Shown here piece by piece: positions 1-64,000 of a DNA stretch of 64,000 bases. The stretch covers positions 1-64,000 of the forward strand of contig JBBRPR010000008.1 of the NCBI GenBank assembly GCA_038227875.1. The letters run 5' to 3'. Origin of the DNA: Planctomycetota bacterium. GTDB lineage: Bacteria; Planctomycetota; SZUA-567; H5-PLA8. Numbering within the stretch: the first letter of the stretch is position 1; each line of letters starts with the position of its first letter. Both the position numbers and the translations under genes were made by a program. The notes under the pieces were generated by a model. The model was given only the letters and a program-made list of their open reading frames with translations, searched no databases and had not been told where the DNA came from.

Positions 1-25
1 GCGCTTCGAAATTCGAGAGCGCTTC

Positions 26-80
26 GCACGGATGAACGGACATTTTCGCTTCGCTCTAATGTCCGCGCATCCGTGGCACC
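26..80. repeat. 55-bp REP-like hairpin repeat, copy 1
   Basis: 45/55 identical to 19394-19448; nested inverted repeats GGATG/CATCC and CGGACATT/AATGTCCG. Confidence 0.75.
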
Positions 81-84
81 ATCG

Positions 85-1035
85 TTATCCAGGGCCATGC
101 GCAGCAGCGCTGGGTGTGGCGTTGGAATTACTGATTTGCGAGGGCGCTGAGTTGGCCCTCGCGCTTGGGCGGCTCATGGATGTCGATGTGGGGCTGCTCG
201 TGCTGTTGAGATAGGCGGGACTCGAAGTCTTCGCGGGTTTGCAGCGGGTCGTGGTGTGGCTGCGCTTCCAGGCTTTCGGCTTGGGCTTGTAGCTCGCGGG
301 ATGGATGGTGATCGGGGCTTCGTGTTGCTTGATCAACTCTTCCGTGGCGGCTTCAACTTGTTCTTTGACGGTGCGCGTGGGGTCGAAAGGCTTCGGTTGG
401 ACTTCGTCGACGGGCTGCGGGTCGGTGACTCTCTTTGGCGTGCCGTCGTCGTTGACAGGGTTGTTGGCCCACGCGTGGACGTAATCGGGTTGGAAGCCGG
501 CGCAGGCGCCGGGCATTGCTCGGTCTTCTTCCGTGCCGGGGCGCTCGGCACGGTCGCCGGGTTCGCGGTCCTTCGGATGGAAGGAGACTTTTTCGATGGC
601 TTCGGCTTCCTGCAACTCGGGGAGCTTGTCGTTGAGCAGGCTGGTCGGGTTCGGCAGCTTCGCGTTGAAGCCCATCAGGTCCCAGAAGCGTTGCGTGTGG
701 CGCAGGATCGCGGTGCAGCTCAGTCGGCGTTCCATGTCGGTCGTGTTGACTTTCAAGATCATGTGGCGGAGCTGCTGCGCGGAATCGAGTCCGCCTTCGA
801 TGAACGTTTGCGCGGTGAGCTGGACTTGCGTGCGCATGCCAGCCATGTTCTCTCCGACGGTTTTGCTGAGCGCCTGGTCGAATGCGGGGATTTTCTTCCA
901 ACGGCAGAGGGTCTGGCGGCTGATGTCGAGCTCCCGGGCGATCGAGTTGATGTCTTTTCCCAGCGATAATAGAACGATGGCGCGTTGTTGATTGACGTGC
1001 AGGGCCATGGGTTTTTCCTCCTTATTCTCATCCAT
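85..1035 (-). CDS. Hypothetical protein with N-terminal helix-turn-helix (phBC6A51/terminase-small-like HTH) and low-complexity C-terminus
   Basis: QQRAIVLLSLGKDINSIARELDISRQTLCRWKK is a typical HTH; start could be 1008. Confidence 0.65.
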   Translation of the reverse strand: MDENKEEKPMALHVNQQRAIVLLSLGKDINSIARELDISRQTLCRWKKIPAFDQALSKTVGENMAGMRTQVQLTAQTFIEGGLDSAQQLRHMILKVNTTDMERRLSCTAILRHTQRFWDLMGFNAKLPNPTSLLNDKLPELQEAEAIEKVSFHPKDREPGDRAERPGTEEDRAMPGACAGFQPDYVHAWANNPVNDDGTPKRVTDPQPVDEVQPKPFDPTRTVKEQVEAATEELIKQHEAPITIHPASYKPKPKAWKRSHTTTRCKPAKTSSPAYLNSTSSPTSTSMSRPSARANSAPSQISNSNATPSAAAHGPG

Positions 1036-1188
1036 TATATTAGGGTTTTGTTCACATGTCAGAAGATTACACCGTAGGATTGGGACGTCAATAGTTATTT
1101 TGTTAAAAACCGGGAAAGTGATGTTTGGGGATTAGCGTGGGTTATCGCGAGGGTTGTTCTGGGAGTTGTTCCGAGAGAGCGTGCATCT

Positions 1189-1220
1189 CCCCCTCGCCCA
1201 CTGAGGAGAGGGCGAGGGGG
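1189..1220. repeat. GC-rich intergenic hairpin (REP-like or terminator)
   Basis: CCCCCTCGCCC-N10-GGGCGAGGGGG, 11-bp stem downstream of the sigma factor gene. Confidence 0.5.
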
Positions 1221-1286
1221 CTTGCGGTCGGGACGAATCGGACGGGCGGGTTTTTTCGCGAGGACGGTACGGGCAAGGATTAATTT

Positions 1287-3413
1287 TTAGAAGTCGTTCT
1301 TCGGCGCGGCCGGAGGCGGCGGAATTGGGGAGGGGCTGGGGGTATCCGCTGCTTTCGGGGCCTTGGACTTGGGTGTAGTTAAATCCGGGATGTTCGCGGG
1401 GAGTGGGGGGAGTTCTTCGAGTTTCCAGATCTCCACGGGGGAACCGATGCCGATGGCGCCGTTACAGATTCTGTAGATCAGGCCGGCGTTTAGAATGGTT
1501 TGCTTGAGTTCGTCGGTCAATCCTGCCTTGTAGTTCTGTTCCGTCAGTAATAGCACGGGTGTGCCAGCGTCTTCGAGCGCGATCAGGTTAATGGGCAGTC
1601 CGGAATTCAGGCTCTGATGAATCCCGTCCTCATCGAGGGCCGGTTGATGCGGAACGAGCGTCAGCGCATCCCCATGAACCTTTACATCGAGTCCCTGTGA
1701 CGCGGCGATGTGGTGCAACAGTACACCCGCGGGATGTACCCCCGACGGTACATCGGCTGCCGCGAGTATTTTGGCCTTGATCACATCTGCGGCTTCGGCG
1801 CTGAGCGTGATTTTCACTCCCGCCTTGAGGCCCAGCGCCTCGATGGCCTGCGGCACGGCCGTGCCGAGCAGTGCATCGGTGTATTTGACGTTCAGTTTTC
1901 GCGACAGCTCGACTGCGGACGCATCGCGTTTGGCGTCTTCCCAGAAGATAATACCGTCATCCGTTCTCGAGGTCCCTCCGGAAAGGGCGCCGGTCCAGAA
2001 CATTGCGTTGCGCAGTGACATGTCTGTGACGCGATACGAAACGTTGGATTGGCCGGCATCAGGCTGCGTGTCGGGCTTGTAGACAATGACCACATTGGAA
2101 ATCTGTCTGAAAAATGCGAGAGCTTCGTTTGCTGACGTATCTTGAAATTCAAACGTGACGCGCCGGCTGAGACGGGACAGCGTCGTCAAGTCATCGGCGG
2201 TGGGATCGGCGGGAACCACCGCTGGTGGCAGAGCACCGCCTGGGAGATCGAGTACCGCGCGGCCGTCGGCGAATTTGAATTCCAGATCCAGCAGGTAAGC
2301 GGTGAGGCGGTAGGACCGCTCCAGCGACAGTTCGGAGACACGCAGAGTGACCGACTTTTTTGCGGCTTCGACTTTCTTCTTTGCGGCAGGCGTGACATTC
2401 ACTTCTGCGTTGTGGAGTGATCCCAGGAAGTTCACCACGTCGTCCAAGGATTGGTCAACGAACTCGAAGGTGACTTTGCGTTGCAATTTCGCGCGCAGGT
2501 CGGTTTGCCATTGCGGCATTGCCGGCGGTGCGTTGACCACGGGTGCGACCGCGACAGGCGCAGCCGGCACAATGGGATTGACGGGCGCCGGCGACGTGCT
2601 TGCGGAGTGCGCCCGATTGACAGTGACGGCGGCGAACGCGGCGAGCAGTGCGGCCGTTGCGCCGAGACAGAGTTTGGCCATGAATGACAGTCCTCCAATT
2701 CCGATTCCGGTGGAAACGGCCTTGGGAGCGGAGAGCAGCGCCTTCCATTTTAAAAGTTGAGAGGCGGTTGCGGTCGCACCCGTCGTGGCCGTGGCGCGAA
2801 GCGCCGGTTCAATTCCAGTGACTGGGAGCAGGATGCCCAGCAGAGCCAGGCGTCCGCGTAATTTTTCAAGACCACGATGGACGTGGGTCTTTGCCGTGCC
2901 CACCGGACAGCCGAGTTGGCGGGCGATCTGGTCGTAGGGCATGTCGGCGAAGAAATGGCAGACGATGGGAATGCGCTCGCGTTCAGGCAGGGCTTCGACT
3001 TCCTGGCGCACGCGGGCGGTCAATTCGGGATCCGGCTGTGAATGCTGCGCGCTGGAGGGGGCGGATTTGGCGTAGGCTTCGTCCCGGGCCTGAGCGCGGT
3101 TGCGGGTGCGGAGCAGTTTTAAGGCGGTGGTGCAGGCGATGCGCATGATCCATCTCCGCGCTGCGGTGTTGGCGTCGGTCTGGCCGTCGGGGGCGAATTG
3201 GCCGGCGCAATCCCGGACGCGCAGGAGCGTCTCCTGCGTAGCGTCATCGGCGAGCGAGTCGTCGCGCAGGATGCGCCGCGCCAGGTCGAGGATTTCGTTG
3301 CCGACTTGAGTGACCAGCGCCTCCCAGCACGCGGCGTCGTGGCTTTGCGCCAGTCCGCGGAGGGCGTTGGCGAGGGGCAGGGCAGTCTCGGGTCTGGGAT
3401 CCATTGTTTTCAC
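1287..3413 (-). CDS. ECF sigma-70 factor fused to a TM segment and extracytoplasmic STN/secretin-N-like repeats
   Basis: Region 2 (ADDATQETLL..RRWIMRIA), region 4 (LPERER..YDQIARQLGCPVGTAKTHVHRG), hydrophobic helix, repeats L.RKVTFEF.D. Confidence 0.85.
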   Translation of the reverse strand: MKTMDPRPETALPLANALRGLAQSHDAACWEALVTQVGNEILDLARRILRDDSLADDATQETLLRVRDCAGQFAPDGQTDANTAARRWIMRIACTTALKLLRTRNRAQARDEAYAKSAPSSAQHSQPDPELTARVRQEVEALPERERIPIVCHFFADMPYDQIARQLGCPVGTAKTHVHRGLEKLRGRLALLGILLPVTGIEPALRATATTGATATASQLLKWKALLSAPKAVSTGIGIGGLSFMAKLCLGATAALLAAFAAVTVNRAHSASTSPAPVNPIVPAAPVAVAPVVNAPPAMPQWQTDLRAKLQRKVTFEFVDQSLDDVVNFLGSLHNAEVNVTPAAKKKVEAAKKSVTLRVSELSLERSYRLTAYLLDLEFKFADGRAVLDLPGGALPPAVVPADPTADDLTTLSRLSRRVTFEFQDTSANEALAFFRQISNVVIVYKPDTQPDAGQSNVSYRVTDMSLRNAMFWTGALSGGTSRTDDGIIFWEDAKRDASAVELSRKLNVKYTDALLGTAVPQAIEALGLKAGVKITLSAEAADVIKAKILAAADVPSGVHPAGVLLHHIAASQGLDVKVHGDALTLVPHQPALDEDGIHQSLNSGLPINLIALEDAGTPVLLLTEQNYKAGLTDELKQTILNAGLIYRICNGAIGIGSPVEIWKLEELPPLPANIPDLTTPKSKAPKAADTPSPSPIPPPPAAPKNDF

Positions 3414-3646
3414 ATCATAGAGTCCCGCAGGAAGGGGGCGAGTTTCATAATAATTGAAAAAAAGTGAGTGAGCGGGATTTTGATCTCACGCAAAGCCGCA
3501 AAGAACGGCACGAGAAAAGTGGGATCATTTCGTGTGCAGACTCGCCAATGTTCTATTAATATTATTGATGATATAGAAAATTTCTATTTATTATGAATAG
3601 GAGCTGCGGGTGGCATAATGACGGCAGTCCAACTAGAGGAGCGACG

Positions 3647-3967
3647 ATGGAAGACCCGCGGCCCAAGGATCGACCTTTCTTCAGTGGCTACTCGTTCGTC
3701 TTCACGGGTGTCGTTGCGCTTAGCAACATCGCGCTGATGGCTGTGGCCTGGCAGGACAGGAGTTGGACTGCGTTTGGCATAGCGATGCTATTTGCTCCCG
3801 CGACAAACCTTGGACTGACGCTGGCATCCTTGTTCGTCTACACGGCACTTCCGAACCGACATGGGCGCTCGTTTAGCAGGCATGCGATTGTGTCGGTGAG
3901 TGTGCCGGCGGTGGCGTTGGTTTGCGATTTTCTGCAGTTCAGTGTGATGAGCATGCATGGTTGTTAG
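3647..3967 (+). CDS. Small hypothetical membrane protein
   Basis: AGAGGAG RBS before ATG 3647; three hydrophobic stretches; lower GC. Confidence 0.55.
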   Translation: MEDPRPKDRPFFSGYSFVFTGVVALSNIALMAVAWQDRSWTAFGIAMLFAPATNLGLTLASLFVYTALPNRHGRSFSRHAIVSVSVPAVALVCDFLQFSVMSMHGC

Positions 3968-3985
3968 AGTCGGGGCGCGGATTTC

Positions 3986-4414
3986 ATGAAGATTACCATT
4001 CACTCTTCCACACCAAATTTGATGATGGTGCTCGGCATCCTCATGGTCCTCTTGAACATCATTCCGATGCGCGGACATTTCGGTTGGCCGTGCGAATACG
4101 ATTTTCAATTTCATTTTCGCAATGGCATTCCGCTGGGCTTTGGATTTTTGGGGTTGATTGCAAACGTTATACTTGGAATTGCAGGTGTGCTGTTGGCGGG
4201 AGTTTTCTGGGAACTGGCGCTTAATACAGACGGCGCGTTGAGGCGCCGGGCAAAAGCGAAACGAGTGGCTGAAATGCAACGGGTGAAGAACCCCGCTGTT
4301 GCAAGTATAAGGTGCCATGTCTGTGGTGGGTCGGTAGAAACTATTCCGCTAAGACGTTCGGTGCAGGGCGAATGGCTTTGTAAGATGTGCGGGCCTGGGT
4401 TGTTCAGGAGCTAA
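3986..4414 (+). CDS. Hypothetical membrane protein with C-terminal CxxC...CxxC zinc ribbon
   Basis: Two hydrophobic segments; CHVC and CKMC. Confidence 0.55.
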   Translation: MKITIHSSTPNLMMVLGILMVLLNIIPMRGHFGWPCEYDFQFHFRNGIPLGFGFLGLIANVILGIAGVLLAGVFWELALNTDGALRRRAKAKRVAEMQRVKNPAVASIRCHVCGGSVETIPLRRSVQGEWLCKMCGPGLFRS

Positions 4415-4577
4415 AGGATCTTCGGGATAATCGGGTGAACTTTGAAGGAGCTTGGACGGTTGAATAACTTTTCATTTCAGCCGTATTCATTCTCACGAAT
4501 TCTGCTCGCCAACGGGTGCGCAAAACGAGAGGGTGTACGGATTCGCAATTTATTTTCCCTTTGAGGAGTGAGGCATC

Positions 4578-5066
4578 GTGAAACGTTCGTCGCTGATTGC
4601 AGTGTGCCTGCTCATGTTTGCGTACCCGCTGCTGGCTCAGGACGCGGTGGGGAAGTTTACGATTCACTATCCGGAAGGATGGAAGATCACCAAACTTCCT
4701 GACGGGCGGGATCTGGCGGAAGGGCCCGACGAGGGGCACATGCATGCGACGATGAACGTCGCGGTGATCCCCGTTGCCGCCACGCCGCTGAAAGATCTGC
4801 TCGAACCGAATCTGAAGACCATGGCCAAACTGTCGGACTATAAAAAAGTCGCCGACGACGATTTCACGATTGAAGGCCAGAAGGGGCGCAAACTGGTGTT
4901 CACTCACACGGCGGAGAAGAACGTGAAGATCGCGCAGGTTCAATACTGGGTCGTGATCAATCAGAACCTGTACCTGATCGACTGCACGGCGGCGGACGTG
5001 AGCTTTGAGAAGACGAAGAAGCTGTTTGAGGACGCGGCGAAGACGCTGAGTACGAAGGGGAAGTAA
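4578..5066 (+). CDS. Secreted PsbP/DcrB-like protein
   Basis: GAGGAG RBS, signal peptide, FTIHYPEGWK motif, C-terminal YLIDCTA..FE..KLF. Confidence 0.7.
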   Translation: MKRSSLIAVCLLMFAYPLLAQDAVGKFTIHYPEGWKITKLPDGRDLAEGPDEGHMHATMNVAVIPVAATPLKDLLEPNLKTMAKLSDYKKVADDDFTIEGQKGRKLVFTHTAEKNVKIAQVQYWVVINQNLYLIDCTAADVSFEKTKKLFEDAAKTLSTKGK

Positions 5067-5080
5067 AGGGGCTTAACGGA

Positions 5081-5172
5081 CATTTTCCATTTTCCATTTT
5101 TGATTTTCCATTTTCCATTTTACGGACGGTCGCGCTTATGCGCGCTTCTGTTGCACGATGGAAAATGGAAAT
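5081..5172. repeat. Heptamer tandem repeats (CATTTTC)n with an inverted partial copy
   Basis: cattttc cattttc cattttt gattttc cattttc catttt; ATGGAAAATGGAAA at 5158. Confidence 0.75.
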
Positions 5173-5274
5173 TGGTCCGTCCGGTTGCCAAACACCTAAC
5201 TTCGCATTAATCTCCCTGCTTCGGTTTGAAGGGCGGAGGGCTCGGGCCGTCCCGTCTCACACAATCTTAAAGGG

Positions 5275-6264
5275 ATGGCTTTGGCGAACAGCGGGACAGT
5301 GGGCGATCCGAGTCCGGATTTGGAGTATGCGCGGACGGTGATCCGGGCGGAATCCCGTGCGGTCGCGGCTCTGGAAGAGCGGCTCGGTGCGGCGTTTATC
5401 CGCGCGGCGGAGTCGATTTTGCGCCTGCCTAGTTCGGGGCGCGTGGTCGTTTCGGGGATCGGCAAGGCGGGGATCATCGGGCAGAAGATCGCGGCCACGT
5501 TTGCCTCCACGGGGACGCCGGCGCTCTTCATGCATCCGGCGGAAGCGGTCCACGGCGATCTGGGGATGGTGACGGCGCAGGACGTCGTGATCGCGATTTC
5601 CAATTCCGGCGAGACTGAAGAGCTGCTGCGGCTGCTCCCGACGCTCAAGCGGATCCGCTGCCACATCATCGCGATCACCGGGTCGCCGGATTCGTCGCTG
5701 GGCAGCGTTGCCGACGATCTGCTCGAGATTGGCAAAGTCGACGAGCCCTGTCCGCTGCGCCTGGCGCCGAGCGCTTCAACGGCGGCGATGCTGGCGATGG
5801 GCGATGCGTTGGCTCTGACAGTGTTGAAGGCGCGCGGCTTTACGCTTGAGGATTTCGCGCTGCTGCATCCGGCGGGAAGCCTGGGCAAGAAATTGATGCG
5901 CGTGGTCGACGCGATGCGCAAGGACGCGCGCATGGTGAAAGTGCCGCGCGACGTGACCGTGGGTGAAGCGCTGGCGTTGATGGCCAAACCGCCGCGCAAC
6001 GGGGCGGCGGTGATCGTCGACGGGGCGGGGAAGCTACTGGGCATTTTTACGCACGGCGATTTTGGACGGCTGGTGCTCAACGCGCCGCAGACGATCGGCG
6101 AACCGATCGGCAAGCACATGACCAGCCCGTGCCGGAGCTTGAACGCCGACGCGCTGGTCGCGGACGCTCAGGATGTGATGCATGAATTTCGCATCAACGC
6201 GCTGCCGGTGATCGACGCGCAGCGCACGGTGGTTGGACTTCTCGATATTCAGGATCTGGTTTAA
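5275..6264 (+). CDS. kdsD: KpsF/GutQ family arabinose-5-phosphate isomerase (SIS + CBS domains)
   Basis: GIGKAGIIG.KIAATFASTGTP, HPAEAVHGDLG, ISNSGET, HPAGSLG, CBS pair. Confidence 0.93.
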   Translation: MALANSGTVGDPSPDLEYARTVIRAESRAVAALEERLGAAFIRAAESILRLPSSGRVVVSGIGKAGIIGQKIAATFASTGTPALFMHPAEAVHGDLGMVTAQDVVIAISNSGETEELLRLLPTLKRIRCHIIAITGSPDSSLGSVADDLLEIGKVDEPCPLRLAPSASTAAMLAMGDALALTVLKARGFTLEDFALLHPAGSLGKKLMRVVDAMRKDARMVKVPRDVTVGEALALMAKPPRNGAAVIVDGAGKLLGIFTHGDFGRLVLNAPQTIGEPIGKHMTSPCRSLNADALVADAQDVMHEFRINALPVIDAQRTVVGLLDIQDLV

Positions 6265-6267
6265 AAA

Positions 6268-6876
6268 ATGAGCCACGCACACGCAGCAGATGGAGATGGA
6301 ATTTCGGCCGGGCCGCGCGGGCTGCCGACGCTGGAATCGTACCGGCAGATCAAGTACGCGATCTTCGATGTCGACGGCGTGTTGAGCGACGGGCGGATCA
6401 TCCTGGACGGGAATGGCGTGGAGAGCAAATTTTTCGACGTCCGCGACGGTTCGGGCATCAGCATCATGCGCAAGGTTGGGTACATGGTGGGATTCCTGAC
6501 CGGACGCACGTCGGCTCCAGTGGATGTGCGGGCGCGCGAGTTGCACATCCCCGCTGCGCGCGTGCGGCAAGGCGCGAAGGTGAAGCTGCCGGTGTTCAAA
6601 GAGATGCTGATGGAAGCGGGCGTGACGGCGGCGGAGACGTTGTATGTCGGCGATGACATCATCGACCGGCCGGTGCTTGAAGCGGCGGGGATTGCGTGCT
6701 GTCCGGGCGACGCGCATCACGAAGCGCGGGAAGTGTGCCATCTCGTGGCGTCAGATCGCGGCGGACGCGGGGCGGTGCGGCAGATTATCGAACACGTGTT
6801 GAAAGCGCGCCAGGATGGGACGTGGGAAAAAGCGCGCGGTTTGTATCTGAACGCCAGTCCGGAGACGGCTGGATGA
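6268..6876 (+). CDS. kdsC: KDO 8-phosphate phosphatase (HAD family)
   Basis: FDVDGVLSDG, FDVRDG.GI, YVGDDIID, GGRGAVR; follows kdsD. Confidence 0.92.
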   Translation: MSHAHAADGDGISAGPRGLPTLESYRQIKYAIFDVDGVLSDGRIILDGNGVESKFFDVRDGSGISIMRKVGYMVGFLTGRTSAPVDVRARELHIPAARVRQGAKVKLPVFKEMLMEAGVTAAETLYVGDDIIDRPVLEAAGIACCPGDAHHEAREVCHLVASDRGGRGAVRQIIEHVLKARQDGTWEKARGLYLNASPETAG

Positions 6877-9806
6877 GCGGTATTCCGGCTGACGCGAAGC
6901 GGCGGTGGGGCGCGGCGCTGTTGAGCGTGGCGCTGGCGCTCTCGTCGGCGGTTCTCGCGGAAGAAGTGGAGGACGTCACGGAGCCGAAGGCGGTGGTGAT
7001 TCCGCTGACGGCGGAGAAGTCGGCGTTGGATGTGAAAGCGCCGCCGAGCCAATTCGTTCCCGAAGAAGGCGCGAAGTTGTGGGATGAGGCCAAGCAGCGG
7101 GCGAGCACGGCGCTGCCGGAGCAGGGGACTGGATTTTTTGATGTCGCCGACCGCATGCCGGAGGAATTCCGGCTCGCGCGCAATTTTCAATCTGAAGATT
7201 ATACGGTGGGAGAACTCGCCAGCGAGATGCGCATGGCGATCACAGCTAACCAGGCGGAACGCAAAAACAAATTCCTGCTGCTGACGGGCATGAAGCTGAC
7301 GGTGTTCATCGGCAAGTCGATGCTCGACAAACCCGGCGGCAACAAGAAGAAGAGCCCCAAGGGCGTCGCTGAACTGCTAGCGCCCAAGCCGCCGGAGACG
7401 CCCAGCGCGGACAAGTCGAAGAAGCATGGCGGTAGCGGCAAAGGAAGCGGCGCGGACGCCAATGGCAATCCGGCGGGATTGATGGACGTGCTGCCGATCG
7501 GCGGGCGGGTGATCATCTCCGCGCCGAACGCGTCGATCAACATCGATACCAACGAAGGCCATGCGACCGGGCATGTGACGATCGAAGTCTTCCCCAAGCG
7601 CGAAGCCGGCAAGCCGTATCAGCCGATCGCGGTGCTGGAGACGGAGCATCTCAACTGGCGTTCGTGGAGCGAGCCGTCGATTGGCACGGCGGAATTGGCG
7701 GCATACACCTGCGGCGCAGGCAACGACGATCCGGATCCGGTGGTGCGCGGGCAGTTTAATCTTCCGCAGCCGGACGGCTCGACGGCGACGACGCTGATCG
7801 AAGGACACGGGCTGATTTTTGAAGTGGGGATGTTCGACCGGCCGGACCAGATCTTCGACGAAGACGGGCGCTTGGCGGGGTTGAACAAGACCGCGCACAA
7901 CCGCGCGCTGTTTCATAAGAACAATAAGATGATCACGACGGCGACGAGCATGAAAGGGCTGATTCCGTTTCAAGGAAATGCGCCGGTTGCTCCGGCTGCG
8001 ACGCCGAAGAACCAAAAGAAGAAACCCGCCGAAGAGCCGTACCGCACGGAGATCACCTGCGAAGGCCCGGCGCTGCTGGACATGGGCGCGGTGCCGCGTC
8101 AGAAGCCTCCGGAGAACGCGGGGCACACGCAGATCCTGTTGTGCAAGCGCTTCATGTTTCTGGACAAGGTGAACATGCGGAAGATCGCCGTGGACCCGAA
8201 GACCGGCGAGCCGGTGGATTCGCCCACGGCCACGAAATCGAACATGGCCTGCGGCGCGCTGGTGCTGCAGTACCCGCCGGGCGTGATGCCCGGCCCGACG
8301 ACGTTTCCGGATTACGCGGAAGCGATCAACGGCGTCCAGATGGACGGCACGACAATGTCCAAGCCGACGCCGGAGCAGCCCACGCCGTTGCCGGTGCCGT
8401 TCAATATTCAAAGCCAGCGCGTCTTCCTGGATGGACCCGGCGACAACACGTTCCTGGTTGGCACGCAAAAGCAGCCGGTGCAGATCAAGCACGACCGGGT
8501 CGAGACGCTGGCGCAGCAGTTCAATTTTCGCAGCCGCAGCCAGACGCTGGTGATGCCGTCGGAAGGTCCCAAGCGCATGATCATTCACGCGCCAGCGCAG
8601 GCTGGAGCGACAACTCCGGCGCCAAACGGCGCGGGGATCAACATGTCGACGGGTGACACCGTCTTGAATTGGACCGGGACCCTGACGCGCGAAGTGAAAG
8701 TGCTGCCCGTGCCGCACAAGGCCGACCGTCAGGAAGAAGTGCTGACGGTGAAGCAGGATGTGGTGATCGAGAAACCGGAGAGCGGCCTGCGCATGCGGGG
8801 CGACACGATTCACATCATCCGCACCGAACCGGAAGAAGACGTGATCTTTATCGACGGCAAGGGCAACACGGAAGTGATGACGCCGGACATGCGTGCGACG
8901 GGCGATTCGTTCAACGTGGACATGGCGTTCGAACCGGAGAAGGCCGATCCGGCCAAGCCCAATGAGATTCCGCGTCGCCAGGCGGTGACGATGACCGGCA
9001 ATGCGCGCGAGAAAATCAAGGCAACGGCGTACATGGGCGGCACGGCGGTGCGCACGGAGAAGTTCGTGAGCGATCAGATCGCGAACACGTTTCATGCCTT
9101 TGGCGGATCGGTCATAGTGGTCAAGCCGCCGCCGGATCCGAACGCGGCGGCCGCTAAGGCGGGCAACGGAGCGCTTGTCCTTCCGAAGAAGGATCCAAAG
9201 GCCGCCGGTGGCGCGCCAGCTCCGGCCGCGGGCGCGCCGATGGTCAAAGGCGTCACGTTCGAACCCGGCGCGACGACGTTTATGCAATGCGACGGCGACT
9301 TTACGCTTAACGCCGATCATACCGGGATTCTGGAGCGGAACGTGATCGTCAAACAGCCGGGCATGCAGATACTCGCCGACCAGATGTTCCTGGTGATGTC
9401 GGTGCCGGCCGAAGACCCGAATGCTCCCAAACCGCCGGACGGAGCGCCCACGAAATCCGGTTCGCTGGCGTCGGGGGATTTGAAGTCGATCGATTGCCAG
9501 GGCAATGTGGAAGTGATGACCGACGATCAGGTGATTCAATGCGACAGACTCTTCCACGAAGTCGAGCACGACACGTCGGTGATGACGATGACCGATCCGG
9601 AGAGCGACGTGCGCATTTACCGTCCGCACGACGAAACGGGAAAGAGTGAAGTCGTGACGGTGCTGAAGAGTCTGGACTACGATGGCAAGTCGGGCACGTT
9701 CAAGCCCGGCGGGCGGCTGTTGATTCTGCCCTACCGCAAGGAGGTCAGTGCGGCGCGCGACAAGGAAAGCAGCCCGGCGTGGCGGAAGGGAGATGCCAAA
9801 AAGTGA
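6873..9806 (+). CDS. Large exported protein, probable LptC/LptA (OstA) beta-jellyroll repeat protein
   Basis: ATGA overlap with kdsC stop; signal peptide; repeated beta motifs such as LKSIDCQGNVEV..CDRLF; occupies the lptC position. Confidence 0.55.
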   Translation: MSGIPADAKRRWGAALLSVALALSSAVLAEEVEDVTEPKAVVIPLTAEKSALDVKAPPSQFVPEEGAKLWDEAKQRASTALPEQGTGFFDVADRMPEEFRLARNFQSEDYTVGELASEMRMAITANQAERKNKFLLLTGMKLTVFIGKSMLDKPGGNKKKSPKGVAELLAPKPPETPSADKSKKHGGSGKGSGADANGNPAGLMDVLPIGGRVIISAPNASINIDTNEGHATGHVTIEVFPKREAGKPYQPIAVLETEHLNWRSWSEPSIGTAELAAYTCGAGNDDPDPVVRGQFNLPQPDGSTATTLIEGHGLIFEVGMFDRPDQIFDEDGRLAGLNKTAHNRALFHKNNKMITTATSMKGLIPFQGNAPVAPAATPKNQKKKPAEEPYRTEITCEGPALLDMGAVPRQKPPENAGHTQILLCKRFMFLDKVNMRKIAVDPKTGEPVDSPTATKSNMACGALVLQYPPGVMPGPTTFPDYAEAINGVQMDGTTMSKPTPEQPTPLPVPFNIQSQRVFLDGPGDNTFLVGTQKQPVQIKHDRVETLAQQFNFRSRSQTLVMPSEGPKRMIIHAPAQAGATTPAPNGAGINMSTGDTVLNWTGTLTREVKVLPVPHKADRQEEVLTVKQDVVIEKPESGLRMRGDTIHIIRTEPEEDVIFIDGKGNTEVMTPDMRATGDSFNVDMAFEPEKADPAKPNEIPRRQAVTMTGNAREKIKATAYMGGTAVRTEKFVSDQIANTFHAFGGSVIVVKPPPDPNAAAAKAGNGALVLPKKDPKAAGGAPAPAAGAPMVKGVTFEPGATTFMQCDGDFTLNADHTGILERNVIVKQPGMQILADQMFLVMSVPAEDPNAPKPPDGAPTKSGSLASGDLKSIDCQGNVEVMTDDQVIQCDRLFHEVEHDTSVMTMTDPESDVRIYRPHDETGKSEVVTVLKSLDYDGKSGTFKPGGRLLILPYRKEVSAARDKESSPAWRKGDAKK

Positions 9807-11239
9807 AACCGATTCTGGCCGAAGCCCTTCTCGCCGGCGTGTTGAGCTGTGCCGGATTGATCGCCGGCGAAGCGGCCGATCCGAAGAGCGCTCCGCCGCC
9901 GCCACCGGAAATCAAAGATGAGGAACTCCAGCGCATCTCGCGCAAGGCCTGTGAAACGTTTCCGTGGGTGATCAAGGCGAAAGAGGTGGCCAGGACGCAA
10001 CCGCCCGCGCCGGTGGCTCCGGTGACGCCGCCGAAAACAGGAACGCCGGGAGCGGCGGCGAACACGAGTGCGCTGCCAGACATGAGTTCGGGTGACCGGA
10101 TCATTCGTGCGTTCGGGAATTTTTCCGCGGCGCCAGGGGCGACGCCGGACAAGACCTGCCTGGAGCTGAACAAGGACATTGAAATCAATTTAATTCAACC
10201 CGACTCGGTCTCGGTGCTTCGCGCGCAGCATTTCAAACTGACGCAGGATGTAAAAACCGGCCAGACGGAATTGTTGGAAGCCAACGGCCAGGTCGAAATC
10301 GTGATGCCCGAGCGCAAGGGGCGCGGTGAGACGCTGGTCTACGAAACCAAGTACGGCCCGCACGACGAAATCCTCAAGGACCTGTTTATCCTCGAAGGCG
10401 ATCATCCAAAAAATAAAAAGGCCGTGCTGTGGCAGGGACTGGACGTGATCGAGGCTGACAAGTTTATCGACGACCGGCGGCTGGAGACTTTCCGCGCGCT
10501 GGGCAGCCCGGCGGCGATTGTGACGATTCCTGCCGACACCTCGGCGCCGACGCCGGACGCGCCGGCCAAGACCGGGACGGGTACTGGCACCGGTACGGGA
10601 ACTGGCACCGGAACGGGAACTGGGACAGCGACGGCCAGTTCGGGGATGTTGCCGAGCTTTTCGATGTCGGGCGGGAAGATCCGGTTGCAGTGCGAAGGCG
10701 AATTGTTCTACGAAGGTCCCAGCGGCCGCGTGACGCTCAACCGCAACGCGATCATCCAGCAGCAGGGTGATCCGCTGCCCGACGGCACACCCGGCGCGGG
10801 CGTGAAGATCAGCTCAGACGAAGCGCATCTGATTCTGAACGTGCCGCCGCCAGGCCAGCCAACCGAGAACGCGAGCATGTTCTCGGGTAGCTTGAAAAAA
10901 ATGGAATGCATCGGGCGCGCGGAGATCAAAACGGCGACGCATATCATCCTCTGTGACCGATGCACCATCGATATGCAGCGCAACACCGTACTGATGGAAA
11001 TGAAAAATCCGAAAGAGGACGTACACATTTACATTAAAGACGATCCGCCGGGCTCCGGTCGCACGATGCTGGCGCGAAGAAGCCTGCTCTACAATACGAT
11101 CACCAGCGACATGCAGTCGCCCTTCGGCATGAAGATGGAGCCGCTGCCGGAATCGATTCCGTCGAACCGGCCGGGCGGCGTGCCGACCAAGACGGGAGCC
11201 CCGCCGCCGAAAACCACCGTGGCGCAGCCTAAAAAATGA
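9803..11239 (+). CDS. Exported LptA/OstA-like protein with (TG)9 linker
   Basis: GTGA overlap with previous stop; signal peptide; LEANGQVEI..RGETLVY and LKKMECIGRAEI..CDR motifs. Confidence 0.55.
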   Translation: MKPILAEALLAGVLSCAGLIAGEAADPKSAPPPPPEIKDEELQRISRKACETFPWVIKAKEVARTQPPAPVAPVTPPKTGTPGAAANTSALPDMSSGDRIIRAFGNFSAAPGATPDKTCLELNKDIEINLIQPDSVSVLRAQHFKLTQDVKTGQTELLEANGQVEIVMPERKGRGETLVYETKYGPHDEILKDLFILEGDHPKNKKAVLWQGLDVIEADKFIDDRRLETFRALGSPAAIVTIPADTSAPTPDAPAKTGTGTGTGTGTGTGTGTGTATASSGMLPSFSMSGGKIRLQCEGELFYEGPSGRVTLNRNAIIQQQGDPLPDGTPGAGVKISSDEAHLILNVPPPGQPTENASMFSGSLKKMECIGRAEIKTATHIILCDRCTIDMQRNTVLMEMKNPKEDVHIYIKDDPPGSGRTMLARRSLLYNTITSDMQSPFGMKMEPLPESIPSNRPGGVPTKTGAPPPKTTVAQPKK

Positions 11240-12714
11240 GCGACCCTCACAACCCCTCCAAACCCAACAACCGCGATCGACTGCGCGCGATTGCGCATCG
11301 CGCGATGCGCGAGCGCGGGTTGCTCGCGGAGTACGAAGCGGATGTGCTGGCGGAAGTCAACGCGATCAACGCTCCGCCTGCGGCGTCCGATCCGGCGATC
11401 CGCGATCAGCGGGCGCTGCTCTGGTGTTCGATCGACAACGATGACTCGCTGGACCTCGACCAGCTTTCCGTCTGCGAAGTGCTGGCGGGCGGCGTGGTGA
11501 AAATTTTCGTCGCGATTGCCGACGTCGATGCGCTGGTCCATGCCGGATCGAAAGTCGACCAGCACGCGGCGCACAACACGACTTCGGTCTATACACCGGC
11601 CGAAGTGTTCGCAATGCTGCCGTCGAAACTGTCGACGAATCTGACGACCCTGTGCGAAGGCCAGGACCGGCTTGCGGTGACAATTGAGATGACTTTCGCC
11701 GCCGACGGTGCGCTGACGGGGTCGAGCATCTACCGCTCGCTGGTCCACAACCGTGCGAAGCTGGCGTACAACAGCGTCGCGGCGTGGCTGGACGGCGGTG
11801 CGGCGCCGGAACATCTGGCGCGCGTGCCGGGGATGGATGAACAGATCCGCGTGCAGGACCGCGTGGCTCAGGTGCTGCGCAAATTGCGCCACGAACATGG
11901 CGCACTGGGGTTGGAGACGATTGAAGCGCGCGCGGTGCTGACGCAGGGCGAAGTCTCCGGGATGAAACTGGAGCAGAAAAATCGCGCCAAGGAGTTGATC
12001 GAAGACTTTATGATCGCCGCCAACGGCGTCTCGGCGCGGTTTCTCAACGAGCGGGGATTTCCGTCGCTGCGGCGCGTGTTGCGTTCGCCGGAGCGCTGGC
12101 TGCGCATCGTGGAACTCGCGGCGACGCTGGGCGAAACTTTGCCTGCGCAGCCGGACGCGGTGGCGTTGGAAGTATTTCTGGAAAAGCGGCGCGCGGCCGA
12201 CCCGCTGCGCTTCGCGGATATTTCGCTTTCGGTCGTGAAGTTGATCGGAAAGGGCGAGTACGTGGTCGAAGTTCCCGGCGAGACCAAGCCGGGGCACTTT
12301 GGGCTCGCGGTGCGGGATTATGCGCATTCGACGGCTCCGAACAGACGCTACCCGGACTTGATTACGCAGCGGCTGTTGAAGGCCGCGCTGTCGACGCAGC
12401 CGGTGCCGTACGCGCGCGCGGAGTTGGATAAACTGGCGACGCATTGCACCGAGATGGAAAACGCAGCCGACAAAGTGGAACGCCAGGTGCGCAAATCCGC
12501 CGCGGCGATGCTGCTGGAGTCGCGCATCGGCGAACGCTTCGACGCGCTGGTGACCGGCAACAACGATAAGGGGAAATGGGTGCGCACGCTGGTGCCGCCG
12601 GTTGAAGGCAAGGTGGCGCGCGGCGGCGCGAAGGCGGACGTGGGCGATCGCGTGCGCGTGGAGTTGCTGAAGACGGACGCTGAGCGGGGGTTTATTGATT
12701 TTGCGATTGTCTAA
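11236..12714 (+). CDS. RNB-domain exoribonuclease (RNase II/R family, short form)
   Basis: SIDNDDSLDLDQ, VAIADV, LIEDFMIAAN, HFGLA..YAHSTAPNRRYPDL, C-terminal S1-like domain. Confidence 0.92.
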   Translation: MSDPHNPSKPNNRDRLRAIAHRAMRERGLLAEYEADVLAEVNAINAPPAASDPAIRDQRALLWCSIDNDDSLDLDQLSVCEVLAGGVVKIFVAIADVDALVHAGSKVDQHAAHNTTSVYTPAEVFAMLPSKLSTNLTTLCEGQDRLAVTIEMTFAADGALTGSSIYRSLVHNRAKLAYNSVAAWLDGGAAPEHLARVPGMDEQIRVQDRVAQVLRKLRHEHGALGLETIEARAVLTQGEVSGMKLEQKNRAKELIEDFMIAANGVSARFLNERGFPSLRRVLRSPERWLRIVELAATLGETLPAQPDAVALEVFLEKRRAADPLRFADISLSVVKLIGKGEYVVEVPGETKPGHFGLAVRDYAHSTAPNRRYPDLITQRLLKAALSTQPVPYARAELDKLATHCTEMENAADKVERQVRKSAAAMLLESRIGERFDALVTGNNDKGKWVRTLVPPVEGKVARGGAKADVGDRVRVELLKTDAERGFIDFAIV

Positions 12715-12754
12715 TCGCCGGGGTGGCCGTTAGTGGATTGGGACGAGAACAGAT

Positions 12755-12909
12755 GGGATCGGGGGTCGGGCATCAGGCATCGGTCAGTGGGGTTGCGCAC
12801 GGATTGAATTTCACCATTTATCCGTCGTTAAAATGACGCATGCGATAAAAGCGCTCTCCGGCTGAACGTACGCCAAACGACCGATGTCTGATGCCCGATC
12901 CCCGATCCC
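12755..12909. repeat. Intergenic element bounded by 31-bp inverted repeats built of heptamers
   Basis: 12755-12785 vs 12879-12909 are reverse complements with 2 mismatches. Confidence 0.8.
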
Positions 12910-13082
12910 GTGTCCCATCCGTTAAAACTACCGTCCGATAATGTTTGCAGAACCCGGTTTTCGCCGCGCGGGCGGTATTTACGCGCTAAAAAGTATCAGG
13001 CAGTTTTCCCGCTTTAGTTTATACTCCTTTCTTCACGGTTTGTAGGGTTGTGTAAACGCGTAGGAAGAAAGGCGTAGCGGAA

Positions 13083-13529
13083 ATGTCAAAAGCGATCTTT
13101 GGCCGTCCCGTCAATGCTACGGCGCCGGGCGGGGCGCACATCAGTGTTAATGTCGTCACCCTCCACAAAGGCAAGGTAGTACTCTTCGAAAAGCCAGGAC
13201 TTCCGGGCGGCCAGGAACTGGGCGATCTGTGGTTTCCGTGGGATTATCTGGAGTACGGCGAATCTCCTGAAGTCGCAGCCAAGCGCGTAATGAAGCAGTG
13301 GGGCAAGGCTGAACCAAAAGAAATGAAGCTGGTCGAAGTGTTCTCGATGGTGCCGCCTGGCGAAGACTGGCAGCTGGCATTCCAGTATGTCGCGGAGTTG
13401 AAAGCGCCGCCGAAGCCTGGCGAGAACGTCAAGAACATCAAAACCATCGAACACGCCCAGTTGCCGCGCATGATCGGCTGGCTGCGCCGCAGCGATGTGA
13501 AGAAGTACATTACCGCGTCTGACATGTAA
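13083..13529 (+). CDS. NUDIX-like hydrolase (degenerate Nudix box)
   Basis: WFPWDYLEYGESPEVAAKRVMKQWG. Confidence 0.7.
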   Translation: MSKAIFGRPVNATAPGGAHISVNVVTLHKGKVVLFEKPGLPGGQELGDLWFPWDYLEYGESPEVAAKRVMKQWGKAEPKEMKLVEVFSMVPPGEDWQLAFQYVAELKAPPKPGENVKNIKTIEHAQLPRMIGWLRRSDVKKYITASDM

Positions 13530-13568
13530 GCGCGCTGACGCGCGAGGGGCCAGGGGTCAGGGGGCAGG
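13530..13568 (+). repeat. GCGCGCTGACGCGCGA(GGGGTCA)n repeat, solo copy
   Basis: Matches 20762-20809; starts immediately after a TAA stop. Confidence 0.8.
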
Positions 13569-13861
13569 CGTTGGGAATGAGCAGGGCAAGTCGAAAATCG
13601 CTCTAGCAATCAGATGTAGCAGACAGAAGGCAGTGGCAGTAGGCAGGAATGATTCGGTCGATTGTTCGGTGTGACAGATGCTCCTTTGTTGGCTTTGCGA
13701 ATTCGCGGAGCTGACAAAGGAGTCTTTGTTTGAATACAGGGAGTTGTTCATCAAATAGACTAAATAGGTGAAGAACGATGAACGTACGGGCTTGAATCGG
13801 ATTCACCACTCATCAATCATAGTTCATCGTTCCAAACCTTCTCCATTTCAGAGAGCGCCGT

Positions 13862-16084
13862 ATGAGCACCATCGACTCCACTTTCAGCATTAAAGGCATG
13901 CACTGCGCTTCCTGCGTCGGGCGGGTGGAGCGGGCGATTCGCGGCGTGGCGGGCGTGCAGGAGGCCAGCGTCAACCTGGCGACCAACGAAGCGCAGGTGA
14001 AGTACGAATCCAGCGAAGCGACTGTTGCCAGGATTACGGAGGCGGTCGTCAAGATTGGCTTCGAAGCGAGCCCGATCCAGACCGATGCGCCGGCAACGGC
14101 GGCGAGCGGCGAGCGTTCGGAATTGACCGAACTGCGGCTGCGCTTGATTGTGGCCGGCGCGCTGACGATGCCGATATTCATCGTCAGCATGCTGGACCTG
14201 TTTCCCGTCGAGCAGTATCCCGGGCGCAACTGGGTGCTGCTGGTGGCGTCGCTGCCGGTGATTTTCTGGGCGGGGTTGAGCTTCTTTACGATCGCGATCA
14301 AGTCGCTGAGCCACGGCATCGCGGAGATGAACACGCTGATCGCCATCGGCACCTCGGCGGCGTTTGGGTACAGCGCGGTGGCCACGGCGTGGCCGCATCT
14401 GTTTATGAGCACCGGGCAGATGGGGCATGTCTACTACGAAGCGGCGGCGGTGATCGTCACGCTGATCCTGCTCGGACGTTTCCTGGAAGCTCGCGCGAAA
14501 GGGAAAACGTCGGAGGCGATTCAGAAGCTGCTTGGCTTGCAGGCCAAGACTGCTCGCGTGCTGAAGAATGGCGTGGAAACCGACGTACCGATCGAACGCG
14601 TGGCGGTCGGCGATCTTGTCGTGGTGCGGCCGGGTGAGAAAATTCCTGTCGATGGCACGGTGACGAATGGAACATCGTTCGTCGATGAAGCGATGGTCAG
14701 TGGCGAATCGGTCCCGGTCGAAAAAGGGGTGGGGGACACGTTGATCGGCGCGACGATTAACCAGAACGGTGCGCTGCAGTTCAAGGCCGAACGCGTCGGC
14801 GCCAACACGATGCTGCAGCAGATCGTGCGGCTGGTCCACCAGGCTCAAGGCTCGAAAGCGCCGATCGCGCGGCTGGCGGATACCATTGCGGGGTACTTTG
14901 TGCCGGCGGTGGTTTCGATTGCGGTCGTGGTGTTTTTTGTCTGGCTGCATTGGGGGCCGGAGCCGCGCTGGATCTACGCGCTGCTCTCGAGCGTTTCGGT
15001 GCTGATCGTGGCCTGTCCGTGCGCGCTAGGCCTGGCCACGCCGACGGCAATCATGGTCGGCGCGGGCGCAGGCGCCAGGCACGGCGTGCTGGTCAAGGGC
15101 GGCGCGGCGCTGGAAGAAGCGGGACGGATCGACACGGTTCTACTTGATAAGACCGGCACGATCACGCGCGGCAAACCCGCGGTGACGGACTTCGCGATCG
15201 TCGGCACGTGCTCCGAGACGGATATTCTGCGCCTGACTGGCGCGGCTGAAAATGGTAGCGAACACCCGTTCGGCCAGGCGATCGTCCGTTACGCACGCGA
15301 GAAGATTGCGACGCTGCCGGCCGCGACGAAATTTGTCGCGATTCAAGGCCTGGGCATTGATGCGGAGATTGACGGACACGCGGTGATCGCGGGCAATCAG
15401 CGCTTTCTGGAATCGCGCGGCGTGGTGGTCTCGGAGCAGCTCGGACGCGCTGGCGCGCTGGCGGAGCAGGGCCGCACGCCGATCTTCGCGGCCATCGACG
15501 GAAAGCTGCAGGCGATTTTTGGCGTCGCCGATCCGGTGAAGGAGAATTCGAAAGCGGCCATCGCTCAACTGAAAGCGATGGGCATTTCCGTCGCCATGAT
15601 CACCGGCGACAACGCGAAGACTGCCGCGGCAATTGCGAAACAGGTCGGAATCGAGACGGTGCTGGCGGAAGTGCTGCCGCAGAACAAGACGGCGGAAGTT
15701 CAACGCTTGCAACAGCAGGGGCACAAAGTCGCGATGGTCGGCGACGGCATCAACGATGCGCCGGCGCTGGCTCAGGCGGATATCGGCATGGCGATCGGGA
15801 GCGGCACGGACATCGCGATTGAGGCCGGCGACATCACGCTGGTTCGCGGCGGCCTGGATGGCGTGGTGACGGCCATCGCGCTCTCGCGGCGGACGTTGCG
15901 GACGATCAAACAGAATCTATTTTTTGCGTTCGTCTACAACATCATCCTGATCCCAGTCGCGGCCGGGATCCTGTTTCCCAAATTTGGGATTTTGATGAAT
16001 CCGATGCTGGCCAGCGCCGCGATGGCGCTGAGCAGCGTCAGCGTCGTATCGAACAGTTTGAGGTTGCGAAACGCTAAAATATAG
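13862..16084 (+). CDS. copA: Cu(I)-translocating P1B-type ATPase
   Basis: GMHCASC HMA domain, [33 protein letters not shown] and MALSS motifs. Confidence 0.95.
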
Positions 16085-16089
16085 CGGTT

Positions 16090-16302
16090 CTATGCGCGAG
16101 GTGCGTAGACGCACTCGACTTCGACCGAGCCGTCCTGACGATGGAAAATGACCCGTCCGCAGCTGCGGCTGTTGGCCAATTGCTTCGCATGTAAAGCAGC
16201 TACTGCCTTACGTTTATGGGTTGTTTCCTTGGCCAAGCGGGGCTTGACAGCCCATGCTTCGCCGGACTGATATACATGCACAACTTCTTCTTCGGTATTC
16301 AT
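16090..16302 (-). CDS. Small DUF2188-like protein
   Basis: HV...GEAWAVK...A..HAKQLA...VIFHRQDGSVE pattern; AAGGGAG upstream; start uncertain. Confidence 0.55.
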   Translation of the reverse strand: MNTEEEVVHVYQSGEAWAVKPRLAKETTHKRKAVAALHAKQLANSRSCGRVIFHRQDGSVEVECVYAPRA

Positions 16303-16536
16303 GACCACGTCTCCGATCTCTCCCTTTATGTAGCTGGCGTGTTGGGTTAGTTCAACTCTTCGCAAAACTTTACTTGCCTCTGCAAAGCGCATTGCCGCAA
16401 GGTATTAGGGATTCGGTTTGGAACGATTGTCGGAACGCCGACGTTGCTTCATGTCGGACATAATTTGGTTTCAAAATGCGGCGCCATCCCTTATAAAGCA
16501 GCGCGATGGGCTTTGACTTGGGATTGGAGAACTGTC

Positions 16537-17547
16537 ATGAAAATTCGCTTCGCCGCCGTCGGTTTGAATCATCCGCACATCTACCGTCAGGTCGAATTGC
16601 TTCAGGAGAAGGGCGCTGAGCTGGCCGGATTTTTCGCGGCTGAGCCGGAGCTTTGCGCGCAGTTCAGCAAGAAGTTTCCCGGCGTAAAGCTGGCGGCGTC
16701 GGCGGACGACATTCTCAACGACAAGACGATCCAGCTCATTACGGGCGCGGGGATACCGAGCGAACGGGCGGGCCTGGGGATCCGCGCGATGCGCGCGGGC
16801 AAAGACGTGTTGATGGACAAGCCGGGCTTCACGACGCTGGAGCAACTGGCGGAGGTGCGCAAGGTTCAGGCGGAGACGAAGCGGATCTATTCGGTCTTCT
16901 ACGGACGGCTGGACAGCCCCAGTTCGCAGAAGGCCAGCGAGCTGATTCGCGCGGGCGCGATCGGGCGGGTGATTCAGGTGATGGGCATGGGTCCGCACCG
17001 CGCCAATCTGCCGCAGCGGCCGGCGTGGTTTGTGAAGAAAAGTCAGTACGGCGGGATTCTTTGCGACATCGCGTCGCATGAATTCGATGCGTTTTTACAT
17101 TACACCGGATCGACGACGGCCGAAGTCGTCGCGGCGCAGGTCGCCAATTACAACAATCCGGAACATCCGGAGCTGGAAGACTTCGGCGACTGCATGCTGC
17201 GCAGCGCGACGGCGACGGCGTATATTCGCGTCGACTGGTTCACGCCGAAGGGATTGAACACGTTTGGCGATTGTCGCTACGTGATCTTGGGGACCGACGG
17301 CTTTATCGAACTGCGCCAGACCGTCGACCTGGGCGGCCGCGAGGGCGGGGACCACCTGTTCATCTGCGACCACAAAGAGACACGGCACATCGATTGCAAA
17401 AACGTGGAGGTCCCGTTCGGCCGGCAGCTGCTGGAAGACATCCAGAATCGCACCGAGACGGCTCAGAATCAGGCGCTATGCTTCATGGCCTCGGAGCTGT
17501 CCCTGCGCGCGGAAGCGCAGGCCAAACGTTTCGGACATCTCAAATAA
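16537..17547 (+). CDS. Gfo/Idh/MocA family oxidoreductase
   Basis: FAAVGLNH, GKDVLMDKP, GGILCDIASH; GGAGA RBS. Confidence 0.9.
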   Translation: MKIRFAAVGLNHPHIYRQVELLQEKGAELAGFFAAEPELCAQFSKKFPGVKLAASADDILNDKTIQLITGAGIPSERAGLGIRAMRAGKDVLMDKPGFTTLEQLAEVRKVQAETKRIYSVFYGRLDSPSSQKASELIRAGAIGRVIQVMGMGPHRANLPQRPAWFVKKSQYGGILCDIASHEFDAFLHYTGSTTAEVVAAQVANYNNPEHPELEDFGDCMLRSATATAYIRVDWFTPKGLNTFGDCRYVILGTDGFIELRQTVDLGGREGGDHLFICDHKETRHIDCKNVEVPFGRQLLEDIQNRTETAQNQALCFMASELSLRAEAQAKRFGHLK

Positions 17548-17599
17548 GCGAACCAATCGATTCGCTTGTGCGTATGGCTGATACAGGAATCGGTAAACA

Positions 17600-18634
17600 T
17601 TGGAATCCGCCATCGCACAACAGAATCCGCCGGCTTCAGGCTTTGGTCTCCGAAGCCTGCGGCGTATCGGCGCGATCGCCAGTTTGACGGCGACGGAAGG
17701 CTTGCGACAGCCGTCGTTTTTTCTGCTGCTCTTTGTCACCGCGGCGTTGATCGGACTGTCGCCGCAGTTTTCGTTCTTCCATCTCGGCGAAGAAGCGAAG
17801 ATGGTGACCGACCTGGGCCTCTCGACGATCCTGACTTTTTCGACCTTGCTGGCGCTGCTCACGGCCAGCAGCACGGTCACCGATGAAATTGAAGGGCGCA
17901 CGGCGCTGACGATGCTCTCCAAGCCGCTGCGCCGCGAGGAATTTCTGCTCGGCAAGTATGTCGGCGTGGCGGTCACGGCCTGCACGCTGGCGGCGGCGAT
18001 GGGGCCGGTACTGCTGGTAACGTTGCGCAGCCAGAATGTGCTCTCAGCGCTGGACTCGTATTTCAATCTGGCGTTCGGGATTGCGGCGATGGTAGGCGTC
18101 GCGCTGTTTGGGCTGCAGATGGTGGTGAAACTGCTGCTCGGACGGGGCCTCTCGTTGATTCATGCATTCTGGGTGTCGTACGCGGCCGCCACGGTCTGCA
18201 TCTTCGCGATTCTTTCCGTGAAGTCCGTGCCGCAAGTGACGTGGGATTGGCGGCTGCTGATCGGCATCTTCTTTATCTGCCTGCACGCCTGCGTGGTCTC
18301 GGCGATGGCCGTCGCGCTGGCGACGCGCTGCAGCCTGGTGCAGACGTTCATCGGCACGGCGGCATTCTTCATTGTCGGCCATGCCTCCGGAGCGCTGGTG
18401 GCACCCTTCCGCGACGAGCAGCATCACCTGTCGGTGCTCGGCAGCGTGATCCGCGCGGTGCTTCCGGATCTCGATCAATTCAACATTACCGACGCGCTGG
18501 CGACGGCGTTCATGGACAAAGCCGTGGCGATACCAGTGGATGTGGTTGTGGGCTCGACGATTTACGCGTTGTTTTACGGCACGGCGCTGCTGGCACTGGC
18601 GGTGGTGCTGTTCCGCAAGCGTGAGTTAGGTTGA
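17600..18634 (+). CDS. ABC-2 type transporter permease
   Basis: Multiple TM helices; DEIEGRTALTMLSKPLRREEFLLGKY. Confidence 0.85.
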   Translation: MESAIAQQNPPASGFGLRSLRRIGAIASLTATEGLRQPSFFLLLFVTAALIGLSPQFSFFHLGEEAKMVTDLGLSTILTFSTLLALLTASSTVTDEIEGRTALTMLSKPLRREEFLLGKYVGVAVTACTLAAAMGPVLLVTLRSQNVLSALDSYFNLAFGIAAMVGVALFGLQMVVKLLLGRGLSLIHAFWVSYAAATVCIFAILSVKSVPQVTWDWRLLIGIFFICLHACVVSAMAVALATRCSLVQTFIGTAAFFIVGHASGALVAPFRDEQHHLSVLGSVIRAVLPDLDQFNITDALATAFMDKAVAIPVDVVVGSTIYALFYGTALLALAVVLFRKRELG

Positions 18635-18682
18635 GTGACGCGACTTTTAAGAGACGGGTATGGGTGACAATGAGCAAGCCAA

Positions 18683-19255
18683 TTAGTTCGGATTGGAGCT
18701 TGTAGGTGGGATGAACGGTTGGCGGGTTGGGTCCAGGAATTCTCGACGAGTACGAGATTCAAGGAGGGTATCTAAACTGCCGCCATCACGAATCCAAAGC
18801 CGTTCAGATTCGTAGACAGGAATCACCTCAACTAACTCAATTCGTCTGAACCCGAGATCTATAACTAGGTTTTTGGAAGAGACGGAAATTGGATGAGTGA
18901 CGAAGAATCCGTTCATTCGTGAGGACTCGGAAATTGGCTCGCGGAAATTTATAGTGTCACCGCAGACAAACGGGCATTCCTCGCGAAGCTGATAAGCAAT
19001 TTCGCCACATGCCAACGCCCACGCGTGATCAGCTGTACGCATAGAGATCATCAGTTCTTTGTGCCCTCCACCATCAGGGTGGAAATGAGAAAGACCAAAA
19101 GTGAAGCCTGTGATCGTGCCCTGTTCGGGAAAACCGGCATAGAGAAGAACTTGAATTGCAGGAGACGTGTGGTCTGGGCTAACTTTATAGGCAAAAATGT
19201 ATTCTGTACCCGTGATGCGTTCAAAGTGGCTTAACAGCTTCTCCGCCGGATCCAT
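18683..19255 (-). CDS. Suppressor-of-fused (SUFU)-like domain protein
   Basis: FTFGLS, HKELMI, GDTI, VIPVYESE motifs; low GC; GGAGA RBS. Confidence 0.75.
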   Translation of the reverse strand: MDPAEKLLSHFERITGTEYIFAYKVSPDHTSPAIQVLLYAGFPEQGTITGFTFGLSHFHPDGGGHKELMISMRTADHAWALACGEIAYQLREECPFVCGDTINFREPISESSRMNGFFVTHPISVSSKNLVIDLGFRRIELVEVIPVYESERLWIRDGGSLDTLLESRTRREFLDPTRQPFIPPTSSNPN

Positions 19256-19393
19256 TTAGGTTCTCCGTTTTCTGCAACCCATAATATTGTTTTTGAAGTT
19301 ATAGCATGACGGTATTCAGCTCGCTGAGCAAGGAGCAAGCAAATGATCACTTGCTCCTTGTCGCGATGAGTCTTCGCGAGTTCTTTGCGCAAC

Positions 19394-19448
19394 GCACGGA
19401 TGAACAGACGCTTTCACTACGCTCAAGTGTCTGCGCATCCATCGCACC
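19394..19448. repeat. 55-bp REP-like hairpin repeat, copy 2
   Basis: Aligns without gaps to 26-80. Confidence 0.75.
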
Positions 19449-19534
19449 AGCTACGGTCTTTGAAATTTGAATTTTTAATTCCCCCCTCGCGGCTATAATC
19501 CACTCTTCAACTTGGGCGCGAGAGGATTTGATCG

Positions 19535-20761
<1,227 letters not shown>

Positions 20762-20985
20762 GCGCGCTGACGCGCGAGGGGTCAGGGGTCAGGGGCCAGG
20801 GGTCAGAGGTTGGCGTGCGCAGGGTAGGTACGCAGCCATAGAGCGCGTTGGATCGCTCGACTACTTTCTGCCTGGTGCCTTCTGCCTTCTTGCCACGACT
20901 GCGCAAGACCTCATCGAATTTCACCGTGCACAACTCTCCTCTGACCCCTGGCCCCTGACCTCTGACCCCTCGCGCTTTAGCGCGC
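20762..20985. repeat. MITE-like element with 48-bp terminal inverted repeats of (GGGGTCA)n heptamers
   Basis: 20762-20809 and 20938-20985 are reverse complements with 3 mismatches. Confidence 0.8.
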
Positions 20986-20992
20986 GTGCCGC

Positions 20993-22177
20993 ATGAGCGA
21001 CAAAGCGCCGCGCGTGTTGTTGCTGCACAATCGCTACCGGCAGCCGGGCGGTGAGGACGCGATTGTGCAGGCGCAGGCGCAATTGTTGCGCGATCGCGGG
21101 CATGCGGTGCGGGTGTTTGAAAAAGACAATCGCGAAATCGACGGCTACGGGCTGGCGCGCAAGGGGATGTTGTTTCTGGAGATGTCCGGAAACTCACGGT
21201 CGGCAAAGGAAGTCGACGAGATCGCGCAGTCGTTCAAACCCGATGTCGCGCTGATTCACAACACGTTGCCGCTCTTGAGTCCCTCCGTTTACGCGCCGCT
21301 CAAGCGCCGGAACGTGAAGGTGATTCAGTATCTGCACAACTTCCGCCTGGTCTGTCCGGCCGGCACGCTGTTTCGCGACGGTAAGGCTTGTACGCTCTGC
21401 GTTGACGACGGACTGAAACACGCGGTGACGTACCGTTGCTGGAGCAACTCCACGTTTGCCACGCTGGGTGTAACGCGGATGCTCGATCGGCATCGCCGCG
21501 CGCGGACGTGGCACACGCAGGTCGATCTGTTTGTCGCGTCGAATAAATATCAGCGCGACATCTTCGTCAAAGCCAACGTGCTTTCCGAAAGTCGGATCGT
21601 CGTACAGCCGAATTTTCTCCTGCAGCCCCCAGATCTCGGTGAAGTGAACGCGGGAAGCGGTTTCGTTTTTGTCGGACGACTGACGCCGGAGAAGGGCATC
21701 GAGACGTTGCTGAAAGCGGTGGCTTCGCTGAGCGGTGTGAGGCTGACGGTGATCGGTGACGGGCCGCTGCGCGACAAACTGGCCGCTTCGGATCGCGTGG
21801 AGTTCCTCGGGCAGCGTCCGAAGGAAGAGGTCCTCGCGCGCGTGCAGGCAGCGCGCGCGGTAGTGGTGCCGTCGGAGTGGCATGAAGGCTTTCCGCTGAC
21901 GGTGATCGAAGCGATGATGATGGGCCGCCCGGTGATCGCGTCGCGGATGGCCGGGCCGCTGGAAATCGTGCAGGAAGGCCAGACGGGGTTGCTGTTCGAC
22001 GCGGGGAACGTGGAGCAGCTTGCGGGGTGTCTGCGCAGGCTCGAAGACGATCCGAAACTGGCGGAGGAGTACGGTCGGGCAGGGCGGGGGCGCTTTGATC
22101 AGGAATGTTCGCCCGACGCGGGATACCGGCGGATGGTTGAAAATTTTGAGCGAGTTGGGTGTCCTAAAGGCTTGTAA
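20993..22177 (+). CDS. Glycosyltransferase family 4
   Basis: HNRYRQPGGE, FVGRLTPEKG, PSEWHEGFPLTVIEAM..GRPVIAS. Confidence 0.92.
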   Translation: MSDKAPRVLLLHNRYRQPGGEDAIVQAQAQLLRDRGHAVRVFEKDNREIDGYGLARKGMLFLEMSGNSRSAKEVDEIAQSFKPDVALIHNTLPLLSPSVYAPLKRRNVKVIQYLHNFRLVCPAGTLFRDGKACTLCVDDGLKHAVTYRCWSNSTFATLGVTRMLDRHRRARTWHTQVDLFVASNKYQRDIFVKANVLSESRIVVQPNFLLQPPDLGEVNAGSGFVFVGRLTPEKGIETLLKAVASLSGVRLTVIGDGPLRDKLAASDRVEFLGQRPKEEVLARVQAARAVVVPSEWHEGFPLTVIEAMMMGRPVIASRMAGPLEIVQEGQTGLLFDAGNVEQLAGCLRRLEDDPKLAEEYGRAGRGRFDQECSPDAGYRRMVENFERVGCPKGL

Positions 22178-22285
22178 AGTGTTAAGGTAGCCGGACGCGG
22201 GCGGGAATGAACTTGCCAGCGTGCGCCGTACCTCTAAAACGTTGCGATTGAATCTTCTCCAAGTGATGCGCGGCAGGGCGATGCG

Positions 22286-22636
22286 ATGGCTCGAAAACTG
22301 GATATCAAGCAGTCGGCGACCGATTCGGGAGTTCGCATCCTGCATCTCAAGGGCGTGCTCGACGCTCACACCTACCACCAGGTTTCGAAACTGCTGGAAG
22401 AACTCTTCGACGCGGACATCTATAAGATCGTGCTCGATCTGGAAGAAGTCGACTACATGTCGTCCAGCGGCGTTAGCGTGATCCTCGGTTCGCTGCCGAA
22501 AGCGCAGCAGAACAAGGGCGACATCGTCCTGCTCAACCCGACTGAAAAAGTCGACCAGGTGTTTCAGCTCTTTGGTCTTCACGACATGCTGAAGATCGCT
22601 CTGACGAAGCGCGCGGCGCTCGAATTCTTTAAATAA
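22286..22636 (+). CDS. STAS-domain anti-sigma factor antagonist
   Basis: LKGVLDA, LDLEEVDYMSSSG, VFQLFGL. Confidence 0.9.
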   Translation: MARKLDIKQSATDSGVRILHLKGVLDAHTYHQVSKLLEELFDADIYKIVLDLEEVDYMSSSGVSVILGSLPKAQQNKGDIVLLNPTEKVDQVFQLFGLHDMLKIALTKRAALEFFK

Positions 22637-22659
22637 TTCTCTCACTCACGGAGAGACCG

Positions 22660-24450
22660 ATGATCTCCGAACTTCCCAGTTGGGCGCAGGAACTGGCCCG
22701 CACCTACCAGGGCGGCGTCGTCAACACCTTCCTGATTCACGGCAACGTCCACGATCTGGCACCGGTGCGCGAAACCAATGGCGTGCGCTATGTCGGTTTA
22801 AAAGATTTCCTGGTCAAGACGATGTTCCCGCGGCGCGAGCAGGTGATCTGCTACGACCAGGCGGCGGGGATCTGGTTTCCGCAGAACGCGATGCGCGAAG
22901 ACTTCGCGAAAGTCGTGAAGGCCGTCGACACCGTGCAAGGCACGAGCTTCTCCGACCGCCTGCCGCGCGAGCCAGCCCGCGCGCTGCCGCTGATCGAACG
23001 CTTCCTGCGCACGCGGATCATGGACAAGCCCAACTACCGCGCTGCGGTGCTGCTGGACTACGCGCATTTCGTGGCACCGGCGAGCCTGGGGTATTCGTTT
23101 TCACAGGACGATGCCAGCAGTCTGATTACGCTTCACAAGTGGTCGAGCGATCCGGCGTTCACGCGCGCGGACATTACCATTGTGCTGATCACGGAGAATC
23201 TCTCCGATCTGCACCCGCTGCTGGTGCGCTCGCCATACACCACGAAAATTCACATTCCGCTGCCGGACCAGTCTGAGCGGCTCGATTATCTGCACGCGAT
23301 TACGACTCCGTCGGAAGTGGCGGCGCTGAGCGCGCTGTCGCTGGAAGAAATCAGCATCCACACGGCCGGACTTTCGCGCGTGAATATCGAGCAGCTCCTG
23401 GCCAAGGCGCGACTGGCGGCGGAAGTGAGCACGGAAGTGCTACCCGCGAAGCAGACGGACGGCGGCGTCGACGCTCCGATTAACGCGGGACCGGCGAAGA
23501 AGCTCGACCTGGACGCATTGTTCGCCGAGAAAAAGGCGATCATCGAGAAAGAGTGCTTCGGCCTGCTGGAATTCCTGAAGCCCAAGCGCGGTCTGGAATC
23601 CGTGAGCGGCCACGAAGCGGCGAAGGCGTGGCTGCAGGACGACGCGCGGTTGCTGAAGGAAGGGAAGCTCGACGCGCTGCCGATGGGCTACCTGATCTGC
23701 GGCCCGGTCGGCACCGGTAAGACGTACCTCATGACCTGCTATGCCGGCACGCTGGGCATTCCGTGCGTAAAGCTGATGAATTTCCGCAGCCAGTGGCAGG
23801 GCGCAACGGAAGGCAATTGGGAAAAGATTCTCAACACACTCAAAGCAACCGGCCCCGTCGCGGTGATCATCGACGAAGCCGACGCGGCGGTGGGCAACCG
23901 CGATAATTCCGGCGACAGCGGGACGAGCTCACGCGTGTTCTCGATGCTCGCGCAGCAGATGGGCGATACTAATTACCGCGGGCACATCCTCTGGTTCCTG
24001 CTGACCTGCCGCCCCGATCTGCTCCCGATCGACTTGAAGCGCCAGGGCCGCGCGGAAGTTCACATTCCGCTTTTCTATCCCACCAGCGACGACGAGAAGC
24101 GCCTGTACTTCACGATCCTGGCCAAGAAGAGTGGTGCGGTTCTGGAAGGCAAGGATGTCCCCGAAGCGGCGTTGAAGATGCGGCTGTCGGGATCGGACAT
24201 CGAAGGCATTGTGATCCGCGCCAAGCGCCGAGCGCTGTTGCGCAACGCGACGGTGATCGGGCCGGAAGATCTGGCGGGCGAAGTGAAGAGCTTCTCACCG
24301 ACGAGCAACAGCGACGAACTGGAATTGCAGATACTCTCGGCTGTGGTCGAGTGCACGCATCAGGATTTCCTGCCGGAGGATCTGAAGAAGATCGACCGCG
24401 GCGAGGCGTGCAAGAAGGTGGAGTTGCTGAAGATGTCGCTGACGCGTTAG
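22660..24450 (+). CDS. AAA+ family ATPase
   Basis: Walker A GPVGTGKT, Walker B IIDEAD, SRH LKRQGR, SGSDIE; degenerate N-terminal AAA-like half. Confidence 0.9.
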   Translation: MISELPSWAQELARTYQGGVVNTFLIHGNVHDLAPVRETNGVRYVGLKDFLVKTMFPRREQVICYDQAAGIWFPQNAMREDFAKVVKAVDTVQGTSFSDRLPREPARALPLIERFLRTRIMDKPNYRAAVLLDYAHFVAPASLGYSFSQDDASSLITLHKWSSDPAFTRADITIVLITENLSDLHPLLVRSPYTTKIHIPLPDQSERLDYLHAITTPSEVAALSALSLEEISIHTAGLSRVNIEQLLAKARLAAEVSTEVLPAKQTDGGVDAPINAGPAKKLDLDALFAEKKAIIEKECFGLLEFLKPKRGLESVSGHEAAKAWLQDDARLLKEGKLDALPMGYLICGPVGTGKTYLMTCYAGTLGIPCVKLMNFRSQWQGATEGNWEKILNTLKATGPVAVIIDEADAAVGNRDNSGDSGTSSRVFSMLAQQMGDTNYRGHILWFLLTCRPDLLPIDLKRQGRAEVHIPLFYPTSDDEKRLYFTILAKKSGAVLEGKDVPEAALKMRLSGSDIEGIVIRAKRRALLRNATVIGPEDLAGEVKSFSPTSNSDELELQILSAVVECTHQDFLPEDLKKIDRGEACKKVELLKMSLTR

Positions 24451-24620
24451 AAGCTTAGCCGCAGGGCATGCGATGGTATCGGCGGTCACAGGTCCACCGC
24501 ATGCCCAGCGGCCCACTAAACGTGTCTATTTAGCCAAATTGTCCGTGAAACGTCTGGCTGTTGAGGCGTTCCACGGCGTAGGTCAAAGATTTATCAACGG
24601 GCCGCGGCTCGCAAAAGTGG

Positions 24621-25133
24621 TCACACCGGTTCGCGCAGAAACTCGACCGTGGTCGCGTGCCAGACGCGGCTGTCGGCGGATTTCTTGCGGCTGGACGCAT
24701 GCTGTTCAAAGTGTGTGCTGATCTTCTTGAAGATCTCTTCGTCTTCGTCTTCAGTATCGCTTTCGAATTCTGGTGGTGGGACCGGCAGCCGGTGGATGGC
24801 GTACGCAGCCAGTAGCGACGCGGCGAGACTCATGCCGCGCGTCAGGTTGGGCAATGCGTGCGCGTTCAGAAGTTCGAAAATCGCGTCGGTGCCGACGACG
24901 TTTAGCAGCGTCCAGTGGGCGATTACGAAGCCGAAGGCAATGCCCATGCGGAAACCTGGCGCGGTGCGTGCGGCGGCGTATGTTACCAGAAAAGCGGCTG
25001 CGACACTGGCGAGCACCGGGCAGACGAGACGATCGTCGAAGACGAAACTGGCCAAACACGCGACTACTTGAATGTAAGCGTAAGTGCCGAGAGCGGCAGG
25101 CAACACCGAGAACCAACGCATTGATTTCGACAT
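24621..25133 (-). CDS. Hypothetical membrane protein
   Basis: Four hydrophobic helices and acidic tail; GAGGAG RBS. Confidence 0.65.
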   Translation of the reverse strand: MSKSMRWFSVLPAALGTYAYIQVVACLASFVFDDRLVCPVLASVAAAFLVTYAAARTAPGFRMGIAFGFVIAHWTLLNVVGTDAIFELLNAHALPNLTRGMSLAASLLAAYAIHRLPVPPPEFESDTEDEDEEIFKKISTHFEQHASSRKKSADSRVWHATTVEFLREPV

Positions 25134-25413
25134 ACTGGAAACTCCTCAACCGACCTCCACGGACCACATTTGCACAATGTGCAAGATTCGTGCCATGAGC
25201 AAAAAGCAGGGCGTTTTCTCAGTGTCACGTATGAAGATTTAGAAGACCTGTTTTGACGGCCGCTTAAAAGCTGCCGACTCGACGGAACGAGCGTGCGGGG
25301 AATCTCCACACGGGTGACAAAAAATTGGAGCACCGCTGACAAGAAAGAGTGGCGTAATCGAGACGACAGAAAAAATTTCTCGCCGTGGTTGGTGAACGCG
25401 GTAGCTTGCAATC

Positions 25414-27819
25414 ATGAGTGTTCATACAGACCGCATTTTCGAAAAGTTAAATCCCCAGCAACGCGAGGCTGTCGAGACGCTCGACGGACCGCTGCTGATT
25501 CTCGCCGGCGCCGGGTCGGGGAAAACGCGCGGGGTCACGCGGCGCATCGCCAACCTGATCGCTCATGGCGCGCGGCCGTGGGAAATCCTCGCCATCACCT
25601 TCACCAACAAGGCCGCCGGCGAAATGCGGCGCCGCGTCGAAGATCTTTGTGGCCAATCGGGCGTGTGGCTCTCGACGTTTCACAGTTTCTCCGCACGCAT
25701 CCTGCGCCGTGAAGCGGAAGCGCTCGGTTTCACCAAAGACTTCACGATTTACGACGAAGAAGACGCCAGCGGCATCCTGAAAGACATCGTCAAGCAACTG
25801 GGACTGGGCGAGGACAAGCGCTTCACGCCGCGCGCGGTGCGGCAGATGATCTCACAGCTCAAGAGCAAGGCGATGCGTTACACCGACATGCAGGAGGGCC
25901 TCTACGACGAGCGCGTGCTGCAGCAGATTTTTGGCATGTACGAAAAGGAACTGCAGAAGAACAATGCACTCGATTTCGACGACCTCCTCCGCCAGATGGT
26001 GCTGCTGTTCAAGGAACATCCTGACGTGCTGGCGCGCTACCAGGATCGTTTCCGCTTTCTGCTCGTCGACGAGTACCAGGACACGAATCACTGCCAGTAC
26101 CAGATTGTGAAGATGCTCGGCGCCAAACATCACAACGTCTGCTCAACGGGCGATCCGGATCAGTCGATCTACGGCTGGCGCGGCGCGGACGTGCAGAACA
26201 TTCTGTCGTTCGAGGCCGATTTTCCGGAAGCGAAGATCGTGAAGCTGGAGCAGAATTACCGTTCCACCAAGCGCATCCTCGCCGCCGCCGATGCGGTGAT
26301 TCAGCACAACAAGCAGCGCAAACACAAGTCGCTGTGGACGGAGAACGATCAAGGCGCGGCGCTTTCGTTCAACCTCGCGGCCGACGAACAGCTCGAAGCG
26401 TACCAGATCGCGCGCACCATCGAACGCCACGTGCGCGAAGGGCGGCGCTACAACGAGATCGCGGTCTTCTACCGCACCAATTCGCAATCGCGGCCGATCG
26501 AAGAAGCGCTGGTCCAGGCGACGATGCCGTATCAACTTATCGGCGGCACCGCGTTTTATGAGCGCAAAGAAATCAAGGACGCACTGGCGTACCTGCGCCT
26601 GGTTGTCAACCCGCGCGACGATGTTTCGTTCCGACGCGTGGTCAACGTGCCGAAGCGCTCTCTCGGCGATTCGGCGGTTGAGATCATCGAGCAAGAAGCC
26701 GCGCGGCGCGCGTGCGGACTGCTGGAGACGCTGGACGGACCGGACGTCGATCAGTTCTTAAGTTTATTCAAGCCGAAGGCCAAGCAGGGGCTGATCCAGT
26801 TCGCGCGGCTGATCGACACGCTGCGTGCGATGCCGCAGTTTCCGGTCACCAGCGTGCTCGACAAGATGCTCGAGAAAAGCGGCATGCGCGCAGCGCTCAG
26901 CGACGCCGGCGAGACCGAACGTCTCGAGAATCTCGAACAGCTCGTCAACGCCGCGGCGAAATTCGACGAAGAGTACGACCCGGCCAAGACCAAGTTGCCC
27001 GATGGCCCGCCGCCGGAACCGGGCGCGTACGACGGAATGGAAGAGGCCGCCGAGCGGCAGGCCTCGCTGGCGGGATTTCTGGAAAACAGCGCGTTGCTGG
27101 CGCCCACAGACAATTTCAATCCGGAAGAAGACCGTATCACGCTGATGACGCTGCACATGGCCAAGGGTTTGGAATTTCCGATCGTCTTCCTGAGCGGACT
27201 GGAAGATGGCCTTTTGCCGATGCTGCGTATGTCAACACCCGCGCCGTCCGATCCGTTTGCGCGGGAGAAGGTCGAAGATCCGGCCGCGATCGAAGAAGAG
27301 CGGCGCTTGATGTATGTGGGCATGACGCGCGCCATGGAGCGGCTGTACCTGTCGCGCGCGCGTTATCGCATGCGCTTTGGCAAGTCGGACATCTCCATTC
27401 CATCACGATTCCTGAGCGAGATTCCGGATGACCTGCTGGAATCGAGTTCGCAGAATCTGAACCAAGGGCGCAAATTTGCGCCGTTCGAGACCAAAAAGGA
27501 ATTGGATGACGACGATGCCTTCGGCGCGTTTGAGAAAGAGGTCGCCAAAGCGTTCAGTGACGATGTCGTTGAACCCTCCGTCTCCCGCAAGCACGACCCG
27601 GCGCTGCGTTCGATGGTCGACCGGATGCTGGACACCAGCGATTCGCAGGAAGAGCCGGCGGAATTCGAAATCGGCGACAAGGTCCGGCATCACAGTTTTG
27701 GCGACGGCATCATCGAGTCGCTGAGCGGCTCGGGATTGTCGTTGAAAGCAAAAGTCCATTTCCGCGGCAAAGGCCCAAAGCTGCTGCTGTTGAGCCATGC
27801 GAAGCTGGAGAAAATCTAG
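25414..27819 (+). CDS. pcrA: UvrD/PcrA ATP-dependent DNA helicase
   Basis: AGAGSGKT, TFTNKAA, VDEYQD, GDPDQSIYGWRGA, LEQNYRS, TLHMAKGLEF, EERRLMYVGMTRA, C-terminal Tudor-like domain. Confidence 0.95.
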   Translation: MSVHTDRIFEKLNPQQREAVETLDGPLLILAGAGSGKTRGVTRRIANLIAHGARPWEILAITFTNKAAGEMRRRVEDLCGQSGVWLSTFHSFSARILRREAEALGFTKDFTIYDEEDASGILKDIVKQLGLGEDKRFTPRAVRQMISQLKSKAMRYTDMQEGLYDERVLQQIFGMYEKELQKNNALDFDDLLRQMVLLFKEHPDVLARYQDRFRFLLVDEYQDTNHCQYQIVKMLGAKHHNVCSTGDPDQSIYGWRGADVQNILSFEADFPEAKIVKLEQNYRSTKRILAAADAVIQHNKQRKHKSLWTENDQGAALSFNLAADEQLEAYQIARTIERHVREGRRYNEIAVFYRTNSQSRPIEEALVQATMPYQLIGGTAFYERKEIKDALAYLRLVVNPRDDVSFRRVVNVPKRSLGDSAVEIIEQEAARRACGLLETLDGPDVDQFLSLFKPKAKQGLIQFARLIDTLRAMPQFPVTSVLDKMLEKSGMRAALSDAGETERLENLEQLVNAAAKFDEEYDPAKTKLPDGPPPEPGAYDGMEEAAERQASLAGFLENSALLAPTDNFNPEEDRITLMTLHMAKGLEFPIVFLSGLEDGLLPMLRMSTPAPSDPFAREKVEDPAAIEEERRLMYVGMTRAMERLYLSRARYRMRFGKSDISIPSRFLSEIPDDLLESSSQNLNQGRKFAPFETKKELDDDDAFGAFEKEVAKAFSDDVVEPSVSRKHDPALRSMVDRMLDTSDSQEEPAEFEIGDKVRHHSFGDGIIESLSGSGLSLKAKVHFRGKGPKLLLLSHAKLEKI

Positions 27820-27910
27820 GAATATCGAAGGGCGAATGCCGAATGTCGAAACAACTGCAGGCGCCCTGAGCGGTTTGCGTTTTTCTCTGCTTTAAATTAT
27901 CCTTGGGTGC

Positions 27911-29356
27911 ATGGCCGAGGCGACTCCTTCCAACTCACACAAGATCCTGGTGGTCGACGACGAGCAGGCAATCTGCTGGGCGTTTACGCAGCTGCTGCAG
28001 CCGGAAGGCTACACGGTTTTCGTTGCGGCATCGGCGGAGGAAGGACTTGAAATCGCGGCACGCGAAGCGCCGGACTTGGTGCTCCTCGACGTCCGTCTCC
28101 CGGGCATCTCCGGACTGCAGGCACTGCCGAAATTCAAGGAGCTGAATCCCGATCTGCCGGTGCTGGTGATGACGGCGCACGGCACAATGGACACGGCGAT
28201 CGAAGCGACAAAGCGCGGCGCGTACAATTACCTGACCAAGCCCATTCACAACGAAGACGCGCTCCATCACATCCGCACCGCGCTGGAACGGCGCACGCTC
28301 TCGCGCGAAGTCGTGCAATTGCGCAAGGAACTCGAAGACGCGCACAGCGTCGAAACGCTGATCGGCCGCACACCGCTGATGCAGGACGTGTACAAGAAGA
28401 TTGGCGCCGTCGCGCCGAGCAGTAGTTCGGTGCTGATTACCGGCGAGTCGGGTTCCGGCAAGGAACTCGTCGCCAAGGCGATTCACGGCTACTCGGATCG
28501 CGCGAAGGGCCCGTTCATCGCGGTCAATTGCGCCTCGATGCCCGAGCCGCTGCTCGAAAGCGAACTTTACGGACACGTGAAGGGCGCGTTCACCGGCGCG
28601 ATCCGCGACAAAGCCGGCAAGGCGGAAGTCGCCGACGGCGGCACGCTCTTCCTCGACGAAATCGGCGAAATGCCGCTCTCGATCCAGGCCAAGCTGCTGC
28701 GCTTCCTGGAACTCAAGCGCTTCGAACGCGTCGGCAGCACGGAATCAGTGGAGGTTGACGTCCGAATCGTCGCCGCCACGAATCTCGATCTGCGCGTGCA
28801 GATCAAGAAACAGCTTTTCCGCGAAGACCTGTATTATCGGCTCAACGTCGTCTCGATCGAATTGCCGGCGCTGCGCAACCGCAAGGACGACGTGCCGATT
28901 CTCGTCGCGCGTTTTCTATCGAAGTCGAAGGCGCTCACCGGAAACCGCCCGCCGGAGATCAGCGCCGACGCGATGAAACTCCTGGAACGCTACGATTGGC
29001 CGGGGAACGTCCGCGAGCTGAAAAACGCGATCGAACACGCGATGATCCTCGCCCGTGACAAGACGATCACGCCCGAACATCTGCCGGCGCATATCCTGCA
29101 GAATCTGCGCGGCGAAGATCCGCGGCAGGGCACGAGCCTCGACGAATTGATCCGCCAGCGCACGCATCGGGCGCTGGACTCCGCCGAAGGTCTGGAAGAA
29201 GGGAACGCGTACGCCGAGATCAACGCGGACGTGGAGAAGGTGATCCTGGAGACGACTCTCAAACGGGTCGGCGGCAATCAGGTCAAGGCCAGCAAGCTGC
29301 TCGGCATTCATCGCACAACGCTGCGCAAGAAAATCGAGGACTACGGGCTGCAGTAG
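27911..29356 (+). CDS. Sigma-54-dependent response regulator (NtrC/AtoC family)
   Basis: REC domain, [29 protein letters not shown], Fis-type HTH. Confidence 0.95.
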
Positions 29357-29370
29357 CAGGCTCACACATC

Positions 29371-29868
29371 ATGGCGAAAGCACGCAAACTCACCCATCTG
29401 GATCAACACGGCCGCGCTCGCATGGTCGATGTCGGTGACAAACCGTCCACCAGCCGTGCGGCGCTGGCCGAAGCCACGGTGCTGATGGATCCCGAAACGC
29501 TGGCGCTGATCACGCGCAAATCGGCGCGCAAAGGCGACGTGCTCGCCGTGGCGCGCGTGGCGGGAATTCAGGCCGCCAAGCGCACCGACGAATTCATTCC
29601 GCTCTGCCATTCGCTGGCGCTGACCAGCGTCACCGTCGACTTCGATACGCCGAACGAAAAAGCGTTGCACATTCTCACCCGCGCGCGCTGCAAGGGCGAG
29701 ACGGGTGTCGAGATGGAAGCGCTGATGGCCGCGAGCGTCGCCGCGCTGACCGTCTACGACATGTTGAAGGCCGCCGACCGCGGCATGGAAATTACACAAG
29801 TCCGGCTGCTGGAGAAAAGTGGCGGACGCAGTGGCGAATGGAAGCGCGGCAAGACCAAACGCAAGTGA
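29371..29868 (+). CDS. moaC: Cyclic pyranopterin monophosphate synthase
   Basis: [42 protein letters not shown]. Confidence 0.96.
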
Positions 29869-29913
29869 CCATACTGCGTTGACGCCACGGTGTAAGTCTC
29901 CTAATCTAACCGT

Positions 29914-29939
29914 AGCGGCTCGGGTTGAGCCGCTTTTTT
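29914..29939 (+). terminator. Intrinsic terminator after moaC
   Basis: AGCGGCTC-gggtt-GAGCCGCT followed by a T run. Confidence 0.75.
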
Positions 29940-29984
29940 AGTCGCGTGCGGTTTTTCGCGCGCCATGCATGTCAGGAGTCGTCG

Positions 29985-31931
29985 ATGGGCCTGCTCGAAG
30001 ATCTGGAATCCCTGCGCACCGCCGCCGTCGCGGCCTTTGCATCCGCTCAAAACAAGGAAGCGCTCGAAGCTGTGCGCGTCGAATACCTCGGCACGCGCGG
30101 CAAGTTGAAGTCGGCGCTCGGCCGTATGGGCGAAGTTTCCAAAGAGCAGAAACCGGTCGTCGGCAAGCGCGCCAACGAGCTCACCACCGAACTGCAGGCC
30201 GCGTTCGATGCCGCGAAAGCGCGCGTCGAGGCATCGGCTCCGGCCGGCACCGTGCCGGGAAGCGGCGAAGGTTCCAGCCTGGAGCAACTGCGCTTCGAAC
30301 GCCTCGACAAGCTCAAGAAGTACGAAGAGAAGATCGGGCCTGGTGCAGCGTGGGGATCGCGCTTCCCGGACCGCACCAGCGGCAAGTCGATCACCTCGAT
30401 TGGAGCGACTCGCAAACTCTTTCCCACCTTCCGCGCCGAAGAGAATATGGGCGACGGCACCAAGAAATTCGGCACCGTCGTTCTCGCCGCGCGCGTGATG
30501 TTGCGTCGCGACCAGTCGAAGAAGCTGATTTTTCTGACGGTGCAGGATCAGACCGGGTCGATCCAGGTCGCACTGTGGAACAACCTGCTCAACGAGGAAA
30601 GCCTGGCGCTGCTGCGCGACACGCTGGACCTGTGGGATATTGTCGGCATCGAAGGCGAGTTGATGTACACACAGAAGGGCGAGCCGACCGTGTGGGCGAC
30701 GAGCGCGCGGATCCTGACCAAATGTATTGCACCGCCGCCGGACAAGCACCACGGCATCCACGACAAGGAAATCCGCTACCGGCACCGCTACCTCGATCTG
30801 ATCTCATCGCCGGAATCGCGCCATGCGTTCATTCTGCGTTCGAAGACGATCGCCGGCGTGCGGCGCTTCCTCGATGCGCAGGGATTTCTGGAAGTGGAAA
30901 CGCCCGTGCTCCAGACGATTCCCGGCGGCGCCGCGGCGCGGCCGTTCGAGACGAAACTCAACGCGCTAGACATGCGCATGTACATGCGCATCGCCACGGA
31001 AATCGGCCTGAAGAAGGTGCTCGTCGGCGGGCTGGAGCGCGTGTATGAACTCGGCCGCATCTTCCGCAACGAGGGCTTGAGCCCGAGGCACAATCCTGAA
31101 TTCACGATGATCGAGATCTACCAATCGTACGGCGATTTGCGCGACATGATGGCGCTGATGGAAAACCTGATCAGCCATCTGGCCGAAACGCTGACCGGCT
31201 CGACGACCGTAATGTTCCGCGGCAAGCAGGTGAAGCTCGGCGCGCCCTGGCCACGCTTGGAATACACGGAGCTCCTGAAACAGCACGCCGGCGTTTCGCA
31301 CGACGACATTGCGGGACTCGACGCCAAGCTGCGCGAGAAGGGCATCGATCCGTCGGGGCTGTCGCACGTCGACAAGATCGACGGCGTCTTTGGCGAATAC
31401 GCGGAACCGCATCTTCAGGACGCGTGCTTCGTGATCAATCAGCCCGTCGAGATGAGCCCACTGTGCAAGGCGCATCCGGTCAACCCGAAACTCGCCGACC
31501 GATTCGAAGCGTTTGCGTCAGGCATGGAAATCGGCAACGCGTACACCGAACTCAATGACCCGATCGAGCAGCGCAAGCGGCTCGTCGAACAGGCCAACGA
31601 CGCCGCGAAGCATGCATTCAAGCAACTCACGGACGCGGGCTTGCTGGATTACGTCAAAGTCGAAGCGTCGGACGCCGAATGGGTCGACAAGGCCAAGAAG
31701 GCGATCGAAGCGATTCCCGCGAGCGACAAACGCCGCGCGAAGCTCGCCGAGCTGGCGAAGCACACGCACGCCGTCGACCAGCGCGTTGACGAGGACTTCC
31801 TCAACGCGATGGAACACGGCATGCCGCCGGCGGGAGGCCTCGGGATCGGCATCGACCGCATCGTGATGCTGCTGGCCAGCGCGGATTCAATCCGGGACAT
31901 TATTTTGTTCCCGCTGATGCGGCCGGAGTAG
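29985..31931 (+). CDS. lysS: Class II lysine--tRNA ligase with N-terminal PheS-like coiled coil
   Basis: OB fold, RYRHRYLDL, FLEVETP, GGAAARPF, GRIFRNEG..HNPEFT, EIGNAYTELNDP, GMPPAGGLGIGIDR; AGGAG RBS. Confidence 0.95.
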   Translation: MGLLEDLESLRTAAVAAFASAQNKEALEAVRVEYLGTRGKLKSALGRMGEVSKEQKPVVGKRANELTTELQAAFDAAKARVEASAPAGTVPGSGEGSSLEQLRFERLDKLKKYEEKIGPGAAWGSRFPDRTSGKSITSIGATRKLFPTFRAEENMGDGTKKFGTVVLAARVMLRRDQSKKLIFLTVQDQTGSIQVALWNNLLNEESLALLRDTLDLWDIVGIEGELMYTQKGEPTVWATSARILTKCIAPPPDKHHGIHDKEIRYRHRYLDLISSPESRHAFILRSKTIAGVRRFLDAQGFLEVETPVLQTIPGGAAARPFETKLNALDMRMYMRIATEIGLKKVLVGGLERVYELGRIFRNEGLSPRHNPEFTMIEIYQSYGDLRDMMALMENLISHLAETLTGSTTVMFRGKQVKLGAPWPRLEYTELLKQHAGVSHDDIAGLDAKLREKGIDPSGLSHVDKIDGVFGEYAEPHLQDACFVINQPVEMSPLCKAHPVNPKLADRFEAFASGMEIGNAYTELNDPIEQRKRLVEQANDAAKHAFKQLTDAGLLDYVKVEASDAEWVDKAKKAIEAIPASDKRRAKLAELAKHTHAVDQRVDEDFLNAMEHGMPPAGGLGIGIDRIVMLLASADSIRDIILFPLMRPE

Positions 31932-31957
31932 TTGGCCGGACGGATGCAGTATATTCA

Positions 31958-33256
31958 TCAGTCGTTATTGCCCGTGCGCGCCGCGTTGCCACCGGTCATC
32001 GGCCACGCGTCCGGACCCGGCATGCCGGTGCGGATGCATTGGAATTTGCTGTGGTAGCCGAGCAACAGGCGTTGGCCGGCGAGGACTGGCGTGGCGTAGC
32101 CGGCTTCTTTCGTGGAGTAGGTCCAGATCAGCTTACCATCCTCGGCGTTGAGGCAGTAGGTGGACATCTGGTTGTAGATGCTGACGGCGTAGAGTCGCGT
32201 GCCGCAGACGGAAATCTGCGCGTTGACCATGCCTAGGGCATTGAATACCCAGATTTTCTCGCCGGTATCAGAATTCAGGCAGGTCACGGCTCCGTCGTCG
32301 CCGCCGTAGTAGACGCGACCAGCTGAGATGGCCGGCGGAGAACTGGTCCGGCCTTCGCCTTCGTACTCCCAGATTTTTGCGCCAGTTTTCAAATCGACAC
32401 AGAAGACTTTCTTGTTGTTGCCGCAGGCGTACGCGCGTCCCTTTGCGATCGACGCTCCGGCGTACGCGGAATCTCCGATTTGAAATTCCCAAATGTGCTT
32501 TCCCGTTTCCACGGACAGGCAATGCACTGACATATCCAATCCACCGACGAGCACGCAACCATCGGAAATGCTGGGTGCTGAGAGAATTGTTTTTGGCGCC
32601 TGGTATTCCCAGATCTTCTTTCCGCTGGCAGCATCGAGACAGAAGAGCATGTCGTCGTTGACGAGAAATAATTTTCCGCCACTGACCATCGGCGGCGTGA
32701 ACGTCTGGCTGTCTTCGCTGTGAAAGGTCCAGAGCTGCGCGCCGTTTTTGGCGTCGAGGCACAGCAGCGTGCCGTCGGGGCTGCCGTTCTTGCGCGTGCG
32801 GATGATGTAGACGCGGCCGTCGGCGACGGCCGGCGAGTGGAACATCATGCCTTCGATCGGCGTCTTCCAGAGCACTTTTCCGCTCTCCAGTTCGAGGCAG
32901 AAAAAGTTCATGTCCTTGTTGCCGACGTAGACGCGCCCGCCGTCGACAACGGGAAGTCCGAAAACGTAGCCGGCTTCGAAATCCCACGCGAGTCCACCGA
33001 CCGGCCACTTCGCGATCAGGGCCGTGAGGCGATGCTTAGCCTCCGGGTCTTCGGCCTTGTCGAGTGCCGCTTTCACCGGTGCGGCCACCACTTCTCCCAT
33101 TTTCAGGAGCAAGTTCGTGGCGGATTCGCGCTCGGCGAAGTCCTCGCTGCTGAGATCCGCGATGGCGGCTTTGACTACTTCCGCGTCGGGCACCTTTTCG
33201 GCGCTGCACACGCGGATGGCGAGAATGAGCATTGCGACGATCGCCATGGGCCGCAT
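31958..33256 (-). CDS. Secreted PQQ-like/BamB-type beta-propeller protein
   Basis: Signal peptide, HEAT-like helix pair, about 8 repeats of P...GRVY..CL...GK.IW. Confidence 0.88.
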   Translation of the reverse strand: MRPMAIVAMLILAIRVCSAEKVPDAEVVKAAIADLSSEDFAERESATNLLLKMGEVVAAPVKAALDKAEDPEAKHRLTALIAKWPVGGLAWDFEAGYVFGLPVVDGGRVYVGNKDMNFFCLELESGKVLWKTPIEGMMFHSPAVADGRVYIIRTRKNGSPDGTLLCLDAKNGAQLWTFHSEDSQTFTPPMVSGGKLFLVNDDMLFCLDAASGKKIWEYQAPKTILSAPSISDGCVLVGGLDMSVHCLSVETGKHIWEFQIGDSAYAGASIAKGRAYACGNNKKVFCVDLKTGAKIWEYEGEGRTSSPPAISAGRVYYGGDDGAVTCLNSDTGEKIWVFNALGMVNAQISVCGTRLYAVSIYNQMSTYCLNAEDGKLIWTYSTKEAGYATPVLAGQRLLLGYHSKFQCIRTGMPGPDAWPMTGGNAARTGNND

Positions 33257-33272
33257 CGCACCACCTCGTGGG

Positions 33273-33341
33273 ACCTTCAGGCCAATTGGCCTGAAGGTTC
33301 ATTTGTACCCGGTGACCTTGTCGACCGTGGTCGACAAGGTC
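33273..33341. repeat. Two adjacent palindromes (REP-like doublet)
   Basis: ACCTTCAGGCCAATTGGCCTGAAGGT (33273-33298) and GACCTTGTCGACC-gt-GGTCGACAAGGTC (33314-33341). Confidence 0.8.
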
Positions 33342-33348
33342 GGAGCCT

Positions 33349-33726
33349 CTAGTTCGCGCCGGGAGCTTTGACCGGATTGCCGCCCTTTGACCACCCGCCG
33401 AAGCCGCCAGCCATGCTCTTCACGTTCTTAAAGCCCAGCTTTTTGAGCTGCTGCGCCGCAAACAGGCTGCGCGTGCCGCCGCCACAGTAACAGACGATCG
33501 GCGCGTTTTCGTCCTGCGTGATTTTGAGGATCTGCATCTCGAGCATGCCGCGCGGAATTGGCGTCGCGCCGGGAATGATCCCGCGTTCGTGTTCGAGCGG
33601 TTCGCGCACATCGATGAGAATGTAGGGAAGCTGGCCCTTATCAAAATCTGCGCGGACATCGGTCGTGGACACTTCCGGAATGTCTTTGCGCGCATCGTCG
33701 GCCAGTTCTTGAATGGATCGGAGCAT
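33349..33726 (-). CDS. Rhodanese-like protein
   Basis: IDVRE..E..G.IPGA, YCGGGTRS, MAGGFGGW. Confidence 0.9.
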   Translation of the reverse strand: MLRSIQELADDARKDIPEVSTTDVRADFDKGQLPYILIDVREPLEHERGIIPGATPIPRGMLEMQILKITQDENAPIVCYCGGGTRSLFAAQQLKKLGFKNVKSMAGGFGGWSKGGNPVKAPGAN

Positions 33727-33879
33727 GAGTTAGGTCCCTTTCTGTGATGCAGTATTGTACTGCAATCAGCGCGGTTTTCCAAAAGAGTCAGGGGCCAATC
33801 TCACCACGTCCCCTTTGACCCGCCGCTGAAACGCTATAAACTTTGTTCACAATTGTAATTCAACTTTCCGGAGAAAACG

Positions 33880-34344
33880 ATGAAATCGCATGAGGTCCTG
33901 AAGCAGGCGATTGCCGCCGGCAATATTAAAACCATGGCGAGCAAGATGGGTCTCTCGACGTCGCTGGTCTATAAGTGGTGTCAGGAACCACCGATCAACG
34001 AGGTTCCCGACCAGAGCGGCGCGAAGAATCCGCTCGACCGCGTCGTGGAGCTCTACCGACTCACCGGTGAGCCGTTTGTGATTTCGTGGGTGTGTGAGCA
34101 GGCCGGGGGATACTTCGTGGAAAACCCCAAGCGCGAACCGGTACCGCCCGGCGCGGCTGTCTTGATGAATACGCAGGCACTGATCAAGGAATTCTCGGAT
34201 CTGCTCGGCGAAGTGTCCAAGGCAGTCGAAGATGGTTCGGGGATTGATCCGCACGAGGCCGAAAAAATCCGCCGCGAGTGGGAGCAGCTCAAACGCAAGG
34301 CGGAATGTTTCGTGGTCGGTTGCGAGAACGGCACGTTCAAGTAG
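33880..34344 (+). CDS. Phage regulatory CII/CP76-like HTH protein
   Basis: [35 protein letters not shown]. Confidence 0.65.
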
Positions 34345-35404
34345 TCGGCGCGGGCCCGTCGTACTTCGCGATGTACTCTTCCGCCTGTTTCACCAGATCC
34401 TTGTTGCCGATGAACAGCGGCACGCGCTGATGCAGTGACGTGGGCTGGACGTCGAGGATGCCCTTGCGGCCGTCGCTGGCGTAGCCACCGGCCTGTTCGG
34501 CGATCATCGCCAGCGGCGCCGCTTCATACAAGAGCCGCAACTTGCCGTGAGGTTTCTTCGGATCCTTGCGGTCGCCGGGATAACAGAAAATTCCGCCCGC
34601 GAGCAGATTGCGGTGGAAATCGGCGACCAGCGAACCGATGTAGCGGCAGGAAAGATTGAGCGTTTCTTTCCCGGTGCTGACGGCGGGCAGATCTTCGCCG
34701 CCCTGCAGATACCGCATGAAGCGCAGCACTCCAGGGCTCCAGAACCGTTCGTTGCCGGTGTTCACGGAATAGTACTGGGCCTTGTTCGGAATTTTAATGT
34801 TGGGGTGCGAGAGAATGAATTCGCCCCAGCGGTGGTTGAGCGTGAAGCCGTGCACGCCAAAGCCGGTCGTGTACACCATCATCGTGCTGGAGCCGTAAAT
34901 CACGTAACCGGCGGCGACGAGTTTGCGGCCCGGCTGCAGGCAGTCGGCGAGCGTGCCCGGTCCGTGTGTGGAGGTGCGCTGGTAGATGGCGAAAATTGTG
35001 CCGACGCTGACGTTGTAATCGATGTTCGATGAGCCATCGAGCGGGTCGTAGAGCAGCACGTATTTTCCAGTCGGGTATTTATCAGGAATGGGAATGATGT
35101 CAGCGCTTTCCTCGGAAGCCATGCACGCCAGACGGCCGGTGTGATCGTTGAGGCGGAAGATCGTGCTGTCGGCGAATTTGTCCATCTTCATCACCTGCTC
35201 GCCCTGCACATTCTCTTCGCCGGCGCGGCCGAGCGTGTCGGTGAGTCCGGCCTGGATGACGTTGCTAGCAATGATTTTTCCGCAAAGTGCGATGTCATAG
35301 AGAATGTTGATGAGGTGGCCGCTGGTGTCGCCGAGCTTGTACTGCTGTTCGAGAATGTGGCGTTCGATGGTGATGATCTGACCGGAATTCGCGCCGTCTG
35401 GCAT
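34337..35404 (-). CDS. fbp: Class I fructose-1,6-bisphosphatase
   Basis: [45 protein letters not shown]. Confidence 0.96.
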
Positions 35405-35477
35405 GTTAGTCCCCCGCATCGAGTGCCGATGCACTGGTCATACAAAAGCGCGCGGGATATGCAAATGCGCGCGCAGC

Positions 35478-35523
35478 GCGCGCCGACGCGCGAGGGGTCA
35501 GGGGTCAGGGCCAGGGGTCAGAG
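35478..35523 (+). repeat. GCGCGCCGACGCGCGA(GGGGTCA)n repeat, solo copy
   Basis: Matches 20762-20809. Confidence 0.8.
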
Positions 35524-35585
35524 ATCGGGGCGAGTACGAGCAGGTCATTTGTCTCCACGCGGTTGAGTTAGAAAAAGAAGAAGAA

Positions 35586-37397
35586 CTACTCGATCTCGCG
35601 GTAAGCGACGTTGTTCAGCGCGGTGCCAGTTGCGTGAATGGCGTCGAGGTTCAGTGCGCCGCGCCGCGTGATTATTGTGCGGCCGAAGCTGAATGCGGCA
35701 TCGATGACCGTTCCCGTGGGCAGGCGTTTGACGATCAGCTCGACGGAGAAGTGGCGGTCGATGCCTTCTACGTTTGTGATCGCGAAGTCTTCGGCGTCGG
35801 CGGCGAGTCCGCGGCTTTCGGGAGCGGGATTGCCGTTTATGGAAACGCCCCATTGAATGCGGCGCTGCGCAGGTTCGAAGCGGAGTTCCAGCGCCTTCGC
35901 CGCGTCACCGAGGCGGATCGCGAATGACTCGCGGGTCTCGCTGGGTTTCACATCGAACTTCAGGTGGAACGACGTCGCCGCGGGAAGCGCGCGCGTCGAG
36001 GCTGGCGGCAGCGACTCGGCGAGTACACGCCATTCGCCGCCCGCGGGAATGAGTTCGGGAAGCCAGCGGATCTCCAGGTTGCCGTCGGCACGCTGTTGCA
36101 ATTCGCGGACGACCAGCACGCCGCCCCAACCGGCACCGTCGTAACAGCCGACCCAACCGGCGAGGATCAGGCGGCCCTTGAACGTGGCAGCCATGGGAAC
36201 CATCAGGCCATCGTAAATGTCCCACGCCGGAGTCGTCACGGGCGACGACGCTGCGGGATGCTTCCAGAACGGCCCGGCGCTCGACCGCGACATGAAGAAG
36301 CCCGTGCGGCCCATCAAAATGTAGTGCCACGAACCGAACTGGAAGTAGCACGGGCATTCGTTGCTCATGCCACTCTGTTCCGCCAGGAAATGAGCTTCGG
36401 CCAGCGTCCACGTTTTGAGATCCGCAGACGTGTATCTTTTCTGGCCGGAGATGACATTCCAAGTGTCCGTCTTGTAAACGCCGGGCTGCACGATCTCCAT
36501 GCAATGATTCTGATGCTTGGTGAAATGTTCGCCGTCGTCGCTGGTCGCCATCCACATGCCGCGGCGGCTGCGCGCGCTCAGGTAGCGTTCGCCGTGCTGC
36601 TCGTAGAACAGGACCATCCGTTCTCCGTCAGAGACGCAGGTGCCGGTACCGATCGCCTCCCACGGTTCGTCAATGGGAATCGCGGGAGGATGCTGCTTCC
36701 ACGTGCGCAGGTCGGCGGAACTCAAGTGATAAAACTGATGCGCGCCCGCCATCCATTTGCTGCCATGCTTGCGCCGGTCGTGGAGGTAGAACAAATGCAG
36801 CTCGCCCTTGTGAACGCAGAGCATCACGTCGCCGGCGGTCGTGTTGTGTCCGCGCGGACGCCAATACTGGGGAAGCTGGTCCTCCTTGCCGAGCAGTGCC
36901 GTGGCGCGCTTCTCGTCCGGTGCCGGAATCTTCGCGAAGAGCTCCGCATCGGAGAGATCGCAATTGAACACCTCCGCGCGTTTGACAAGGTCGGAGCGCA
37001 CCACGACCGGTTCACCGCGCAATGGCGTGAATGGCCACTCTTCGTCGACGAGGATGCCATCCACGAACAGTTCCACGCGGCCCGGCCGCCGACGCACCGC
37101 GACCGAAAGTTCGCGCCCGAATTCCACTGAGGTCAACGGGCAGGTCAGCGAAAAGATCCCGAACTCCATATTCAGCGGCACTCCCCAGCCGGGACGTGAT
37201 CGGCGCTCAGTGATGTCGCCGGTCGGGATCTGGACTTTGATCGTGCAGCGTAGCGTGGCGCGGGTCTCGTTCACGAGGAAGTCGAGGCGGCAGTCGCCGA
37301 GGAGAATTTCATGTTCGCCCTGTCGTGAGGGCACGCGCACGTTCAACACCCAGGTCGCGCGATCGTCGCCGGAGTGTGTTTCACCGATGTTTTTCAT
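35586..37397 (-). CDS. Five-bladed beta-propeller glycoside hydrolase (GH32-like) with N-terminal LamG-like region
   Basis: AGDV..LHLFYL, H.SSADLRTW, GTGT, SDDG.HF, NECP motif. Confidence 0.7.
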   Translation of the reverse strand: MKNIGETHSGDDRATWVLNVRVPSRQGEHEILLGDCRLDFLVNETRATLRCTIKVQIPTGDITERRSRPGWGVPLNMEFGIFSLTCPLTSVEFGRELSVAVRRRPGRVELFVDGILVDEEWPFTPLRGEPVVVRSDLVKRAEVFNCDLSDAELFAKIPAPDEKRATALLGKEDQLPQYWRPRGHNTTAGDVMLCVHKGELHLFYLHDRRKHGSKWMAGAHQFYHLSSADLRTWKQHPPAIPIDEPWEAIGTGTCVSDGERMVLFYEQHGERYLSARSRRGMWMATSDDGEHFTKHQNHCMEIVQPGVYKTDTWNVISGQKRYTSADLKTWTLAEAHFLAEQSGMSNECPCYFQFGSWHYILMGRTGFFMSRSSAGPFWKHPAASSPVTTPAWDIYDGLMVPMAATFKGRLILAGWVGCYDGAGWGGVLVVRELQQRADGNLEIRWLPELIPAGGEWRVLAESLPPASTRALPAATSFHLKFDVKPSETRESFAIRLGDAAKALELRFEPAQRRIQWGVSINGNPAPESRGLAADAEDFAITNVEGIDRHFSVELIVKRLPTGTVIDAAFSFGRTIITRRGALNLDAIHATGTALNNVAYREIE

Positions 37398-37400
37398 GAT

Positions 37401-38261
37401 CTATTTTTCCCACGGTCCGTTGCGGCGCAAGGCCGTCGGACTCAGCCCAATGGATTGCCGGATGAATTTGGAAAACGAAAACTGGTCGGCAAAGCCGAAG
37501 TCTTCCGCGATGACGCTGAGCGGATCGTTACTGATCAGGAGTTGTTCGATGGCGCGCGCCGCCAGTTGCTGCCGGTGCCACGTGCGCGGATTTACGCCAA
37601 ACTGTTCGCGAAACCGCCGCGAGAAATGTTCGCGTGAGCTGCCCGCGCGCGTGGCAAGCCTCGCGACATCCGCGCCGCCGGCCGGCGCGTGCGCGAGGTG
37701 TTCGAGCGTGCTCTTCCACTGGCGCGCCACCTGCAATTGAGACGATACGTCGGTCCAGCGGATGTTGACGAGCCGCCCGAGGTGCCAGCGCAGCAGCGCT
37801 TCGCTACGCAACCAGTCTTCCGGTTGCTCCATTTTCAGCGCCGACCACGCATCCAGGGAATCTCGCCTGGCGATGCGGCAGGATTTCAACTGCGCCGACG
37901 CGCCCAGCACGTCATGGCCCGGCGCAGCCTCGAGGCGAAAATGAAAACCGATCAGGCGCAGTCCGCTCTCGAATTCGAACTGATACAGCCGGCGCGCCGG
38001 GAGGAACAGGACTGTTCCTGGTTGGAGTGGCAGCGTGGTGCGGCTGGCGACATCCACGACACGACCGCCGCGCGCGGGCGAACCGTGCGGCACAATGAAG
38101 AGGCGGTGGTAGTCGATGCGATTGCGATTGAGCAGACGTGAAAAAATGTCGCGCCGTGCGTGCGGGCAGATCAGGCGCAGGACGCTGCGGCTCCAATTCC
38201 AGAGGTCGCCGGATTGTGCGGGTGGGATGCCGTCGCTGGCCTGGCGGGTTTCGGTGCTCAC
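37401..38261 (-). CDS. AraC family transcriptional regulator
   Basis: SREHFSRRFREQFG, IAEDFGFADQFSFSKF..G.SP. Confidence 0.9.
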   Translation of the reverse strand: MSTETRQASDGIPPAQSGDLWNWSRSVLRLICPHARRDIFSRLLNRNRIDYHRLFIVPHGSPARGGRVVDVASRTTLPLQPGTVLFLPARRLYQFEFESGLRLIGFHFRLEAAPGHDVLGASAQLKSCRIARRDSLDAWSALKMEQPEDWLRSEALLRWHLGRLVNIRWTDVSSQLQVARQWKSTLEHLAHAPAGGADVARLATRAGSSREHFSRRFREQFGVNPRTWHRQQLAARAIEQLLISNDPLSVIAEDFGFADQFSFSKFIRQSIGLSPTALRRNGPWEK

Positions 38262-39115
38262 GCGCCGATTCCTGAAACGTCGCGCGCCAATTCAACCGCG
38301 CCCAGCAGGGCCGTGTCGTAGCCCAGGGCACTGATCACGACTCGCGGTTTCGGGACCAAGGGTGTGCCCTCTTCAACGACACGTCGCGCGGGTGCGACAA
38401 ATTTCTCGCCGGCTCCAGTGACCACGCCGCCGCCGAGCGCGACGACTTCCGGCGCCAGCAGCGTTGTGGCATTGCGCAGGGCGATTCCGAGCAACCGGCC
38501 CGCATCGGCCCACACCGCGTCGTCCAATTCAGCTGCCGGCCGGCCGAAGCGCTTCTGGAGCGAGGTCCCCGAGACCAGCGCCTCCAGGCAATCGTACGAT
38601 CCGCATGCGCAAGGTACGCGCTCCGGCAAGCCGGAGGGCACCGATTGGTGGCCGAATTCTGGATGGCAGCCGTTCACGCCGTGAAAGATCTGCCCGTCGG
38701 TGATGAATCCGCCGCCGATTCCCGTGCTGACGGTAACGTAAAGCAGGCGGTGCACGCCATGCGCTCCACGCCGGAACTCCGCGAGCGCCGCGGCGTCGGT
38801 GTCGACGGCGATGCGGCTGGGCGCGCCGGTCCACGATTGAAGGTGCGCGACGATCGGAACATTGCGCCATTCCGCCTGGTGGAGCGGACTGGCGACACCG
38901 GTCTCCGCGTTCAGCGGTCCGCCGAGCGTGGCGCCGACGCCGACGATCCGGTCGGGGCCTTTTAGCTCAGCGATAGTGGAGCGAAGATACGCAAGCCCAT
39001 CGGCAAGAGATCGCGGCGTTGGCGCGCCGGTGCGGCGTAGGATCTCGCCGGAGGTGGTGGCTGCGGCCACCTGGATTTTCGTACCGCCGATGTCGCATGC
39101 GATCAGGATGCCCAT
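38258..39115 (-). CDS. ROK family sugar kinase
   Basis: DIGGTK, TVSTGIGGG, EFGH..C.CG..CLE; start at MGILIA. Confidence 0.9.
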   Translation of the reverse strand: MGILIACDIGGTKIQVAAATTSGEILRRTGAPTPRSLADGLAYLRSTIAELKGPDRIVGVGATLGGPLNAETGVASPLHQAEWRNVPIVAHLQSWTGAPSRIAVDTDAAALAEFRRGAHGVHRLLYVTVSTGIGGGFITDGQIFHGVNGCHPEFGHQSVPSGLPERVPCACGSYDCLEALVSGTSLQKRFGRPAAELDDAVWADAGRLLGIALRNATTLLAPEVVALGGGVVTGAGEKFVAPARRVVEEGTPLVPKPRVVISALGYDTALLGAVELARDVSGIGA

Positions 39116-39674
39116 GTCTGAAACATAGCATGGGGCGGATCCAAATACCATGGCTACATCGGATGTTGAGATGTCCGAATGTGATCTATGTTGAACGGAC
39201 CTAAGCAGAGCCCATCCTACTTTCCAAGCTAAAACTGCCGTGATGGATCTGTTGGAATACAAGACCCAATTTGCGTTGAAGCGGGACGAGTGTCGGCAGA
39301 TCGTACTCGCGAGCAGACTCAAAGTGACGTATATGAAGAAAATCGCCAGGGAATTCGTCCGAATCGTTCAGTCGTAAGGTTCCGCCAAACGATTGAATCG
39401 TCACACCGGTTGCTTCATCTGTTCGCCACTTTTCAAGATTTTTAAAAACTGTCAAAAATGAGAAAGACGATAAAGACGATGTTTGCTATAGTCTTTGCGT
39501 CAAATTAACTTCGGAAGGGCAGGTTCTCCGTGCTGCAGATCGGATGCCTGCTGTTTTGAATAAATGTGCTCGGAAGCCGTCTGACTCGCAGTTAATTATT
39601 TGGTTGACGAATGGGGACAACCAAATTAAATGCTCGGTGTGCGTTTTTGATGTCATCTCTTTTTGGAGGGGTCG

Positions 39675-40154
39675 ATGAAAAAGACTGTAATGATGGCGTG
39701 TATGCTGTTGAGTTTGGTTGCGGCTCGGGCGACGTTTGCTGCGACCGTGATGCTCGAAGATGCCAAGCTGGAGATTCCGGTTCCCGAAGGCTGGACTTCC
39801 GAAAAGGAAGCGGCCGTCGCGGTGCTCACCGCGCCCGACAAGGCCATGGCGATTGTGCTCGTCTCGCTGCCGGCTGAAAAGGCGGACAAGGCCTTTGAAG
39901 CGCTCGAAGACAAGCTCGACAAGGCCGTCGGCAAGGTGAAGTGGGACAAGAAGGGTACGAAGGACAAGCTCGCCGGCGTCGACGTTGAAATCTGGAACGG
40001 CACTGCCAAGGACGGCTCGCTCCAGGTCGAAGCGATCTACATGGATATCGGCGAAAAGACCGTCGGCATCTACTGGTTCGATTCTCCGGAATCGGAAAAG
40101 AAGTACGCCAAGGATATCGACACCATCTGCAAGGGAATGGCGATCAAGAAGTAA
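39675..40154 (+). CDS. Secreted hypothetical protein
   Basis: GGAGG RBS, signal peptide, IPVPEGW motif, strong codon bias. Confidence 0.8.
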   Translation: MKKTVMMACMLLSLVAARATFAATVMLEDAKLEIPVPEGWTSEKEAAVAVLTAPDKAMAIVLVSLPAEKADKAFEALEDKLDKAVGKVKWDKKGTKDKLAGVDVEIWNGTAKDGSLQVEAIYMDIGEKTVGIYWFDSPESEKKYAKDIDTICKGMAIKK

Positions 40155-40176
40155 GTTCGGTTCGTCGTGAATGGTT

Positions 40177-40214
40177 GGCGGCCCCAGGTGAAAAGCCTGG
40201 GGCCGCTTTTTTTT
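40177..40214 (+). terminator. Intrinsic terminator
   Basis: GCGGCCCCAGG-loop-CCTGGGGCCGC followed by T8. Confidence 0.85.
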
Positions 40215-40349
40215 ATCTCACGCAAAGCCGCTAAGACGCAAAGAACGGCGGGATTCGGGGTGACGTGATTCGGGATTCGATGCGAGTTCGAGTGGGCGAA
40301 GCGCGATTCTTAATCCCGATTTCCCAATGTGCGTGTCCGCTGTAGTCGG

Positions 40350-42622
40350 TCATTTTCCGGATTTAATTTGTCTTCGGATATTTTCCAGGTGCTGCCGCGC
40401 TTCGGTGTCGTTGGGGTTGAGCTCCAAGGCTCGAACGTAGTGTTGGGCGGCTTCGGCGTGTTGGTTGGTCTTCTCGAAGACGAGGCCCAGACCCCGGTGG
40501 AGCGACGCATCGTTGGGGATGGCGCGGAGCGCGGTGTCGTAGGTGTCGATGGCATCGGCGGGGCGGCCGGCTTCGAGTTGCGCGTTGGCCAGCGCGCGAT
40601 AGGCGGTTGGGAATCTAGGATTCACGCGGAGGATTTGCGTCAGGGCAAGACGGTAACTTTTGACGGCGTCTTCGGGCTGGTGCTGGGCGAGATAGATGTC
40701 GCCCATCATCGCGTGGGCGGCGGGATAATCGGGTTGAATCGCGACGGCGTTGCGTAAATGCGTCAGCGCGACATCCAGATGCTGCAGGCTGAAATGCGCG
40801 GCGGCAGAATTGACTTCGGCCACCGCGAGCTTGGGATTGAGCTTCAGCGCCTGTTCGAAATAGTCGAGCGCGGCGGCGGGCTTGTTCTGGTCAAGCATGA
40901 CCTGACCCATGTTGCTGTAGGCTTCGGCAAAATTCGGCGCGAGCTTCGTGGCGGCCTCGAAATGCGCCATGGCTTCGTCGAAGCGCTTCAACTTGCAGAG
41001 GCTGATGCCCAGCTGCGATTCGACGGTGGCGTCGGGCGCGAGCTGCAGCGCGGCATTGAATTCGGTGACGGAGTCTTCGATGCGGTCGATGGCGAAGAGC
41101 GCGTTCCCCAGCGCTGCATGGGTGCGCGCGACGGTCGCGTTCTTCTGGTTGGCCTGCGTCAGCGCGTCGACGGCTTCGGCGAAGTGGCCGAGATCGTGGA
41201 GTGTGATGCCGAGGTTGGTGAGAAAATCGGGGCGGGGGAGCAAGCGCACGGCGGTGCGGAATTCCTGGACGGCTTCTTCTTTCCGTCCGACTTCCACCAG
41301 GGCGAAGCCAAGATTGTTGTGGCCGCGCGCATGATCGGGCGCGCCTGGACGATTTTTTGCCAGACGTGGAGCACTGAATCGTAATCCTGATTCCGCACGA
41401 ACGTCCGGAGGCTCAAGGCCATGGCGAGCAGGGCGATGAGGCCTAACGCCAGCCGCCGCGCATGGGCCGGAACGACGCGGCGCGCGAGTTCGGTGAACAG
41501 CAGGACGATTGCGGTGATCACGGCAACGAGCGCCAGGTACATGCGGTATTCGACGGCCAGATCTTTTAGCGGCACGAGACTTGAGCTCGGCGCGAGCGTG
41601 ATGAAAAACCACGCGCCTAGCAGCGCGAACGGAGCGCGTTTGATCACGCCGTACACCGTCGCCAAGGCAAACGTTCCAACTATTGCGCAGGCCGGGGCGA
41701 GGTCGCTGGCGGATGCGGCGGGCCAGCCGTAATCGAAGCAGAGCGCATCGGGCCACACGGCCAGCCTCAGATAATGGAGGATCACCGCGGACGGGTTGAG
41801 CAGGTACTCCCACGACGTCATGGGATTTTCATTAATGTTGGCGGACTTTGCGACGCCGCCAAATTTCAGCAACAGACCCAGCACGATCCAGCTGGCAAAC
41901 AAGCCTGCGTAGAATAGTTTCGACTTGCGCAGCGCAGATCCGAAGGATCCGGCGACGAATTGGCGGTCGATCAGTAGTACGAGAATGGGCGCGCCAACCA
42001 TGACTTCTTTGCAACTCATGCCGAGCGTGCAGGCGAGCACGGATCCAGTCAGCAACAGGCGCCGTCGCGACGCGTAAAGGCCGCGGAGCGCCAGGTAGAG
42101 CGTCAGAAAGAAGAAAAAGCCCATCATCGATTCGCAGCGCTGGGTCACGTACGTCACGGCTTGGGTATTGAGCGGGTGGACGGCCCATAGCAACGCGATG
42201 CCTGAAGCGAGTAGCGCAGCGAGTTCGGCGAAGCGTTCGTGCAGGAGGCGGCGGAGAATTCCAAACACGAGGAGTGCGGAGCCGACGTGAAGGGCGAGGT
42301 TGACGACGTGGTAGCTCCATGGATTCAGTTCGCTGACGGCGTAGTTAAGCGCCAGTGAGAATGCGACGAGCGGTCGGCCGGTGAGCGAGGTGAAGTCGGG
42401 GGCGCTCAGCACGTATTGCAGCGGCCAGAGTGCGCGGACGTGCGGGTTGAAGACGATGGCGGTGCTGTCGTCGTAGACGAACGGCACGCGCAGCGAGTTG
42501 GCGTACGCGATGACGGTGGCGATGGCGATCAGCGGCGCGCTGATCAGCGCGTTGCCGGGGAGTTTGAAGCGTATCGGATCAGATTCAGCCAACTTAATTT
42601 GCCTCATTAGCAAGATCCGCAT
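40350..42622 (-). pseudogene. TMTC-like GT-C membrane protein with TPR repeats, split by a frameshift near 41335-41357
   Basis: N-part (FVYDD, RPL, HPLNTQAV, KE, EYRMYL) in ORF 41159-42622; TPR part (HNNLG, AYSNMG) in the -1 frame. Confidence 0.75.
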
Positions 42623-42673
42623 CGTATCAGCACGGTAGACTTTTGCGAATCTTGGGCTTAATGTTGAGGCTCA

Positions 42674-43750
42674 ATGGAGCTAAAAAACGATCCTCAGGCC
42701 TTTTACAAGGCCATCCAAGGTTCGCTGCGCGGATTGGCGGGCAGGAATTTGCCCCCGCTGCTGAAACGCTGGCGGAACACGCGCAGCCACGACGTGGCCA
42801 TGCCGAAAGTCAACGCGGACAAATTGCGCTTTCTCGGGCGACTGGGGCTGCTGGATTCCGGCAGCGAAGAGCCGGAGCTCAACCGTGCGTACGCGGAATT
42901 ACTGGAACGCGTGTCGCGGGTTAGCGGCGATGCTCCGGGGATTGCTGACGGCTGGATCGAACTGTTCGCCAATGGTGAATACGGCGTGCTGGACGCCGGC
43001 GTCTGCGGCGTGGAGCCGCAGTGCGGAAAGTGTCCGCTCAGCAGTGGCTGCCGCTACCTTGCCTCGGGTGCGACCGACGCACGGTCTTTTGGTCAGGACC
43101 TGGCGGTCGAACTGCTGAGCGCGGCCGGATCGCAGCCTGCGGATTTGCGATCGGCGGACATGCTGGCGTTCGCGCTTTCCGGCGAACGCGCGGGCGGGGC
43201 GGACATGGCGCGCGCTGAAGCGGCGCTGAAAGCATCGGGCGGCTTGCGTGGGTTGTTTTCGATGAGCGGCGAGGAGTTGCGCAAGCTGGGCTTCGCTGAT
43301 CCGGCCATCGCGCGGCTGCAGGCGATCGCGGAGCTCTGCCGACATTGGGCGGAAGAGATCAAGACGCGCGGGAAAGTGTTCAGACAGGGCAAGGATTTCT
43401 ACGACCATTTCCACCTGCGGCTGCGGGATATGAAGAAGGAAGTGTTCATTGTAGTGATGATCGACCAGAAAAATCGCCTCATTAAAGAGGAGACCGTGAG
43501 CGAAGGCAGCCTGACGGAGACGCTGGTCCATCCGCGCGAAGTGTTTACCAACGCGGTGCGCGAACGGGCGGCGGCGATCGCGGTCGTGCACAACCATCCG
43601 TCGGGGGATCCGGCGCCCAGCACGCAAGACAAGAACATCACGCGCCGCTTGAAATCCGCGGCGACGCTGCTGGGCATCCGTCTGCTGGACCATGTTATCG
43701 TCGGTGACGGGAAATATTTCAGCTTTGTCGAAGAAGACATCATGGAGTAG
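42674..43750 (+). CDS. radC: RadC/JAB-domain protein with N-terminal Cys4 extension
   Basis: KEVF, GSL.ETLVHPREVF, HNHPSGDP.PS.QD, LLDHVIVG. Confidence 0.9.
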   Translation: MELKNDPQAFYKAIQGSLRGLAGRNLPPLLKRWRNTRSHDVAMPKVNADKLRFLGRLGLLDSGSEEPELNRAYAELLERVSRVSGDAPGIADGWIELFANGEYGVLDAGVCGVEPQCGKCPLSSGCRYLASGATDARSFGQDLAVELLSAAGSQPADLRSADMLAFALSGERAGGADMARAEAALKASGGLRGLFSMSGEELRKLGFADPAIARLQAIAELCRHWAEEIKTRGKVFRQGKDFYDHFHLRLRDMKKEVFIVVMIDQKNRLIKEETVSEGSLTETLVHPREVFTNAVRERAAAIAVVHNHPSGDPAPSTQDKNITRRLKSAATLLGIRLLDHVIVGDGKYFSFVEEDIME

Positions 43751-43763
43751 CAAACAGCACGCT

Positions 43764-44486
43764 ATGGTGAGCGCCAACGACAGAGTGACGGAACTGGACA
43801 GGGCCGAATTGGCCGAACCCGATCCGCAGCGGCCGGACCGCCGTTGGTTTGTCTGGTTCCTGAGCGCATTGGCCTTGAATGTGATGGGTATTTTCTGGCT
43901 GGCGGTGCGCGCAGACAGCCCGGAGTCGCTCCGCAACGTGCTGGACGTGCTGATGCAGAGCGCCATCGGTATTGCGGTGGCGGTGGTCGCGTTTCGCGCA
44001 CTGACGTATTTTCCGTACCGCACCAGCGACTTGATGATCATGGTGCTGGTATTGTCCCTGGCGATGAAGCTCACGCTGAGCGTGCTGCAACGCTTCGCGG
44101 CGATCGGCCTGCTGCATCATGGCTTCGCGTCAGGCGACCATCTCGGCGAATTGGTTCAGACCTGCATGATCACTGGCAGCATTCTGATCGGCGGTGGTGC
44201 GTTTGCGCTGCGCACCTGTCAGAAACTAGAGATCCAGCGCCCGCTCCCGCGCGCGGTCGCGCTGGTTGCGGGAATGCTGTCACTCCCTGCCGCGGCGGGG
44301 ACGCTGGTGTTTGGCTTGCTGATTTTCGTGGAAGTCATCAGAGCCAAGCCGGATTACTCGTACACGCCCATGTTCGCGGCGCTGTGGCTGGGCTCAATCG
44401 GGCTGTCGCTGGTGAACGTAACGAATATGGGGCGGATGCTGATGTTGCGGGCGGTGGTTTCGGCGAAGGATCATTTGGCCAGGTAG
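43764..44486 (+). CDS. Hypothetical integral membrane protein
   Basis: About six hydrophobic helices. Confidence 0.7.
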   Translation: MVSANDRVTELDRAELAEPDPQRPDRRWFVWFLSALALNVMGIFWLAVRADSPESLRNVLDVLMQSAIGIAVAVVAFRALTYFPYRTSDLMIMVLVLSLAMKLTLSVLQRFAAIGLLHHGFASGDHLGELVQTCMITGSILIGGGAFALRTCQKLEIQRPLPRAVALVAGMLSLPAAAGTLVFGLLIFVEVIRAKPDYSYTPMFAALWLGSIGLSLVNVTNMGRMLMLRAVVSAKDHLAR

Positions 44487-44507
44487 AGCGACGCAGGCGG
44501 GTGTGCG

Positions 44508-45674
44508 CTAACCCATAATTGCGGTAAGGTGCCAGGAAACAGTGTGCGCTTCGGTGGGGTCGGGAATTTCCAGTTTGTCGATGAGGCGCTCAATTACGCC
44601 GCTCGGGACTTTTGTCGGGCGTTGAGTATTGCGGCGGAGTAATTCCTGATAGGGCGTTTCGAGATAGACGATGCGAATGCGCGCCTTGTAGCCAGCGACC
44701 AGGCGAATGAGTTGGCTGCGCATCTGGCGGGAAATGTTAGTGGCGTTCCAGACGAACGACCGCGCGGCGCGTGCGTGTTCGCGGGCCAATTCTTTCGCGC
44801 GAGCGACGACGGGTCCCTGTTCGTCTTCGGGCCTTATGTTCATCTCGGTGCGAAGTAGATCGAGCGAGATTAATTCGAAGCCGGGTAGATTTTCGCGAAT
44901 CCAGTGGTCCTTGCCGGCGGCGGGCAGGCCGGAGATCAGCACGACGTCGAATTTGCAGTCGTCGTACGCGGCGTACTCCGGCGACGCGTCTTCTTTTTGA
45001 AAATAGACGAAGCGGCTGTGATCCGACGCAAACGTTCGGGGTGCGGTGAGGCATCGGTTCTCCGCGCAGAAATCTTCGAAGAGCGCGATGCGTTCCAGTA
45101 GTTCATTTTTGTCCACGCATTCGCGACCGAGGACGTCGGCTTTCGCGACGAGCGCCAGCCATTGGCACGACACGGTTTGACTCGCTTCAATCACGGCGCG
45201 CTGCGGCGATGTTTTCTCCATGAAAAGCAGGGGCAGACCGTGGTGCCGCACCGTGGCGCAGATGGCTTCACGGACGGACAGCGGCGCCATGTCTTCTCGA
45301 TACATCAGTCCTCGGACTATTTGGGTGCCGTGGCGCGCGTGGCCTTTGGAGGTGATTGTGCCGTCGTCTTGCGTTTGCGTGCAGTGCGGCTTGCCGATGT
45401 CATGAAAGAGCGCCGCCGCCAGAACGATCGAGCGTTCAACGGGCGGGAGCGTGCGCCAATCCTCCAATGATGTGAGCGCTGTGCAAACCATTTGGGTGTG
45501 GATGTGAACGTCGCCTTCCGCGTGCCAGCGCGGGTCTTGAGGGCAGTCTCGCAACGCGGAGATGCATTCCAACTGACTGTCAATGCAGTCCCAGTCCAGA
45601 ATTCCCGATTCGGGCTTCGCGAGCAAGAATGGGACAGTCCATTGGGCTTGAGCGGCTTGGCGATAGAGGCTCAT
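44508..45674 (-). CDS. HD-domain phosphoesterase fused to P-loop polynucleotide kinase (HD-Pnk-like)
   Basis: WHAEGDVHIHT, LFHDIGK, GHA, RHH, KAD; GLPAAGKD, WNATN, RRN..R. Confidence 0.85.
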   Translation of the reverse strand: MSLYRQAAQAQWTVPFLLAKPESGILDWDCIDSQLECISALRDCPQDPRWHAEGDVHIHTQMVCTALTSLEDWRTLPPVERSIVLAAALFHDIGKPHCTQTQDDGTITSKGHARHGTQIVRGLMYREDMAPLSVREAICATVRHHGLPLLFMEKTSPQRAVIEASQTVSCQWLALVAKADVLGRECVDKNELLERIALFEDFCAENRCLTAPRTFASDHSRFVYFQKEDASPEYAAYDDCKFDVVLISGLPAAGKDHWIRENLPGFELISLDLLRTEMNIRPEDEQGPVVARAKELAREHARAARSFVWNATNISRQMRSQLIRLVAGYKARIRIVYLETPYQELLRRNTQRPTKVPSGVIERLIDKLEIPDPTEAHTVSWHLTAIMG

Positions 45675-46477
45675 GAGAAACCGCCTTCACTTTCAAAAAT
45701 TTTGACGTCTGACCGCAATCGATTCGGAATGATCGGGCGATTGAGCCAGTGGCCTTCGGCATTGAGCACCGCTGTCAGAAATCCGCGCCGGATAAATTTG
45801 TAGCGATCTTGCACGATACCGTCCTCTTCGATCTTTACGTACAGTCCTTCCATGGTGGTGCTGGGATCTGTTTCGCGTAACGCGCGATCCACGTCTAGTG
45901 CTCGTTCGGTACAATCGCTGCGCAGTTGCTCCAGATGTGAGTCCGAAATGAAGGCGGAATGTCCCAGCAGAGCGGTAATCGCCTCTAACGATTTGATTTT
46001 CCCTGACGACAGTACGTGGACTGACGCGATCGGCAGGCCGGTGAGCAGTTGCTGACGGCGCGGAGTGCTCAGGAACGTTTCGTTTTCGACGTCCAGGATG
46101 TCGAACTCCATGAAGTAGTGTGTCAACTGGTCGTAGAAGACCGTGTGCTTGGCGTATAGCCATTCGCCGTACATGACGTGTTTGCTGCCGAGGCGATCGA
46201 ATAGCGCATCGCGATGAATCTGCGCCCACTGCTTGAAGAGCGTGAAGTGCTTCTCGCGTGCGCCACCCGTCAGAAAATGTCCGCGGCTTTGCAGTAGCAA
46301 TTCGCCGCCGGCACCGAAACTGACGGCGGAGTTTGCTCCGTCGACCTTTTCTTCGACAACGAGGTGGCGGCCGGCCAGTTCTGCAAACGGAACGCTCTCC
46401 ATGTCCTCATCGCCGGGCTGCTGGCGCGAACCGCGGAGATGCCGTGTGCGGGGGTATTTGTAGAGTCGTTGATTCAT
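45671..46477 (-). CDS. ATP-dependent RNA ligase family protein
   Basis: KYPRT.HL, motif I EEKVDGAN, QSR, III YGEW, IIIa FMEFDI, IV EGLYVK, V RYKF. Confidence 0.88.
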   Translation of the reverse strand: MNQRLYKYPRTRHLRGSRQQPGDEDMESVPFAELAGRHLVVEEKVDGANSAVSFGAGGELLLQSRGHFLTGGAREKHFTLFKQWAQIHRDALFDRLGSKHVMYGEWLYAKHTVFYDQLTHYFMEFDILDVENETFLSTPRRQQLLTGLPIASVHVLSSGKIKSLEAITALLGHSAFISDSHLEQLRSDCTERALDVDRALRETDPSTTMEGLYVKIEEDGIVQDRYKFIRRGFLTAVLNAEGHWLNRPIIPNRLRSDVKIFESEGGFS

Positions 46478-47157
46478 GACGTCACCCGGGCGACAGCGAT
46501 CAGATGGTTGAGTACATGGTCAAACGTGATCGACGATGCACCTGCGTCCTTGAACAATATTTCCAGCGTTTCCTGATTGAACAAATGAATGTGTTCTGGA
46601 TTGTTGTCCTCTTTTGAGGGCACGGAAACAATCACAAAGCGGCTGGCGACACGCATGGCCTCGCGGAGCGCGGCCTGGGCATCGGCGATATGCTCCAGAA
46701 CTTCCAGAAACGTGACGACGTCGAAGGCGCGGTCGGCGAAGGTCATGAGCGTTGCATCCATGACCTGCGCCGAGAGCCGTTCGATGCCACCGTCGCGAAT
46801 GGCCAGCAGATCATCGACTCGCCGCTCTTGCTGGTCGATGCAGGTGACGGGTAACTCCGGAAAGCAGTCCAGCAGAGGCCACAGAAACGCGCCGCGTCCG
46901 CTGCCGATGTCCAGCAGGTCCGATGGCGCGATGCCTTTCAACGCGCCGAGCACTCGATTGACGCGCCTCAGTCCCATCGTTCGCTTGAATTTGTGGAGAC
47001 GCAGGTCGGCCTGACGGCCGAGAGTCAGGATCTCCTCCAATTCCAGCGCGGTGAGGTCGTTCAACGGTTTGGCGCGGTAGTCATTGGGCAGAACGACGGC
47101 AGTCTTGCCGCGGATGAATGCGACGGCAATGCGCGTGAAGTAGTTGTCGCTATCCAT
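46474..47157 (-). CDS. Class I SAM-dependent methyltransferase
   Basis: LLDIGSGRG, CID, MDAT, FDVVTFLEVLEHI, SVP...PEH. Confidence 0.9.
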   Translation of the reverse strand: MDSDNYFTRIAVAFIRGKTAVVLPNDYRAKPLNDLTALELEEILTLGRQADLRLHKFKRTMGLRRVNRVLGALKGIAPSDLLDIGSGRGAFLWPLLDCFPELPVTCIDQQERRVDDLLAIRDGGIERLSAQVMDATLMTFADRAFDVVTFLEVLEHIADAQAALREAMRVASRFVIVSVPSKEDNNPEHIHLFNQETLEILFKDAGASSITFDHVLNHLIAVARVTS

Positions 47158-47863
47158 GGCCCATCCCCCTGATCTCAGCGCCGTACTGCGCCTTGAGCGC
47201 TTGGATCTCTTTGGAATTCAACTGTCTCTTTCCCACGGCGTAGGCGTGGTCGCCGTAGTATTGAGCAAAAGTGGCGTACGTCTTGTGAATGCAGTAGCAC
47301 TTTAAAACCACGTCCCACACCAGGGCTCGATCGTTGGGCAGTGGTTTGAGCTGAACCTCGAACCAGATGCCGTTCAATTTTCGATACTGCGTCAGCGCAT
47401 CGACGGTGAGGTATTCCTTGGGCGCCGCGACTTTGCGGCGCCTGTAATTGGGATTCTCGCGCAGCATTCGAGTTTCGGGATCCACATAGAATCGCTGCCA
47501 GATTCGCCGTCCGCTTTGATCCAGATAGATTCCTTCGCGTTCGAAGACGTTGATGCAGACGTACTGGATGACGTGTTGCCAGATGTGTAGCTGCACGACC
47601 GAGTTCAAATTGATGCGCTCGCGGATTTCGGAGTTCACATCGTCCCAGTGCCGGCCCAGGTTGGAGCGAAGAAAGCGGCGCAGGGGCGCGAGGTTTTCGT
47701 TCAGCCATTTTGGATTGCGGCTCCAATGCCGTTGCATGCCCTCCTTCGTGGGCCATTCGTCCATGGGCATACGTTGCAACGCGCGTAAACTTCCCTTGGG
47801 TGTTTTGTATCCGCCGCCGCCGCGCGGCCGTTCCACGATGATTTTGGCCATGTCTTTACGCAT
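47150..47863 (-). CDS. Basic Arg/Trp-rich hypothetical protein
   Basis: AAGGA RBS; 8-nt overlap with the methyltransferase; no recognisable catalytic motif. Confidence 0.8.
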   Translation of the reverse strand: MRKDMAKIIVERPRGGGGYKTPKGSLRALQRMPMDEWPTKEGMQRHWSRNPKWLNENLAPLRRFLRSNLGRHWDDVNSEIRERINLNSVVQLHIWQHVIQYVCINVFEREGIYLDQSGRRIWQRFYVDPETRMLRENPNYRRRKVAAPKEYLTVDALTQYRKLNGIWFEVQLKPLPNDRALVWDVVLKCYCIHKTYATFAQYYGDHAYAVGKRQLNSKEIQALKAQYGAEIRGMGHG

Positions 47864-48294
47864 GGATTTTCCTTACGAAGGCATAATTTCTCCCCGTCAA
47901 AAACGCGCAACGCGTTTTGAATGTGTGACGTCGGCTCATGCGTGGAGCGGCGCGAGAACGCGCGCTCAAACGATAGAGCACATCATCGGAATTGAATTGG
48001 GCAGGGGGCTCGGACGGAACAGATTTGGAGGCGTGTCAATGAAGACACTTGGGCATAGCGTAAGACAACGTTTACTTCGCGATGCTGGATCCCAATCTCG
48101 TCGGGGCACCTATAGTCGTTGGTCGCGTCATGGACTGATCCTTTCAGGCGGCGGCGGTCAGAGCCGAAGCCAGTGGGACAATTAACCCTGCGGATTGTGG
48201 AGTGTCAAGAGTTCAGAGAACAAAACTCGCCGCAGGATCGCGGCGAGGTTTTGTTCGGTTCAACTTTCAACTTTCTCGACTCAACTCACCGCCG

Positions 48295-48957
48295 TTACGG
48301 CAGTTCCTCGCCGGGCGAGATTTTTTTCTTTCTCGCTTCGATCATTTCGCGGGCGGTTTTGTATTGGGGGACGGGTTCGGCGGGGTTTTCTTTCTTGATC
48401 ACCCGGACGCAGTAGGCCGGCCACTGGAAACCATCAACACGGAGGTTCTCTTCCATGTGGTCGATGGCGTAATCGCCGCGCGCCAGGCGCGCCTTGAGTT
48501 CATCGATGGCGAAGATGCGTTTGCCGGGGCCGGTGAGCTTGTCGCGGAGCGCGGAGAAGAAACCGTGGCTTGCGGGTTCGAAGAGCACCAGTTTACCGTC
48601 GGGAACCAGCACGCGGTGGAATTCGGCGAGCACGGTCCACGGCGGACGAATTGAAAAAAGTGCTTCGAACGACAGTACGGCATCGAAGCTGTGTCTGATA
48701 AAGGGCAGTCGCGTTGCTCTTCCTGCGACAATTTGTATCGAATTGGACACTCCCGATTTTCCGGCTTGCGTCAGCCGTTCAGGCGACGAATCGAGCATGG
48801 TCACGGGGTGTCCGGCGATCAACGGCAGCACGCGTTTGATGCATTCGGCGCCGTGCGGGCCGGGCGTAATCAGCAGGATGCGCTCGCTGCCTTGCAGTCG
48901 GGCGACCCGCATTGCAACGTCGACTACAGTTTCTGCCATCAACACTCCGTCCGACAC
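48295..48957 (-). CDS. Methyltransferase type 11-like protein
   Basis: MLDSS, ATRLPF..SFDAV, LAEFHRVLVPDGKLV; atypical motif I. Confidence 0.75.
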   Translation of the reverse strand: MSDGVLMAETVVDVAMRVARLQGSERILLITPGPHGAECIKRVLPLIAGHPVTMLDSSPERLTQAGKSGVSNSIQIVAGRATRLPFIRHSFDAVLSFEALFSIRPPWTVLAEFHRVLVPDGKLVLFEPASHGFFSALRDKLTGPGKRIFAIDELKARLARGDYAIDHMEENLRVDGFQWPAYCVRVIKKENPAEPVPQYKTAREMIEARKKKISPGEELP

Positions 48958-49098
48958 GCGAAAGCTCCTTTCTGAACGGTTGAAGGATAGCCAAAGGACC
49001 CCACAGCGCCAGAGCGTTCATCACGACATGCGATTTAAATGCCAAAAATTCACGTGTCGGCTAACATTATCAGCGTTTGAACCGGCAAGGAGTGCTGT

Positions 49099-50559
49099 GT
49101 GCTCAGAAAAGTGCTGATTGTCGTCGCGATTCTCACCACGATTGCGTTCGTCGTGACGCGCTTGCGCATGCGCAGTCAAGCGGCTGTAGTTGCCGATGCG
49201 GGAGATGGCGAGCAACTCGCGGTGCCGAAACCGAAACCGGCCGTGCCGCGGACTTCCGGACCGAAGCCGCCGAACGTGGTGTTGATCGTGATCGACACGC
49301 TGCGGCGCGATCATCTCGGTTGTTACGGGTATTCGAAGCCAACGACGCCGCAGATCGACAAGCTCGCGGCTCAAGGCGTGCGCGCCGAGGAAATGATCGC
49401 CAGTTGCAGCTGGACGATTCCCAGCCTGATGAGCATCTTCACGAGTCTGCCGCCGTCGCTGCATCAGGCGACGTTTCGCACGCGCTTCGGAGCGGGGATT
49501 ACGACTCTGGCGGACGAACTGCACGGGCAGGGCTTTCAGACTGTGGGATATGCGTCGAATCCGTTCGCGAAAACGGCGAACGGATTTTCGCTCGGTTTTG
49601 ACGAGTACACGGAGTTCGACGGACTGATGGCTGAGATGCATGGCGAACGCAAGCCGCCGCCGATCTGGGAAGTGCGGTCAAGCGCGACGGTGACGCGGCT
49701 GGCGTCGAAGTGGCTCGACGGACGCAACGCGGCGCAGCCGTTTTTTCTGTTCGCGCTCTATTTTGATCCACATGCCGACTATGTCCCGGTTCCTCCAAAC
49801 GACACCTTGTTCGATCCGGATTACACGGGAACGGTGAAAGGGAATCTGCTCTCGATGCCCGATCCGAAGCTCAACGCGCGTGATCGGGCGCATGTGGAGG
49901 CATTGTACGACGGCGAGATCCGCGACACGGACGGTTGCGTCGGCGAGTTGATCGCAAAGATCGACGCGCTGGGTCTGGCCAACGACACGATCGTGGTCGT
50001 GACGTCGGATCACGGAGAGGAATTTTGGAATCACGGTCAAACGTTGCACGGGCACACACTCTACGACGAACTGCTGCGCGTGCCATTTGTCGTGCGCTGG
50101 CCGGGGCATGTGGAAGCGGGGAAAGCGTTGAGCGGACAGATCAGCAGCATGAGCATTATGCCGACGGTGATTGAGGCGGTGGGCGGGCGAATTCCCGTGC
50201 AATGCCAGAGTCCCAGCGTGTGGAATTTCCTGACCGGCAAAGCGCCACTGGAAGCGCGGCCGGTGTGTGCGGAGACCGACTATCAAGGGATCAACCTGCG
50301 CATGATCCGCACGCCGACGCAGAAGATCGTCTACGACGTGGAGAAGGGGACGAAGTCGATTTTCGATCTGGTGCAGGATCCTAAAGAGCAAACGAATCTT
50401 GCCGATAAACCGCCGATATGGGTAGCGGAGTTGAACGGAGAGTTCGACGTGTGGGCCAAGTCGGTCAACTCGATCCGGAGCACGATGGCGCCGGCGCGGG
50501 ATGCGGAGCTGGACGCCAAGACGCTGGAGCAGCTCAAACAGCTGGGATATGGGCAGTGA
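49099..50559 (+). CDS. Sulfatase / alkaline phosphatase superfamily protein
   Basis: PNVVLIVIDTLRRDH, WTIPS..S..T, DPH..Y, YDGEI, TSDHGEE, HG..LY. Confidence 0.9.
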   Translation: MLRKVLIVVAILTTIAFVVTRLRMRSQAAVVADAGDGEQLAVPKPKPAVPRTSGPKPPNVVLIVIDTLRRDHLGCYGYSKPTTPQIDKLAAQGVRAEEMIASCSWTIPSLMSIFTSLPPSLHQATFRTRFGAGITTLADELHGQGFQTVGYASNPFAKTANGFSLGFDEYTEFDGLMAEMHGERKPPPIWEVRSSATVTRLASKWLDGRNAAQPFFLFALYFDPHADYVPVPPNDTLFDPDYTGTVKGNLLSMPDPKLNARDRAHVEALYDGEIRDTDGCVGELIAKIDALGLANDTIVVVTSDHGEEFWNHGQTLHGHTLYDELLRVPFVVRWPGHVEAGKALSGQISSMSIMPTVIEAVGGRIPVQCQSPSVWNFLTGKAPLEARPVCAETDYQGINLRMIRTPTQKIVYDVEKGTKSIFDLVQDPKEQTNLADKPPIWVAELNGEFDVWAKSVNSIRSTMAPARDAELDAKTLEQLKQLGYGQ

Positions 50560-50564
50560 CGGGC

Positions 50565-50770
50565 GTGGAAAAACATTCAACATTCTAAATTAAGAAACGC
50601 ACGCGTTGGGAATCGATTTTTGAACTGACCGGACTGATTCCAGCCGGGCAATGGTCGAATGTTCAAAAGTCAGCATGGGGACCATGGTCCCCATGCTGAC
50701 TTCAATTCTGGCCGCAGAACGCCGCTCTAACGCGTGCGTTTTGAATTTTTAATTGTGAATTATTTTCACG
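50565..50770. repeat. Nested inverted-repeat element with a perfect 36-bp palindrome
   Basis: 50667-50702 perfect palindrome; outer imperfect ~43-bp IRs containing AAACGCACGCGTT/AACGCGTGCGTTT. Confidence 0.8.
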
Positions 50771-50850
50771 CGTGATTGAAAATCCATCACGATAACGTGT
50801 GTGGATTCGCTACACAATAGTCTTCTTTTAGAGGCATCGCCCGGTGCTGC

Positions 50851-50885
50851 GAAACTCAAAACACAAAACAGAAAACTCAAAACTG
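50851..50885 (+). repeat. Heptamer tandem repeat (AAAACTC)-like
   Basis: gaaactc aaaacac aaaacag aaaactc aaaactg. Confidence 0.7.
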
Positions 50886-51028
50886 TCTCCGTGTTGGATT
50901 TTACAACAGTATCATTAACGGTCGCAATCGTGCGATTGGCCGAAAATACAAAAAATGTTTATTCCAGCTATGGGATGGAGTTGCAAAAGCGTGTACACTA
51001 ATTGATCGATCTGGAGGCATCCCCACGC

Positions 51029-54000
51029 ATGTCGGAAGGCATGGACAAACAGTCGGATAGTTCTGTGGCCATGCCTCCCGCGCCGCCGGCTTCGGCACGC
51101 GACTCCGATGATTCGTCAGCTCCACCTCCAGCTTCTTCCAACTTGCCCGCCAACGGTTCAGGTCCGCGCGCGAATGTCAGTGGCGGACAACGGACAGTAC
51201 TGAAAGAACTCGGCGGATTTGAGCTGATCGAAAAAGTCGGGCAGGGCGGGATGGGCACGGTCTTCAAGGCGCGCCAGAAATCGCTCGACCGCGTCGTCGC
51301 GTTGAAAGTGCTGCCGACGTCGTTCTCGAAGAACAAGAAATTCATCGACCGCTTTCAGAGCGAAGCGCGCGCATCGGCGAAACTGAGCCATCCGAATATT
51401 GTACAGGGCATTGACGTCGGCTGCGATGCGGCGACGTCGGTCTGGTACTTCGCGATGGAGTTCGTTGACGGGCCGACGCTGCGGCAGGTGTTGAAAGAGC
51501 AGCGCGTGATTCCCGAGCAACGCGCGTTGAAGACGGTGCAGGACGTGGCGCGCGCGCTGGACTGCATCGCGCGGGCTGGAATGGTGCACCGCGACATCAA
51601 GCCTGAAAATATTCTGCTTACGAAAAGCGGCGTGGTGAAACTGGCCGACCTGGGCCTGGCGACGGAAGTGAACGTCGAAGACCCGCTGACGCCTCAGGCC
51701 AACCAGACCGTGGGCACGCCTCACTACATGGCGCCGGAACAGGTGCGGGGGCAGCGCGACAAGGTCGACATCCGCAGCGACATCTACGCGCTGGGCGCGA
51801 CGTTGTTTCACCTGGTGACCGGGCAGCGGCCATTTACGGGAAATTCCGCGGCGGAACTGATGGCCAAGCATCTCAACGAGATGCCGCCGAAGGCCAGCGA
51901 CATCAATAAAGAAGTGAGCCAGGCGTGCTCGAAGTTGATCCTGAAGATGATGGCCAAGGAGATCGACAAGCGGGTGCAGACGCCACAGGCGTTGTTGGAA
52001 GAAATTGAGCGCATCGTCAATCCTGCTGCATCGAAGACGGGGCCTTATGGCGCAGTCACGACCGGTCCGCGGGCGGCGGTCGGTACCGGTCCGCGCGGCA
52101 ATGTGACAACAGGCCCGCGTTCCGTGGTGCGCGGCACCACCGGTCCGCGCGACGCAGTGGAAGGAATGGAACGGCTGCGGCCAGTAGAGGCGCGGCAACG
52201 CAGCAATCAAATGCTGTATGGAATCATCTCGCTGGCATTGGTCGTAGCAGGCGCAGTGGCGTTGGCTTTCCGTTCGAGCACTCCATCGAATGCGAATCCG
52301 ACGACTCCGGGAAAGGTGGCGGTGATCAACCCGGTTCCCGCCGCGCCTGTTGTTGCGGAAGCGCCCGTCACTCCTGTGGCGCCGGCTAAGACGGAGCCTG
52401 AAAAGCCGGCGGACAAAATTGAGATCGAGAAACCCGCGGCCGCATTGGCAAAGCCAGTTGAGCCTGCTCCCGTAGTTCCGCCGGCGAAGGTGACAGAGGT
52501 CAAGGAACCGGTGAAGCCGGTCGAACCAGCGAAGGTTGTAGTCGAGCCGGCGAAAGTGGTTCCGGAGCCAGCGACACCCGTTCCGCCTGTTCCCGAACCG
52601 GCGAAGGTTGAGGTCAATCCGGCGGCGCGCGCGGCGTACGCGAAGGTGTTCGATGAATATCTTGCGGCACTGAGCCAGGGAAACCGGAAAGCGGCGGCCG
52701 ACCATCTCGACAAGGCCGAGAAGATGGACGCGCTGAAAGCGCTGCGCGGCGATCTGTTGGAATGCCGTGCGGAGCTGGCGGAGTTTACAGAACTGGATCG
52801 GGCGGTCGAAGCTGGGGCGATGAAGATCGATGTGAAGGCGGGTTACGAGCTGCGCGGACAGAGCGGCGCACCGTGGCAGGTCGGCGGGGCCAGCGGCTTT
52901 GCGGTGCTCAGCGCCAAAGACGGTACGATCATCCTGGGCAACAAGGATGTGAATCTGCCCGTGCCGGTCGCGAAGCTGCATCCGTCAACCTATCGGCGGC
53001 TGGCGGAACTGGGAATGGGCGAGTCGCCGGAAGCGCAGGCGAAACTGACGCTTCCGATCATCCTGGATGTTCATGGCGGGCGCGAGACCGAGGCTGTCGC
53101 GCGTGCTGCGATTGAAAAGGCGCGAGCGGGTGGGGCGTCGGAGTCGAAAATGCGCTTCCTTACGTCGGCGCTCGATGAAATTACCAAGGATGGCCGCGAA
53201 GCCAGCGCGCAGACCGCATTCGACGAGTTGACGAAACTCGCCGCCGCCAAGCAGTGGACGCCACTGAAGACGGCGCTCGATGCGTTTCAAAAGCAACATG
53301 GTTCCACGGATCTGGCAACGAAGAAGGCCGCGGAGATCGCAGCGCTGCAGCAAAAAGCGTTGAGTGCCGAGATGATCATGAAGGGCCTGATGGTCTGGCT
53401 GAAGGCCGACGCGGGCGTGACGCTGCAGGAAGGCAAAGTGAGCGCCTGGCGCGACCTCTCTGGACATAACTGGAACGCGATTCAACCGAATCCGGCTGAA
53501 CGGCCGACGGTGGTGGCCAACGCGCTGCAAGGCGCGCCGGCGATTCACTTCGACGGCATTTCAAGCGTGCTCTTGATCCATCAAATCACCGGGCCGATGA
53601 AGAGCTTCACGGTGTCGTTCACGCTGCGGCCGCTGGGACAGAAGAATTTCAATCAGTATATTGGATCGGGTTGGGGGCGTTTTTGCTTCCATTCGACGGG
53701 CGACGGCGGAATCTTCATCGGCACTAGTGTACAGTCGCGAATCAGCCCCAACGAAGGTCCCAAGCCAGGCACACTGGTGAAGGATACCTGGACCCAGATC
53801 ACGTACGTTTGCGATCAGGGTAAGGGAATGCTGTACAAGAATGGCAAAGAGATCGCGACGAAGAATATGGCTCCGTCGGTATTCAATGGGTTCAATCTTG
53901 GGTCGCCCGATGCCGGTACCATCAATGGTGATATGTCGGAGTTCTGTTTCTACGACCGCGCGCTTGCCGACGCGGAAATTCAGGTCCTGGAAAAGCTGAT

Positions 54001-54088
54001 GATGCGGGACGAGGCCGTGCACACATCCACGCCGCCGCCACCTCCAGCCCCGCCGCGTCCGCCACCACCGCCTCGACCCAAAAAATAA
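51029..54088 (+). CDS. Hanks-type Ser/Thr kinase with TM helix and C-terminal LamG/concanavalin-like domain
   Basis: GQGGMGTV, VALK, HRDIKPEN, DLG, GTPHYMAPE, SDIYALG; WLKADAG..YDRAL. Confidence 0.93.
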   Translation: MSEGMDKQSDSSVAMPPAPPASARDSDDSSAPPPASSNLPANGSGPRANVSGGQRTVLKELGGFELIEKVGQGGMGTVFKARQKSLDRVVALKVLPTSFSKNKKFIDRFQSEARASAKLSHPNIVQGIDVGCDAATSVWYFAMEFVDGPTLRQVLKEQRVIPEQRALKTVQDVARALDCIARAGMVHRDIKPENILLTKSGVVKLADLGLATEVNVEDPLTPQANQTVGTPHYMAPEQVRGQRDKVDIRSDIYALGATLFHLVTGQRPFTGNSAAELMAKHLNEMPPKASDINKEVSQACSKLILKMMAKEIDKRVQTPQALLEEIERIVNPAASKTGPYGAVTTGPRAAVGTGPRGNVTTGPRSVVRGTTGPRDAVEGMERLRPVEARQRSNQMLYGIISLALVVAGAVALAFRSSTPSNANPTTPGKVAVINPVPAAPVVAEAPVTPVAPAKTEPEKPADKIEIEKPAAALAKPVEPAPVVPPAKVTEVKEPVKPVEPAKVVVEPAKVVPEPATPVPPVPEPAKVEVNPAARAAYAKVFDEYLAALSQGNRKAAADHLDKAEKMDALKALRGDLLECRAELAEFTELDRAVEAGAMKIDVKAGYELRGQSGAPWQVGGASGFAVLSAKDGTIILGNKDVNLPVPVAKLHPSTYRRLAELGMGESPEAQAKLTLPIILDVHGGRETEAVARAAIEKARAGGASESKMRFLTSALDEITKDGREASAQTAFDELTKLAAAKQWTPLKTALDAFQKQHGSTDLATKKAAEIAALQQKALSAEMIMKGLMVWLKADAGVTLQEGKVSAWRDLSGHNWNAIQPNPAERPTVVANALQGAPAIHFDGISSVLLIHQITGPMKSFTVSFTLRPLGQKNFNQYIGSGWGRFCFHSTGDGGIFIGTSVQSRISPNEGPKPGTLVKDTWTQITYVCDQGKGMLYKNGKEIATKNMAPSVFNGFNLGSPDAGTINGDMSEFCFYDRALADAEIQVLEKLMMRDEAVHTSTPPPPPAPPRPPPPPRPKK

Positions 54089-54099
54089 CCACGAATGAT

Positions 54100-54119
54100 G
54101 AATCCGGTGCTCCGGATTC
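54100..54119. terminator. Hairpin between convergent genes
   Basis: GAATCCGG-tgct-CCGGATTC. Confidence 0.5.
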
Positions 54120-54125
54120 GAGTCG

Positions 54126-54656
54126 TCAATTCTTCTCTGACGCGTTCAGTTTTGCCTGAGCCAGTGCGGCGGCTTTTGATTTCGGGTACCAGCGCAGCAC
54201 GGCTTTGAACGTTCGCTCCGCATTGCTGTAACCGTCGGTTTCGACGCTGGCAAGTTTGGCATAGCAGACACCGGCTTCGAACAGGGCGGTGGCAGCGCGT
54301 TCGTCGTCAGCGACGAGGTAGGTCATGGCGTTCAGATACGCCCAGCGCGCGTCGGCGTAAGCCGTGTTGGCCCAGAGCGTCCGGCCTTTGGCTTCCTGTT
54401 GGGCGGCCTCGGTGGCGCAGATCTTACCCAGCGCGGCGTAGGCGCCACCGGCGAGCGTCTGGTCGGAAAGGCGACCGGAGTTGGCATGATGATCGATCAA
54501 ATCTGTGGCGACTGACTTGGCGCTGACCCAGTCGTCGGCGGCCATGAGTTTGTGGACGCGGTCGAGGTCGTTGTTTTTCGAGTCGACTTTCTCCGCGGCC
54601 ATGAGTCCGCCGCAAGAAAGTGTGGCCAGTAAAGTGGCATTCGCGATACGCAGCAT
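54126..54656 (-). CDS. Secreted TPR-like protein
   Basis: GAGGA RBS, signal peptide, ALFEAGVCY..F..V...YP.S..A. Confidence 0.7.
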   Translation of the reverse strand: MLRIANATLLATLSCGGLMAAEKVDSKNNDLDRVHKLMAADDWVSAKSVATDLIDHHANSGRLSDQTLAGGAYAALGKICATEAAQQEAKGRTLWANTAYADARWAYLNAMTYLVADDERAATALFEAGVCYAKLASVETDGYSNAERTFKAVLRWYPKSKAAALAQAKLNASEKN

Positions 54657-54950
54657 GGTATAGTTCCTCCATCGATGGTCCGTCAGAAGTGATACGGATG
54701 CGAACCATCGAACTTGCTTAAAAATCAAATTGCGCAGGTGCAACAAGGTGGAGCCGTCACCTTTATATGCGCGTCAGAAAGACGTGGTCAGTATGGGACA
54801 TGACCGAAAATCGACGGAGAATGTCGGTTGAGGCGACGCACGGCCGTAGCGCTTCATAGGTATAGGTACCGGTCGGATATCAGAACGGCATGGCATGTAC
54901 TTTGCCGATACTTCAGTGTGAGGGAAGTTACCCCTTTTGAGGTGCCTATC

Positions 54951-55679
54951 ATGAATCGCTCGACTTCACTAATCATGACACTAATGACGCTGAGTTTTTG
55001 TGTGACTTCGGCGCGCGCCGCCGAACTGTTTGATACGTCTGTTGAGGGTCCGACTCCCGCACCTGCCAAAACTGTCGCGCACAGCGAGGCTGGGGGAGTG
55101 GACAAGCAGTCTGTATTTCTGATGTGTCCGAAGCAGAAGGGCTACAGCGCCTGGTCGCTGTACCTCAATGTGGATCGCAACAATCCTGAGAAGGTGTTGA
55201 GTCTGGGATTGGAAGAGCTGCAGGGTAAGAACGCTCAGGACATGACGTACGATGCCGTGGTCGCGGCTCAGAGTGACGCGAAGACCAAGCGCAAGAATCT
55301 GGGCACGCTGGACGCCGCGAAGTTTGGCTCAGGCACGATCAACGTGACCGACTCCGACGCACTGCACGTTTCGGTGGCTCCGGCGGGGAAGGACGCGCTG
55401 CGTTTGAATCTAAGCATGCGCGTGAGCTTCGACGGCCGCTTTACGGTCGGCGGAAAAGAGCAGAGCAGCAAGGACATTCTGTTCAAGTACGACGCCGCGA
55501 AGAAATCGTGGAGCGCGGTGGCCGATCACCTGAAAGACATGACCAGCGGAGTTGACGCGGCCAGCGGCGGAAATCTGGCGCTGACGGGGATCGTGTTCCC
55601 AGTTACTGGTACGGGTATCTACCGCGTGGTGGCGGCCACGCCGGATGGTGATGGCGTGGTGGTGATGGATCGGGAATAG
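54951..55679 (+). CDS. Secreted hypothetical protein
   Basis: GAGGTG RBS, signal peptide ending ARA. Confidence 0.75.
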   Translation: MNRSTSLIMTLMTLSFCVTSARAAELFDTSVEGPTPAPAKTVAHSEAGGVDKQSVFLMCPKQKGYSAWSLYLNVDRNNPEKVLSLGLEELQGKNAQDMTYDAVVAAQSDAKTKRKNLGTLDAAKFGSGTINVTDSDALHVSVAPAGKDALRLNLSMRVSFDGRFTVGGKEQSSKDILFKYDAAKKSWSAVADHLKDMTSGVDAASGGNLALTGIVFPVTGTGIYRVVAATPDGDGVVVMDRE

Positions 55680-55757
55680 CTATCTTTTATTTCATGTGCG
55701 CCCAAATCAGGGCGCACATGACGGTCGTCTCCAATAAGAAAATTCCAAGCGCCGCAC

Positions 55758-56678
55758 TTAATCCCCACAGCCGTTCCTTTTTCGCCAGGCGCGGACTGCG
55801 CTGATGCAGCTGGCTGCGCTCATCACATAAAAACTTATTCGCGCGATGGAGACTAGTGGAGCTGGCGCTTCTGTTTGAGTGATCACGGATGTGACGTTGG
55901 GCAGGCATACGAATGTGATTGCCAATGCTGTCCACATCACGGTGTCTTTGCCGTGGGACTGGAGAATGCCCGTGCTGCGAGAAATTTGTTCGGCGTCCTG
56001 CGCACGCTGGAGTGCAGCCACGCGTTCGGCGAAGAGAAAGAACACGCCGGGGCCGAAGGCAAATGTCATGACGACAAATCCTGTAGCTATTCCCAGAAAT
56101 GTGCCGAATCCAGCGCAACAATCTGTGCGTTGTCGGACGTAAATATGAGACGGCACAGCCACCAGCAGTTCTGCAATGCTTCCTGCAAGGAGATAGGTTC
56201 GGATACGGCGCAGATACCCGTATTCGTCGGACTTTCGTGATGTCAGCCAGAAAAATAAGCCCCAAAAGAGCCAACCCAGCAGCCCCGCGCCCACAGCCCA
56301 CCAGAATGCGGGAATCACTATTGCGTCTTTAAAGAAGTCCGTCGTTCGCACCTCTGAAATCGAAAAACTCAGCGTAGCGAGCAACAAGCCGAACATCAGG
56401 CCAGAGGTCACGGCCAGCAATGCCCAGCTGCGCCGCTTGACAGGCCGCTGCCGGGAAACGGCCACTGGGAAGAAAAGTGCGAACCCTTCAATGAGGCTCA
56501 GCACACTAATGATGATCCAGTACTCCCATGATCTGAAAATTTCGATATCAATGTCTTGGGAAAGATCTTTGGAAAGACATGCCAGCAAGAGCGGGAAAGT
56601 AAGTGCCACCAGCGTCGCGGCGTAGAGCCCCACCGTGAGCAGCGCCCAACGGCCCGGTTTCCAATTCTTGGGATTCAT
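55758..56678 (-). CDS. Hypothetical integral membrane protein (3' end possibly frameshifted, to 55687)
   Basis: Many TM helices; ELLVAVPSHI.VR...CCA motif; lower GC. Confidence 0.7.
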   Translation of the reverse strand: MNPKNWKPGRWALLTVGLYAATLVALTFPLLLACLSKDLSQDIDIEIFRSWEYWIIISVLSLIEGFALFFPVAVSRQRPVKRRSWALLAVTSGLMFGLLLATLSFSISEVRTTDFFKDAIVIPAFWWAVGAGLLGWLFWGLFFWLTSRKSDEYGYLRRIRTYLLAGSIAELLVAVPSHIYVRQRTDCCAGFGTFLGIATGFVVMTFAFGPGVFFLFAERVAALQRAQDAEQISRSTGILQSHGKDTVMWTALAITFVCLPNVTSVITQTEAPAPLVSIARISFYVMSAASCISAVRAWRKRNGCGD

Positions 56679-56727
56679 CAGCCGGTCAGCGTAGAAGCGC
56701 GCGCGAATTAACGCAAGCAGATGAGAA

Positions 56728-58053
56728 TTACTGCGGCGGCAACGGAACTTTGCACGACCCGGGTTTCAAGGTCAGGCGCGGGCGGTAATCGTCGTCGGCG
56801 ACGTCGGGCGCGAGCTTCAGCGTCGAGACACCGTTCTGCGCGGCGTGAGCGGCCTCGACGGAATAATCCTGCGTGCGGATGCCGTGCGACGGGTGGAGTG
56901 CTTCGACGTCCGGCGCGTTGCGGTGTGAATGAATGGGTTCAGGCTCCGCGTACTGGGGCTCGGGTTCGCTTTCGTTTACTTCGGCCGCGGCGGACTGAGC
57001 GGGCGGGGGAGTGGGTGCAGGTTCCGGGGCTTTCGGTGCTTCGGGCGGATGCTGGACCAGCGCGCTCACCGGCGCGGAGTGCTCGGAGGGCGTCGCGGGA
57101 ATGTGTTCCTGCTGCGCGGAATCTCCAACGTTGCCGTTGCGGTGTTTTGCTTCGGATGCGGTTTCCGCTTTCGTTGGCGCGAACGCCGGCGCGATCAGAT
57201 CCGGCGTGAACGTGCGAGCCTTGTCACCGGAGGCTTCTTCGCGCGCGGTAATGCGTTCGGCGCAGACACTGGCCAGACAGCCGCTTTCCATTTCGAGCAC
57301 TTCCGAACCGAGCGCCTGGTACGCCTTCGACGCGTGGCAACTCGGGTCGTAGAAAACGACCGGCACGCCGTCCTTCTGGCTTTCGGCGACCTTGATGTTC
57401 TGTTTGATCGTCGTGGTGAAAATGTGCTCGCGCAGGCGGTCGTCGCGGCGCAGCGTATCGAGCGTGACTTTGGAGACGTTGGTGCGGCCGTCGAACATCG
57501 TCACCAGCACGCCCGTGACGCGCAGTTCAGGGTTCATCGCTTCGCGGATCATGCCGACGACTTCGAAGAGCTTGCCGAGACCTTCGAGCGCGAACGGATG
57601 GGCCTGTAGCGGGACGAGCACTTCCGTGGCCGCGGCCATGGCGTTGACCGTCAGCAGCGAGAGGCTGGGCAGGCAGTCGATCAGGATGTAATCGTAGTTG
57701 TTCTTGCAGTTGGCCAGCGCCTTGGTCAGGCGCGTTTCGCGGCCGATCATCGTGACCATCTCGATTTCCGCGCCGGAGAGGTCGATGTGGCTCGGCACAA
57801 GATGCAGATTTTCCCACTGCGTTTTGACGATGTACTTGGTCGCGTCGGCTTTCGGGTCGGTGAGCAGCTCGTAGACCGATTCGCTCAGGTCCGCGGCGCG
57901 CCGGCCGAGGCCCAGCGTCAGGTTGGCCTGCGGGTCGAGATCGATGACGAGAACGCGCTTGCCCCGCTGGGCGAGCACGGCGCCGAGGTTAAGGGTGGTC
58001 GTCGTCTTACCGACGCCGCCCTTCTGATTCATGATCGCAATGGCGCGAGGCAT
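56728..58053 (-). CDS. parA: ParA/Soj family ATPase with long disordered C-terminal tail
   Basis: NQKGGVGKTTT, IDLDPQAN, IDCLPSL, VTMFDGRT. Confidence 0.9.
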   Translation of the reverse strand: MPRAIAIMNQKGGVGKTTTTLNLGAVLAQRGKRVLVIDLDPQANLTLGLGRRAADLSESVYELLTDPKADATKYIVKTQWENLHLVPSHIDLSGAEIEMVTMIGRETRLTKALANCKNNYDYILIDCLPSLSLLTVNAMAAATEVLVPLQAHPFALEGLGKLFEVVGMIREAMNPELRVTGVLVTMFDGRTNVSKVTLDTLRRDDRLREHIFTTTIKQNIKVAESQKDGVPVVFYDPSCHASKAYQALGSEVLEMESGCLASVCAERITAREEASGDKARTFTPDLIAPAFAPTKAETASEAKHRNGNVGDSAQQEHIPATPSEHSAPVSALVQHPPEAPKAPEPAPTPPPAQSAAAEVNESEPEPQYAEPEPIHSHRNAPDVEALHPSHGIRTQDYSVEAAHAAQNGVSTLKLAPDVADDDYRPRLTLKPGSCKVPLPPQ

Positions 58054-58218
58054 GTGCGGTCGTTCAATCTCCAGAGTTCAATTCATGCGACGTAAGGTTA
58101 TTGCGGAAAGCGGTGAAAAGGAAAATCAAATTTGAGGAATCGTGGGGCTCAATAGGTCTGACTTGATTTGGATTCTCGCTGGCGCTAAAAACTTTCCCAC
58201 AAACCCGGAGATCACTTC

Positions 58219-59682
58219 GTGTCGCAGAAAGCATTCACGTACAAAACGACCGACCAATTGCTGGCCGGCGCGAAGGAACTGCACGTCGAGGACGTGGTCG
58301 GGGTCGAGAACGATCTCTCGGGGCTGCTCCAACCGATCCAGATCGGCGGCCGCACGGTCGGCAACCGGCTGGCCATCCATCCCATGGAAGGCTGCGACGG
58401 CGAACTGAACGGCAACCCCGGGGAGCTGACATACCGCCGTTGGGAGCGCTTTGGCCAGGGCGGCTGCAAGCTGATCTGGGGCGAAGCGGTGGCGATTCTC
58501 GATGAAGCGCGCGCGAATTCGCGGCAGCTGTGGATTCACGACGGCTCGCTTCCGGAAATGTCGAAGCTGCTCGAAAAGCTGCGCGAGAAGCACCGCGAAA
58601 ACTGGGGCGCCAACGGCTGCTCGGATCTGCTCGTGGGCTGCCAGCTGACGCATTCCGGCCGCTACAGCTACCGCAAGCCGCTGATCGCCATGCACGATCC
58701 GTCGCTGGACCCGGCGACGCTGGTGCCGCAGGGCGATGGGAAAGTGCCGATGGGCCCGGACTATCCCGTGCTCACCGACGACGATCTAAAGCGCGTGGAA
58801 GACGCCTTCATCGTCGCGGCGAAACTGGCGGTGAAAGCCGGCTTCGATTTTCTCGACATCAAACAGTGCCACCGCTACCTGCTCTGCGAACTGCTCGGCG
58901 CGCACACGCGGCCGGGGCCGTACGGTGGTTCGCTCGAAAACCGCACGCGCCTGGTCCGCAACGTGATCGCACGCATCCGCAGCGAAGTGAGCAAGGACAT
59001 TATGCTCGCCACGCGCCTGAATATGTGCGACTACGTGCCGTACATGAAAGGCCCCGACGGCTACGGCAAACCGCGCCCTTACACCACGCCGTACCAGTGG
59101 TCGTTTGGCGTGAACAAGGACCAGCCGGAGACGGAGGATCTGACCGAACCCAAGCAGGTCGTCAAGATGTTGGTGGACGCAGGCCTGTCGCTATTCAATC
59201 TGTCGCTGGGCAATCCGTACAACAATCCGCACTTCGGCCGGCCGTTCGAGATCGCTCCACTGGATGGTTATCATTCGCCGGAACATCCGCTGCTGGGTGT
59301 CGCGCGTCATTTCCGCCTCGCGGCCGAGATGCAGAAAGCATTCCCGGACGTGCCATTCGTCGGCACGGGCTATTCGTGGCTGCAGCACCATTTCCTGACC
59401 TGCGGCGCGGCGAACGTGAAGGCCGGACGGATTACGCTGGTCGGCGTCGGTCGCGGCGCGTTTGCGTACCCGGATTTTGTGAAGGACATCAAAGAGAAGG
59501 GCAAGATCGACGACGCGAAAGTCTGCATCGCGATTTCCAGTTGCACGGCGCTGATGCGCGCGAAAGGCAACGAGCTGGGTCAGTTTCCGAGCGGGTGCGT
59601 GCCGAAGGACAAGTTTTACGGACCGATTTACCGCGAGGCGATCAATGCGTTCAAGGCGGGGAACAAGCCGAAGGGCAAGTAG
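58219..59682 (+). CDS. NADH:flavin oxidoreductase (OYE-like)
   Basis: NRLAIHPMEG, QLTHSGR, AGFDFLDIK.CH.YL, YGGSLENRTR. Confidence 0.9.
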   Translation: MSQKAFTYKTTDQLLAGAKELHVEDVVGVENDLSGLLQPIQIGGRTVGNRLAIHPMEGCDGELNGNPGELTYRRWERFGQGGCKLIWGEAVAILDEARANSRQLWIHDGSLPEMSKLLEKLREKHRENWGANGCSDLLVGCQLTHSGRYSYRKPLIAMHDPSLDPATLVPQGDGKVPMGPDYPVLTDDDLKRVEDAFIVAAKLAVKAGFDFLDIKQCHRYLLCELLGAHTRPGPYGGSLENRTRLVRNVIARIRSEVSKDIMLATRLNMCDYVPYMKGPDGYGKPRPYTTPYQWSFGVNKDQPETEDLTEPKQVVKMLVDAGLSLFNLSLGNPYNNPHFGRPFEIAPLDGYHSPEHPLLGVARHFRLAAEMQKAFPDVPFVGTGYSWLQHHFLTCGAANVKAGRITLVGVGRGAFAYPDFVKDIKEKGKIDDAKVCIAISSCTALMRAKGNELGQFPSGCVPKDKFYGPIYREAINAFKAGNKPKGK

Positions 59683-59721
59683 GCGGAAGGCAGCGGCAGC
59701 AGGCAGTCACGCGTGAGCTAC

Positions 59722-59753
59722 AAAAAACTCGCCGCATTTAGCGGCGAGTTTTT
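59722..59753. terminator. Bidirectional intrinsic terminator
   Basis: AAAAAACTCGCCGC-attta-GCGGCGAGTTTTT between convergent genes. Confidence 0.85.
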
Positions 59754-59765
59754 CTTCGATATTCG

Positions 59766-61040
59766 TCAGTACGTCTTGAACCTCACCTTCGGCTCATTTC
59801 CATACTCAATCACGACGTCGCGGCCTCCATTCGTAATGGAGAGGCGGCCGGCTTCGATGACGAGTTCGTTGTAGGCGCTGTTGCGTGGCGTGGCGATGAT
59901 GCCTTCGCGGTCGATTTCATCGAGAAGTTCGCGGCGCTTGAGGAGCGCGTCCTTGGCGCTGAGAAGTTCGCTCTGACGGTTGATGCGGTTGACCGCTTTG
60001 ACCAGGAATTCGATCGAGCGGTAACCGTAGCCGACGGGTTCCAAACCTTTTCCACCGCGGTTGACGAGTTGGAAGTAATCCGGATTGGTTTCCATGAAAG
60101 CGGTGTCTCCGGGGCTGCCGCCCTTCTTGAGCACGGCATGCTTGACGCCGCGGAACTGATCGGAATGCGAGATCAGGCCGGCCGCCTCGCTATTCTGCGT
60201 GTGCAGGACCATGCCCTGCGTGTTTCCGCCGGGGCCCTCGTCGGGGTAGCCGAAGCCGTTGAGAACGCTCAAGACGCCGCCGTTCTCCCAGACCACGCGC
60301 GCGTCGGTCCAGAGGTAACCGAGCTTGCCATTCGGCCACGGCTGTGGCTTTGAATAAACGGAAACCTGGACGGGCTTGAGTCCTGTGATGAAGGCGACGA
60401 GGTCGACGTAGTGGCAGCCGATGTAGGTAAACGCATCGGAGTTCTCGCAGGTACACCAGTTCTGGAAATTGGAGAAATGGTAGTACCACTTTTCGATCAG
60501 GTGGGCCTGGCCGGCTTTGAATTCGCCGAACTCGCCATTGCGGTAGCGGCCGCGGGCGATTAGGGCGCGGTCGTCGAAGCGTTTATGGTATTCGACGCCG
60601 ACGAACAGCCCCTTCTCGCGGGCGAGGTATTCGAGTTCGATCCCTTCCTTATACGTGAGCACGTACGGCTTGACGGTGATCACATGCTGATCGCAGTTCA
60701 GCGCTTCCTTGATCGCATCGTAGTGCATCTGGTCGGGCGTTGCGATCATCACGCATTGGCGCGGCGGCAGGGACTTTAGCACCTTCTTATAGAGATCGGG
60801 GTAGGACTTCCCGGCATCGGCGGAACGGTAATCGGGATACGGCGTGAACGTCTGCCCCGGAAATGCTCTCGCCAGCGTCGCGTCCTCGGCGAGCGTTTTT
60901 AACGAGCTGCACCGCGTGCCGGTGACGGAGATGTCGCCGACGAGTGCCTGCCGCTGCAGGTGGTAAAGCGAGGTGAGAAGCTGAAGCTGCGTGATCATGC
61001 CTGGACCAATGACCGCCACCTGCAGCGCATTTGAGCTCAT
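59766..61040 (-). CDS. Gfo/Idh/MocA family oxidoreductase
   Basis: VIGPGMI, ATPDQMH, HVITVKP, YHKRFD, GCHYVD. Confidence 0.85.
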   Translation of the reverse strand: MSSNALQVAVIGPGMITQLQLLTSLYHLQRQALVGDISVTGTRCSSLKTLAEDATLARAFPGQTFTPYPDYRSADAGKSYPDLYKKVLKSLPPRQCVMIATPDQMHYDAIKEALNCDQHVITVKPYVLTYKEGIELEYLAREKGLFVGVEYHKRFDDRALIARGRYRNGEFGEFKAGQAHLIEKWYYHFSNFQNWCTCENSDAFTYIGCHYVDLVAFITGLKPVQVSVYSKPQPWPNGKLGYLWTDARVVWENGGVLSVLNGFGYPDEGPGGNTQGMVLHTQNSEAAGLISHSDQFRGVKHAVLKKGGSPGDTAFMETNPDYFQLVNRGGKGLEPVGYGYRSIEFLVKAVNRINRQSELLSAKDALLKRRELLDEIDREGIIATPRNSAYNELVIEAGRLSITNGGRDVVIEYGNEPKVRFKTY

Positions 61041-61231
61041 GAACGTCTCCGTGAAGGGTGCCTTATTATGTCCTACATTATATCGAAGGCTTTAAATGTC
61101 AACAGGGACTAAGTGTATCGCGGCTCAGCAATTCTTCTTTGCGGCTTTGCGTCTTCTGGGGTGTCCTCTAAATTATGGGAATAAGCGCGTCGCAAGCGCA
61201 GTCCTTCTTACGCAACACTCGGGAAACCTAC

Positions 61232-62032
61232 ATGCCGACACTGCCGTCTCTACCTTTGCCGTGGAAGTTGCTGATCTCGATGTTCCTGATCGTGCTCTCC
61301 TCGGGGTTCGTCGTTTCTGAATTGTATCTCATGCACACGACGGAAATGGCGGACGGCAAAGCCGGCATGTCGCTGGACGACATCACGCTGACGTTTTACG
61401 GCAACCCCGATAAGACCCAGACTCGACTGAAGACGCAGGCGCTGGGCCCAATGAAGAAATATTTTTCCGCGGACGAAGAGCCCACCAAGTTGACTGAGGA
61501 GGAGAAGGCTGATCTCGACCGGCTGATCGCCTGGAACGACAAGGGTGCGCCCGAGAGCGAGTACTGGGACGTGAAAGAAAAAGCGAAGAAGCCCGGGGAG
61601 ATCTTCGGCATTCTCGACAAGCATTGCATCGATTGCCACAGTCCGACCGGCAAGAAGAAGGAGTCTCCGTTCGACAAGTATTCCGGCGTCGCAAAATTCA
61701 CGAAACCTGACGAAGGCATGGACAAAGGCCGACTGTTGATGCTTAGCCACGTTCATCTGCTGGGCATGGGCATGATGTTCCTGCTCGCCGGTTCGTTCGT
61801 CGCGGCGTCGGTCTGGCCGACGTGGATTCGCGCGCTGGTGATCGTTGGCGGACTGGGTTCGGTACTGGTCGATATTTTCGGCTGGTGGGGCGTGAAACTG
61901 GGCGGGCCGTCGTTTTCTCCGGTGGTGATGTTCGGCGGCGTTCTGATGGGCGGCTGTTTTGCCGCCGCGGTGTTCATCGCTTTCTTCGATATGTGGATCC
62001 GCAAGCCCAAGCCCGTATCGACGCCCGAATAA
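61232..62032 (+). CDS. Membrane protein with a single c-type heme motif
   Basis: N-terminal TM, CIDCH, SHVHLLG followed by three TM helices. Confidence 0.7.
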   Translation: MPTLPSLPLPWKLLISMFLIVLSSGFVVSELYLMHTTEMADGKAGMSLDDITLTFYGNPDKTQTRLKTQALGPMKKYFSADEEPTKLTEEEKADLDRLIAWNDKGAPESEYWDVKEKAKKPGEIFGILDKHCIDCHSPTGKKKESPFDKYSGVAKFTKPDEGMDKGRLLMLSHVHLLGMGMMFLLAGSFVAASVWPTWIRALVIVGGLGSVLVDIFGWWGVKLGGPSFSPVVMFGGVLMGGCFAAAVFIAFFDMWIRKPKPVSTPE

Positions 62033-62033
62033 C

Positions 62034-62962
62034 TTACTTCGTCACAAGTTTCTCGACGGCCGCCGCGAGTTCGTCGCCCTTGAGATCGACGTGCCGGATC
62101 AGGCCTTCGCGATCGATCACAAAGATTTTCGGGATCGGCATGATGCCCCATTTCAGGGCGATTTCGCTTTTCGAGTTCGCCGCGATAATGGTCGTCCACG
62201 TCACCTTTTTCTCTTTGAGCACGGCCTTGACGGGTTCGTCATCGGGATCGAGGTTCACGCCGGCGATCTCCAGGCCCCTATCGTGAAACTTTGCATAGAG
62301 CTTCACCACTCGGCCATGCAGACGGGGCAGTCGGTCGACCAGAACTCGAGCACCACGACTTTGCCCTTCCACGCGGCGAGCGAGAATTTCGCGCCGTTGA
62401 GATCGGTCTCCTCAATCGGGAAGGGCGGGTTGCCGGGCTTCAGAAGCTCTTCGGCCTTGCGCATGGCGGTGATGCGTTCGACGTAAACGTTGACCTGTTC
62501 GCTGACGGTGTCGTAGATTTCGGAGTCCAGCGGCTTGATCTTCTCAACGGCGGCGCGCGCAGCCTTGTCGTCTTTCTCTTCCAAGCGCGCGGTTGCGACC
62601 CAGACCCAGCAGAGAGCCACGGATTTTGGATCGACGCCCTTGGCCGGCGCGGTGTTTCCAGCGAGTTCCGCGAACTTTGCCGTATCCTTATCGTGCATGC
62701 GGTTGAGCAGGCTGGCGAGGGTCAGTGCGGCGCTGTAGCCTTCGGGCGTTTTCGGATGCAGCTTGGCGAAATCGCCGTAGCCGCTCTTCATCTTCTCGAT
62801 GAAGGCCAGCTTGTCGTTTTCCGGCGCGTCGTCGTTGGGCTGAAGGTCCTGAATCTTCTGCTGCAGGTCGGCGAATTCTTTGCTCAGATCCGGGGCTACT
62901 TCGGCGCACCCGGCATGAAGGGCAACAGACGCCAGCAGGACGGCGAGACACCACGGCTTCAT
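62034..62962 (-). pseudogene. TlpA/redoxin family lipoprotein split by a frameshift near 62310
   Basis: LHAGC lipobox-like; KGKVVVLEFWSTDCPVC then TGA; remainder (GLEIAGVNLD..WGI..IP..VIDREG) in the -1 frame. Confidence 0.75.
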
Positions 62963-62964
62963 CG

Positions 62965-63951
62965 TTATTTGTCCTTGTCCAGATCCTTATTGTTCTGCGT
63001 CAACAATTTTGCAATCAGCGCCGGTAGTTCGTCGTCCTTGGGATTGACTGCGCGGATGATGCCCTTGCGATCGATCACGTAAAGGCGCGGCAGCGAGAGG
63101 ATGCCCCAGCGCTTAGCGATCGCGCCGTCGAAGCCCTTGTGATCGGAGATAATCGGCCAGGGAATTTCGTTCTCCTTGATCGCGGCCTTCAGTTCCTTCG
63201 CGTCCTGATCGATGCTGATGCCGACGATCTCGAGGCCCTTGGCATGGGCGGCTTTGTAAAGCTCGGTTAAATACGGAATTTCGGTCGCGGAGTTGGGTGA
63301 CCAGAAATCGATCAGCACCACTTTGCCCTTCCACTGCGCGAGTTCAAAATCCTTGCCGGCGACGTCCTGCGTCTCAATGGGAAACGGTTCATTGCCGGGT
63401 TTGAGCAGCGCGGAGACTTCCTTGTCGCGCGCGATTTTCTTCATCAGGTCGGTGACCTGAGGCGCGATTTTATCATAGATGTCTTTGCTCAGCGGTTTGA
63501 TTTTCTCCAAGCCGGCCAGCGCCCCTTCGGAATCGCCTTTTTCCAACCGGCCTTGCACAACCCAGACCCAACAGATGGCGACTTGCTTGACGTCGACCCC
63601 GGCGCTGGGCGCGCTGGCGACGGCCAGTTCGGCATACTTCAGTGAGTCCACATGATGAAACTGCGTCAGCAGCCCGGCGATGGCGGCGGCGGACTCGAAG
63701 CCTTCGGCGGTCTGCGGATATTTTTTGGCGAAGTTTTCGTAACGGTCCTTGGCCAGTTCCAGATACGCGATCAGATCTTCTTTCGAAGAGTCGTCGCCCG
63801 GCTTGCTCACTTCGAGATCTTTTTGCAGCGAGGCATATTCGCGTTTGCGCGCATCGACGCTGGAGACCGGATCAGCGGATTCGGCGGCCGCCAGCGGAGC
63901 GAATAAACTTGCGCAGACCAATGCCCACGCCACAAATTGTTTCAATACCAT
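62965..63951 (-). CDS. TlpA/redoxin-fold protein lacking CxxC
   Basis: Signal peptide; KGKVVLIDFWSPNSATEIP, GLEIVGISID, LP.LYVIDRKG. Confidence 0.8.
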   Translation of the reverse strand: MVLKQFVAWALVCASLFAPLAAAESADPVSSVDARKREYASLQKDLEVSKPGDDSSKEDLIAYLELAKDRYENFAKKYPQTAEGFESAAAIAGLLTQFHHVDSLKYAELAVASAPSAGVDVKQVAICWVWVVQGRLEKGDSEGALAGLEKIKPLSKDIYDKIAPQVTDLMKKIARDKEVSALLKPGNEPFPIETQDVAGKDFELAQWKGKVVLIDFWSPNSATEIPYLTELYKAAHAKGLEIVGISIDQDAKELKAAIKENEIPWPIISDHKGFDGAIAKRWGILSLPRLYVIDRKGIIRAVNPKDDELPALIAKLLTQNNKDLDKDK

Positions 63952-64000
63952 GCGTTTCCTTTCGAGAAGAGCCGCAGATACTAACCGCAAGAATGTCGGT

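Follow-up and report, generated by a model that had tools for sequence, protein, structure and literature searches.

The lysS locus and its product

The window, a stretch of 64,000 nucleotides from an uncultured Planctomycetota bacterium, carries lysS, a gene for a housekeeping class II lysyl-tRNA synthetase (LysRS) whose product begins with an arm of the kind found on phenylalanyl-tRNA synthetase (PheRS) alpha, the pheS product. The features of the locus are listed below, with residues numbered along the lysS product.

29914..29940, + strand: terminator-like hairpin and T-run (stem 29914-29934, 9 pairs, followed by TTTTT)
29974..29978, + strand: Shine-Dalgarno-like AGGAG, 6 nt upstream of the lysS ATG, as read from the sequence
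29985..31931, + strand: lysS (stop codon included), encoding a 648-aa class II LysRS that starts with a PheS-type arm
29985..30236, + strand: PheS-type helical arm, residues 1-84 (PF02912 on residues 22-85)
30237..30275, + strand: Gly/Ser/Pro/Ala-rich linker of 13 residues, residues 85-97, variable in sequence and length among homologues
30276..30338, + strand: usual N-terminal helix of LysRS, residues 98-118 (helix 98-117 in the model)
30477..30716, + strand: OB-fold anticodon-binding domain, residues 165-244 (PF01336, E 5e-14)
30762..31928, + strand: class II catalytic domain, residues 260-648 (PF00152, E 2.5e-82)
31617..31778, + strand: helical insertion before motif 3, residues ~545-598, lineage-specific, poorly conserved and variable in length

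The open reading frame, called mechanically, extends back to a TTG at 29925, but a start there would cross the hairpin at 29914-29934, and the LysRS homologues all open with MxLL(D/E)DL; the start is therefore placed at the ATG at 29985. A first-pass annotation of this DNA had credited the frame with a good ribosome binding site. The hairpin lies downstream of a moaC-like ORF (29371-29868) and divides it from lysS; the neighbours of lysS are this ORF and a repeat protein, with no linked partner gene. Contigs from a single RNA run cover 30719-30800 only and are thus uninformative on expression of the arm.

The lysS product is a bacterial class II LysRS by its full-length scores (TIGR00499, 500.5 bits against a cut-off of 427.6; NF001756, 540.1 bits against 468), its OB domain, its class IIb core and its motifs 2 and 3, of which the columns R361, N362, E363 and G364 (motif 2) and G618, G620, G622, D624 and R625 (motif 3) are invariant in an alignment of 66 sequences. 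Its predicted fold agrees with that of LysRS structures (Z 36-39, rmsd 2.6-3.7 Å over 443-486 residues). The region common to all solved LysRS starts at the helix of residues 98-118: VIA-align pairs each of the 50 LysRS chains listed with the model beginning at model residue 96-101, and residue 71 of human LysRS falls opposite model residue 97. Meanwhile, the PheS model TIGR00468 gives 24.2 bits, far below its cut-off of 237.45, and PF01409 gives 22.5 bits over residues 353-401, a cross-match to the class II core also obtained with the arm-less LysRS proteins P0054 and P0049. The LysX model NF002821 stays below its cut-off of 742 (445.5 bits), and the N-terminal part of the protein is PF02912 and not MprF. 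A scan of the genome returned lysS as the sole match above the lysS_bact cut-off, and neither a class I LysRS nor a second LysRS was found, although at 88.1% genome completeness the absence of another LysRS is not proven. Lysylation of tRNA-Lys is the predicted activity of the protein, and its standing as the only LysRS found lends this indirect support.

A complete LysRS follows the arm, but its description as otherwise normal did not hold: it carries an insertion of ~50 residues just before motif 3. NF001756 splits there, its model positions 433 to 440 spanning residues 542-593, and between reference positions 540 and 602 there are 62 residues here compared with 9-12 in 16 of 19 arm-less LysRS. 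Among arm-bearing homologues the insertion measures 49-138 aa in 44 of 47 and is missing from the other three.

The N-terminal arm and its conservation

The first-pass annotation placed a PheS-type arm at 29985-30230, equivalent to residues 1-82, and quoted the motif R..YLG..G...G...N, which is indeed found in the arm. It named a scan with Pfam Phe_tRNA-synt_N (PF02912) as the check, with the lack of an HMM match as the outcome that would tell against it. The scan matched residues 22-85 at 66.8 bits (E 1.6e-18, gathering cut-off 22.3), rising to 71.1 bits (E 7.4e-20) with the first 120 residues alone and 72.6 bits in a six-frame scan of the genome. A sequence search of the PDB with the arm returned 10 PheS alpha sequences and only one further, weak match (E 0.69), and a profile search returned the same 10. 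The arm and that of the genome's own PheS both start at Met1 and are 44% identical over residues 1-79 without gaps.

Structure prediction agrees with the sequence matches. AF2 places helices at residues 3-20, 24-35, 40-50 and 56-83/84, with pLDDT of 87-97 in the arm and 87.2 for a model of the arm alone. Foldseek with the arm-only model ranked PheRS alpha in places 1-18 throughout, and on M. tuberculosis PheRS alpha from tRNA complexes this model superposes with TMq 0.71-0.79 and rmsd 1.6-1.9 Å over ~80 columns; the predicted fold is thus that of the alpha1 domain of PheRS, the helical arm. The Gly/Ser/Pro linker reported between arm and LysRS within one ORF is likewise present (residues 85-97). 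Its pLDDT is 63-71, falling below 50 at residues 89-92, so the AF2 model gives no reliable position for the arm with respect to the LysRS body.

Mean pairwise identity is 0.58 in the arm, far above the 0.20 of the linker and the 0.22 of the insertion, and LysRS and PheS arms taken from the same genomes have diverged to a similar degree (0.552 and 0.597, respectively). The LysRS arms retain the full set of 10 residues that PheS arms conserve (M1, L3, A14, L27, E28, R31, G36, G39, G60 and N64), and none of them was seen to be frameshifted or decayed. Residues were mapped to the M. tuberculosis chain from identical start and end coordinates, and with a numbering offset of zero N64 of the arm equals M. 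tuberculosis Asn64, the main T-loop contact according to PMC8136816. Of the six tRNA contacts of the M. tuberculosis enzyme named there, Asn64 is identical, Arg56 is replaced by Lys in the LysRS arm, and positions 32, 37, 45 and 57 differ, the last four also being unconserved among PheS arms. The net charge of 15 LysRS arms averages -0.3 (-2 to +1), compared with +1.4 for 16 PheS arms of the same family.

Distribution and origin of the fusion

The fusion is real and inherited. At least 53 of 120 clusters among the matches listed, from several sources and at 53-100% identity, combine PF02912 with the OB domain and/or the class II core. Relatives at 61-74% identity turn up at seven MAG loci in different records; six cover the whole of residues 1-648, and one, truncated where its contig ends, begins at residue 58. 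Furthermore, a 325-nt contig from a separate study covers 30081-30402 and with it arm, linker and LysRS junction. A chimeric junction, which the first-pass annotation had named as grounds for rejecting the arm, was therefore not what was found. That assembly or binning joined the 5' end of pheS to lysS has a next to negligible probability: the window's assembly is fragmented (176 contigs), but no support for such an event was found, the same junction recurs in these clusters, MAG records and second-study contig, the genome has a full-length pheS of its own at another site, and at only 44% identity to its product the arm is not a misjoined copy of it.

Whole-genome scans found a second arm in 15 of the 17 genomes of the window's family (f1), in frames of 671-779 aa or frames cut by a contig end; the remaining two gave no lysS match, so that the arm is intact in 15 of 15 f1 genomes where lysS was found. 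The second arm was absent from 24 other genomes of the class, and in a sample of 301 genomes from the phylum, where genomes with two arm matches or long open frames were taken as candidates, the fusion occurred only in seven f1 genomes. The candidates outside f1 proved to be two PheS-size frames (G270), PheS plus a SerRS cross-hit (G290) and ordinary PheS behind long GC-rich open frames (G080, G198 and G071). LysRS in related planctomycetes is canonical, at ~500 aa. Residues 1-165, searched against 1.84 billion representatives, yielded 1761 matches at E <= 0.001; the 150 of these that were listed were mostly short fragments, with long arm-plus-LysRS forms only from f1 (P0036 and P0056). As a means of ruling out fusions outside the phylum the search is weak.

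One homologue, P0049, is a 602-aa protein, 62% identical, that has no arm and begins at the LysRS N-helix on a contig of 2282 nt; it may be the product of a gene called too short or a variant that lacks the arm.

In phylogenetic analysis the LysRS arms form a single clade (support 99/97, and 94/90 on arm-only columns). They are nearest to the f1 PheS arms, with a mean identity of 0.437 compared with 0.308-0.361 to those of other families, although the tree itself leaves the donor at a PheS of this class and only the mean identity favours the same family. The fusion arose once, was passed down vertically and has been kept under constraint across one family-level clade, and the most likely source of the arm is a duplicated 5' end of pheS from the same lineage. 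Domain shuffling between two synthetases, as first proposed, is the right description: the arm is homologous to that of PheRS alpha, and the fusion, which the first-pass annotation had suggested looking for in relatives, is real and inherited.

Possible roles of the arm and known systems

The arrangement amounts to a PheRS alpha1 arm joined through a flexible linker of ~13 residues to the front of a complete LysRS, and the arm could serve there as a tethered extra tRNA-binding module. According to PMC8136816, the alpha1 domain of PheRS holds the tRNA elbow through G19/U20 of the D-loop and C56/G57 of the T-loop. Since the PheRS arm holds the elbow and the attachment site matches that of the eukaryotic N-terminal helix, the arm would be expected to grip tRNA-Lys at its outer corner, leaving the anticodon to be read by the OB domain and the acceptor end to be charged by the core. 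Such a clamp would raise affinity (a lower Km) and leave specificity unchanged. The explanation that best accounts for the observations, and one that is reasonably probable if well short of secure, is that a PheS arm derived from the lineage was fused once to the housekeeping LysRS and added a tRNA-elbow clamp. Extra grip on tRNA, in line with the added affinity that the first-pass annotation had proposed, is plausible and probably what the arm provides, judging from homology and position only. Against a clamp, the PheRS arm operates in an (alpha-beta)2 geometry where each tRNA contacts all four chains (PMC8136816), a geometry that a LysRS dimer lacks, and the LysRS arm is not basic, unlike the Lys-rich eukaryotic extension. 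Nor was a co-evolving feature seen in 22 tRNA-Lys(CTT) genes, CTT being the only isoacceptor covered: the D-, variable and T-loops are identical in 17 f1 and five outgroup genomes, so there is no sign of a new contact from the tRNA side.

These same observations bear on an alternative in which the arm is a protein-protein or other-RNA module that does not bind tRNA-Lys, for example a tether that joins LysRS to PheRS or a different partner in a small synthetase complex, or a binder of some non-tRNA RNA such as its own mRNA. Appended synthetase domains frequently mediate protein interactions (PMC6794377), the arm is slightly acidic, tRNA-Lys is unchanged and conservation of the arm is silent on the identity of its ligand. 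Nonetheless this remains an unlikely reading, since D-loop and T-loop tRNA binding is the only role documented for the domain (PMC8136816, PMC3275996), the residues conserved in PheS arms, N64 included, are all kept, and no partner gene is linked, the adjoining genes being the moaC-like ORF and the repeat protein. The arm might instead be a tolerated passenger, the product of a one-off duplication and fusion that was fixed in the ancestor of the family and has no role in aminoacylation. Restriction of the fusion to one family, the canonical LysRS of related planctomycetes and the tolerance of the same proteins for a large, poorly conserved insertion would all fit, but the arm's integrity in every f1 genome with lysS and in the at least 53 listed clusters, down to 53% overall identity, its conservation far beyond that of linker and insertion, a rate of change about as slow as that of the PheS arm in the same genomes and the lack of any decayed copy make this improbable.

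The idea put forward originally, that the LysRS-borne arm is supplied in trans to a PheS that lacks one, is refuted for this genome and barely credible for the family. The genome's own PheS, checked as the first-pass annotation had suggested, is a 351-aa protein encoded on contig C23 whose core (299.9 bits) and arm (58.7 bits) are both normal, and PheS-type arms score above the cut-off in all 16 other f1 genomes. The one circumstance in its favour is G014, where the arm region of pheS has diverged strongly (23.6 bits) and has a foreign composition (GC 0.44, against 0.67-0.72 in its kin).

Among known systems, one close counterpart of the arm is the N-terminal coiled-coil or alpha1 domain of bacterial PheRS alpha (PF02912), with which the LysRS arm shares sequence homology, predicted fold, signature residues and its place at the extreme N-terminus. 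The differences are that the arm here sits on a class IIb LysRS, with an OB domain and a tRNA-synt_2 core but no PheS core, beta subunit or (alpha-beta)2 geometry, and that it is slightly more acidic than a PheS arm. No description of a LysRS with a PheS-type arm was found by full-text literature searches outside subscription journals, and the homologous proteins are labelled lysine--tRNA ligase in public databases.

The appending of tRNA-binding domains to synthetases is seen chiefly as a eukaryotic trait. The eukaryotic LysRS extension (~65-70 aa) is also helical and occupies the same position in the chain, ahead of the anticodon-binding domain; the N-terminal domain of human LysRS is 70 aa long and model residue 97 aligns with the human residue that follows it, which puts the arm at the site of the eukaryotic extension. 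In human LysRS this domain 'facilitates tRNA binding', with a helix anchored at the T-loop that contacts the elbow and anticodon arm (PMC11643047), and the extension is Lys-rich, disordered without tRNA and absent from prokaryotic LysRS (PMC6213541). No sequence homology was seen between the two, and the arm here is predicted to be a folded four-helix structure of PheS origin. It is conceivable, though on balance somewhat doubtful, that a bacterial lineage independently reinvented the eukaryotic LysRS solution by means of a PheS arm, duplicated within the lineage, and that the extra grip permitted the large, fast-evolving insertion near motif 3 of the catalytic domain. On that reading, this would be the first described case of a PheRS arm moving to a different synthetase, and a natural experiment in the modularity of tRNA affinity.

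Two further systems invite comparison. The N-terminal arm of SerRS (PF02403) serves the long variable arm of tRNA-Ser; both it and the LysRS arm are long helical N-terminal arms on class II synthetases, tRNA binding being a prediction in the case of the bacterial LysRS arm, but the SerRS arm belongs to a different Pfam family and the LysRS arm scores with PF02912 only. The arm of one planctomycete SerRS cross-matches PF02912 weakly, at 27-30.6 bits. LysX, or MprF-LysRS, the other known bacterial LysRS fusion, likewise extends a class II LysRS at its N-terminus, there with an MprF membrane domain that is missing here, where lysS is the sole housekeeping LysRS found. A bacterial family whose only LysRS bears an N-terminal arm that is stable and under constraint offers a testable case of module exchange between synthetases and, with the arm at the place of the eukaryotic extension, a case of convergence between bacteria and eukaryotes. 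As a natural, portable and predicted elbow-binding module, the arm could also be of interest for the engineering of synthetase/tRNA pairs.

Architecture of the fused lysyl-tRNA synthetase

The PheS-type arm that the first-pass annotation had placed at 29985-30230, at the N-terminus of the lysyl-tRNA synthetase (LysRS) P0001, is borne out by a Pfam match above the cut-off to Phe_tRNA-synt_N (PF02912). The features of the gene and its product are:

29914-29934, forward strand: terminator-like hairpin, 3' of the upstream moaC-like ORF
29974-29978, forward strand: Shine-Dalgarno-like AGGAG, 6 nt upstream of ATG 29985
29985-31931, forward strand: lysS, from ATG to stop, encoding P0001 (648 aa)
Residues 22-85: PF02912, 66.8 bits, E = 1.6e-18, cut-off 22.3
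Residues 165-244: OB anticodon-binding domain (Pfam)
Residue 260 onward, in two stretches: class II D/K/N core (Pfam)
31617-31778, forward strand (residues ~545-598): helical insertion in the catalytic domain, before motif 3

The mechanical lysS ORF extends upstream to a TTG at 29925, but a start there would cross the hairpin and all P0001 homologues open with a common N-terminus, MxLL(D/E)DL, so ATG 29985 is taken as the start. Whole P0001 scores 500.5 bits against TIGR00499 (lysine--tRNA ligase, NCBIfam; cut-off 427.6). Identity as LysX was rejected, as the LysX model gives 445.5 bits, under its cut-off of 742; the PF01409 match at residues 353-401 was likewise rejected as a PheS core, being a weak class II core cross-match that arm-less LysRS also give. 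Judged from its sequence, P0001 is classed as a class II LysRS with an N-terminal domain belonging to PF02912, and as neither PheS nor LysX.

An AlphaFold2 model of P0001 (mean pLDDT 90) was built from 66 homologues, the alignment comprising 47 of the 53 arm-bearing clusters (all but P0010, P0033, P0037, P0043, P0045 and P0056) and 19 of the 67 arm-less ones. In the model the arm forms helices at residues 3-20, 24-35, 40-50 and 56-83 (pLDDT 91-97 each), followed by a low-confidence linker (84-97) and then by the usual LysRS N-terminal helix (98-117), OB domain and core. Solved LysRS structures superpose on the model solely from residues 96-101 on, in all 50 rows listed (Z 35.7-39.3). Modelled alone, the arm has a pLDDT of 87.2 and matches M. 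tuberculosis PheRS alpha from tRNA complexes (TMq 0.71-0.79, rmsd 1.6-1.9 Å, ~80 columns), with PheRS alpha occupying ranks 1-18 of the structure search throughout. PDB sequence searches with the arm alone and with an arm profile returned ten PheS alpha sequences, plus one weak unrelated match each.

Among the 47 arm-bearing homologues, mean pairwise identity is 0.58 for the arm, 0.20 for the linker, 0.58 for the LysRS N-helix, 0.78 for the OB domain and 0.75 for the core. LysRS arms are conserved like the true PheS arms of the same genomes (0.552 vs 0.597), and all ten positions conserved to 80% or more in a set of 31 PheS arms (M1, L3, A14, L27, E28, R31, G36, G39, G60 and N64) have the identical residue in 80% or more of 15 LysRS arms. 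A second lineage-specific feature of P0001 is the insertion of ~50 additional residues, largely helical, ahead of motif 3, which measures 49-138 aa in 44 of the 47 arm-bearing homologues and is absent from the other three (P0047, P0048 and P0050) and from each of the 19 arm-less LysRS in the comparison. The insertion is weakly conserved (pairwise identity 0.22), and no family match to it was found.

Authenticity and distribution of the fusion

An assembly chimera is ruled out by the arm-bearing clusters, by MAG records and by a junction-bridging contig from another study. PF02912 and LysRS domains occur together in 53 of the 120 clusters listed by the protein search (53-100% identity); these come from several sources, and those named are all labelled Planctomycetota. 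Relatives at 61-74% identity are present in seven MAG records, six of which cover residues 1-648, while the seventh (L013) is cut by a contig end and begins at residue 58. Contigs of two sequencing runs are both continuous over the arm-LysRS junction: one of 691 nt from run X1, possibly the source sample itself, matches 29800-30425 with zero differences, and one of 325 nt from run X2, the other study, matches 30081-30402 with four differences and bridges arm, linker and LysRS N-helix. A related protein of 602 aa (P0049, 62% identity, on a 2282-nt contig) starts at the LysRS N-helix without an arm; it represents a truncated gene call or else a true variant of the clade that lacks the arm.

Whole genomes were scanned in six frames with PF02912. 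The window's genome holds exactly two matches, one in the P0001 gene and the other in a PheS of 351 aa on contig C23, and this second match refutes the suggestion that the arm is supplied to a PheS lacking its own. The fusion does recur in relatives, a second arm being present in 15 of the 17 genomes of the window's family (f1), its own genome counted; in thirteen it lies within open frames of 671-779 aa and in two (G011 and G013) it is cut by contig ends. G013 has two LysRS-arm copies, one residue apart (L039 and L040, on contigs C226 and C364), each broken off by the end of its contig, a pattern suggestive of strain heterogeneity that made the assembly collapse at lysS. The single-arm f1 genomes, G005 (83% complete) and G010 (91% complete), lack any lysS match and are therefore uninformative on the fusion. 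The scan found no second arm in the 24 genomes from elsewhere in the class, among them the unpublished G017, sole member of f2; in families f3 and f5 the LysRS genes have the canonical form, ~500-530 aa long.

Across an evenly drawn phylum sample of 301 genomes, seven of the eight f1 genomes had a second match. Such a match is not always a PheS-type arm, since the N-terminal arm of a SerRS in the planctomycete G290 (L073:490-1797, reverse strand, contig C201) scores 27-30.6 bits with PF02912, above the cut-off; with 88.2 bits for PF02403, it was rejected as a fusion. Also rejected were G270, which has two PheS-size frames instead, and three long frames that are ordinary PheS after open GC-rich DNA. 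A search of residues 1-165 against 1.84 billion representatives found no other long fused forms among the 150 matches listed, which is weak evidence because these are mostly fragments.

Origin of the arm

The arm aligns without gaps to the PheS arm of its own genome over residues 1 (Met) to 79 (44% identity, 76% positives, E = 3e-22). The earlier proposal of domain shuffling between two synthetases is correct. In a tree of 48 arms, with an alignment extended beyond the arm end, 15 LysRS arms form one group (support 99/97); restricting the alignment to the 80 columns of the arm and removing two long-branch PheS rows gave a support of 94/90, with the grouping present in 94% of bootstrap trees. 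Neither tree includes the second G013 copy, G017 or seven outgroup genomes. Mean identity of the LysRS arms is 0.437 to f1 PheS arms vs 0.308-0.361 to those of f3, f4, f5 and f7, and neither tree fixes where the LysRS clade belongs among the PheS arms of this class. The subgroup G009/G013/G015/G016 recurs among the LysRS arms and among the PheS arms, as does G006/G012, joined by G014 in the 48-arm tree (the G014 PheS row was dropped from the arm-only tree). These recurring subgroups fit vertical co-inheritance. A single origin of the fusion is supported. In the simplest history, the 5' end of pheS, the presumed donor, would have been duplicated once and joined to lysS in the f1 ancestor.

At the 5' end of pheS in the near-complete genome G014 (L043, C2:1234664-1234960), the PheS arm has diverged extremely, scoring 23.6 bits vs 55-66 in genus mates, with a GC content of 0.44 vs 0.67-0.72 in kin, and downstream of the arm the sequence resembles relatives again. 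Within pheS, this region has the look of a segment that is foreign or has been replaced.

A possible role in tRNA binding and comparison with known synthetases

In M. tuberculosis PheRS, Arg45, Arg56 and Asp37 are described as hydrogen-bonding G19/U20, and C56/G57 as hydrogen-bonded primarily via Asn64 (PMC8136816); the coiled coil is likewise given a tRNA-Phe binding role (PMC3275996). The arm profile and the M. tuberculosis chain have the same coordinates in their alignment (5-85 to 5-85), so that Asn64 matches the near-invariant N64 and Arg56 matches K56, while by the same correspondence the remaining named contacts are not retained in the LysRS arm. The 70-aa N-terminal domain of human LysRS 'facilitates tRNA binding' and is described as a T-loop-anchored helix along the anticodon arm (PMC11643047). 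Model residue 97 aligns structurally with human residue 71, so the PheS arm and linker topologically replace the human domain. The arm would probably act as a tethered clamp on the tRNA-Lys elbow, raising affinity. Such a function is plausible; against it stand the lack of basic character in the arm (mean net charge -0.3), the missing PheRS quaternary context, a model that leaves arm orientation unfixed, and D-, variable and T-loops that are identical in 22 tRNA-Lys(CTT) genes (17 f1, 5 outgroup).

The window's genome and the relatives closest to it have tRNA-Lys(CTT) genes (L081 and others) that do not encode the 3' CCA; those of more distant f1 members and outgroups do. Outside the window, contig C25:18394-21337 of the same genome carries closely packed tRNA genes (Phe-GAA, Lys-TTT, Lys-CTT and Asn-GTT) whose sequences are unusual and differ from those of the canonical copies at other sites of that genome; this cluster may be a tRNA array of mobile-element or phage type. 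The Aragorn calls for this genome further include one tRNA-Pyl and two tRNA-SeC.

The arm of P0001 would work in the manner of the N-terminal extension of eukaryotic LysRS, albeit without homology between the two. The eukaryotic-type extension is given as absent from prokaryotic LysRS in one source (PMC6213541), and a survey of >2500 prokaryotic genomes is reported to mention, for LysRS, fusions with MprF only (PMC5388404). No description of the PheS-arm LysRS architecture was found in the full-text literature searched, which lacks most subscription journals. Synthetases with an appended tRNA-binding module are a known kind, of which a PheS arm on LysRS is a new variation.

Follow-up and report, generated by a model that had tools for sequence, protein, structure and literature searches.

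Do four overlapping genes from a Planctomycetota bacterium, encoding a basic protein of no known family (gene 1, unk), a methyltransferase (MT), an RNA ligase and an HD-Pnk end-healing enzyme, make up a single conserved RNA repair system, and is such a system of a new kind? The genes lie within a 64-kb stretch of DNA (referred to here as the window), and a sequence-only reading of it had proposed that all four act together to heal, seal, and protect RNA ends. To our knowledge, ligase/HD-Pnk pairs have been known since 2017, and what the ligase of such a pair joins is not established. Since the pairing has already been published, including a neighboring methyltransferase in Runella as described in PMC6097658, the kind of system is not new. 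A limited literature search found no published characterization of the MT-ligase-HD-Pnk triad or of the gene 1 family, either of which may already be named. On the evidence below, the locus is probably one operon assembled from two parts, a mobile RNA-end repair triad and a local gene 1.

The four genes overlap and share one orientation

The ORF listing shows four minus-strand ORFs in the unit, in the order unk, MT, PF09414 ligase, and HD-Pnk (Table 1). Stop/start overlaps of 8, 4, and 4 nt between consecutive ORFs had been reported and were confirmed by the coordinates and by the letters at the junctions, which read, from gene 1 to gene 4, ATGGATAG, ATGA, and ATGA; the last of these is where the ligase gene's 3′ end overlaps the HD-Pnk start. 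An AAGGA sequence lies 8 nt 5′ of the gene 1 ATG. The terminator-like hairpin farther upstream is suggestive only, as a possible end of the preceding methyltransferase gene and a possible upstream limit of the four-gene unit. A scan of the region gave 8 terminator-like sites where 6.4 were expected from shuffles, and the hairpin is therefore weak evidence when taken alone. No sigma-70-like promoter site was found in the upstream untranslated region, no Rfam family matched positions 43000-49500 at an E value of ≤1, and the 64-kb window held no tRNA gene. No RNA run was listed among eight sequencing runs for the stretch (seven with part of it), and the contig pieces covering it were DNA throughout.

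Table 1. Features of the operon and its upstream region, in window coordinates
Feature	Position	Strand	Description
Gene 4, HD-Pnk	44508..45674	-	388 aa; HD phosphoesterase plus P-loop 5′-OH kinase by Pfam
Gene 3, ATP-dependent polynucleotide (RNA) ligase	45671..46477	-	268 aa; PF09414; predicted nucleophile K44
Gene 2, MT	46474..47157	-	ORF, 227 aa; class I SAM methyltransferase by Pfam
Gene 1, unk	47150..47863	-	ORF, 237 aa; basic; no known family
Upstream untranslated region, 362 nt	47864..48225	-	Presumed promoter and leader
Terminator-like hairpin	48226..48247	-	9 pairs, 7 G-C; T tail TTTTGTTCTC
Upstream methyltransferase gene	48295-48957		Ends before the terminator-like hairpin

The ligase and HD-Pnk keep their catalytic residues

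Gene 3 matched the Pfam RNA_ligase family (PF09414) at 4e-31. In an alignment of 14 sequences (A3), K44/D46/G47 (EEKxDGxN), R65-G66, G104-E105-W106, F125-D126, E210-G211-Y213, and R225/K227 were invariant, blocks that we take to be covalent nucleotidyltransferase motifs I, Ia, III, IIIa, IV, and V. Profile matches to the solved Rnl3 and Rnl5 ligases were weak (E values of 6e-5 to 0.02). Gene 4 matched HD (8e-9; residues 74-149) and the AAA_33 kinase family (1e-21; residues 244-370) in Pfam; in NCBIfam it matched HDIG at 1e-9 and, weakly, the bacterial Pnkp kinase. Invariant positions among 13 HD-Pnk sequences (A4) comprised H51, H91-D92, H112, and D180 as well as the P-loop G249-L-P-x-x-G254-K255-D256 and S270-L-D272. 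Gene 2 matched the Methyltransf_23/11/12/25/31 families, at E values down to 9e-13. All three enzyme assignments made from the letters hold. In the explanation that we favor, the HD domain of HD-Pnk would strip 2′,3′-cyclic or 3′-phosphates, its kinase domain would phosphorylate the 5′-OH, and the ligase would join the resulting 3′-OH and 5′-phosphate ends via a lysyl-AMP intermediate.

MT, ligase, and HD-Pnk form a conserved module without gene 1

We surveyed 80 metagenome loci that had been retrieved by way of MT. Of these, 68 extended for at least 300 nt downstream, and the ligase followed MT in 66 of them; 37 extended for at least 2,000 nt downstream, and 35 of these had MT, ligase, and HD-Pnk together; no other neighbor was common to more than three loci. 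Fusions tell the same story at the protein level: 52 of 55 longer MT relatives carried both MT and PF09414 domains. MT is N-terminal to the ligase in P0374 and P0375, and the ligase portion of P0374 is 55% identical to the gene 3 ligase. The order is the opposite in P0378, P0382, and P0404, where MT lies C-terminal to a different, Rnl2-like ligase; compared with the gene 3 ligase family, this ligase type gave an hhalign probability of 2%, and these proteins are an independent pairing of MT with a second ligase type. One further protein (P0424) is an MT-kinase fusion. MT-ligase-HD-Pnk is therefore a strongly conserved, widespread three-gene module and a functional unit, and the MT family (3,303 proteins at an E value of ≤1e-10) is one of RNA-ligase-associated methyltransferases. 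What this adds to the published pair is a dedicated methyltransferase whose tie to the ligase is tight enough for both to occur, in some cases, as a single protein. A complex prediction for ligase plus MT scored 0.00, which is evidence neither way.

The proposal of a four-part module stands, then, for these three genes and fails for gene 1: the 53 MT-anchored loci long enough to show it contained no member of the gene 1 family, and none of 80 loci anchored on the gene 1 family contained the module. This gene-neighborhood survey contradicts the idea of a conserved four-part system; judged by these 53 and 80 loci, gene 1 accompanies the module at the present locus only.

The triad occurs in seven other genomes of the host phylum. 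Of 401 genomes from the phylum, 18 had the ligase, and the 8 from the host's own family all lacked it; plasmid copies were found, and the distribution looks patchy and horizontally transferred. The ligase in another genome (G362) matches best, at 59% identity, yet is an orphan, with neither MT nor HD-Pnk beside it; the ORFs on either side of it look spurious (hhalign probability of <1%), and the HD-Pnk query used found no HD-Pnk in that genome, which is 90% complete. A search for an MT-HIT form in 401 genomes of Bacteroidota, the phylum of a locus labeled Chitinophaga (L073), found no relatives of the MT alignment (A2) at an E value of ≤1e-15; it had no positive control and so carries no weight.

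By its architecture, the module is a branch of a known ligase/HD-Pnk pair

The Runella slithyformis cluster encodes Tpt1, an MTase-HIT protein, a ligase, and an HD-Pnk (Munir et al. 2018, PMC6097658), and its ligase ORF is described there as directly upstream of, and overlapping, the HD-Pnk ORF. The locus studied here shares the overlapping ligase-to-HD-Pnk order, the N-terminal HD and C-terminal 5′-OH kinase domains, and an upstream SAM methyltransferase. It differs in that MT stands alone without HIT, Tpt1 is absent, an unrelated gene 1 holds the first position, and the MT and ligase genes share 4 nt, whereas a 152-nt spacer separates the two in Runella. According to the same report, the Runella ligase self-adenylylates and sealed none of the 3′-OH/5′-PO4 DNA or RNA substrates tested there. 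The Deinococcus radiodurans operon (DR_B0100, the LigB/DdrP ligase; DR_B0099, PARG; DR_B0098, HD-Pnk) is reported in PMC6300522 to be radiation induced and required for radiation resistance. Compared by architecture, it is likewise a ligase and HD-Pnk operon with a variable third gene and a patchy occurrence among relatives, but the third gene encodes a PARG/macro-type hydrolase rather than a methyltransferase, and the documented role is DNA damage resistance. On the basis of architecture and Pfam families, the module is an MT-bearing branch of this known Runella/Deinococcus ligase/HD-Pnk pair.

The radiation induction of the Deinococcus operon, and the requirement for it, point to DNA repair, and the module could accordingly be one for DNA breaks: HD-Pnk would clean 3′-phosphate/5′-OH DNA ends left by oxidative or radiation damage, the ligase would seal DNA nicks, on the model put forward for the ligB operon of Deinococcus, and the task of MT would not concern RNA ends. 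The Deinococcus HD-Pnk mutant is sensitive to ionizing radiation (PMC6300522), and the title of a work cited in PMC6097658 calls the HD-Pnk of Runella a DNA/RNA end-healing enzyme. The opposite strand carries a RadC gene (Pfam) at a distance of 760 nt from the operon, and one gene 1 family locus (L018) adjoins PARG. We nevertheless consider this explanation improbable, given the company that the genes keep. Related ligase/HD-Pnk pairs of the phylum have RNA- or tRNA-specific accessories: Thg1-like and PTH2 genes, along with AAA_33, in L108 and L109 and a true Hen1 with its Hen1_L domain (PF12623 at 1e-110 or better) in L110 and L112; an AlkB-like oxygenase gene lies beside the pair in L111. 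These contexts point to RNA, especially tRNA. In addition, MT is fused elsewhere to the Rnl2-like RNA ligases, and RtcB and tRNA arrays recur around members of the gene 1 family (see below). We thus favor RNA ends: genes 2 to 4 would constitute a self-contained, horizontally mobile module that mends broken nucleic acid ends, most likely those of RNA and probably of tRNA.

MT resembles Hen1 at the metal site but is not Hen1

Systems of the Pnkp-Hen1 and Pnkp1-Rnl-Hen1 types likewise combine a kinase, a 2′,3′-phosphoesterase, an ATP-dependent ligase, and a ligase-tied SAM methyltransferase, as described in PMC6097658 and PMC4411300. Here, in contrast, the phosphatase is of the HD rather than the calcineurin type, and the ligase is a small PF09414 protein rather than a Pnkp ligase domain. 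The methyltransferase had been called noncanonical, and the family models agree: MT scored 22 bits against the bacterial Hen1 model TIGR04074 (cutoff, 340), and Pfam gave no match to Hen1_L, the ligase-activating N-terminal domain. MT has a conserved N-terminal helical extension of ~60 aa. True Hen1 exists separately, beside the related pairs in L110 and L112 mentioned above.

In the alignment of 26 MT family members (A2), E152, H156, P180, and H218 were invariant and E155 and H189 were at least 90% conserved. E152, E155, H156, and H189 align with the E-x-x-E-H and D-H positions of two true Hen1 domains, and the metal ligands of plant HEN1 are given as Glu796, Glu799, His800, and His860 (PMC10781085). 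All four Hen1 metal-ligand positions are thus kept in MT. The E-x-x-E-H motif is not Hen1 specific, being present in other O-methyltransferases, such as UbiG. By hhalign, A2 matched true Hen1 with a probability of 95.6% (E value of 1e-8 over 158 columns) versus 85.9% (5e-6 over 70 columns) for a control methyltransferase. Among solved structures, Hen1 chains ranked 2, 3, 7, 10, and 11 by single sequence and 6, 7, 16, 22, and 23 by profile, in the latter case with generic class I methyltransferases above them, and Foldseek with the MT model (AF2; pLDDT of 93.8) placed no Hen1 among its top 50 matches. Judged by its sequence, MT is not a Hen1 orthologue. Because it nonetheless keeps the four metal-ligand positions, heal-seal-protect is a function that we can reasonably infer for the locus and should be claimed only as such. 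MT would act in physical partnership with the ligase to modify the substrate end; its likeliest target would be the 2′-OH of the 3′-terminal ribose, through metal-dependent, Hen1-like chemistry, and methylation there would make the junction resistant to recutting by transesterifying ribonucleases.

In structure and profile searches, MT is best matched by small-molecule and generic O- and N-methyltransferases rather than by Hen1, a result that would also suit RNA end modification or processing rather than repair, with MT marking a 5′-phosphate, a base, or another 2′-OH while a specific RNA is matured, circularized, or tagged. The failure of the Runella-type ligase on standard substrates, as reported in PMC6097658, suggests that an unusual end is needed, and the genes around the operon are ordinary housekeeping ones; neither a toxin gene nor an integrase or defense gene was found nearby. 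Even so, we regard this account as quite improbable. The patchy, transfer-like spread and the plasmid copies mean that a conflict or stress module fits better than a housekeeping maturation pathway, and the retained metal-ligand positions likewise argue against it.

Gene 1 belongs to a large family linked to RtcB and tRNA arrays

The first protein had been read as basic and unassigned, and it remained so on closer inspection, with a pI of 9.9 and no match in Pfam, NCBIfam, PADLOC, or PHROGs. We found 292 homologues; the family comprises 5,102 cluster representatives at an E value of ≤0.001, has no Pfam model, and is large, standalone, and unnamed. Pfam searches with 33 members gave no credible match (best E value of 0.011, under every cutoff), and nine longer relatives have extensions without any Pfam domain. 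Foldseek with the gene 1 model (AF2; pLDDT of 82.8) found nothing in the PDB at an E value of ≤0.001 (best, 0.38). A wide VIA-align search reached a best Z of 5.4, and residues 54 to 140 resembled winged-helix domains at Z values of 4 to 5; this likeness was set aside, such values being at noise level for VIA-align. TrcR, a repressor of cyanobacterial tRNA arrays, was rejected as an identity for gene 1, since it is described as a small RHH protein confined to cyanobacteria (PMC10272220).

The neighborhoods of the family are more telling than its sequence. RtcB was a same-strand neighbor in 21 of 80 gene 1 family loci, compared to 1 of 80 and 0 of 17 control loci, and 11 of the 80 had co-oriented arrays of 5 to 28 tRNA genes within or beside them. 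Altogether, there were 196 tRNA genes in 958 kb of family loci versus 6 in 371 kb and 2 in 213 kb of control loci. Other neighbors in the 80 loci included Band7 (8 loci), HNH (7), DEAD helicase (7), and PrfH (5); 50 had neither RtcB nor a tRNA array in their flanks. Gene order varied by lineage: RtcB-PrfH-unk in Myxococcota, unk-HNH-RtcB inside tRNA arrays in Planctomycetota, and Band7-unk-RtcB behind two abutting tRNA-like genes in loci of the Lysobacter type. Such RtcB-centered settings recall RtcB2-PrfH ribosome repair (PMC9304027) and the long tRNA arrays with HNH and RtcB described in PMC8421152. The operon studied here differs from them in having no RtcB, the partner of gene 1 being the ATP-dependent ligase module, and no RtcB, PrfH, Band7, HNH, or tRNA gene was found near gene 1 in the window.

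Gene 1 could still have arrived upstream by chance, unrelated to the module and simply cotranscribed with it, as its absence from the 53 MT loci and the absence of the module from the 80 gene 1 family loci suggest. We think this rather unlikely: the gene shares its 8-nt stop/start overlap with MT, and it is the sole copy in a 9.3-Mb genome whose four RtcB loci are all on other contigs. Short contig pieces that are ~97% identical, from two runs of another study and probably from the same population, cover the same gene 1/MT junction. Moreover, the family is independently tied to another class of RNA ligase, and, given its link to RtcB and tRNA arrays, gene 1 is unlikely to have come to lie by an RNA ligase operon through chance. 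Gene 1 is a local add-on, neither part of the conserved module nor a random neighbor. In the two-part operon that we favor, it would be translationally coupled to the module and would most likely serve as a ligase-independent accessory that recognizes or presents damaged translation RNA, not as an obligate subunit.

Part of the wider meaning lies with this nameless family, which accompanies long tRNA arrays as well as RNA ligases from two unrelated classes and could be a shared component, so far missing, in how bacteria respond to tRNA and ribosome damage. A bolder version, which we hold to be doubtful, would make the family a ligase-agnostic core factor for damaged translation RNA and MT the missing requirement of the Runella-type ligase. 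If true, the task of the family would be to recognize damaged ribosomes or broken tRNA, or to present them, and it could work alike with RtcB systems, with arrays of tRNA "spare parts," and with the ATP-dependent methylase-ligase-HD-Pnk module, and the requirement for MT would explain why the Runella-type ligase sealed no standard substrate.

The matches of gene 1 in the ESM Atlas were all unnamed clusters, among which phage taxa were the commonest. A tblastn search of phages gave one match, a hypothetical protein of Myxococcus phage Mx1 with an uninformative neighborhood.

Organization and surroundings of the four-gene unit

The sequence-only reading had proposed a four-gene heal-seal-protect RNA repair system, and the gene arrangement that it started from was borne out by the ORF listing, the junction sequences, and Pfam. 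Four co-oriented genes, which we call unk, MT (a SAM methyltransferase), ligase, and HD-Pnk (an HD phosphoesterase fused to a P-loop kinase), overlap in succession by 8, 4, and 4 nt, with the junctions ATGGATAG, ATGA, and ATGA. Ligase motifs, including the lysine of EEKVDGAN, were invariant across 14 relatives, and the same held for HD-Pnk across 13 relatives in its HD residues, its GKD P-loop, and its SLD motif. The unk/MT junction was also spanned by short contig pieces of ~97% identity from two runs of another study (X3 and X4); these probably represent the same population and so are not independent support.

The genes around the unit were ordinary (lysyl-tRNA synthetase, FBPase, ROK, TPR, sulfatase, and Ser/Thr kinase), and no mobility or defense genes were found among the neighboring genes of the window that were examined. 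A terminator-like hairpin (48247-48226) sits between the unit and the methyltransferase gene just upstream (48295-48957, minus strand); it is weak evidence of a boundary, because the scan gave 8 sites versus 6.4 expected. That upstream gene is outside the four-gene unit; it encodes a second class I methyltransferase (Methyltransf_11, 1e-14), unrelated to MT, and the terminator-like hairpin is its own. On the plus strand, positions 42674-43750 encode a RadC/JAB protein in which the RadC match begins at residue 155, leaving an N-terminal extension of ~150 residues; the 3' end of this gene overlaps the start of an ORF (43692-44486) for a 264-aa protein of pI 9.8 with no family match.

Locations of the four genes in the window and of abutting tRNA or tRNA-like gene pairs in fetched loci (L numbers)
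Feature	Position	Strand	Description
unk	47150-47863	minus	237 aa; no Pfam match
MT	46474-47157	minus	227 aa; five generic class I methyltransferase Pfam families
ligase	45671-46477	minus	268 aa; PF09414 RNA_ligase, 4e-31
HD-Pnk	44508-45674	minus	388 aa; Pfam HD, 8e-9, and AAA_33, 1e-21
tRNA/tRNA-like pair, L021	5317-5469		upstream of Band7-unk-RtcB
tRNA/tRNA-like pair, L029	5341-5489		upstream of Band7-unk-RtcB
tRNA/tRNA-like pair, L032	5327-5472		upstream of Band7-unk-RtcB
tRNA/tRNA-like pair, L040	4636-4787		upstream of Band7-unk-RtcB
tRNA/tRNA-like pair, L056	5230-5376		upstream of Band7-unk-RtcB

MT, ligase, and HD-Pnk form a conserved module

A metagenome scan anchored on A2, an alignment of MT relatives, gave 599 pattern matches, 435 of which encoded an MT relative. 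We kept the best 80 of these 435 loci and counted the triad with tblastn, using the window's proteins as queries (E<=1e-5). Among these best 80, the ligase followed MT in 66 of the 68 loci having at least 300 nt downstream; where at least 1200 nt was available, the ligase was found in 43 of 44 loci and HD-Pnk in 39 of 44, and where at least 2000 nt was available, the full set of MT, ligase, and HD-Pnk was present in 35 of 37 loci. HD-Pnk lay ahead of MT in four MT loci (L124, L134, L140, and L149). The triad had no other conserved neighbors, each flanking ORF family occurring in at most 3 loci in a count that covered 36 loci with >1500 nt upstream and 26 with >1500 nt downstream. Genes 2 to 4 are a conserved three-gene module, and this MT-containing form is widespread.

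Within the window's phylum, the distribution of the ligase is patchy: it was present in 18 of 401 genomes (the window's own counted) and in none of the 8 genomes of the window's own family. The other 17 ligase-bearing genomes comprised seven with MT-ligase-HD-Pnk (G023, G276, G214, G230, G181, G306, and G291, the last with its triad spread over two contigs), seven with ligase and HD-Pnk but no MT (G118, G285, G315, G070, G223, G370, and G344, the last with a transposase between the two genes), and three in which the ligase had no adjacent HD-Pnk (G362, G038, and G199). Plasmids were a further source of the ligase (Pseudomonas, Variovorax, Ralstonia, and a cyanobacterium). In all three plasmid records examined (Pseudomonas, Variovorax, and the cyanobacterium), an HD-Pnk-sized gene lay 3' of the ligase, labeled "AAA family ATPase" in Pseudomonas and Variovorax and hypothetical protein in the cyanobacterium; the ligase gene itself is labeled "RNA ligase family protein" or hypothetical protein in these records.

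In a maximum-likelihood tree built for 71 ligases with a quick search, which left out rows with stops or <236 aligned residues and whose MT-positive rows were sampled with bias, having been fetched via MT, a single branch (SH-aLRT 99%) held all 63 MT-linked ligases together with 4 lacking MT. Outside this branch were the ligases of L110 and L111 (the only two f6 ligases in the tree), L114, and L115. The ligase and HD-Pnk pair has already been published, and PMC6097658 also places a methyltransferase next to the pair in Runella. No paper characterizing the three-gene MT form was found in the literature covered, outside which the main comparative survey falls.

The MT family is tied to RNA ligases by fusions, and MT lies outside Hen1

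The bacterial Hen1 model scored 22 bits on MT against a cutoff of 340, which speaks against Hen1, and Pfam detected no Hen1_L domain in MT. When solved structures were searched with the A2 profile, generic class I methyltransferases came out on top, with the Hen1 chains 3jwi and 3jwg at ranks 6 to 7 (E 1e-7). The AF2 model of MT (pLDDT 93.8) matched small-molecule O-methyltransferases best in Foldseek, and Hen1 was not among its top 50 matches. Judged by these comparisons, MT is placed outside the Hen1 family. Aligned by hhalign to the true Hen1 of L110, which is found beside a related ligase/HD-Pnk pair, A2 gave a probability of 95.6% (E 1e-8, 158 columns), versus 85.9% (5e-6, 70 columns) for the neighboring unrelated methyltransferase used as a comparison. 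In a joint alignment that allowed for a 12-residue Hen1 insertion, MT residues E152, E155, H156, and H189 matched the E-x-x-E-H and D-H positions of Hen1, where, according to PMC10781085, HEN1 enzymes have their four metal ligands. The MT family keeps these positions invariant or conserved to at least 90%. Hen1 is not alone in having the motif, which UbiG-type O-methyltransferases share. It is plausible that MT performs metal-dependent O-methylation of a terminal ribose.

At E<=1e-10, 3303 of 4241 candidates belonged to the MT family. Among 55 longer relatives (E<=1e-8), 52 combined methyltransferase and PF09414 domains, 20 also having T4_Rnl2_C. Domain order was determined for eight: P0374 and P0375 have MT and then ligase, the ligase part of P0374 being 55% identical to the window's ligase; P0378, P0382, and P0404 have an Rnl2-like ligase of another lineage (hhalign probability of 2% versus A3, the alignment of ligase relatives) and then MT; P0424 has MT and then an AAA_33 kinase; P0426 has MT and then a partial ligase match only; and P0377 has MT domains alone, preceded by an N-terminal part without a Pfam match. 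Fusions with MT first could in principle arise by read-through of the 4-nt overlap, and those with the ligase first do not come from such read-through, because their order is reversed and their ligase is different. The existence of two fusion types, the second with this reversed order and different ligase, argues that the MT family is an RNA-ligase-associated methyltransferase family and that MT and ligase are physically tied. The range P0378 to P0423 holds ~45 proteins of about 475 to 611 aa that JGI labels just "Rnl2 family RNA ligase"; in the three that were checked, the PF09414 domain is N-terminal to the MT-family domain, and two of the three carry T4_Rnl2_C.

RNA is favored as the substrate

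Related ligase/HD-Pnk pairs in the phylum have other partners. In two Planctomycetota genomes (L108, 4685-10319, and L109, 770-5253), an AAA_33 kinase, a Thg1-like 3'-5' polymerase, ligase, HD-Pnk, and the peptidyl-tRNA hydrolase PTH2 stand in a tight row that resembles a candidate operon for tRNA 5'-end and break repair. L110 (4225-10437) and L112 (4609-11253) carry a NIF-type phosphatase, DUF6193, ligase, and HD-Pnk, followed by a true Hen1 that has Hen1_L, and in L115 a macro-domain protein and a DUF3696 ATPase lie beside the pair. Because these partners are RNA enzymes, RNA, in particular tRNA, is favored as the substrate of the module. Action on DNA would fit a Deinococcus operon of the ligase/HD-Pnk kind, linked to radiation resistance in PMC6300522, and the Runella HD-Pnk, which according to PMC6097658 heals both DNA and RNA ends; we consider a DNA substrate unlikely. 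L110, and not L112, also encodes DUF7638/DUF7639 and SEC-C proteins; ligase and HD-Pnk are separated by an inserted DDE transposase in L112 and by a gene for an AlkB-like 2OG-Fe(II) oxygenase in L111 (6291-8687).

The unk family accompanies RtcB and tRNA genes

Gene 1 is single copy in the window's genome and encodes a basic protein (pI 9.9) with no family assignment in Pfam, NCBIfam, PADLOC, or PHROGs; none of its 292 relatives is named. Its family is real and large. In a collection with one genome per species, 508 of 564 matched stretches encoded an unk relative, and a 50%-clustered library held 5102 family representatives at E<=0.001, of which 1725 reached E<=1e-30. Nearly all members are standalone proteins of ~230 to 270 aa, and none of 33 had a credible Pfam match (best E, 0.011). 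Strongly conserved motifs include the N-terminal MAKVIVERPR, KxLNENLAPLRRFL, HIWQH, YVDP, and KRQLN. The AF2 model of unk (pLDDT 82.8) is of low confidence over the first 50 residues, which are conserved, and continues with a helical part and then a beta-sheet domain.

Joint conservation held for MT, ligase, and HD-Pnk but not for gene 1: neither MT, ligase, nor HD-Pnk was near unk in any of 80 loci (the best 80 of 508 genome loci). In these same 80 loci, RtcB was encoded on the same strand in 21, mostly <100 nt away, and Pfam confirmed RtcB in all 10 ORFs scanned; in the control loci, identical queries detected RtcB at 1 of 80 for MT and at 0 of 17 for the ligase. Other neighbors were Band7 (8 loci), HNH (7), DEAD-box helicase (7), a PrfH-like RF-1 protein (5), and PARG (1). 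Recurrent arrangements were Band7-unk-RtcB in Lysobacter-type loci, RtcB-unk in Betaproteobacteria, RtcB/PrfH/unk in Myxococcota, and unk-HNH-RtcB in Planctomycetota. tRNA genes occurred in 20 of the 80 loci, totaling 196 over 958 kb versus 6 over 371 kb and 2 over 213 kb for the control sets; in 11 Planctomycetota loci, unk lay within or at the edge of co-oriented arrays of 5 to 28 tRNA genes. RtcB or a tRNA array was present in 30 of the 80 loci, and neither was present in 50.

Gene 1 is therefore not a subunit of the triad and is also unlikely to be its accidental neighbor. It seems instead to serve RNA-ligase and tRNA systems as a portable accessory, joined in the window's lineage to an ATP-dependent module. 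As far as the literature covered goes, two findings appear to be new: that this family is linked to RtcB, PrfH, Band7, and tRNA arrays, and that it was recruited to the MT-ligase-HD-Pnk module.

RtcB is encoded at four loci of the window's genome, all on other contigs (C59, C102, C26, and C3); in two of these loci, the match falls in two pieces inside one open frame. In five Band7-unk-RtcB loci of the Lysobacter type (Lysobacter, Lysobacteraceae, and Xanthomonadaceae), two directly abutting tRNA or tRNA-like genes precede Band7 (table); some of these genes have a two-base "anticodon" according to ARAGORN. The abutting genes may encode the tRNA-like RNA linked to SPFH/Band-7 repair systems. Six Planctomycetota loci (L007, 1-14747; L002; L006; L020; L039; and L050) have co-oriented arrays of 18 to 28 tRNA genes that enclose or border unk, and L007 additionally encodes an HNH endonuclease, RtcB, and Band7. 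The Planctomycetota arrays resemble the cyanobacterial "L-arrays," long tRNA arrays that, according to PMC8421152, have HNH and RtcB neighbors and are induced by translational stress. Myxococcus phage Mx1 (OR576727.2; L117, 6001-6765) carries an unk homologue (31% identity, E 2e-13); the genes around it are hypothetical, and a macro-domain gene lies 2.2 kb upstream.
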